Origin: Mobula hypostoma
Taxonomy: Eukaryota
DNA length: 64,000 nt
Reading direction: 5' to 3'
Assembly: GCF_963921235.1 (NCBI RefSeq)
Contig: NC_086097.1
Coordinates: 36,520,001 to 36,584,000 of the forward strand
The notes beneath the pieces were generated by a model. That model was not told where the DNA came from. It worked only from the letters and a program-made list of their open reading frames with translations, and made no database searches. Shown here piece by piece: positions 1-64,000 of the stretch; the first letter of the stretch is position 1; each line of letters opens with the position of its first letter. The translations under genes and the position numbers were made by a program.

Positions 1-818
1 GGTCTTCTGGTCAGGAAGTCGAGGATCCAATTGCAGACAGAGGTACAGAAGCCCAGGTTCTGCAACTTCTCAATCAGGATTGTGGGAATGATGGTACTAA
101 ATGCTGAGCTATAGTTGATGAGACCTGGCTGGTGGCGTAGTGGCATCAGTACCGGACTTCAGGACGAAAGGTCCCAAGTTCGAATCCAGCTGGCTCCCCT
201 GCATACTTTCCATCCGTGCTGGGTTATGAGCTGGTGATCTCATCCAGCAGAAGGCAATGGAAAACCACTGTTGTAACTTGCCTCGTACACTGTTCCCCAC
301 TATGTTAGAGAGGCGTGGAGGGAAATCATCCGCTAACTGGAGAAACACCGGATGCAACGTACATATAGTCGATGAACAGCATCCTGGCGTAAGTGTTGGT
401 ATTGTCTAGGTGGTCTAAAGCCATTTGGAACCCGATTGAGATTACATCTGCCATTGACCTATTGTGGCGATGGGCAAATTGCAATGGGTCCGGGTCCTTG
501 CTGAGACAGGAGTTCAGTCTAGTCATAACCAACCTCTCAAAGCATTTCATCACTGTTGATGCAAGTGCTACCGGGCAATATTTATTAAGGCGGCCCACAT
601 TATTCTTCTTCGGCGCTGGTATAATGTTGTCTTTTTGAAGCAAGTGGGAACTTCTGTCCATAGCAGTGAGAGGTTGAAAATGTCCTTGAACTCTCACGCT
701 AATTGGTTGGCACAGGTTTTCAGAGCCTTACCAGGTACTCCATCAGGACCTTCTGCCTTACGAGGGTTCACTCTCTTTAAAGTCAGTTTAACATCGGCCT
801 CTGAGACAGAGGTCACAT
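1..818 (-). mobile_element. Rex1/Babar-type LINE RT fragment, interrupted by a SINE
   Basis: ORF 326-697 reads YCPVALASTVMKCFERLV...DPLQFAHRHNRS...TYARMLFIDY and continues as YSSAF beyond the insertion. Confidence 0.85.
122..363 (+). mobile_element. tRNA-derived SINE with RTE-type tail
   Basis: Box A TGGCGTAGTGG, box B GTTCGAATCC, tail motif GAAGGCAATGGAAAACCACT. 12-bp TSD TATAGTYGATGA at 110-121 and 364-375. Confidence 0.85.
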
Positions 819-820
819 AG

Positions 821-1335
821 CATTTTAGTGTGACTGGGAAGCAACAGGCAAACTTGCTTTGAACTTGGTCGGGTTTCCTTTACATTCTCAATCTGCCTAT
901 TCAAGTCTACCCAATAAGTAATTGACAGAGAAGGAGAGAATAATCAACCAAAAGACCTGACTACTATCCACAGTCACCCTTTACTCTTGCCCACACTAAG
1001 CCACAATATGTGGATCCAGGATAAGCCTCTACATCCACCTGAGGAACCACCGATAGACAACCCCTTAGGAGAACATCGTACACGACTCAAATAATCTGAC
1101 TACTACTACTTTGTAATTTTCATAAATTTATAAATTCTCAAAAGATGGACAGATATTGATGATATGCTTGCACTTTAGACTTCTGGACAATAAAATTAAC
1201 ATTTGAGCAATGTAAAATGTGACACACGACAGTTTAGTGTTACTGGGAAGCGACAGGTAACTTGGCTTTGAACTCGGTCGGGTTTCGTTCACATTCTCGG
1301 TTTGCCTGTTCACATTTACCCAACAAGCAATTGAT
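821..1335. repeat. Diverged direct repeat of about 105 bp (821-925 and 1231-1335)
   Basis: Both copies read TTTAGTGT.ACTGGGAAGC.ACAGG...TTTGAACT.GGTCGGGTTTC...ACATTCTC...TACCCAA.AAG.AATTGA. Confidence 0.75.
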
Positions 1336-2429
1336 TCCCGGAGTTACCATTGTATCGACCACGAAAGTGGTAGACAGTCTAATGTTAATGCGATCATTAT
1401 TTAGCTTGCAAAATTCACTTAGAATTTTCAAAGTTGAAAATTCAAAAGCCACATTTAATAGTATTCTTCACACAGTTTTATGAAAATTTGAGTGCTTCTA
1501 ACTCTTGGCTGATCTTGAATTGATTCTGCCTTGCTACCATGCTCAAAGTTTTAGACACCCCAAGGCTGTCCACGCACCTCTTTGTAACCACATCAGAACT
1601 CTGATAGCGATGGAGCTGATAATCTCAAATGAGTCAGCCCTTCCTGTAAGTACAGGTTCATGTTTCAAAATATATCTTGTAGCTAAGGAAAAACATTTCA
1701 TCCTCAATATTTTTTCTTGGTTGACTTTATACAGTGAAATAACAGCAGTGTTATAGAGAATAAAGTATGGCCACAAACTTAAGTTCTTCTTCCTATCCTA
1801 AATTTGTCTCATGGTATAAAAGGAATACTATGAATTGATAATCAACAAAATGTAACCAAATAATCACAAAATTTTTAGAAAAGTTTTTAACAGGGTAAAG
1901 GCAGAACTGGCGTCGAATACCCACCTGTAACCGTCCTTGTGGAACTGGTCATGGACTCCCTTGAACCGTTGCAATCATTTTAATGCATAAAGTTGGAGGA
2001 TTTTGAGCCAGTGAAAAATAAGAAATACCTTTACCATGTCAGGCTTGACTTAGAGTGGAACATGTTGGTGATGTTCCCATGTGATGCTGCCCTCTTCATT
2101 CTAGATAGCAGAGATCAGGTCTTGGAATCAATAGAAATAAAAGTCCTATTGTAAGGAAGGAGAACCAACAATATGCCAAGAGGAAGCCTCCTAATTTGCT
2201 CATATTTAATATGTAATCTGTCTGTTTGAAAGCAGAAATTTGTATTTATAAAATATTGAACACTTTGAATGAACATATACAATATACAATTGATCTGGCA
2301 TCAACAATGCAGACAGTGCAGAGTAAATACAGGCAGGGATCCGTCTTCATACCTGCCCCTTGCAGATGTTTACAAAGCTCCCTTCACAGTGATGCTTTTC
2401 CAGAAGTCCAATAGGGATAGGATAAAGCA

Positions 2430-3110
2430 GAACACTAACAATGATGATGGACAGAGGAACCTTTGGCTTCATGTCCATATTGACACAAGGCAGACTGAGG
2501 AGAAGGCATATGGCATGCTCACCTTCAAAGGTCAGGGCATAGAATATACAGTTGGGTTGTCATGTTATGATTTTATAAGACTCTAGTTGGACCACACTTG
2601 GAGTACTGAGTGCAGTTCTGGTCATCACAGCTTAGGAAGGATGTGGTTGTATTGGAGAGCATGCAGAGAATTCCCTAGGATGTTGCCTGGATTGGTGGAC
2701 CAGTTATGAGGAGGGATTGGCTAGGCAGTGTTTGTTTTCCCTGGAGTGAAGGACGCTAAGGGGGTGATCGGACAGAGAGAGATAAAATTATAAGAAGCAA
2801 AGAAAGAGTAGTCAGAAACTTTTTCCAGTAGATAGGGTATAAAACACAAGAGAGCTTAGCCTTAAGGTGAGAAATAAGGTTTTTAAAGGAAAGGGGGAAA
2901 GTTTTTTTTCACAGAGTGGTTGATATTTAGAACACACTACTCCAGGTGATGGTGGAAATAGATTCACAGTAGTCACTACGTCACAGGCAAGTTCTTAAAT
3001 TGGAACATGTTCGAAGGGTATCGACCTACTGGAGGTAAATAGGATAGAAAATTGGCATGGATGGTGGACTAAGTGCCCATTTAAGTGCTGTACAGCCCTA
3101 TGACCCTAAG
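2430..3110 (+). mobile_element. Decayed CR1 LINE 3' fragment
   Basis: Visibly similar to the 3' end of the CR1 at 12900-13612 (GGAGTACTG...GCAGTTCTGGTC, GGATGTTGCCTGG). Confidence 0.8.
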
Positions 3111-3184
3111 ACAATGAGATACAGTGTTTCATGCCATGACATTTCAGAATCTCAATATCTGATTATATGCTTGGCATGGTGCCA

Positions 3185-3510
3185 TGGCACAGCTGGTGGG
3201 ACCATTGCCTCAACGTGCCAGATACCTGGGTTCAACCGTGACCTCAGGTGCTGTCCCTGTGGAGTTTGCACATTCTTCCTGAAAGAAACCGTGTGGGTTT
3301 TCTCCAGGTGTTCCTCCTGAAAGATGAGCAAGTTCATAGGTTAATTGGTCACTGTAAATTGCCCCTAGAATATAAATAAGCAGTAAAATCTATGGGGAGT
3401 TGAGAAGTTTATGAGGAAATTTTAAAAAATAATTGAATTAATGTAGGATTCGTGAAATTTGTGGTTGATGTGGACTTGGTTGGCTAAAAGGTCTGTTTAC
3501 ACTCTCTCTC
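3185..3510 (+). mobile_element. tRNA-derived V-domain SINE
   Basis: Box B-like GGGTTCAA, core GTGGAGTTTGCACATTCT...GTGTGGGTTTTCTCC, then GGTTAATTGGTCACTGTAAATTGCCCCTAG. Confidence 0.75.
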
Positions 3511-3581
3511 CTGAGTGGTAGAACTGCAAGAACTGGTGCAGTTTAAACCTTTTAAATACAAAATATGCATTCTTTTTAATA

Positions 3582-3587
3582 TTTATT
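3582..3587 (-). promoter_or_regulatory. Candidate polyadenylation signal of the PKC gene
   Basis: AATAAA on the minus strand about 640 nt after the stop, followed by T/GT-rich sequence. No transcript evidence. Confidence 0.35.
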
Positions 3588-4227
3588 TGCCAACAGCTAT
3601 AACTTATATACACAGAACAGTTCATACTTTTCATTCCACAACTAAAATCCTCCACAGTTTATCAAAGTGATGTCTACTTCAAGCTGAACACAATGTAAAA
3701 CAGTCTGCAAGATATGCCTCCCACCCACCCTTGACCCAATGAATGAACGTGGCAATCTCAAAAGACATCCTTCTATATAAAGAAAGAAGGGATTTCTACT
3801 GAAAAGACTCAAATATAGTTTATGGAAGTGTAGAACTGTTTACTATTAGCAAATCTCGGTTTCTGTTGATAGATACACAGCTAATTAAATACCTAAACAG
3901 CTAAGTGCAAATGAAGGATGCATAATTTAATGGTCCATTGTAACAATACTTATTCATAATTGATTGCTTCATGACGGCCTAACTTCTGATATTCAAAAGA
4001 CTGGTTGGTAGAAAGATAATGGACAGTGATTCAAAGCCACTCAGTTTCACAAAGTTGCACAAACAAAAAAATCAATATAAACAGCATGCCAGTTCTCGCT
4101 TCAGTAACGGTAACGATATTGTCTGTATAAACTTTCTGCCCAACCACTCCACTTGCTTGAGGTGGGCTCTGCGATGCTGGTACTTGTGAGCTTTCCGGAA
4201 ATGTTCCCGTGCTGATGAATTTGTACT

Positions 4228-32797
<28,570 letters not shown>

Positions 32798-33378
32798 TCA
32801 ATCATCACAGTTAAACTGATTCCCTGAACCATCAATTTTATTGCACACTGGATGGCAAGTGAAAATGGGTAAAGCTGAACCATTGTGGCAATGAAAAGCA
32901 TCGAAAGGCTCAGTAAGTAGTTGGCACTACTCAGACCACTTCATCGAGTACCTTAGCTCCACCTGCAACAAAAGCTGGGATTTCAATTCAATTATTCGAC
33001 ATCCCGTTCCCATTTCAACGAGTCGGTCCATGGTTTCTCCTACAGTCACAATGAGGCCACTCTCAGGTTGGAGGAGCAACACCTCATATTCGGTCAGGTC
33101 AGCCTTCAACCTCATGGCACGAACATCGATTTTTCTAACTCCCAGTAATTTATCCCCATCTCTCTTCTCTCATTTTCCATCCCCTATTCTGCCCCTCTTA
33201 TCTCTTCTCTTATATCTGTCAATCACCTCCCTCTGGTTCCCCTCCTCCTTCCCATTCTCCCATGGTCCACTGTGTTCTACTATCAGATTCCTTCTTCTTC
33301 AGCTTGTTACCTCTTCCACCTATCACCTCCTAGCTTCATACTTCATCCACCTTCCCTCACCCAATCTACCTATCATTT

Positions 33379-35468
33379 ACCCCTCGATCGTGACCCCACT
33401 AAGGAGCACCAGGCCATTGTCTCCCACACCATCACCGACTTTATTCACTTAGGGGATCTCCCATCCACTGCTACCAACCTTATAGTTCCCACACCCCGCA
33501 CTTCCCGTTTCTACCTCCTACCCAAGATCCACAAACCTGCCTGTCCTGGCCAACCTATTGTCTCAGCCTGCTCCTGCCCCACCGAACTCATTTCTGCATA
33601 CCTCGACACTGTTTTATCACCCCTTGTTCAATCCCTTCCGACCTATGTTCGTGACACTTCTCACGCTCTTAAACTTTTCGATGATTTTAAGTTCCCTGGC
33701 CCCCACCGCTTTATTTTCACTATGGATGTCCAGTCCTTATATACTTCCATCCCCCATCAGGAAGGTCTCAAAGCTCTACGCTTCTTTTGGGATTCCAGAC
33801 CTAATCAGTTCCCCTCTACCACCTCTCTGCTCCGTCTAGCAGAATTAGTCCTTAGTCTTAATAATTTCTCCTTTGGCTCCTCCCATTTCCTCCAAACTAA
33901 AGGTGTAGCTATGGGCACCCGTATGGGTCCCAGCTATGCCTGCCTTTTTGTTGGGTTTGTGGAACAATCTATGTTCCGTGCCTATTCTGGTATCTGTCCC
34001 CCACTTTTCCTTCGCTACATCGACGACTGCATTGGCACTGCTTCCTGCACGCATGCAGAACTCGTTGACTTTATTAACTTTGCCTCCAACTTTCACCCTG
34101 CCCTCAAGTTTACCTGGTCCATTTCCGACACCTCCCTCCCCTTTCTAGATCTTTCTGTCTCTGTCTCTGGAGACAGCTTATCCACTGATGTCTACTATAA
34201 GCCTACTGACTCTCACAGCTATCTGGACTATTCCTCTTCTCACCCTGTCTCTTGCAAAAACGCCATCCCCTTCTCGCAATTCCTCCGTCTCCGCCGCATC
34301 TGCTCTCAGGATGAGGCTTTTCATTCTAGGATGAGGGAGATGTCTTCCTTTTTTAAAGAAAGGGGCTTCCCTTCCTCCACTATCAACTCTGCTCTTAAAC
34401 GTATCTCCCCCATTTCATGTACATCTGCTCTCACTCCATCCTCCCACCACCCCACTAGGAATAGGGTTCCCCTGGTCCTCACCTACCACCCCACCAGCCT
34501 CCGGGTCCAACATATTATTCTCCGTAACTTCCGCCACCTCCAACGGGATCCCACCACTAAGTACATCTTTCCCTCCCCCCCCTGCATTCCGCAGGGATCG
34601 CTCCCTACACAACTCCCTTGTCCATTCGTCCCCCCATCCCTCCCCACTGATCTCCATCCTGGCACTTATCCGTGTAAGCGAACAAGTGCTACACATGCCC
34701 TTACACTTCCTCCCTTACCACCATTCAGGGCCCCAAACAGTCCTTCCAGGTGAGGCATCACTTCACCTGTGAGTCGACTGGGGTGATATACTGCGTCCGG
34801 TGCTCCCGATGTGGCCTTTTATATATTGGTGAGACCCGACACAGACTGGGAGACCGCTTTGCTGAACATCTACGCTCTGTCCGCCAGAGAAAGCAGGATC
34901 TCCCAGTGGCCACACATTTTAATTCCACATCCCATTCCCATTCTGACATGTCTGTCCACGGCCTCCTCTACTGTGGAGATGAAGCCACACTCAGGTTGGA
35001 GGAACAACACCTTATATTCCGTCTGGGTAGCCTCCAACCTGATGGCATGAACATCGACTTCTCTAACTTCCGCTAAGGCCCCACCTCCCCCTCGTACCCC
35101 ATCTGTTACTCATTTTTATGCACACATTCTTTCTCTCACTCTCCTTTTTCTCCCTCGTCCCTCTGAATATACCTCTTGCCCATCCTCTGGGTCACCCCCC
35201 CCTTTGTCTTTCTCCCCGGACCTCCTGTCCCATGATCCTCTCGTATCCCCTTTTGCCTATCACCTGTCCAGCTCTCGGCTCTATCCCTCCCCCTCCTGTC
35301 TTCTCCTATCATTTTGGATCTCCCCCTCCCCCTCCAACTTTCAAATCCCTTACTCACTCTTCCTTCAGTTCGTCCTGACGAAGGGTCTCGGCCTGAAACG
35401 TCGACTGCACCTCTTCCTATAGATGCTGCTTGGCCTGCTGCGTTCACCAGCAACTTTGATGTATGTTG
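33379..35468 (+). mobile_element. Young 5'-truncated Penelope-like element (RT plus GIY-YIG endonuclease)
   Basis: LLPKIHK, TMDVQSLYTSIPH, QTKGVAMGTRMGPSYA, LRYIDD, then VIYCVRCSRCGLLYIGET after frameshifts. Perfect 13-bp TSD CTACCTATCATTT (33366-33378, 35469-35481). Confidence 0.95.
35366..35407 (+). ncRNA. Minimal type I hammerhead ribozyme motif in the Penelope tail
   Basis: GTC-CTGACGA-AGG(GTCTCGG)CCT-GAAA-CGTC-GAC: intact CUGANGA/GAAA core, stem II, GUC cleavage triplet and stem I GTC/GAC. Confidence 0.7.
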
Positions 35469-37119
35469 CTACCTATCATTTGTCAGTTTGTACTCCAACC
35501 TCCTCCTTCCCCGATTCCCCTCCCCCCCCCACCTTCTTACTCTGGCTTCTTCCTCCTTCCTTTCCAGTCCCAGTGAAGGGTCTCAGCCTGTAACCTCGGC
35601 TTTTCATTTTTCTCCTAGATGCTACCTGACCTGTTGAGTTCCTCCAGCATTTTCTCTGTATTGCACTGTTAAGTGTTCTATAATAATTTCAGTATTCACA
35701 AGTTCAAAGAGTGAAATAAAGGGATAATGTTTCATCTCCTGACTAGTGAGTTCAACACCGATAACCACATGGGTGTATTAATTAAATATTAAACCCTCCA
35801 AAGGCAAGTGCCATCCAATAAATGCTGGAAACACTCAGCGGATCAGGCAGTATTTGTTGAAATAGAAATATAGCTAATGCTTCAGATCCAAGACCCTCCA
35901 GAAGAACTGATCAATCTTCACAGAGACTGCCTAACTTGCTGAGAACATTTTCTGTTTTTTAACCTAAAATTTCTAGCCTGCTCTTTTGATTTTCAACCAT
36001 CCAATAATTCATTTTCAGGGTGGTGTATGAAGAATAACAACTCCAGCAATCTTCTAAAAGGCATCTGCTGCCTACAGAGGGAAACCAAAGCTCAATGGTG
36101 AGGAATTTCAGTAAAATCCACAACCTCATCCATCCACATCTATGAAGAGGAGCATGGGCCAAAGGATATTGGTGATGTGATCATCTTTATAAAAGGAGGG
36201 AAGTCTGACCATGGTATCTGCAATAGGGAAAGCCATGTTGGAGTTCTCCTCCATCGACTCCTCCCAGTGGTTGAAGAGCACAACACCATGAGCAAAATGG
36301 AATAGAACCAACCACTTGTTTGAACTCCATCAACAAGGAGGGATTATAGAACACCACCTATCTGGCTGCCACTCGGAAATCTGTCTCCATTTTACTTCTG
36401 CTTTAGGCCTGCTGCTAACCACAAAGGGGCACAATAGATCCAATCTCAGTGCAGACACCCTGCGTCACTGTCCGACAACTATGATCTTTCTCACTCTACC
36501 TCCCCTCAATGAAGCTTCTCACAGGAGTGGAACTAATCTACAGAGCTGATGGGAAACATTATAACTTTAAATCCATGCCAAACACAAGGTGCCCCAAGCC
36601 TTAGTGGTTCAGTTGCAGTACACAGACAACGCTTGTGCTCGCATGCATTTGGGAAGCTGAGCTCCAAAGTCATCTTGTTCACTGAGATGGGCAAGGATAT
36701 TGAGTCAGGTTTTCATTTCCTGATTAGTGGGTGTAACACTGATAACCAAATGGGCATATGCATTTAATTTACAAGATGACATGTCTTATGCTCAACAAAC
36801 TCAAGGTCTCTTACCTACCTGTCCTCCAACAATAAAGTTCCACAACGAGACCTCAGGTAAAGTGGAACACTTCTCATTCCCTCTTGTAGGCAACCAAGAC
36901 ATGGAGAACTACTACTTGGAGAATCCTCCAATTCCAATGTCCCTCCCCAGGCTAATATGTCCAGTTCTAAATAACACTGTCTTGGCTACATTGTTTACAC
37001 TGTTCACAGGCTTAGCACCAGACTCCCAAAACAGTATTCTCTGAGCTCTGTCACAGGAAGACGATACAAGTTGGACAAAGGAAACGATTCAAGGATGTTT
37101 TAAGAACGTGAGGTGGAAT

Positions 37120-37370
37120 GGCAACATCGTGCTTAGCATAATGTTATTACAGTGACAGCTGTAAGATCAGGTTTCAATTCCCAGTGCTATCTCTAAGGAG
37201 TTTGTACGTTCTCCCTGTGACTGCAAGGGGTTTCCTCCGGGTACTCTAGTTCCCACCCCAAATTCCAAAGACGTATGGTTAGGGTTAGTGCGTCTATGGG
37301 CATGGTGTATTGGCACCGAAAGTGTGGTGACACTTCGCAATAGACATATGACAAATGAAGCTAATCTTTA
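37120..37370 (+). mobile_element. V-domain SINE
   Basis: TAAGGAGTTTGTACGTTCTCCCTGTGACTGC...GGGTTTCCTCCGGGTACTC. Confidence 0.72.
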
Positions 37371-39203
37371 AATCCTTAAAAAAAAAGGATCTTTTATCTT
37401 TAAAACCCTTATGAATAGATGCAGTATTCCTACTGACTCCTGGAATCACTGGACCACGACTCAAAGTGGGGGAGGAGCATTCATGGTGGAACTGAAAGCC
37501 ACAACGTCCAGCTGTTGGGAACATACAGGACACTGGTGTATGTACACACCTGCTGAGCCCATTCAATACCCCCTGTCCTATATGTGACCAGGCTTGCAGG
37601 GACTACATTTTCCTCAACAGACCCCACAAAAAGCTGATAGGAAGCATGTTACCCTCTGTCATGAGTGACTGCCCAAGAAGAATATGAAGATTTTAAGTGC
37701 TGATACCTTCAGAGAGTGCTAAGTAAGATTACTTTAGTCTTGTGCACACCAGTCTCCAAATAGGAGCATATCAAAGTGAAAATCTCAACAATCTTCCAAC
37801 AGTCTTTACGCAGGTAAAGGTCCCGCAGGTGAGATCTGTTTAGAATAGAATGTAATGTATTCTTGTTGGGGATCTGTGGCTATGGGAAAGGGCAGACGTA
37901 GGAGTAGTCACCCTATTTCACTATTTTTGGTCTGTTTGCACTGTGCTGCACTCCACTACACCCCCCAAGCATCACTCTGGATACTGCTGGGAGAGGAGGT
38001 CGGGGGACCTAGCAGAGGAGCTCTGCAGCACTTCTCTGGATACTGCTGGGAGAGGAGGTCGGGGGACCTAGCAGAGGAGCTCCATAGCACTTACGTTTTC
38101 GGTATTGAGTCTGGTTCTTTGGCACAGAAGGGAAAGGAGGAGAAGGGGCAGGCTGTAATGATAGGAGACTTATTGGTTAGGGGAACAGAAAGGAGGCTCA
38201 GTGAACGTGAGTGAGATTCCCAAATAGCATGTTGTCTCCAGGGTGCCAGGTTCGGGGAAATCTTGGGATTGAGTCCTCAACCTTCCTAAGTCGGAGGGTG
38301 AGCAGACAGATGTCGTGGTCGAATAACATGGGTAGGAGGGATGACGAGGTCCTGCAGAGTGAGCTCAGGTAGTTAGGTGCTAACTTAAAGGACAGGACCT
38401 GTGATCTCAGGAATGCTACCTGTGCCACGTGCTAGCGAAGCCAGAAATTGGAAGACCATACAGACCATACATGTGGCTAAGGAGATGGTGCAGGAAGGGG
38501 TGGGCGGCTTCAGATTTTTGGATCGTGGGCTCTCTTCCAGGGGACATAGGACCTGCACAGAAGGGACAGTTTGCACCTGAACTGGATGGGGAATAATACC
38601 TTGGTGGGTAGATTTGTTAGTGCTGCACAGGGGTGCGGGGAGGTGGGGAGGGGATTGAACTGGAGTTGCATGAGGATGGGAAGCAGAACGCCAGGACAGA
38701 CAGTGGAGTAGTTGTAGAGAAAGACGTTAAGCCTACATACAAGGTCAGGAATCAAAGGGTTTGAGCACGGTGGGACTAATGTCTGAGCTACGCATACTTC
38801 AATGCAAGGAGTATTGCAGGAAAGGTAGGTGAGCTCAGGGAATTATGACATGGTAGCCATTAATGAGACTTGATTTCAGGGGAGGCAGGAGAGGCAGCTC
38901 AGTGTTCCAGGATTCCATTGTTTTACATGTGATACAGCAGGAGAAATTATAGGGGGAGGGGTGGCATTACTAGTCAGGAAAAATGTCATGGCAATACTCA
39001 GTCAGAACAGTCTGAAGAACTCTTCTACTGAGGCTTTATAGGTGGAACTGAGAAATAAGAAAGGTAAGACCACGTTATCAGGGCTATATTACAGACTACC
39101 TAACAGTTCAGGAAATTTAGAGGAGCAAATTTGAAGAGAGATCGCAGACTGTTGCAAGAAATGTAAGGTTGTTATAGTAAGTGCTTTTAACTTCCCACAT
39201 GTT

Positions 39204-39858
39204 ATAGGGTGGTGAAGAAAGCTTTTGGTATGCTGGCCTTTATAAATCAGAGCATTGAGTATAGGAGTTGGGATGTAATGTTGAAATTGTATAAGGCATT
39301 GGTAAGGACAAATTTGGAGTATTGTGTACAGTTCTGGTCACCGACTTATAGGAAAGATGTCAATAAAATTGAGAGAGTACAGAGGAGATTTACTAAAATG
39401 TTGCCTGGGTTTCATCTCCTAAGTTACAGAGAAAGGTTGAACAAGTTAGGTCTTTATTCTTTGGAGCGTAGAAGGTTGAGGGGGGACTTGATAGAGGTAT
39501 TTAAAATTATGAGAGTGATTGATAGAGTTGACATGGATAGGCTTTTTCCATTGAGAGTTGGGGAGATTCAAACAAAAGGACATGAGTTGAGAGTTAAAGG
39601 GCAAAAAGTTTAGGAGTAACATGAGGGGGAACTTCTTTACTCAGAGAGTGGTAGCTGTGTGGAATGAGCTTCCAGCAGAAGTGGTTGAGGTAGGTTTAAT
39701 GTTGTCATTTAAAGTTAAATTGGATAGATACATGGACAGGAAAGGAATGGAGGGTTATGGGCTGAGTGCAGGTCGGTGGGACTAGGTGAGAGTAAGAGTT
39801 TGGCATGGACTACAAGGGCCAAGATGGCCTGTTTCCATGCTGAAATTGTTATATGGTT
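39204..39858 (+). mobile_element. Younger CR1 3' fragment nested in the older CR1 APE region
   Basis: Open frame VKKAFGMLAFINQSIEYRSW...RGDLIEVFKIM. TSD ATGTT at 39199-39203 and 39859-39863. Confidence 0.88.
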
Positions 39859-40294
39859 ATGTTGACTGGGATCCCATACTGTAAAAGAGCTGCATGGGAA
39901 AGAGTTTTTCAAATGTGTTCAGGAAAGTTTCCTTAATCAGTACGTAGAAGACCCAACTAGACAAGGTGCAATACTAGATATATTATTAGGGAATGAGACA
40001 GGGCAGGTGACAGAAATTTGTAAAGGGGAGCACTTTGTATCTAGTGATCATAATGCTAAATGGTTTCAAGGTAATTATAGAAAAGAATAGTTCTGGACTT
40101 TGGGTTGAGATTTCAAATTAGAGAAAAGCGAATTTTGATGGTATCAGAAAGGATATGGCAAGTGTAGATTCAGACAGGTTGTTTTCAGGCAAAGGTCTAC
40201 TTGGTAAGTGGGAGGCCTTCAAAACTGAAATTTTGAGAGTACATAGTTGTACATTCCTGTCAGAATAAAAGGCTAGGATAACAACAGGTTATGG

Positions 40295-40833
40295 GCCTCA
40301 TCCGCCAAAAGCAGAACTTCCTGGTGGCCAAACATTTTAATTCCAATTCCCATTCCTGTTCTGACATGTCAGTCCATGGCCTCCTCTTGTACCATGATGA
40401 GGCTACCCTCAGGATAGAGGAGCAAAGCCTTATATTCCACCTGGGTCACCTCCAACCTGATGGCATAAATATCAATTTCTCCTTCCAGTAATAAAAATGT
40501 TTCCCCCCTCCTCTTTTTCTAATCCCCACTCCAGCCTCTTACCTCTTCTCACCTGTTCATCACCTCCCCTGGTGCTCCTCCTCCTTCTGATTTTCCAATG
40601 GTCCACTCTCCTCTCCTATCAGATTCCTTTCTCTCCAAGCTTATAGCTTTCCCACTCAACTGGCTTCACCTATCTTCACCTTCTAGCTATCCTCGCTCCC
40701 CTCCCCCAACATTTTATTCTGGCATCCTTGTTCCCCTCCCTTTCCAGTCCTGAAGGGTCTCAACCTAAAACATGCTCATTTATATGGATGCTGCCTGACC
40801 TGCTGAGTTCCTCCAGCATTTTATGTATGTTGC
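40295..40833 (+). mobile_element. Penelope 3' fragment nested in CR1
   Basis: Translates VAKHFNSNSHSCSDMSVHGLL...LQPDGININFS, followed by a pyrimidine-rich tail and a decayed hammerhead-like motif near 40745. Confidence 0.85.
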
Positions 40834-42654
40834 TTAGGGAGCAGTGGTTTTCGAGAGATATTGAGGCCCTTGTTAAGAAAGAGAAGGTGGTGCGTATCAT
40901 GTATAGACAGGGAGGAACAATTGAGGTATTTGAGGAGTACAAGAAATGCAAGAGAACAATTAAGAAGGAAATCAGGAGGGCTAAAAGAAGGCAATGAGGT
41001 TGCTCTAGCAGACAAGGTGAAGAAGAATCCAAAGGGCTTCCACAGATATATTAAGAACAAAGGGATAACACAGGACAAAATTGGTCCTCTGCAAAATTAG
41101 AGTTGTGATCTATGCATGGAGCTCAAAGAGATGGGGGAGATCTGAAATGGATGCTTTGTATCTGTATTTACTCAGAAGGCATACAGAGTCTACGGAAGTC
41201 TAGGTAAAGCAGCAACGAAGTCATGGACTCTATACAGATTATAGAGGAGGAGATGTTTTGCTGTTCTGAGGCAAATTAAGGTGGGTAAATCCCCGGGGTC
41301 AGACAAGATATTTCCTTGGACCCTGTGGGAGGTTACTGCAGAAATTACAGAGCCCTAGCAGAGATACTTAAAACATTCTTAGCCAGAGGAGAGGTGCCAG
41401 GGGATTAGAGGATAGCTAATGTTCCAGTGTTTAAGAAAGGCTCTGAGAATAAGCCAGGAAATTATGGGCCAGTGATCTTGACATCAGTAGTGGGAAAGTT
41501 ATTGGAAGGTATTCTAAAGGACTGGATATATAAGTATTTGGAAAGACAGGGACTGGTTAGGAATAGTCCATATGGCTTTGTGCATGGTAGGTTGTGTCTA
41601 ACCATTCTTATAGAGCTTTTTGATGAAGATACCAGGAACGCTGATGAAGGCAAGGCAGTGGATATTGTGTACTTAGACTTCAGAAAGGCCTTTGACAAGG
41701 TCCCACATGGGAGTTTGGTCAAGAAGGCTTAGGCGCCTCACATTCAAGATGAGGTAGCTAATTGGATTAGACATTGATTTCACGGAAGAAGCCAGAGAGT
41801 GGCAGTAGGTGGTTGCTTCTCTAACTGGACACCTGTGATCAGTAGTGTGCCGCAGTTTTTCGATGCAGGGTGCGTTGTTGCTCATCACCTAGATCAATGA
41901 TCTGGATGGTAATGTGGTAGACTGGATCAGCAAATTTGTGGATGACACCAAGGTTGGGTGTGTAGGAGAAAGCAAGGAAGACTATAAAAGATTGTAGCGG
42001 GATCTGAATCAGCTGGAAAAATGGCAGATGGAATTTAATGCAGACAAGTGTGAGGTGTTGCACATTGGGGGAGCCATCCAGGATAGGTCTTACATGGTGG
42101 GCAGAAGGGCACTGTGATAGAATAGAGGGGAGGGAAATGGGAATACAGATCTGTAATCCCTGGAAAGTTGCATCACAGTTAGATAGGGTTGCAAAGAAAA
42201 CTTCTGGCACATTGACCTTCATAAATCAATGTATTGAGTACAGGAGTTGGGATGTTATGCTGAAATTGTATAAGATGTTTGTGAGGCCTAATTTGGAGCA
42301 GTGTGTGCAGTTTCTCTACTGAGGTTGGGAGAGACTACAATAGGAGGTTATGGGGTGAGGGTGAAAGGTGAAATGTTTAAGAGGAACACGAGGGGAAACT
42401 TCTCCTCTCAGGGGGTTGTGAGAGTGTGGATCGAGCTGCCAGTGGAAGTGGTGGAAGCAGGTTCTATTCCAACATTTAAGAGAAATGTGGATAGGTTAAT
42501 GAATGGGAGGGGTATGGGGGGGCTATGATCAGGGTGCAGGTCAACAGGACTAGTCAGATTAATGGTTCAGCTCTGACTAGATGGGCCAAAGGACCTGTTT
42601 CTCTGCTGTAGTTTTCCATGATTCTGTGACTCAAAGACTTATCCTATATACACT

Positions 42655-43039
42655 GTCACCATCTTCTCCATCATCATGATGTGCTATGTAGTATGTTGTG
42701 GACCATCATGGTCTATGTGACTATGATTATTCTTGGCAAATTTTCCAACAGAAGTAGTTTGCCATTGCCTTCTTCTGGGCAATGTCTTTACAATACGTGT
42801 GAGCCCAGCCATTATCAATACTCTTCAGAGATTGTATGCCAGGCATCAGTGGGCACATGACAAGACTCGTGATATGCAGCGGCTGCTCATGCAACCATCC
42901 ACTACCTGCTCCCATGGTTTCACGTGTCCCTGATCGGGGGGGGGCTAAGCAAGTGCTACACTTTGCCCAAGGGTGACCTGCAGGCTAGCAGAGGGAAGGA
43001 ATGCCTTACACCACCTTTGCTAGAGACCTGTCTCCACCC
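42655..43039 (-). mobile_element. Non-autonomous retroposon with RTE-type tail
   Basis: On the minus strand it starts GGGTGGAGAC, contains GAAGGCAATGGCAAACTACT and ends in GAT-rich repeats. Confidence 0.7.
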
Positions 43040-45559
43040 AAACATCTATATTTCTTATTATAATTTATAGGGCATTTCTGTATTGCACTGTACTGGTGCT
43101 GCACAACAACAAATTTCATGACCTACTGCAGGCTAGTGATAATAAACCAGATTCTGATTCTGACTCTGAGTTAATATTCAACAGCAGGTACTTTCCACAT
43201 TTGCCGTGATCAGCTACACGCTTCACATGGCTGCTGTGTTTCTTCAGTTTCTCCTACAGAGCCTGGACTTGGAATTTTTATGAATAGCTTCTTTGCATTA
43301 CCAGTATGTTGGAAATTTGGCTGCAGAACACATAATTACAGTCGAAACTCGTGATTGCAAGCTCTTGGAAACCAGCTACCCTGCGTTCCTGCCAGTCTTG
43401 GCTGGAAGATTGAAATGACAGCAGCTTTCCTGTAAAGACTACAAGTCTGACTTTATTCCTGAGTGAATCCATTTAAAGGGGCATTCATGAACCAGATGGT
43501 ATTTATTTTTGAAATAAAGGAAACAAGATCCATTTATACTGCGGTTTTCTTTTCCTCAAGATGTCGGGAAACAAGTTACAGCCAACCGGCATACTTACTA
43601 TTGTGATGTAGACACACACGACAGTTTGCAGATTGAAAGACTGAAAGATCTTTCAGTCTACAAAGTTAACTGAAAGATTATAAGCCTAAGAATTGTGGCA
43701 CAAAGTTTATGTGCTCTACATGACACAATTTCTCTAAAAATAACTTTCAAGAACTTAATTTGAGTTTAAAGGAACCTCTAATTTTCCGACCAGCTCCTCT
43801 TCATACGACTTACATGTGTTATGTGAGCAATGCATACTATTCATGTGAGCAGCTCTTCACAATGTTTAAGAGGCGAACTGTGAAGTTAGGCAATGCGAAC
43901 TGGCTTCAGGCAGGTCCCCTTTAAGTAAAATACTTGCCTATTGCAGTATATCCCCCTCAGGGGCCCTCCAGTCCCAAGCACCATCTTACGTCAGTCCACG
44001 AGGAAAATTGTTTGCATAGCTGAAGGGTCAATAACTTGAATCAACAGATTTCAGGAGATTGGTAAAAGAAGTTGAGCAATATGAGACAAACTGTATTCAT
44101 TAATTCTTCAGGATTTGGAATGCCCTGCCTGACAGAATGGTGGACACTTTCAACAGCAGCCTGTGAAAGGAAACTTGATAAATGCTTTAAGAAAAATAAC
44201 AATTTACCATAAAATGGTTATGGGAAAGAAACTAGGATCTGGGACCAACAGAATTGCTCTTGAAATGTATTATGGGCTGAACAACTTTATTTTGGGCTGC
44301 ACAGTTAAAAAGGGCAATAAGGGCAAGGAGGGAGATATATTACAGCGCAACCTTCATGCATCTGAAGCAAACTTAGATATTGTGGTGATAAAAGAGGTTT
44401 TACCCTCAGAGAGGATTCTGCTGTAAAGGTGCTGTGATTGGGTATAGTACAGTACAGTGAGGAGGAATCACGCCACTCTTGACCAAGTGGAGTTCTGCCA
44501 ATCTGAAGTGCTAAATTTCCAATCAAAGTGTTACAGGATCAGATGTTGAAATGGTCTGTGATTCCTGGCGAGGTTACCAGCTTGTTGCCACATCAAAGGA
44601 ATCCTAAAATGTAGATTACTACACATTGTAAGCAAGCACGCTGTGCTCTACTTGAATCACATTTGACAGAGTTAAACCTTAATCACTCTGTAGAGATCAT
44701 TGGTTTCTGTAAAAAATTCAGCAATTCGGGATTTATCCAACGCTCTCAATTAATTTATTAAATCTCCCTTACTATAGAATGCTAGATGTTGCGTTCAGGG
44801 CAGAATTATTTAAAACCTAGAGCTGTGCAAGTTTTCCATTTTCCCACTTATCTGTCAAAATTGAATAGCAGGAAAAGACAGACTTCTACATATTTGAGGA
44901 AGAATGAGTGCATTTTAAAAAACAATTTCTGTTGCTAAACACAATTTCATCCTGCCGAAAGGTCTCTACCTGAAACACTGACTTTTTTCCATAGATGCTG
45001 CCTGGCCTGCTGATTTCCTCCAGCATTTTGTGTGTCTGCTGCTAAAGCATTGCTGGAGCTGCTTGGAAATTGAATCATTTCTCTCGCAGTATGTCAGGAG
45101 AATCACTCTAAAAATGAATTCGTTTACCAAGCGCAAATGGGTGAAGCAAGTGGAAGCTCAGACTGAAATTTCAACTAAAATTATGCACCAATTTGACAAC
45201 GTGCTACAAATTCACGGTATTTTGTCTCCCTCCATCCAGAGATCTTCCTATCTGCTCCTACTGCAGGCCCCTCTGGTTCTGTTGGCACCAATTCCCATTG
45301 ACAGCATTAAGCACAAGGAAGTTCAGGTAACTTATCTGTCTGCGGACCTGACCCCTTTAGAAGTGGATTGTTACTACTGAATTCTACCACAACCTGAAGT
45401 CATTGTGCAATTTGAGGAGTACTTCAGGTCTCAACCACACAAACTCTGGTGCAAGAGGGAGAAAGCCAGGAAGAAGTCCTTAAGGCCAGGGGCCAAGGAA
45501 ATTCCCAAATGGAGAAGTGAATAGCCAGTGGGGGAAGGGATAAATACACACACTGGTAG

Positions 45560-45790
45560 GCAACCACCACCTTTTTTCCCCAGGGAAGCTATGGCTAATA
45601 AAAGAGACATAATTTTAAGGTGATTGGAGGAAAGTAATGCAGAGGGATAGGTTTTTGACAGAGGGAGTGGTGAGTGCTGCCAGAGATGGTGGTAGAGGCA
45701 GATACAATAGGGACATTTAAGAGACACTTCGTTAGGCACATGGTGGAAAGAAAAATGGAGGGCTTGAGATACAAGGATTTACTGCTATTA
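45560..45790 (+). mobile_element. CR1 3' fragment
   Basis: CTGCCAGAGATGGTGGTAGAGGCAGATACAATAGGGACATTTAAGAGAC. Confidence 0.7.
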
Positions 45791-46200
45791 TAGGGACACA
45801 GTGTAAGTGGGAGCCCACAGGGAGGTTTGGTATATTCCATATGATGGTTATATGGCCTACCTGCCAATTTGCATGTGTCAAAGTCTGCAAGCATCAGTCC
45901 ACTGCCTCTCTAGGTGGCAATGGTCACTGTAGTGGGTAGGAAGTTTTCACAAGTTAATACTATCCAGTTGTGACATGGCCACATGCTGCAGGCATCACAG
46001 CAATATTGGACCATGGTGTGCCTTAAGGATTTGACAGGGTAGTGGGATACTTTGTGTTGATCTGGGTTGAGATGGTGCCTCTTCAAGGATGTAATCTCAC
46101 CTCACTTGAATAAACACCATCTTTGAAATCCCACATAAATCTGTTGGTTGCTGGCGATGTTTTGTATGTATTAGCTGCTGCCTGGAATAATTTAGCTAAT

Positions 46201-46420
46201 AGATCAGAATCAGAATCAGAATCAGAATCAGGTTTATTATCACCGACATGTGACGTGAAATTTGTTAACTTAGCAGCAGCAGTTCAATGCAATACATAAT
46301 CTACCAGAGAGAGAAGATGGAGCTGACTAGATTTACAACCTACTGCAGCTTCTTTCGGTCCTGTGCAGTAGCCCCTCCACACCAGACAGTGATGCAGCCT
46401 GTCAGAATGCTCTCCACGGT
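46201..46420 (-). mobile_element. Rex1/Babar-type 3' end with (TTCTGA)n tail
   Basis: (TCAGAA)n on the plus strand, then GGTTTATTATCACC. Same family end as 57652-57722. Confidence 0.75.
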
Positions 46421-46589
46421 ACTTTCATCCCCAAAGAGAGGATCATGCAGGCCTGAATGCAAGTGCAGGAGGGGTCACTGGATGCATTTCACCTTGGACG
46501 ACTGGAGGTGGGAAGTTAGCTTCCAGACCAGTTAAGATATAACCAGAACCTTTTTTTACCTCTACCTGAAATTTCCTCTAGCAAGTTCC

Positions 46590-46945
46590 TCTTGATCTTA
46601 TGGAGGTGTGTAAAATCGCAAAGGGTTCAGATAGGGCGAAGAACTAGTGAATCAAGCATTAGAGGGCATAAGCTTAAGGTGAGAGGGGAAAGATTTAAAA
46701 GGAAATTGAGGGGCAACTATTTTACACAAACAGTGGTATATATGTGGAATGAGCTGCCTGAGGAAATGGTTAAGATAGGTACAATAACAACTTTTAAAAG
46801 AGAGTTGTATAGGTACTCAGATAGGAAAAGTTTAGAAGGGCATGAGCCAAATGCTGGCAAATGGAACTAGCCTGGATGGGGCACCCTAGTTGGGAAGGAC
46901 CAGTAGGGCCAAGGAGCCTTCTTTCCACACTCTATAACTCTATGA
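46590..46945 (+). mobile_element. CR1 3' fragment
   Basis: Translates RGHKLKVRGERFKRKLRGNYFTQTVVYMWNELPEE. Confidence 0.85.
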
Positions 46946-48611
46946 ACTTTATGAAGTTGTCCTTGCCTTCAGCTGTTCCTGTTCACATTGGTGGCTCAGT
47001 GGAAAGCAGGAACTTGAATCACGGACTCAACATGTAATTTCCATCAGTGGGCTTTTCCCTGGGAAGTGAGTAACCATGACGCCAAAATCTGGAAAAATCT
47101 GACAGCCCCTTTCAGGTGTCAACGTGGCACATGGCTCTGCTGCTTGGATCTACTCTTCTAGAATGTGTACCTGTTATTCAGCTTTATGGGACCTACTAAT
47201 TGGAGATTGACACAATCTGTACACTCTGAGCAGTGAGGTACATCATCTTCATGGGACATTATGTGCTCTGAGTGCTTTAAGGTACAGGTCACACTTCAAA
47301 ATCAATATTCTACTCAAAATCAATTCAAATAAACACTTTAAAACATGCCTTATGTGATTGAGTTACTAGGCTGCCATCCTTTCAAAACATTTGGCTTGAG
47401 ATTAATACTGAGTAAGCCATTATCCCATGATCATTGCTATGGTTGAAAATGCTTACTCCACAAAGTGTTATGTTTGGATGAACAAGAACAATAAATTCTG
47501 CAAACTTTGAAATGTTCTTATTAAAAAATTCTATTTAATGCTTCACTGGAATCTTTGGGAAAATTTTGAATAGAACTAAATATCAACTATGAACGAAGCA
47601 ACCAGATGTATTGAATATAATGGTTCCAGCATTACTTTGGACATTCAAGGGTGTGGCTGAATGAATACAATGACTAGACTGAGACAATTTAGATTCAATT
47701 TATGCTCTACTAACCTTTCGGCATATGAGCCAATTTGGATAATGCTTTTCTGAGGAGCCTAAAAGCTGGGACTTTCTGTAACCTTGATGGACTTTTCCTC
47801 TATTTAGACTTCTATTATGCCTCATTGTGAGGAATTCAAGGAAAAACAACTTTGTGGTGTGAAGGAGATGAGGTACTTTTGGATAGATTGGATATGGATG
47901 ATGAAGTTGAGCAAGGACCTACTCATCGCAATGTCACTGGTTTAGGAACTGTCCACTTGCTTTAACCCATGGACTCGTTGACAAAGCCTCCTCATTCCCA
48001 AAAGAAGAAAAAAAGTTTCTTTGATTGAACTGTAGGTAACAGTTAATAATGGACGTGTTCAAACTTTGGATAAGGATGATGAAGGTGTGCAACTCCCCGA
48101 GATTTAAGAGCATCATGCCAACCACTACTGTGTCATAGCGCCCTTTCAGCTGAGTCCCTCCTTCAGTTGAGACACTTTTCTTTGTGATGGGTATAGCTTT
48201 ATCTATTGAGACCACTGACCATTGTTGGTGATTTGATAGCTTCCTCCTTAACTGTCATATCGGAGCATTTATTTTAGATGACAGCAGCTGCAAGGCCTGA
48301 CACATGACAGAGTGACCTAATTCCCCCTGCGGTCAGTCATCCAAGCTGCTTCTGATACAGTACTCCAGCCTGCTCTGGCTTGGATCAAATGGGCTTAACT
48401 ATGCATTCTGTAACTTACAAATCACATTATTACCATGTCAACCTTCACACTGCAAAGAAGATTACTGCTACCTAAGAGCTGTCCAACTTCACCAAGGGTA
48501 AGCTTGTGACCAGAGAATTCAAATTTCTAAAATAAAAACACCAAATTTAGAGACACTGATTTCATTTGCTTCAATAAGATATACTCAGTTGTTTCAACAA
48601 AAGTGTAATAG

Positions 48612-49450
48612 GACCATAAGACCATAGGATGCAGGAGCAGAATTAGGCCAATTGGCCTATTAAGTCTGCTCTGCCATTACATCATGGCTGATTCATTTTC
48701 CCTCTCAGACCCATTCTCCTGTCTTCTCCCCATATCCTCTCATGCCCTGACTAATCAAGAATCTATCAACCTCAACCTTAAATATACTCAATGACTTGGC
48801 CTTCACAGCCGCCTGTGGCAACGAATTCCACTGAATCATCACTCTCTGGCTGAAGAAATTCTTCCTCATTTCTATTCTAAAAGGACATCCTTCAATTCTG
48901 AGGCTATGTCCTCTGGTCTTAGACTCCCCATCATAGGAAACATCCTCTCCACATCACTCTATCAAGTAGTCCTGATGAAGGGTCTTGGCCCCAGACATCA
49001 ACTGTTTACTCTTTTCCACAGATGCTGCCTGATCTGCTGAATTCCTCCAGCATTTTGTGTGTATTGCTTGGATTTCCAGCATCTGTAGATTTTCGCTTGT
49101 TTGACTTTCAATATTAGAATTGAATTGAATTGATTTTATTACTTACATCCTTCATATACATGAGGAGTAAAAGTCTTTACCATATAACCATATTACGTTA
49201 CTTCTCCATCTAAATGTGCAATTTATAATAAATAGTATGTAAAACAGAATAGTCAATATAACATAGAAGTACAATTGTATCAGCATGAATTAATCAGTCC
49301 GATGGCCTGGTGGAAGAAGTTGTCCCGGAGTCTGTTGATCCTGGCTTTTATGCTGCAGTACCGTTTCCCGGCTGGTAGCAGCTGGAACAGTTTGATGTTG
49401 GTATTCAATAGGTTTCAATGAGGTCACCCCTCATTCTTCTGAATTCCACT
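48612..49450 (-). mobile_element. CR1 3' fragment interrupted by a Penelope tail (about 48966-49102, plus) and a Rex1-type 3' end (about 49116-49401, minus)
   Basis: Same CR1 3' end as 58690-59100. Inserts recognised by CCTGATGAAGGG and a (GAATT)n tail. Confidence 0.75.
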
Positions 49451-50344
49451 AATAAAGGGTACTTATATTTTATATTTTCTTAGATTGCAGAAAGAAGCCC
49501 TTCAGCCCATTGAGTCTATGCCATCTCTCAGAATGTTCCCATCAATAGCATTCTTATACTTCCCAATAATATATTCTCAGATGTTCATCAACTCTTCTGT
49601 CACCCAACTGACACTGGGGTAATTTGCAGAACTTAACCAAGCTACTGACCAGCGCATCTTTGGTATGTGGAAGCAAACAAGATTTGGGATGAGGAAGCTA
49701 ACAGGAGCATGTAGGGAAATCCATATGATCACAGAAGGAACGCTCAAACTCCATACAGTCTCACCAAGCACTTGTGTCTCCACTTTATTGCTCCTTTGTG
49801 AAAACCTCTTCAAAGTATGCCCATTTTCCTCAGCTCTTTGACAGGAGTTTTGCGAATACCTCCCTCTCTGTTGTTCCAATGCTCTCCTATTCTTTGCCAT
49901 TTATCATCTTCCTTACTTACCAGATTGCAGATTCTACCCCCACTGTTATCTCCATTTATCATCTCTCAGCCTTTGTCTTTGCCTCTCCCTATCTGACTCC
50001 ATCTGCCTATTACCCCATTCCTCACCTGGTCCCATCTATTATTTGTCAGCTCCTGCCCCCTGCTCCCTCTCACCTCTTTGTACTATCTCCCTCTACACTC
50101 TCAATCCTGCTGCAGGATCTCGACCTGACACCTCAGCCACCCTTTTATCTCCACAGATGTTGCTTGACTTGCTGAGTTCCTCTAGCAGTTTGCTTTCTGC
50201 TCCAGATTCCTCAGTCTGCAGTTGTCTGCCAACATCGTATCTGATTGTTGGAACTGTGCAGTAGTAGCACTAACTGCTGTTCCACTACTCCTGGACAAGT
50301 GGCTTCCTCGAGAAGATCTCTGCCAGTGTCACCTAATGCACAGT

Positions 50345-51010
50345 AATAATGAAAGAGCTGGTCGTTGACCCTAGGAAGGGCAGTAACTCATGTACTCTTG
50401 TTTACCTCAAACGTGCTGAAGTAGAAGGGCTTCAGGTTTCTAGCAGTGAACATTACCAATACCTCGTCTTGGTCCAACCACGTGGAAACCTTGGCCAACG
50501 TGTAGAATGCCTCTTTCTCGGGAAGTTCGATACATTTGGCATGTCCCCATCAAACCTTACCAAGTTAGTTTATGCGCCATGGAGAGCAACCTATCTGGGT
50601 GCATGGCATGACAACTTCGCCCCAGACTGCAAGAAACTGCTGAGAGCTGTGGACACAGCTCCTCTCTACGGAACTCTGTCCAAGTAAAGCAGCCAGGATG
50701 ATCAAAGACACCATGGACCACCCAGCATGGCCATTCTCTCTTCTCCCTTCTCCCACTGAGCAGAAGATACAAAGACCTGAAGGCATGTACCACCCAATTC
50801 AAGGACAACTTCTACCCCACTGTTGTAAGGCTATTAGATGGTTCCCTGTTAAGATAAAATGGACACTTGACAACAGAGTCTATCTCATTATGATCTTGCA
50901 TCTTATTGTCTACCTGCACAGCACTTTCTCTGCAGCTGTTACAACTTATTCTGCGTTTTGCTATTATTTTACTTTGTACTACCTCAATGAATTATATAAT
51001 GAATTGATCT
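50345..51010 (+). mobile_element. Decayed Rex1/Babar-type LINE 3' fragment
   Basis: KELVVDPRK and IKDTMDHPAW..FS motifs. 3' UTR like 25150-25300. Confidence 0.72.
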
Positions 51011-51019
51011 CAAAAAGTC

Positions 51020-51350
51020 AGAGTCACAGAGTAACACAGCATGGACACAGGCTCCTCGATCCAACCAGTCCATGCCAACCACGATACTTGCCCAGCTAAT
51101 CCAAGACTCCTGTATTCAGCCCATATCTCTCTAAGTCTCACCCCTCCATATACTTATCGAAGTGCTTCTTAACTGATACTCTTGTAACTGCCTCTGGCAA
51201 GCCATTCCACATACTGACCAGCCCTCCGCATGGAAAAGTTGCCTCAGGTCACTTTCAAACCTTTCCGTCTCACCTTAAATCTATCCCCTCTAGTTTTCGT
51301 CTCCCCAACCCTGGGGAGAAGACCCCCCTCCATAACTATGCTCTCATAAT
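51020..51350 (-). mobile_element. CR1 3' end fragment
   Basis: Similar to 14050-14350. Confidence 0.65.
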
Positions 51351-51779
51351 TTCATGGTATAAAGACAAGCTGTTCTTTCTTTCTCAGACCTTGGGCCAAA
51401 AACGTGGGGAGAAATTTAGAATCGGTCAACCTTTCAACTGAATCATGATCCTTCCCAGGCAAGGAGAAGAAAGAATACTTTCAAATGGAATAATATTCAC
51501 CATCCATTTGTGACAGTTTCCAGGTCAAAGCATCTGATCTTCCATTCTTCTTCATTCAACAGAATGTCCCAGTTATTTTGCAAGCTGTGTATCTGTATGA
51601 ACAGCATTTGAGATGTGCTTTTCACTGTACCTTGGTACATGTGATAATAATAACCCAATTCCAATTCAAATTCCTTGTCTATGTCTTTACTACGCACAGC
51701 AAAGCTTCTTTCAATATTATAACAGGCAACATCTGAATAGATTTGTTAAATCAGTGCCAGGACAATCAAGTAATACAAC

Positions 51780-52400
51780 AAGACATTGGAGCAGAATGGC
51801 CACTTGCCCCGTTGAGTCTGCTCCACCATTCTATCATGGCTGATTTATTATCCCTCTCAATTCCAATCTACCGCCTTCTCCCTGTAACCTGTGGTGCCCA
51901 GATTAATCAAGAACCTATCAACCTTCGGTTTAAATATACTTAATGACCTGGTCTCCACAGCCAGCTGGGACAATGGACCCCACAGTTTCACCACCCTCTG
52001 GCTAAAAAAACACCCCCTCCTCTCTGTTCTAAATGGACATCCCTCTATTCTGAGGCTGTGCCCTCTGGTCCTGGACTCCCCCACTATAGGAAACATCCTG
52101 AACACTTCCACCCTGTCTCGGCCTTTCAATATTCAATAGATTTCAATGAAATCCTCCCTCATTCTTTTAAACTCCAGCGAATAAAGGCCCAGAACTATCA
52201 AAAACTCCTCAGATAACAATCCTTTTATTCCTGGAATCATTCTCATGAACCTCCTCTGGACCTTCTCCAATGCTAACCACATCTTAACTTAGATGAGGGG
52301 CCGAAAACTGCTCACAATAGGGTGACCAATACCTTGTAAAGCCTCAACATCACATCCTTGCTCTTATATTCTAGTCCTCTTGAAATTCAATGCTAACATT
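51780..52400 (-). mobile_element. CR1 3' fragment
   Basis: Translates MFPIVGESRTRGHSLRIEGCPFRTERRGCFFSQRVVKLW. Confidence 0.88.
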
Positions 52401-52732
52401 CTTTGATTGTCTTTGATATGTCAGAATAAAACAGCAGCTTATTATACAAAATTGGAATTGAACCAATAATCAGACAGGCCCTGACAAAGTTCAACCCAAA
52501 AGCCTCAAAGGAATATAATCTAATGTAGATTAGTATAATGTAGATTAATATAATTTAATATAGATGCAGCACAGAGCGTCATAGGAAGTCATTCCTGCCT
52601 GTGGCCATCAAACTTTACAACTCCTCCCTTGGAGGGTCAGATACCCTGAGCCAATAGGCTGGTCCTGGACTTATTTCATAATTTACTGGCATAATTTACA
52701 TATTACTATTTAACTATTTATTCCTATTTTCT

Positions 52733-52916
52733 GGCCGCTGTCACATGCAAACAGCTACGGGGAGCCACAGGTGAGAGCTGAGTGCCAGGTGGGGACCAAA
52801 GGTGGACTACCGCCTTGAAAAGTACGCGACATGTTACCCCACCAGAGGTGCTACCCCTCCCTGACACCCCATACACCCCAGGCAACGGCTTCGACAAGCC
52901 GGCTAAACCAGGTGAG
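52733..52916 (+). ncRNA. Putative HDV-like ribozyme of the element 5' end, split by the inversion in this copy
   Basis: After re-inversion: P1 GGGGTGT/ACACCCC, P2 CTCACCTG/CAGGTGAG, P3 GGC/GCC, L3 starting TCCCC, GG, P4 CGGCTT/AAGCCG, J4/2 GCTAA. Confidence 0.55.
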
Positions 52917-53299
52917 GGTAGCCGACGGGTCTCAATCCCTCGGTGAGATAGAGAGTTGTCTATCCCAGCATGTGAAGACAGACTCTGGCGGATTGAGCGG
53001 ACGAGACCAATGGAAGGTCCAACGGTCAAAAAGGCAGTCTCTGCAAGTGTCATGGAACGTGTAGAGCAGGACAAGACACAGAAGACGTCCTGGTCATCCA
53101 CTGTGCCTAGTCCCATCTCCAGCCGTCTCGACTCTGTCTTGCCACTGGATCCAGATGGGAATTGGGAAGAGAGAGTGAGGATGACGCTGCGCAACTCTCC
53201 CTCACTTAAATCCAAGTCACGCGCTAGTCTCAACACCATCAATAATGGTGTTGAGGTCTTCATCGACGTACGATGGACGAACAACAACAACAACAACAA
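52733..53299 (+). mobile_element. Non-autonomous RTE-related element with inverted 5' segment (52733-52870) and (CAA)n tail
   Basis: 9-bp TSD CTATTTTCT (52724-52732, 53300-53308). 52733-52870 is the reverse complement of the head at about 15970-16096, while 52873-53103 is colinear with 16097-16327. Confidence 0.85.
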
Positions 53300-54999
53300 C
53301 TATTTTCTATTACTATTTATTATTATTATTTCAATGACTATTACTATTTACTATTTACTAATAGTAATATTACTATTACTATTTATTATTTATGGTGCAA
53401 CTGTAACGAAAACCAATTTCCCCCGGGATCTATAATGTATGACTATGACTAATTCATGGCAGTATTAACTGAACTCCATTCTATATCTTAATTCACCTTC
53501 AAGAAACAGGAACAAAAACAGGATTGAACTTTCTTGATTTCTATGCATTCCTGGTATCAGACTGTGAGAATTAATAGCAATTCCTTAACACTCATTATCA
53601 AAGGGTAAAGAAAAAAGAAGACAAAGGGATGAGTTCATCATGGAGACTTAGGATGAAAATTGCAAATATGTGATTGAGGAGCGGAAGGACACTATTGCCA
53701 TTTTGTTTTTCAATAAAATGGTAGCTGATCTGACTCTAACCTCAGTTCACATTCCTGCCTGCTCTTTCTAGTTTTCCATATGCTTGCATATTAAGGTTCC
53801 ATCATCTTTGCCTTAAAATTGTTCAAATTTTCTGCTTCCATGAGCCTTTGAAGAAGAGAGTTCTAATAATGTATGATCCTGAGCAGAAAATAAAATCACC
53901 CAATCTTTGTCTTGAATGGGTGATACTATGAATAGTAACTCCCCCCGCATCCCCCACCACCACACACAGACTCTTCTGCAAGAAAAAAAGCATGTTTTCT
54001 ATACACAGCCTGTGGGGATTTCTCTGGATACACAGATAGATGCAGGCAAGGGTCAAAGATTTCCACTGTGCATCAGGAATTGATTATTTCCTACTAACCT
54101 ACCCCTCCAACTTTCTTCACAGTCAACACAACATCCATTCATTTAAATGGACTGGAAAATCAGAGGCCAGATGACCAATTCCAACATCAGCCCCAATGAA
54201 CTCGAGCACCAAACAGATGTCAAGGTGAGGCGGAGGGTTATAATGGAAAACGCTGGCCTCTCAATTGAACAGGAAGAGTGAAGAAACTTGCAAAATAGTT
54301 CACAGAGATGTTTAAACAATAGTTTGAAAAACTTGCTCTTGTCATGATAAAGAAGTCTTGTATGAGAATGACCAAAGGTAAAACGAGAAAAGTGCCATCC
54401 ATTCCGTGACAAAATAAAGCACTTACATCCTGAGGAATTCTTTCTCCATAGTAACCTTGTGCATCAAACAGTGAACCTGGTTTGTGCATAGCCCATGGCT
54501 AGCATATTTAAAATCAGTAGTAATGGAAAGTAACAGCATTAATTTATAATTGTCGTACACTGAAGAGCTGCTACTTAACAACACTCATTTGAGCATTCAA
54601 TATCATGACTAGTCAGATTTATCACCAGCAAGTGAATAATCTAAATATAACCCTAGTGAGTAAATGTGCAAGGCATTTGACAAGAGACAGGGAAAACTGC
54701 TGGTAAGGTCACAGAGGAGTCATGTTCTCAATGAATGGTGGAATAGTTTTGATTGTCAATTAGCTTACTCCTGTTCTTAAGACACAGATTAAAACCAACC
54801 ATCTAAAGAAGCCATGGATAAGTGAGCTGTTTCAAATTGGAATGCTCTCTCCAACAATGTTCATCATCGTTTGAAAAAGAGGCCACATGAGCAGGCAAGC
54901 AAGACTAACTGGTAATTCTTTCAAACAGATGGTACAGTCTCGTTTTGCTGTGTAATGCATGACCGTATGGTGTGGTACTTTGTCATACAGATTCGACAG

Positions 55000-56460
55000 A
55001 GAATCGGAATCAGAATAAAGTTTATTACCACTGCCATATGTCACAAAATTTGTTGTTTTGTGGCAGCAGTACAGTGCAGGACATAACAATTGCTACTATA
55101 AGTCACCAGAATAAATGAACAGTGCAAAAGAGAAAAAATGAGATTGTGTAATGGTCTGTTCAGAATCCTGATGGTCGTTGCGGGGGTGGGGAAGAAGAAG
55201 CGGTTTCTAAAGCAGCCAGTGTGAGCCTTCAGGCTCCTGTCTCTCCTCCCAATGGTAGTAACAAGAAGAGGGTATATATGCCTGGATGGTGATGTTCCTT
55301 CATGATGGTTGCTGACTTCTTGAAGCACTGTCTCTTCAATCGGTCCTTGATAGTGGGGAGGGTTGTGTCTATGATGGAGTTGGCTGAATGCACAATCCTC
55401 TACAGTTTCCTGCGATCCCGTGCAATGGAGCCTTCACGCCAGGCTGTGATGCAGCTCGTCAGAATGTTCTCCACTGTATATCTGTAGACTCTTTGGTCAC
55501 ATACCAAATCTTTTCAAATAAGTAAGCCACTGGTGTGCCTGCTTTATGATTGCATCAATGCATTGGGCCTAAGGTAGATCCTCTGAGTTACTGATGGCCA
55601 AGAACTTGAAGCTGCTCAGCCTTTCCACCACTGACCTCTCAATGAAGGCTTATATGTTTCTCCTGACTTCCCCTTTCTGAGATCCACAATCACTTCCATG
55701 GTCTTGCTGACATTGAATGCCAGGCTGCTGTTGTGACATCACTCAGCCAGCTGATCTACCTCACTCCTGTACACCTCCTTGTTGCCATTAGAGATTCTGC
55801 CAGCAACACCGATGTCATCAATGAACGTATAGGTGCCATTTGAGTTGCGCCTGGTCACATAGACATGACTGCAGTGAAAGCAGAGCATTGAGCTCAGTGA
55901 AGTCACCAGTGAGGAGGAAACATTATTACTGATCTGAACTGTCATCCCATGATGAGGAAGTTAAGGATCCAATTGCACACAGAGGTACAAAGGCCTAGGT
56001 TTTAAAGTTTGTTCATTGGCACTGACAGTACTGTTGAGCTGTGATCAATAAACAGCAGCATGATGTAGATGCTGCTGTTCCCAAAGCTGAATGGAAAGCC
56101 AGTGAAATTGCATCCATTATAGACCTGTTGTGGCAGTAGGCAAATTGCAGAGTGCTCAGCCCCTTGCTCGGCCAGGAGTTAATTATAGCCATGACCAATC
56201 TATTAGCGTAGATATTCATGTTACCAGGCAACAGCCACCGCGGCAGCTCAACCTGCTCTCTTTAAAGCGTGTATTTGATTGATGTCCTTTTAAAGTAAGT
56301 GAGAACCTCCAACTCGAAGGTACACACTCACTCACACTGCTCCTGACGAAACCTACGGCCACCATGGCACATCCATTCAGATCCATAGGTGAGTCCCTGA
56401 ATACTGTCCAGTTCACTGATTGAAAGCAGTCCTGCAAATGCTCCACTACCTGTCGTGATC
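55000..56460 (-). mobile_element. Decayed Rex1/Babar-type LINE
   Basis: LQDCFQSVNWTVF, LQFAYCHNRSIMDAIS, FIDDIGVAGRISN...YRSEVDQLAE, and a (TTCTGA) tail near 55000. Confidence 0.82.
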
Positions 56461-56929
56461 AAATCCTCAATGCCCTCATCACTGATGCTGTGGTCATCAT
56501 CTCTGTCTATATCTCTGAAGCACAGCCAGGTGATCAAATTTGCCAAACTGCGGTTATGGGGCGGCACGGTAAGCGTTCTTAATGAAAGTGTAACAGTGAT
56601 CAAATGTGCTGGTTACTCTGGTTCCATACCTGAGCACTTTCTGAACATTAGCAACTATGTCTCATAAACATCATCCAAGTCAGTTGCATGGTGCTGCGAT
56701 AAAGAATAACCGTGGGAGGGATGAACCAAAGGTGAAGAATGAAGGTGGGGTGGGGGGATGGGGACGTGGATGTGTGTGAGCCTTTATTCCAAGAGGATTT
56801 AGGGAAACTTCCCCATTTCATTTTTGGATTCTGAGACATTTTATCATCTGAAGGAAAGCACTGGAAAATAAGTAACAATTTATACCAACCCGATCATTAT
56901 ACCTCTATCGTGGCATGGAGTTAAAACTC

Positions 56930-57722
56930 AGTTAGTGCTTTAGGAACAGCTTCTTCCCCTCTGCCATCAGATTCCTAAATGGACACTGAACATTTGGACA
57001 CTACCTCACTTTTTTTAATATATAGTGTTTCTGTTTTTCACACAATTTTAATCTATTCAATATATGTATACTGTAATTTATTTACTTATTTATTATTATA
57101 TATTTTTTTCTTCTATATTATGTATTTGTCAGGGCACTGGAACAGCAATCCAATCGCAGACCCAGTACTGTGCACAGTGATATTAATTGAGTAACAAATC
57201 CTGAGGTGCAAACAAAGTCAGCGTCAAAGTTCAGGCAGAGATCAAAACATCCAGAGCAATCCAAACTCCAGAATTGGGAAACAGGCAGAGTCAATATTCA
57301 GATGGACAGAGTACAGATACAAATACTGGAAAGGCTCAGGAAAACTCACTGGCACAATCTGGCAACAAACAGGTGAAAACACAGGACTAAAATACACTGA
57401 GCGATAAACAGAGAGGCAGATGATAGGTGGAGCACAATGAGACAGAAGTGGCAGCAATACAGGTAATAATGAGAAACAGGTGAGAGGTGGAGTATTCAGT
57501 AATACAGGGGCTGGAGTAGAGCAGGAGCGGGGACAGGAGCACATGGGGTAGGAAAACCAACAAGAGCACATGGCAATACAAAACCACAGACTGACAGTTA
57601 GGGAGAAAACACACAAAAAGTCAAAGTTCAGCTAGAGGTACTGCCAGTAATGCATTGAACTGCTGCTCAGTTAACAAATTTCACGTCACATGCTGGTGAT
57701 AATAAACCTGATTCTGATTCTG
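56930..57722 (+). mobile_element. Rex1/Babar-type 3' end split by a solo LTR
   Basis: TAGGAACAGCTTCTTCCCCTCTGCCATCAGATTCC ... TATGTATT | GCATTGAACTGCTGC ... AATAAACCTGATTCTGATTCTGA. Confidence 0.75.
57127..57646. mobile_element. Solo LTR, 520 bp, probably Gypsy
   Basis: TGTCAG...CTGCCA termini. 5-bp TSD GTATT/GTAAT with one mismatch. The host repeat rejoins cleanly when it is removed. Confidence 0.75.
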
Positions 57723-58689
57723 AAATTCATGAATATGATGCAGGTAGGCTACAGCTAGGATGAGCCTATTCAATATTTTATCGTGCTCTAAAATTGATCT
57801 CAGGCGAATCTTGACACGAATGGAGGAATTTCTGATAGTTTATCCTTTGGATTCCTGCATCAGGAAGTTCGGGAATGTAGACAGGATTTGGGAAAATACC
57901 ATGCTCTGTCGAAATAATTACCATTGTCAAAGAGTTCTCCGTTACTCATTGTCTAAACTCTCACAAACCAAAATGTCTCACGGGTTTTGTCAGAATCTGT
58001 GAATTAGACATTCGATTGAATCACTAACTAAACAGATGATGAAAATTGCTGAACAAATAAAAATGTACGGATATGGATATAGGAGATGGAAAGAAGGACT
58101 ATTCTGCCCCTTTCCTACACGAACCTTCATCCCTTCATTTATTTATCATCTAAAAATTAATTAATCTTTGTTCACATTATGCTCAGTAACTGAGACACCA
58201 GAGGCTTCTTGAGAGAGAAAATTCTAAGCTTACCTCTGGATGAAGAAGTATTTTCTTATTTCAGTCCTGAATGGTTAATCCCTTACTCTGAGATTGTGAT
58301 CCCTGGTTTGTGACACCCCAACCAGGAGAAATGTCAACTCTACATCTACTCTACTAACTCTCACCTTCTACACTCAGAAGATTATGGACCCAATCTGCTT
58401 AATTTCTCCTCCTATTATAAACTTGCCATTCCACAAATCACACAAAATGCAGGAGGAACTCAGCAGGTCAGGCAGCTTGTAACTAAAGATGCTGCCTGAC
58501 CTACTGAACTTCTCTAGCATTTTGTGTGTGTGGCTCAAGATTTTTGTGCAGAATCTTGTGTTCCTTAATTCAATATGGTGAATTATGCACTCCCTGTGTT
58601 TCAAACATATCTATTCTTAGGTAAATAGATCAGACCTATACACAAAATTTGAGGTGTGATCTTCTAAGATATTTTTATTATTTAAAAAC

Positions 58690-60100
58690 CATAAGACCAT
58701 AAGATATAGGAGCAGAATTAGGCCATTTGGCCCATCGAATCTGCTCTTCCATTTCATCATGAATGATCCATTTCCCTCTCAGCCCCAATCTCCTGCCTTC
58801 TTCCCATATCCCTTCATGCCCTGACTAATCAAGAATCTATCAACTTCTGCCTTAAATAAGCCATGACTTGGCTTCCACAGCTGCCTGAGACAACAAATTC
58901 CACAAATCCACCATTCTCAAGCTAAAGAAATTCCTCCTCATTTCTGTTCTAAATGGATGCCATATTCTGAGGCTGTGCTGTCTGGTCCTAGACTTCCCCA
59001 CCATAAGAAACAACCACTCTTTTGAGGCCTTTCAACATTTGATAGGTTTCAATGAGATCACCCCCTCCCCCCACATCATTCTTCTGAATTCCAGTGAGTA
59101 CAGGCCCAGAGCCATCAATTGTTCCTCATGTAGTAACCCTTTAATTCCTGGAATCATTCTCGTGAACCTCGTCTGAACCTTCTCCAATGTCAGCACATCC
59201 TTTCTTCAATAAGGGACTGAAAACTGCTCACAATACTCCAACTGAGGCCGTACCAGTGTTTTATAAAGCCTCAAAATTACATGCTTGCTTTTATATTCTA
59301 GTTCCCTAGAAATTAGTGCTAACATTGCATTTGCCTTCCTCACCACAGACTCAACCTGCAAATTAACCTTTAAGGAATACTGCTCAAGGACTCCTATGTC
59401 TCTTTGTACATTGGAAATTTGAGTTTTCTCTCCATTTAGAAAACAGTCTACACTTTTATTTCTTCTAGCAATGTGCATGACTGTACACTTCTCAAACCTG
59501 TATTCCATCTGCCACTTCTTTGCCAATTCTCCTGCTCTCTCTTAATCCTTCTGCAGCCTCCCTCCTACCTCAAAATCATCTGCCCCTCCACCTATCTGCA
59601 TGTTGTCTGCCAACATGGCCACAAAGCCATCAATTCCATCATTCAAATTATTAACATATGACATAAAAAGAATTGGTCCCAACACAGACCCCTGTGGAAC
59701 ACTACGAGTCACCGGCAGACAACTAGAAAAGGCTCCCTTTATTCCCACTTTTTGCCTCCTGCCAATTAGCCAATGCTCTATCCATGCTCATATCTTTCCT
59801 GTAATACTATGGGATCTTCACTTGCTAAGCAGCCTCATGTGCAACACTTTGTCAAAGGCCTTCTGAAAATCGAAGTACAAAACATCCACGGACTCTCCTT
59901 TGTCTATCCTACTTGCTATTTCTTCAAAGAATTCCAACAAATTCGTCAGGAAATCATGCTGACTATAGCCTAATTTCATTATGTGCCTCCAAGTAACCAG
60001 AAACCAAATCCTTAACAATCAACTCCAACATTTTCCCAACCACTGTGGTCAGACCAACTGGCCTATAACTTCCTTTCTCCTGCCTCCCTCCCTTCTTGAA
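58690..60100 (-). mobile_element. CR1 LINE RT and 3' end fragment
   Basis: LTNLLEFFEE...DFQKAFDKV, SVPQGSVLGP, KWQMEY...LVRPQLEYC, tail (TCTTATGG)n. Confidence 0.9.
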
Positions 60101-61012
60101 AAGGTCATCTTGCAAGGACAACATTTTGTTTGCTTTCCTAATTACTTCTTACACCTCCATGTTCCAGTGAGTTGTGTACAAATACTCCCATTCCCATCGG
60201 TGCAGCAACAATATTCCCTCTCTCAAAATCGAAAAAATATTTTGGATTTCTAATATTTTGTACTAGAGCAGATTACCTCATATTTTTCACATTGGATTAC
60301 ATTTGCCGTCTGCCTGACTGTTCATGTAATCCGCATAAATCTCACAGAAACTCTTAGCATTCTCCTCACAATCATACACAAATTTGGATGTTTTATACAT
60401 TATCCCTCTATCCAATATGAACAGCTGAGGCCTAAACACCCATCACTTTGGCAACCAAAGGCATAATCTCCAAACCTGAAAATTACCCACTTGCTTTCTA
60501 TCAGTCAACTAGGTCTCAATCCATGGCATTATATTTTCTCAAAATTTTGGTTAACAATCTTGTATGGCACATTATTAAAGGCTTTTTGGTAATCCAAATA
60601 CTCCTTGTTAACCAGTTTAACCTTATCTATTCTATTTGTCACAACCTAAGACAACTCTAACAGATGTACCGCACATTAAGTAAATCCATGCTTATTCTGC
60701 CCATTCCTGTAACTCGTTCCTAAGTACCTTGATGTCACTTCCTTGATAATATCTTTAACATTTTCTTCACTCCTGAAGTCAGAATAACTGGCCTATAATT
60801 CTATATTTATCTCTCACTGCAACACAGACACAGGCTCTTTAGACCACAATGTTTTTCAAAGTTCAAAGTAACTTTGTTTGCCTAATTAAACAAGTAACAA
60901 CGCATAATTAAACTAATCCCTTCTGTCTTCACAATGTCCACGTTCCCCGTACTCTGCACATTCATGTGCCTTTAAAATGTCTTAACAAACAGTGGGTAAT
61001 ACACTGAACGGG

Positions 61013-61178
61013 TGTTGTGTTTGTTATTGAGGGACAGTGCACATCACACCAGGATCCAACATGCAGGATACTCAACTGAACTTTATTGACAACCCTGCTT
61101 GTACAGTGTGTGAACTCCTCCCACGTGGGAGCAGCTAGCTGAGTGGCAGAGGGGGTAACACTGTTAACTACCACTACA
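61013..61178 (-). mobile_element. 3' LTR (166 bp) of the Gypsy element
   Basis: Minus strand TGTAGT...ACAACA with internal AATAAA (61087-61082), directly after the polypurine tract AAAAGGGGGAGA (61190-61179). Confidence 0.8.
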
Positions 61179-64000
61179 TCTCCCCCTTTTGGGAAAAAAA
61201 GAGAAAATGTATGTACTTCTTGTCTCTAGAACTGCTTTGAAATTATAGTCACTGAAATTGAGCAATTTAATCCATTCTACCCTTAGCACATAACTTATGT
61301 TCCTTACATAACCACAAAAAAGAATCGCCAACATTATAAGTGTCTCTCTCTTTGTTTTTATGGTCTCTTTGTTTTCCTCCGTTTCTTTCACCAATTCCTT
61401 TTTTTTAAGGAACAATCTCATTTTGGGGAATGTTTTCAACATTAGGACTCTTTTTAAAAAACACTAAATCTAATGGTAGACTGCAGGAACACTCATGTCA
61501 GAGGCAAAGTTAGAGGATTATTCTTCCTCTTTAGTCACTTGCCCTGAGCTTTTAGACTATGAAGTATATCACTGTGGCGGGACAGATAAACGGCCCGAGC
61601 TGGCGTGGGTTACTGGGAGTGTTGGAGTGGATAAAGACTGTTGAACAGGTGCATCCACCTCAGGTAAGTGGTCCTTGTCAGGAGGATCAGGCCACTCTAT
61701 TTGTTTCTCTACCCCTCATGAATTTTGAAGGTGCATGACAGAATACCTGTTCTGCCTGATTTCACTTTGTGATGTTCTGATCACAAACAATCATGGTGCA
61801 TGCTGCTGCACTACTGTTCCTTTGGTGATTTTGGTCTGAAACCCAAACAGCTTCCCCACTCCTGAGCAGCGGCAAAGACTTTGCTCTGTGTCTGAGATCA
61901 TGCACGCTCTTCGTTTTCTCACGCTGTGTTGTCTCAAAATTTCTCACTTTGTCTAAGTCCAATAAGAGAACTTGGAGAAGGGAAGGAAGAATGGGCAGGC
62001 TTGTTCTCAGTCTCTGGCCCATTGACAGCGCTGATGGACTGCAGCCATTTACAAGAGGTGGGGGGTGATAGGCTAGCAATGTTTTGTAAGGATCTTTTGC
62101 CTCCAGTAGGAAACTTAACAGTTTTTACTGCTCTTTCTGCTTCGCCATTTGCCTACGGCTACCATGGAGTGCTTGTCTGGTGTTTGAATGCACAGTCCCT
62201 GGCAAAGGCGTTGAATTCTGAGCAGCTGATTTGTGGACTTTTGTCTGACGTAAGTGTCTCTGGTATTCCACAGCGAGTGAATACAGCTTTCTGGTGCTGT
62301 GCTGCTGAAGATGTAGAGGACATCTTGGACACCTCAACATTCTGTGAGTAGAAATCCACAGGGAAAAGATATTTGTCTCTTTTCAGCTCAAAAATGTCTG
62401 AGCCTGCAATTTGCCATGGAACGTTTGGGAATTCTGTGGTTCAGCATGATTATTGTGCAGTTTTCTGCATGCTTCACACTGCTCTACATAATCTCCCAGC
62501 CGTGTGCTTAGACCGGGCCACCACACAGATTGCCTTGCCCTTAGGTGACATTTTTTAATGCCTTGATGTCCTTGGTGGATTTGACTGATGATTTTGGTGT
62601 GCATAGAAGCAGGAATAATGTCTGGAGCCATTTAGCAGCAAACCATCAAGAATGGAAGTTTATCTCTTTCAAGCTAGTAAGGTCTGAGTTCAAGGCCTCC
62701 TGTTGGAACGACTGGCCATCCGTGCTTACAGTATTGCATGACCTTGCTGCAGATTTGGTCCTTTTTCAACTCAACATGAATTTGGCCCAGTTTACTCTGT
62801 GATGCAGGAAAGCTTTCACGTACCTGAGCTAAGTAGATGTTGGCATCGTCCATGAGAACAGAGTCAGCTTCTCTCCACTTACTTTTAAATAGCCTCCTTG
62901 ACAGAGTGTCTGGTGTTGTGAAAGATATGCCAGGGACATGTTCAATGTCATGACAGTATTGCATAACCCTCATTCTGAATCTTTGCAGATGTGGAGCTAA
63001 GTCATCCAAGTGCTTCAGCTAAAGAGAATGACAAGTTTCAAGTAGGTACTTAGTGCCTATCAAGTAGCAGCTGAAGCGCTCACAAGTCCACATGAAAGCC
63101 AGTGTCTCCTTTATGATTCGGGTGTAATGCTGTTCTTGATGCATATGCCTCTGGTTTCTATATACCACTGCAGTATTGCATGAGCACTCCTCCAGGCCAA
63201 AGGGAAAAGCATCTGCTGAGATTTTGAATGCTTTGTTCAGATCAAAGAACACCAATATCGGCGGAGAGATAAGCTCAGCTTTAAGTGATGAGAATGGCTT
63301 CTCCCGTGGTGCATCCCACATCCAAATGTTTCCCTGAGAGAGGAGGTCACATAGTAGCTTTGTTTTCTCTGCCAAATCTGAAATAAACTTTCCCAGCTGG
63401 TTTACCATGCCAAGAAAACAGCAGATCTCTGATACATTCATAGACAGTTCCACGTTCCGAACTCCTGCCAGTTTGTCTGAATCAGTTTGCACTTCCTCTG
63501 AGTACAGTTGGTGGCCTAAGAACTTCACCTCCAACTTTGCAAATTTGCATTTCTTTTTGTTGAGGATGATTCCAGCCTGTTACAGTTCCTCCAAGGCAGC
63601 TTCCACTCTTTTGTCATGTTCCTCAATTGAGCCTCTGAAATTGAGTATACCATCCATGAGGCTGACTACTCCTTCCAGTCCCTCCAAAATCTGGTTCATC
63701 CACATCTGAAGAAGTTCAGTGGCTGATGAGATGCCAAAAGGGAGTCTCTTGAAGGCATAGTGTCCATATGGTGTAATAAAGTTTCTGAGCTTCTGTGACT
63801 CAGGAGCTAAACAGATCTGCCAGAACCCTGAGTTTGCATCTCGTCTGCTGAAGAACTTTGCATACCCAATATGTGCTCTAATGAGGGCAGAATAAACTTC
63901 TCCTGCCTCACTGCATTATTCAATTTTGTAGATCAACACAGATCCTCACTGTGCCATCTGGCTTGGGAACAGGAACAATGCCCACACACCAGACAGTAGG
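61013..64000 (-). mobile_element. Decayed Ty3/Gypsy LTR retrotransposon (RT, RNase H, integrase, PPT, 3' LTR), running off the window
   Basis: GHYAFKRLPFGISSA, EVKFLGH, FLGMVNQLGKFI, ISADA, HQGHQGIKKC...WWPG...CEAC, GIPETLTSD. Domain order RT-RH-IN, many frameshifts. Confidence 0.93.

Follow-up and report, generated by a model that had tools for sequence, protein, structure and literature searches.

The window, by which we mean the whole 64,000-nucleotide stretch of DNA analysed here, carries on its minus strand a protein-kinase exon (24019-24381; Pfam Pkinase, E 4.8e-12) and a likely kinase C-terminal exon that gave no Pfam match (6185-6628), and a protein kinase C-like gene probably contains the element described below or lies close to it. 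The window also holds a near-perfect inverted repeat (31509-31660 and 31729-31880; 152 bp, 96%) and a 118-bp palindrome (37975-38092; 95%). The element, at 52724 to 53308, sits inside another repeat and has one recognisable relative in the window:

52562..53451, plus strand: host repeat, the 3' end of a high-copy LINE (high depth in both flanks; family joints from 52721 to 53373; contigs with loose ends at 52562 and at 53451)
52724..52732, plus strand: left target-site duplication, 9 bp (sequence repeat, contig joints, simulation)
52733..52879, minus strand: flipped head, positions 147 back to 1 of an inferred 574-nt colinear RNA (BLAST, re-inversion, contigs, simulation)
52873..53229, plus strand: body in colinear orientation, with homology to the 5' leader of L004, an autonomous APE-type LINE (L004 alignment)
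53228..53299, plus strand: 3' end with two hairpins and (CAA)n, putatively a LINE 3' end (sequence, folding)
53300..53308, plus strand: right target-site duplication (sequence repeat)
15968..16490, plus strand: colinear, 5'-truncated relative with the same head and another tail, bounded by a 7-bp duplication (ACTAGAG) and serving as orientation reference (BLAST)

The duplication CTATTTTCT is found at 52724-52732 and 53300-53308 and has no third occurrence on either strand of the 64-kb window. As a control for chance, a repeat of at least 9 was obtained for 41 of 5508 position pairs in the AT-rich flanks (0.7%), and one of at least 8 for 71 of them. Within the duplication, ACACCCC occurs twice (52864-52870 and 52873-52879), separated by AT; CAGGTGAG is present as direct copies at 52768-52775 and 52909-52916; and (CAA)n spans 53280-53299. 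An earlier note on this DNA had read the copy as a duplication, a flipped head, AT, a colinear body, (CAA)n and the duplication again, and every coordinate of that layout holds. The inversion in copy 52724..53308 is real in the sequence, and one target-site duplication encloses both the inverted 5' segment and the colinear 3' segment. Because the left breakpoint directly adjoins the duplication, the flip dates to the insertion itself, as had been proposed; the last T of the left duplication may double as the first flipped base, a microhomology of 1 nt.

We infer the empty site of this insertion. The host repeat, which we take to be Rex1/Babar-like, shows joints from 52721 to 53373, so that 53309-53372 and most of 52722-52732 are absent from the common host form. 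The former segment is an AT-rich stretch of ~64 nt to the right of the duplication with direct and inverted ATTACT-type repeats, and a 26-nt palindrome lies at 53356-53381; these repeats resemble the outcome of repeated re-priming during repair.

The orientation of the family was established in two ways. BLAST against the window found one relative, in which 16080-15972 aligns with the head over 109 nt at 78%, on the opposite strand, and 16097-16326 with the body over 232 nt at 75%, on the same strand. When 52733-52870 was re-inverted in silico, the alignment ran over the breakpoint without a gap and its score was 346, versus 227 unmodified. We also compared 52401-53600, apart from the (CAA)n tail, with contigs from four public runs (three organisms), three of DNA type and one, X13, presumed to be RNA, at 82% likeness; individual records are considered for the 32 listed pieces out of 74,307 and for the 15 listed joints out of 233. 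Copy number is high, with 13,677-29,342 contigs per DNA-type run, the host repeat counted in. In the three DNA-type runs, 237, 213 and 217 contigs have loose ends before 52732, and the consensus of these ends is the reverse complement of the sister body. Joints to the opposite strand connect 52732 with 52874 (3, 4, 8 and 0 contigs across the four runs) and 52733 with 52873 (6, 4, 5 and 1), each with 1 letter in common. Since the loose ends read into the sister body and these joints link 52732/3 to 52873/4, the colinear arrangement is the family form. It is therefore the copy at 52733 and not the one at 15973 that is rearranged, as the earlier note had held, sister copies in three organisms being colinear; the converse situation it had allowed for, most copies having the 52733 orientation, was looked for in the contigs and the colinear form was found instead. 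Organisms A and B both contain flanking sequence.

The relative at 15968-16490 shares head and body with the element up to the motif CATCCACTG and then continues into a different tail. A further insert of 242 bp (122-363) lies in a LINE fragment between copies of a 12-bp duplication with one mismatch (110-121 and 364-375). Its head looks tRNA-like by eye and its positions 240-361 resemble the tail of the 15973 copy (79%), so that the two have the same tail and different heads.

The re-inverted element matches L004 with 77% identity over 435 nt, including part of the head. The homology stops at window position 53229, and L004 goes on into a frame for an AP-endonuclease (Pfam Exo_endo_phos at 25.8 bits, against a cut-off of 24.5). 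The 5' part is thus homologous to the leader of an autonomous LINE, as in a bipartite element. The last 70 nt form two hairpins followed by (CAA)n, and there is no long open reading frame, the sole stop-to-stop frames being two that overlap on opposite strands, 162 and 191 aa long. Together with the fold described below, the L004 homology bears out the earlier view that the element is non-coding, derives from the leader of an APE-type LINE and has a predicted HDV-like core. We presume that it belongs to the RTE group on the basis of motifs, the (CAA)n tail and a 9-bp duplication near the RTE peak. Passages of PMC4245944 place that peak at 10-12 bp, and PMC6007223 also treats RTE duplication patterns in part of its text.

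A pattern scan of viral_contigs and metagenome_contigs gave no match to the head motif and 6 and 23 matches to the body motif, of which one in 29, L004, is a true relative. L005 was rejected as unrelated coding sequence, and three matches in prokaryote genomes were taken as chance. In L004 (1-130 and 189-1427), an autonomous LINE leader with the same ribozyme core is found downstream of a reverse-transcriptase-like fragment. As no GGGGTGT strand can be seen upstream, L004 may be truncated. An in-frame stop lies in its endonuclease frame ~28 codons ahead of the conserved start, with no ATG between. At 52804, 265, 214 and 19 contigs from three runs depart from the head into one common sequence that differs from it; they represent a large sister family that has the same ribozyme core but another J1/2.

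The strands of the predicted ribozyme are divided between the flipped head and the body:

52733..52766, minus strand: P3 (GGC/GCC) and L3, which starts UCC and holds an extra hairpin (52755-52737) (folding; HDV layout)
52768..52775, minus strand: P2 5' strand (folding, relatives)
52780..52789, minus strand: 3' side of the J1/2 helix (folding; the J1/2 domain has z = -2.9 versus 200 dinucleotide shuffles)
52860..52870, minus strand: GGGGTGTC, the inner strand, taken as P1 in the earlier note; 52869-52860 is the 5' side of the J1/2 helix (pairing 0.95-1.0 with 52789-52780)
52871..52872, minus strand: AT between the two GGGGTGT strands, probably templated (four of five listed head pieces pass it unclipped)
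52873..52879: 7-nt seam common to head and body, the P1 3' strand on the plus strand and the outer P1 5' strand on the minus strand (folding; contig record 17 ends at 52879)
52886..52901, plus strand: P4 hairpin (folding)
52902..52916, plus strand: J4/2 with the candidate catalytic C at 52903, then the P2 3' strand, 52909-52916 (folding, relatives)

In the re-inverted copy, P1, P1.1, P2, P3 and P4, assigned by eye, follow one another in nested double-pseudoknot order, an arrangement that we compared with that of HDV. The strands are largely kept in two relatives, P1.1 having a mismatch or bulge here. The P4 stem is kept in the sister form represented by the loose ends, with changes on both sides as judged by eye. 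The candidate catalytic C lies in GCTAA; J4/2 is identical in L004 and changed in the 15973 copy, which begins ~14 nt inside the inner strand. The +1 position is a G, and this G1 is paired with C, as in HDV-like ribozymes. The tolerances applied to the fold were taken from passages of PMC3774820. A search with the Rfam HDV-type models gave no match in the 15973 copy or L004 and, across the seam, a match of 14.3 bits that stays below the threshold of 44 (E 6.4). P1 did not form in unconstrained RNA folding (at most 0.04); the folding does not model pseudoknots, and constrained folds were therefore compared instead. Inversion has left this copy unable to form the ribozyme, making it a dead end, and a function is unlikely for a lone dead copy inside a repeat.

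The earlier note had placed G1 of P1 on the inner strand and concluded that the inverted cDNA ends within 2 nt of it, AT being an added linker. Constrained folding points elsewhere. With P1 forced on the outer strand the energy is -74.8 kcal/mol, compared with -63.7 (7 bp) or -64.6 (8 bp) on the inner strand, the pseudoknot strands being left open in each case. The outer GGGGTGT, 9 nt further out, is thus favoured by 10-11 kcal/mol in these folds, and the inner strand pairs inside J1/2 (at least 0.95). The contigs agree: among the five listed pieces that reach the end of the head, four pass 52870 and run to 52872, 52874, 52877 and 52879, and one (X13 record 12) stops at 52869. The listed pieces carry 11-20 other letters and so come from other loci. 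The first three of the longer pieces end with their records, and the one to 52879 is followed by 400 unlike letters; in other rows the comparison clips unlike ends down to 1 letter. The listing favours long pieces and gives no mismatch positions, so the 2- and 4-letter extensions weigh little; those of 7 and 9 letters would be hard to obtain by chance.

Since folding and contig extensions concur, AT is probably templated and the predicted G1 is probably the complement of 52879. The view of AT as a linker and the placing of the flip's end 2 nt from G1 thus both lack support as they stand: sister pieces run through AT and up to 9 nt beyond the inner strand. The earlier note had also named copies extending well upstream of GGGGTGT as evidence against its case. 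Copies do extend upstream, by 9 nt and into a second GGGGTGT, and this strengthens the underlying idea that the flip stops at the predicted cut site and that the seam arose through P1. The whole head was probably flipped up to G1 with no base lost, the seam being a 7-nt microhomology equal to P1; the insertion is 7 nt shorter than the 574-nt RNA because 52873-52879 serves both segments. A part of P1 complementarity in the junction had been suggested as well. On the note's own reading both copies of ACACCCC are kept and AT has no template, so that the seam could not be due to P1 pairing, since annealing leaves one copy; with the outer strand the suggestion is supported, and the objection that two kept copies of ACACCCC exclude P1 annealing was dropped given the outer strand seen in contigs and folding.

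We consider it highly probable that the whole head was flipped at insertion with its seam on P1, a core that two mechanisms share. The best explanation, slightly favoured at a probability of roughly 0.45, is a P1-guided snap-back of the full-length cDNA followed by cutting of the loop. A host transcript carrying the short non-autonomous RTE-type element would be cut at the outer G1 by the predicted HDV-like ribozyme and, judging from the fold and the sister copies, would then begin with the P1 5' strand. A LINE protein would prime at the (CAA)n end and copy the RNA to its first base, as the presence of the whole head suggests. The first strand would end in ACACCCC-3', the sole 7-nt complement of which lies 140 nt back; with the RNA gone, it would fold into a DNA mirror of P1 and prime the second strand of the body. 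The 140-nt loop would be cut at the stem base, the 5' end joined to the target top strand and the gap filled. The expected product is a duplication, a flipped head, a shared 7-nt seam, the body and a duplication with nothing lost, which is what the window contains. In a variant, a double-stranded cDNA end would be resected before folding back, giving identical letters.

Simulated snap-back reproduced 52724-53308 letter for letter at a loop-cut offset of 0 or -1, the latter corresponding to the shared T, and failed at five other offsets; the 574-nt RNA was built from the copy's own seam, and the simulation speaks to consistency rather than truth. The first strand is complementary at its 3' end to the start of the colinear segment, the other breakpoint coincides with the stem base at two of the 7 offsets (0 and -1), and the seam is the sole ACACCCC in the 574-nt RNA. 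Folding of the whole first strand with DNA parameters gave a terminal fold-back probability of 0.15-0.18 at 37 C and 0.61-0.65 at 20 C. Against snap-back, the inner ACACCCC pairs more often at 37 C (0.43) than the terminal one (0.18), there is one such copy, and twin priming yields the same letters in simulation. Furthermore, the R2 snap-backs published so far place extra antisense sequence ahead of the head, which makes the loop cut an added step.

Twin priming with a join annealed over P1 is somewhat less probable and still a serious contender. The target top strand would prime the RNA at 147/148, beside the P1 3' strand, and copy to G1; the first cDNA would have stopped after the P1 3' strand, and the ends ACACCCC and GGGGTGT would have annealed. 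This rebuilds the window exactly in simulation, and both the layout and the annealing of two cDNAs at a short complement belong to the standard model in passages of PMC2912911. A 7-nt seam, if the outer strand is real, fits twin priming and snap-back alike. However, of the 534 priming positions tried only 147 and 148 work, both corresponding to the single P1 complement. Nearby cDNA ends are expected under twin priming, and their coincidence with one P1 complement is not; the position would be accounted for if a polymerase had stalled at the ribozyme core and swapped primers. The target end does pair with the RNA, by 1 nt, which is at chance level (137 of 565 positions give at least 1 nt and 43 at least 2), whereas PMC2912911 reports in part of its text that ~70% of inverted L1 copies have 2-5 nt of primer pairing. 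The same text counts inverted copies as rare among short trans-mobilised elements (Alu 1/5554, SVA 4/477). According to passages of PMC4245944, most L1 inversions come with duplications of 10-20 bp, and it is argued that a short overhang is too weak; the duplication here is 9 bp. Outside L1, twin priming is recorded there once, for Nimb-2. The twin priming described in passages of PMC4476161 concerns snRNA with L1; for RTE they treat template switching and contain nothing on inversions. Layout and seam microhomology fit the earlier twin-priming reading, which the 1-nt primer pairing and the identical product of snap-back keep from being singled out. We infer the preferred snap-back mechanism, from cleavage and full-length copying to fold-back and loop cut, from letters that both routes share. 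Snap-back forces the coincidence of seam and P1, and by our rough estimate the likelihood ratio favours it by at least 10; the prior favours twin priming by a similar factor, as that process is established for L1.

Twin priming exactly as the earlier note had it, with the second cDNA stopping at the inner G (52870), AT untemplated and a blunt join, is improbable. It rebuilds the letters (the e=7 case, which gives the same string), AT could have been added, a contig in the list ends at 52869 and the inner strand is able to pair with the P1 3' strand over 8 bp; against this, the inner strand is held in J1/2, the inner P1 fold bears the energetic cost given above, and four of the five listed sister pieces run unclipped beyond it.

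That DNA between the two P1 arms was inverted, either in a source copy or at the site itself, and that the left arm was then lost is very improbable: simulation gives the right seam exactly and leaves 7 extra bases on the left (592 versus 585), just those which a second event must remove, and no inverted sub-family appears among the 15 of 233 joints listed. An assembly or library artefact is equally improbable, for although no contig bridges the inverted seam or the left joint among the 32 of 74,307 pieces listed, contigs break in high-copy repeats, the flip begins at the duplication boundary with nothing lost or duplicated, and fold-back read artefacts are expected to give palindromic duplications.

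Taken together, one inverted copy, with a 147-base head and its seam on the 7-base stem of a predicted self-cutting RNA, suggests that the P1 stem caused the newly made DNA to fold back upon itself in the course of insertion. In the literature searched, which extends to little of the subscription literature, no report ties a 5' inversion to a ribozyme helix or describes 5' inversions of RTE elements. Self-annealing with hairpin cleavage has been proposed before and R2 snap-back has been reported, and the present case is a testable mechanistic twist on a known event. It bears on 5'-end joining and second-strand priming of non-LTR inserts, and its seam marks the predicted first base of the ribozyme in DNA. 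If P1 drives the fold-back, inverted copies of this thousands-strong family would share one seam. The full-length cDNA of any retroelement freed by an HDV-like ribozyme would end in the perfect complement of an internal 7-mer, because P1 demands it. That the ribozyme thereby builds in a self-priming site, making snap-back a recurrent route of second-strand priming, is a speculation that we regard as unlikely; were it true, RTE elements and others headed by a ribozyme would be expected to carry exact, stereotyped head inversions, and some of the 5' inversions classed as twin priming would have arisen differently. In R2-based gene insertion, which employs 5' ribozyme modules, snap-back junctions have already been seen, so that an effect of P1 could be checked in existing data.

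Ruminski et al. reportedly compiled ribozyme lists in 2011 and are cited in connection with non-autonomous RTE elements that have 5' HDV-like ribozymes, and Ostertag and Kazazian reportedly described 5'-inverted, twin-primed L1 insertions in 2001. HDV-like ribozymes at RTE 5' ends are known from passages of PMC6765202, and the layout of the 52724..53308 element fits the bipartite non-autonomous RTE elements described in part of PMC5786205. Like those elements, as both texts present them in part, it combines a 5' leader with a putative LINE 3' end, lacks an open reading frame, and has a predicted 5' ribozyme and a microsatellite tail. It differs in the extra L3 hairpin, the long structured J1/2 and the doubled GGGGTGT, and in falling below the threshold of every Rfam HDV model. 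A doubled P1 strand has a precedent in R2 5' ends, where, according to passages of PMC3774820, cleavage shifted to the outer cut and the inner of two P1 5' strands was absorbed into J1/2; the duplicate strand there stems from the 28S target sequence.

As in twin-primed L1 (PMC2912911 and PMC4245944, in part), a duplication encloses an inverted 5' segment and a colinear 3' segment with a tail, and the seam has microhomology. Unlike twin-primed L1, the present copy is a short non-coding RTE-type element with a 9-bp duplication and 1 nt of primer pairing; it shows no loss or overlap at the breakpoint, its flip reaches the predicted first base and its seam is a predicted functional RNA helix. R2 cDNAs also snap back, for one protein especially after full-length synthesis (passages of PMC11371274), and junctions of this type were reported in PRINT (passages of PMC11371274 and PMC11204384). 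There, too, the cDNA 3' end primes on cDNA and the templates have a 5' ribozyme; in contrast, antisense sequence is joined to the target ahead of the insert with no flipped head, and the passages concerned tie snap-back to no ribozyme helix. A further parallel is with inversions at L1 breaks, for which self-annealing and hairpin cleavage have been proposed, with 14 bp at the seam and 0 bp at the other joint (10.1101/2024.12.14.628481, in part); an extended homology at the seam of the inversion, with the second joint lacking any, is given as the signature of that process. The present copy shares this signature, together with a large loop and a retained duplication. In the L1-break inversions, as that source describes them in part, it is mostly flanking genomic DNA that is flipped and the homology is accidental, whereas here the element's own head flips and the homology is built into every full-length copy.

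What the first reader, a model, noticed from the sequence alone, without database searches (positions are those of the whole stretch)
52733..52916. HDV-like ribozyme fold with an expanded L3 at the 5' end of an RTE-related retroposon
Seen: flipping 52733-52870 back and joining it to 52873 gives GGGGTGT (P1), a long J1/2, CTCACCTG (P2), T, GGC (P3), TCCCCGTA-GCTGT..ACAGC-G (L3 with an extra hairpin), GCC (P3'), ACACCCC (P1'), AGG, CAA, CGGCTT-CGAC-AAGCCG (P4), GCTAA with candidate catalytic C at 52903, AC, CAGGTGAG (P2'). The sibling at 16056-16140 has the same order, and its P4 has a different sequence (CGCCT/AGACG) that still mostly pairs. Known: HDV-like ribozymes process the 5' ends of R2, RTE and L1Tc/ingi-type non-LTR elements. 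Inference: this family carries a ribozyme variant whose hairpin inserted in L3 would be missed by standard descriptors.
Basis: partly seen in the sequence, partly recalled or inferred. Interest (0 to 1): 0.85.

Follow-up and report, generated by a model that had tools for sequence, protein, structure and literature searches.

The report
Ribozyme-headed retroposon with flipped front
A short mobile element present in thousands of copies in this animal genome seems to start with a self-cutting RNA of the hepatitis-delta type that carries an unusual extra hairpin, but the copy in this window has its front end flipped and is therefore broken.

Summary
Window 52733-53299 is one copy of a ~565-bp non-coding, SINE-like retroposon (family A), flanked by a 9-bp target-site duplication. 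Its first ~147 nt are inverted.

The fold passes an all-Watson-Crick HDV-type descriptor that 0 of 19,805 shuffles pass. P4 and a J1/2 hairpin covary between three families (A, B, C). P1, P2, P3 and P1.1 never vary, so they cannot be tested. Rfam gives only a weak hit (13-14 bits against a threshold of 44).

Two corrections:
- Copies begin 9 nt upstream, at a duplicated GGGGUGU. That is the likely P1 and cleavage site.
- No link to RTE was found. No reverse-transcriptase partner was identified.

The inversion looks like twin priming joined through P1/P1' complementarity. A second, independent insertion has the same junction. Self-cleavage is untested. I rate this a new variant of a known kind, of moderate interest.

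The parts
52724..52732 (.). left target-site duplication CTATTTTCT
   Evidence: The same 9 nt recur at 53300-53308, directly after the (AAC)n tail.
52733..52872 (-). inverted 5' segment of the element. Read on the minus strand it holds the internal GGGGTGT (52864-52870), the J1/2 domain, P2 5' strand (52768-52775), P3 GGC (52764-52766), L3 TCCCCGTA (52756-52763), the L3 hairpin (52737-52755) and P3' GCC (52733-52735).
   Evidence: BLAST of an intact copy: positions 8-157 match window 52880-52732 on the reverse strand at 96%. Sequence read.
52871..52879 (-). reverse complement of the 9-nt leader GGGGTGTAT, the true 5' end of the element. It overlaps P1' on the + strand, giving a 7-nt junction microhomology.
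   Evidence: An identical junction occurs in an independent insertion, L085.
52873..52879 (+). P1' ACACCCC
   Evidence: Complementary to either GGGGUGU repeat in intact copies.
52880..52885 (+). J1/4: AGG CAA. In most family-A copies it reads GGG CAA, and the first two G pair with CC of L3 (P1.1). This copy has A at 52880.
   Evidence: columns 174-179.
52886..52901 (+). P4 hairpin CGGCTT-cgac-AAGCCG
   Evidence: Predicted in the minimum-energy fold. Three pairs covary between families.
52902..52908 (+). J4/2 GCTAAAC, with the candidate catalytic C at 52903
   Evidence: Aligns to GGCUAA of Rfam RF02682. The C is present in 62 of 63 aligned copies.
52909..52918 (+). P2' CAGGTGAGGG
   Evidence: P2 is predicted in the minimum-energy fold of an intact copy.
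52919..53299 (+). rest of the family-A element, ending in a 3' hairpin, ...CGATGGACGAAC and an (AAC)n tail
   Evidence: 95% identical to intact copies over this part. Tail read.
53300..53308 (.). right target-site duplication CTATTTTCT
15972..16480 (+). sibling: a family-B copy (~92% to other B copies) lacking the first 24 nt. It has the HDV order from P2 (16056) to P2' (16140).

Best explanation
Window 52733-53299 is a dead, 5'-inverted insertion of a short non-coding non-LTR retroposon (family A; families B and C share its first ~380 nt). In intact copies the first ~195 nt of the RNA fold as an HDV-like double-pseudoknot ribozyme. P1 is formed by the terminal GGGGUGU with ACACCCC. A ~97-nt J1/2 folds as its own domain, closed by a 10-bp helix that hides a second, internal GGGGUGU. 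P2 is 8-10 bp and P3 is 3 bp. L3 reads UCCNNGUA, then a 4-5 bp hairpin, then G. P1.1 pairs CC with GG. P4 is 6 bp, and J4/2 reads G-C-N-A-A-A with the general-acid C. Inferred mechanism: the element has no promoter of its own and is transcribed as part of longer host transcripts. The ribozyme cuts just 5' of the first G, which gives the RNA the exact 5' end that is then copied into new insertions. In the window copy, and in one independent copy, target-primed reverse transcription used two primers (twin priming). The two cDNA ends annealed through the 7-nt P1/P1' complementarity, which inverted the first ~147 nt. Shown: the anatomy, the family structure, the 5' ends of copies, covariation in P4 and J1/2, and the two inversion junctions. 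Inferred: self-cleavage, co-transcription, and tolerance of the L3 hairpin.
For: (1) Collinear HDV order in 25 of 29 family-A and 29 of 29 family-B loci other than the window's own. (2) An intact family-A head passes an all-Watson-Crick descriptor that 0 of 19,805 shuffles pass. (3) On 63 aligned copies, P4 pairs 181-194 (CG 24, GC 20), 183-192 (CG 30, UA 22) and 184-191 (CG 28, UA 22, UG 10) change on both sides between families. So does J1/2 hairpin pair 66-82 (UA 39, CG 17). Cells with a change on both sides number 92, against 32.4 +/- 8.0 in shuffles (0 of 500 reach it), and 8-35 with slid partners. (4) Between families, L3 varies only at the two positions that also vary in HDV-like ribozymes (UCCCCG versus UCCAAG). 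J4/2 varies only at N of C-N-A-A. The C is kept in 62 of 63 copies. (5) The only Rfam family hit at E<=10 in the window region is an HDV family (RF02682), aligned over CAGGCAACGG...CCGGCUAA. On an intact copy RF02682 is again the best hit, with one weaker unrelated hit, snoRNA sR4 (E 9.8, opposite strand). (6) 5' ends, from my hand sort: of 35 loci with a direct repeat of 7 nt or more, 10 start exactly at the 9-nt leader, 8 start inside its G-run (ambiguous with the repeat), 1 lacks one G, 8 carry 1-3 extra nt, 2 are truncated, 6 are unclear, and 0 start at the internal repeat. (7) The minimum-energy fold pairs the internal GGGUGUCAGG with CCUGGCACUC, predicts P2 and P4, and leaves the leader free. 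All between-family changes in that helix keep pairing. (8) Two independent insertions with different target-site duplications share the junction ...GACACCCC-AT-ACACCCC-AGG. This places the template RNA's 5' end at the first G. (9) TTTT (A) or TTTTT (B) inside J1/2, no tRNA and no other Rfam family at E<=1 argue against a Pol III SINE head. (10) Long J1/2 (P1 and P1' 23 to over 700 nt apart) and duplicated P1 sequences are described for R2 ribozymes (PMC3774820, sections 16 and 18 read).
Against: No cleavage data exist. P1, P2, P3 and P1.1 are identical in all three families, so the pseudoknots that define the class have no covariation support. The Rfam hit is far below threshold (14.3 and 13.2 bits against 44; E 4.6 and 4.9), covers only the 3' half, and is absent for family B and for the sibling. 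Folding energy of the head is not unusual (z = -0.64; 58 of 200 shuffles fold as well). RNAalifold does not recover the fold. A loose descriptor is met by 2-3% of shuffles. Between-family conservation is only modestly concentrated in the core (8 of 60 core columns vary against 40 of 136 others, p = 0.019), and long J1/2 blocks are equally invariant. A 28-nt L3 is outside anything I could find described. A transcription start at the first G would explain the 5' ends equally well. Three of 20 old family-C copies share a deletion that removes J4/2 and P2'. If that is a subfamily, the ribozyme was dispensable for it.
Confidence: 0.6

Rival explanations
1. One reading: a real HDV-like ribozyme, but P1 is the internal GGGGUGU (window 52864-52870, minus strand) and cleavage occurs 9 nt inside the element.
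For: The internal repeat pairs with ACACCCC as well as the leader does. It gives a shorter J1/2. The R2 literature notes that either of two P1 copies can be used (PMC3774820, section 18).
Against: Cleavage there removes the leader, yet the leader is kept in families A, B and C. 0 of 35 loci with a direct repeat start at the internal repeat, and every 5'-shortened copy still has at least the AT in front of it. The minimum-energy fold locks the internal repeat into a 10-bp helix. Both twin-priming junctions contain the leader.
Confidence: 0.1
2. A structured but non-catalytic 5' region, for example a binding site for the partner's reverse transcriptase or an internal Pol II promoter. The 5' end would be set by transcription initiation, and the HDV-like look would be a remnant or a coincidence of a G/C-rich, highly paired head.
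For: Long invariant blocks lie outside the ribozyme core. There is no covariation in the class-defining helices. The Rfam score is sub-threshold. The L3 size is unprecedented. 5' ends at one G fit a start site as well. L1Tc's Pr77 shows that promoter and ribozyme can coexist (PMC3383444, abstract from the search listing).
Against: The whole core matches at once: P1' directly follows P3', CC/GG forms P1.1, L3 has U...G, J4/2 has C-N-A-A, and all helices are Watson-Crick. No shuffle of 19,805 reaches this. The variable positions are those that vary in known HDV-like ribozymes.
Confidence: 0.25
3. A chance resemblance produced by joining two strands of an unrelated inverted repeat.
For: In the window itself the motif exists only after a mental flip. 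2-3% of shuffles meet a loose descriptor.
Against: Intact copies carry it on one strand: 25 of 29 family-A loci and 29 of 29 family-B loci. The window copy's inversion lies inside one target-site duplication. The strict descriptor is met by 0 of 19,805 shuffles.
Confidence: 0.05

Closest known systems
R2 retrotransposon HDV-like ribozymes (Eickbush & Eickbush 2010; Eickbush, Burke & Eickbush 2013, PMC3774820, sections 12, 16 and 18 read)
   Same: A ribozyme of about 180-200 nt forms the 5' end of a non-LTR element. It frees the element from a co-transcript. J1/2 is very long (P1 to P1' 23 to over 700 nt). Duplicated P1 sequences occur, and use of the upstream one preserves the duplication. A G is conserved in L3. 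5' junctions vary when cleavage is at the element's own end.
   Different: R2 is autonomous and specific to rDNA. This element is a dispersed, non-coding unit of about 565 bp with ordinary target-site duplications. R2 L3 loops are short, whereas here L3 is 26-28 nt with a hairpin.
R2 SIDEs and trypanosomatid NARTc/SIDER elements: non-autonomous elements that keep the LINE's 5' HDV-like ribozyme (PMC3414825 and PMC3383444, abstracts from the search listing; PMC4035085, passages)
   Same: Short, internally deleted or non-coding elements keep a 5' HDV-like ribozyme and a 3' end recognised by a partner's reverse transcriptase.
   Different: For those, the parent LINE is known. Here no parent was found, and three families share the head with different 3' bodies.
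HDV-like ribozymes of RTE and Baggins elements (Ruminski et al. 2011: not held, recalled; cited in passages of PMC6765202 and PMC7761336)
   Same: 5'-terminal processing of non-LTR elements that lack promoters.
Rfam RF02682, the HDV ribozyme of Faecalibacterium prausnitzii (drz-Fpra-1)
   Same: Best and only HDV model hit. P1'-AGGCAACGG...CCGGCUAA aligns nearly base for base, and the first P1 pair is G-C.
   Different: 13-14 bits against a gathering score of 44. The model has a short J1/2 and a short L3. Family B is not hit at all.
Twin priming of LINE-1 (Ostertag & Kazazian 2001; recalled, not looked up)
   Same: The 5' part is inverted within one target-site duplication, with junction microhomology and a small deletion in one case (L085).
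   Different: The microhomology here is the ribozyme's own P1/P1' complementarity, so the junction falls at the same base in two independent events.

Membership tests
HDV-like self-cleaving ribozymes | Nested double pseudoknot in the order P1-J1/2-P2-P3-L3-P3'-P1'-J1/4-P4-J4/2-P2' | tested here: met
   Intact copies have it on one strand. The strict descriptor is passed by the real sequence and by 0 of 19,805 shuffles. This shows sequence compatibility only.
HDV-like self-cleaving ribozymes | P1 of about 7 bp starting with G at the cleavage site, with P1' directly 3' of P3' | tested here: met
   GGGGUGU pairs with ACACCCC over 7 Watson-Crick pairs, and GCC abuts ACACCCC. Two candidate P1 5' strands exist.
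HDV-like self-cleaving ribozymes | Short single-stranded L3 (about 7-8 nt; size recalled, not from a call) carrying the conserved U and G | tested here: not met
   The 5' six nt fit (UCCCCG or UCCAAG). U is kept in 61 of 63 copies and G in 61 of 63. But L3 is 26-28 nt with a 4-5 bp hairpin in all families.
HDV-like self-cleaving ribozymes | P1.1: two L3 nucleotides pair with the two nucleotides after P1' | tested here: met
   CC pairs with GG in the majority sequence of all three families. The pair is intact in 46 of 63 copies. The window copy has A at 52880.
HDV-like self-cleaving ribozymes | Catalytic C in J4/2 | tested here: inconclusive
   A C in the context G-C-N-A-A is present in 62 of 63 copies. 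A role in catalysis cannot be tested by computation.
HDV-like self-cleaving ribozymes | Covariation supporting the helices | tested here: inconclusive
   P4 has 3 family-level compensatory pairs (4 pairs in the tool's count) and the J1/2 hairpin has 1 (2 in the tool's count). P1, P2, P3 and P1.1 do not differ between families.
HDV-like self-cleaving ribozymes | Score at or above the gathering threshold of an Rfam HDV model | tested here: not met
   0 hits at gathering. RF02682 scores 14.3 and 13.2 bits against 44. No hit for family B or the sibling.
HDV-like self-cleaving ribozymes | Mg2+-dependent self-cleavage giving a 5'-OH product | not testable with these tools
   Only assembled contigs were available, with no raw RNA reads.
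RTE-clade retrotransposon or RTE-mobilised SINE | RTE-type endonuclease/reverse-transcriptase ORF, or a 3' tail shared with an RTE LINE | tested here: inconclusive
   No such ORF lies in or next to the element. The family-A ORF has no relatives among longer proteins. The tails were found only on head-bearing copies, plus one headless fragment at window 239-361. No repeat library was available.
Twin-priming 5' inversion | Inverted 5' segment and direct 3' segment inside one target-site duplication, joined at a microhomology | tested here: met
   Target-site duplication CTATTTTCT, with a 7-nt junction overlap. A second event with duplication CTTATTTTGAACTT has the same junction and lacks about 13 nt.

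The most novel reading that the evidence does not exclude
A vertebrate-type genome holds a superfamily of ribozyme-headed, SINE-like retroposons (at least three families; first-look candidate counts 1,542 to 5,821 per query, all lower bounds). Their 5' ends are made by a structurally expanded HDV-like ribozyme with a hairpin grafted into the active-site loop L3, a separately folded ~97-nt J1/2 domain and a duplicated P1. The ribozyme's P1 complementarity also acts at the cDNA level, steering recurrent 5' inversions to one exact junction. If the L3 hairpin is tolerated or needed, standard HDV descriptors and covariance models are missing a class of ribozymes.
Probability: 0.4. Interest if true: 0.7.

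Novelty: new variant of a known kind. Interest (0 to 1): 0.55.

Why it matters
HDV-like ribozymes are found with descriptors and models that assume a short L3, which lines the active site. A naturally successful family with a hairpin inserted there would widen the known tolerance of the fold. It would also suggest that current searches under-count these ribozymes, as the failed Rfam scans here show. In addition it would add an abundant, non-autonomous, dispersed element from a large animal genome to the list of retroelements that set their 5' end by self-cleavage. The two inversion junctions are a rare DNA-level record of where the template RNA began. If the motif turns out not to cleave, the finding reduces to an ordinary SINE-like repeat with a structured head.

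Tried and rejected
- Rfam at curated thresholds on the whole window: nothing.
- searched the wrong part of a minus-strand locus and says nothing about the element.
- RNAalifold on 63 copies did not recover the fold. It cannot model pseudoknots and proposed the internal-repeat helix instead.
- Folding energy z-score is not significant.
- tRNA origin of the head: 0 genes in 3 loci.
- LINE partner:
  - no reverse transcriptase next to the tail-B-like fragment at window 239-361;
  - the 'shorter-matching' family-C copies turned out to be ~520-bp elements as well;
  - the tails occur only on head-bearing copies in about 200 kb of fetched flanks;
  - the tail motif has no further good match in the window;
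  - a protein search with the 93-codon family-A ORF among longer proteins gave 241 candidates, none at E<=0.01.
- RNA evidence: no RNA holder listed. The four runs laid were contigs only, with no places where molecules begin or end, so they give no information on the RNA 5' end.
- Literature on a hairpin or insertion in L3 of HDV-like ribozymes: no paper in the library joins 'HDV-like' with the five L3-insertion phrases searched. The search gave nothing relevant. The search for HDV-like plus shark/lamprey/coelacanth terms listed no relevant paper in its top 15. Webb 2009, Webb & Luptak 2011 and Ruminski 2011 are not held, so their descriptors and any L3 variants in them were not seen.
- Alternative P3 made from the hairpin stem: rejected, because it leaves 4 nt between P3' and P1' and no CC for P1.1.
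- First run of the shuffle test timed out. It was rerun smaller.

Full report
**What is in the window**

The window lies in a 3.48-Gb, 200-contig assembly. Bases 52733-53299 are one copy of a short interspersed element. It is flanked by the 9-nt direct repeat CTATTTTCT (52724-52732 and 53300-53308) and ends in ...CGATGGACGAAC(AAC)n.

Searching the genome with its 3' part gave 2,093 first-look candidates. The 40 that were scored were 96-100% identical to the query. I call this family A; it is about 565 bp long.

Of the 29 other family-A loci fetched, 25 are full length and 4 are 5'-truncated. In all 25 the first ~150 nt lie in the opposite orientation to the window copy. Window 52880-52732 matches positions 8-157 of an intact copy on the reverse strand at 96%. 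Window 52873-53287 matches positions 157-572 directly at 95%.

**Anatomy of the intact head**

- 5'-GGGGUGU-AU-GGGGUGUC, followed by about 85 further nt of J1/2
- CUCACCUG (P2)
- U
- GGC (P3)
- UCCCCGUA, the hairpin GCUGU-uugcaugcg-ACAGC, then G (together L3)
- GCC (P3')
- ACACCCC (P1')
- GG (P1.1), G, CAA
- CGGCUU-cgac-AAGCCG (P4)
- GCUAAA
- CCAGGUGAGGG (P2')

This is the HDV order. P1' directly abuts P3'. CC of L3 faces the GG after P1'. L3 has the U...G pair of positions, and J4/2 has C-N-A-A.

**Related families**

The sibling in the window (15972-16480) belongs to family B. This family is about 530 bp, with 2,617 candidates. The 29 fetched copies are 88-91% identical to the sibling, and all 29 are full length. 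The sibling itself lacks the first 24 nt.

An older family C turned up in a flank. It has 5,821 candidates at 72-78% identity, and 20 heads were fetched. Its body is about 520 bp.

The three families share the first ~380 nt at about 80% identity and have different 3' bodies. Their extreme 3' ends resemble each other: GATGGACGAAC, GATGGACAACC and GATGCGACCTAAC.

**Is the fold more than chance?**

I wrote a descriptor after seeing the structure, so it is post hoc.

| Descriptor | Requirements | Shuffles passing |
|---|---|---|
| Loose | G-U allowed; P1 7 bp, P2 7 bp, P3 3 bp, P1.1 2 bp, P4 at least 4 bp, C in J4/2 | 525 of 17,257 (family A head); 339 of 14,905 (family B head) |
| Loose plus U and G in L3 | as above | 31 (A); 18 (B) |
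| Strict | all Watson-Crick; P1 7 bp, P2 8 bp, P3 3 bp, P1.1 2 bp, P4 6 bp | 0 of 19,805 |

The loose figures are and the strict figure. The real family-A copy L023 passes the strict version. The single family-B copy tested (L051) failed even the loose version, because that copy carries mutations in P2 and P4.

Rfam results are weak:
- Nothing at gathering thresholds in the window.
- With permissive settings the only hit in the window region is RF02682, the HDV ribozyme of F. prausnitzii, at 14.3 bits and E 4.6. On an intact copy RF02682 is again the best hit, at 13.2 bits and E 4.9; a second, weaker hit there (snoRNA sR4, 9.8 bits, E 9.8, opposite strand) looks like noise. The gathering score is 44. 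The alignment covers P1'-AGGCAACGG...CCGGCUAA.
- Family B and the sibling give no hit.

**Covariation**

I aligned 63 heads:
- 22 of the 25 full family-A copies. L004, L027 and L028 were dropped for internal deletions.
- All 29 family-B copies.
- 12 of 21 family-C copies. L067, L069, L070, L071, L074, L075, L077, L078 and L080 were dropped for deletions between P1' and P2'.

Copies decay neutrally, so only differences between family founders carry information.

- P4 is CGGCUU/AAGCCG in A and CCGUCU/AGACGG in B. The majority line for C reads CCACUU/AGGCAG; I infer CCGCUU/AGGCGG as its ancestral form, the differences being CpG decay. That gives three pairs changed on both sides, with C holding the U-G intermediate.
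- The J1/2 inner hairpin changes C-G to U-A at pair 66-82.
- Cells with changes on both sides number 92, against 32.4 +/- 8.0 in shuffles (0 of 500 reach it) and 8-35 for slid partners.
- P1, P2, P3 and P1.1 are the same in all families, so they are neither supported nor contradicted.
- Between-family differences are somewhat rarer in core columns (8 of 60) than elsewhere (40 of 136; Fisher p = 0.019). Long J1/2 blocks are just as invariant.
- The L3 hairpin is kept as a 5-bp stem with a 9-nt loop in A and C, and as a 4-bp stem with a 9-nt loop in B.

Among the aligned copies, all core pairs plus the U, G and C survive in 13 of 22 family-A, 5 of 29 family-B and 0 of 12 family-C copies.

**Where does the RNA start?**

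A script looked for direct repeats in 58 loci. Seven had no anchor, and 35 had a repeat of 7 nt or more. Sorting those 35 by hand:

| 5' boundary | Loci |
|---|---|
| Repeat abuts the full 9-nt leader | 10 |
| Boundary inside the leader's G-run (repeat ends in G) | 8 |
| Lacks one G | 1 |
| 1-3 extra nt | 8 |
| Truncated | 2 |
| Unclear | 6 |
| Abuts the internal repeat | 0 |

Either repeat can pair with ACACCCC. However, cleavage at the internal one would delete a leader that is inherited. The minimum-energy fold also pairs the internal GGGUGUCAGG with CCUGGCACUC as a 10-bp stem closing the J1/2 domain, and leaves the leader single-stranded. Between-family changes in that stem are all U-A/U-G exchanges.

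The R2 literature describes this situation: two P1 copies, where use of the upstream one preserves the duplication, and P1 to P1' distances of 23 to over 700 nt (PMC3774820, section 18).

**The inversion**

The inverted segment and the direct segment lie inside one target-site duplication. They overlap by the 7 nt ACACCCC, which is both P1' and the complement of the RNA's first 7 nt.

A genome search with the junction found one more full-length match among the 40 candidates scored, out of 1,542. That copy (L085) has a different target-site duplication, CTTATTTTGAACTT. Its inner breakpoint differs, with about 13 nt missing. Its junction is identical...GACACCCC-AT-ACACCCC-AGG.

This fits twin priming, a mechanism I recall from LINE-1 work. 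A second cDNA primed inside the RNA runs to the RNA's 5' end. Its 3' end, ...ACACCCC, anneals to the GGGGTGT that the first cDNA made when copying P1'. Both events therefore mark the template's 5' end at the first G of the leader.

**Why a ribozyme rather than a promoter?**

- The head holds TTTT (A) or TTTTT (B), which would stop Pol III.
- It has no tRNA and no other Rfam family scoring better than E about 10.

These points argue against a classical SINE head. They do not exclude a Pol II start at the first G. Public runs gave only assembled contigs and no listed RNA holder, so the RNA's 5' chemistry could not be examined.

Contigs from runs of four coded organisms do carry the family. They include both L3 variants, seen as C>A at L016 positions 1473 and 1474.

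**The RTE label**

The element has no reverse transcriptase or endonuclease. Family A has a 93-codon ORF running into the (CAA)n tail, open in 21 of 29 copies. It has no relatives among longer proteins, and the frame is not kept in family B. No LINE sharing the head or the tails was found in the sequence I could fetch. The label is therefore unsupported, not disproved.

**Compared with what is known**

HDV-like ribozymes at the 5' ends of R2, RTE, Baggins and L1Tc elements, and of their non-autonomous derivatives, are established (PMC6765202 and PMC7761336, passages read; PMC3774820, sections read; PMC4035085, passages read). Large J1/2 inserts and variable P4 are normal for them.

What I could not find described is a hairpin inside L3 (searches; three key papers are not held). 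From memory of the HDV crystal structures, the last L3 nucleotides point outward and one of them can be deleted, so an insertion there is plausible. That is recall, not a test.

I did not examine it.

**Verdict**

The element works like, and probably is, an HDV-like ribozyme-headed retroposon. Membership is not proven: the class-defining helices lack covariation, L3 fails the standard form, and no cleavage data exist. Confidence in an active (ancestral) ribozyme with the leader as P1 is 0.6.

Noticed in passing
window 53022-53299; L023:1313-1591 (-): Family A carries a 93-codon ORF from an ATG about 285 nt into the element to the (CAA)n tail, with no stop codon. It is open in 21 of 29 copies. 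It has no relatives among longer proteins and the frame is not kept in family B.
   Followed up: partly
window 15955-15985: The family-B sibling's 5' end reads CTAGACAC-TAGAGGGTAGC. CTAGACAC is the reverse complement of the canonical GTGTCTAG, so this copy may carry a tiny 5' inversion around the CTAG palindrome instead of the leader and P1.
   Followed up: no
window 239-361: A fragment 77% identical to the 3' body of family B, with no ribozyme head upstream and no reverse transcriptase in the 10 kb before it.
   Followed up: partly
L067, L074, L077 (family C): Three of 20 old family-C copies share one deletion between two GGCGG repeats. It removes J4/2 and P2'. The stretch after P2' is deletion-prone between two GGTGAG repeats in many copies. 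This is either a ribozyme-less subfamily or recurrent slippage.
   Followed up: no
L085 (G000:C21:1717950-1718800), minus strand: The second 5'-inverted copy has another short element with a tRNA-like start (GCCTGGTGACGTAGTGG...GGTCCTGAGTTCGAATCC) inserted in its 3' hairpin.
   Followed up: no
window 9836-58536 (8 sites, family D5): A ~61-nt motif ...GATGCTGCCTGACCTGCTGAGTTCCTCCAGCA... recurs 8 times. It is probably the core of another interspersed repeat family.
   Followed up: no
window 8345-8800: A long purine-rich (GGAGG/GGGGA)n low-complexity tract.
   Followed up: no
window 31509-31660 and 31729-31880: A 152-nt inverted repeat, 96% complementary, with arms 68 nt apart (pair I4). Its nature was not examined.
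   Followed up: no
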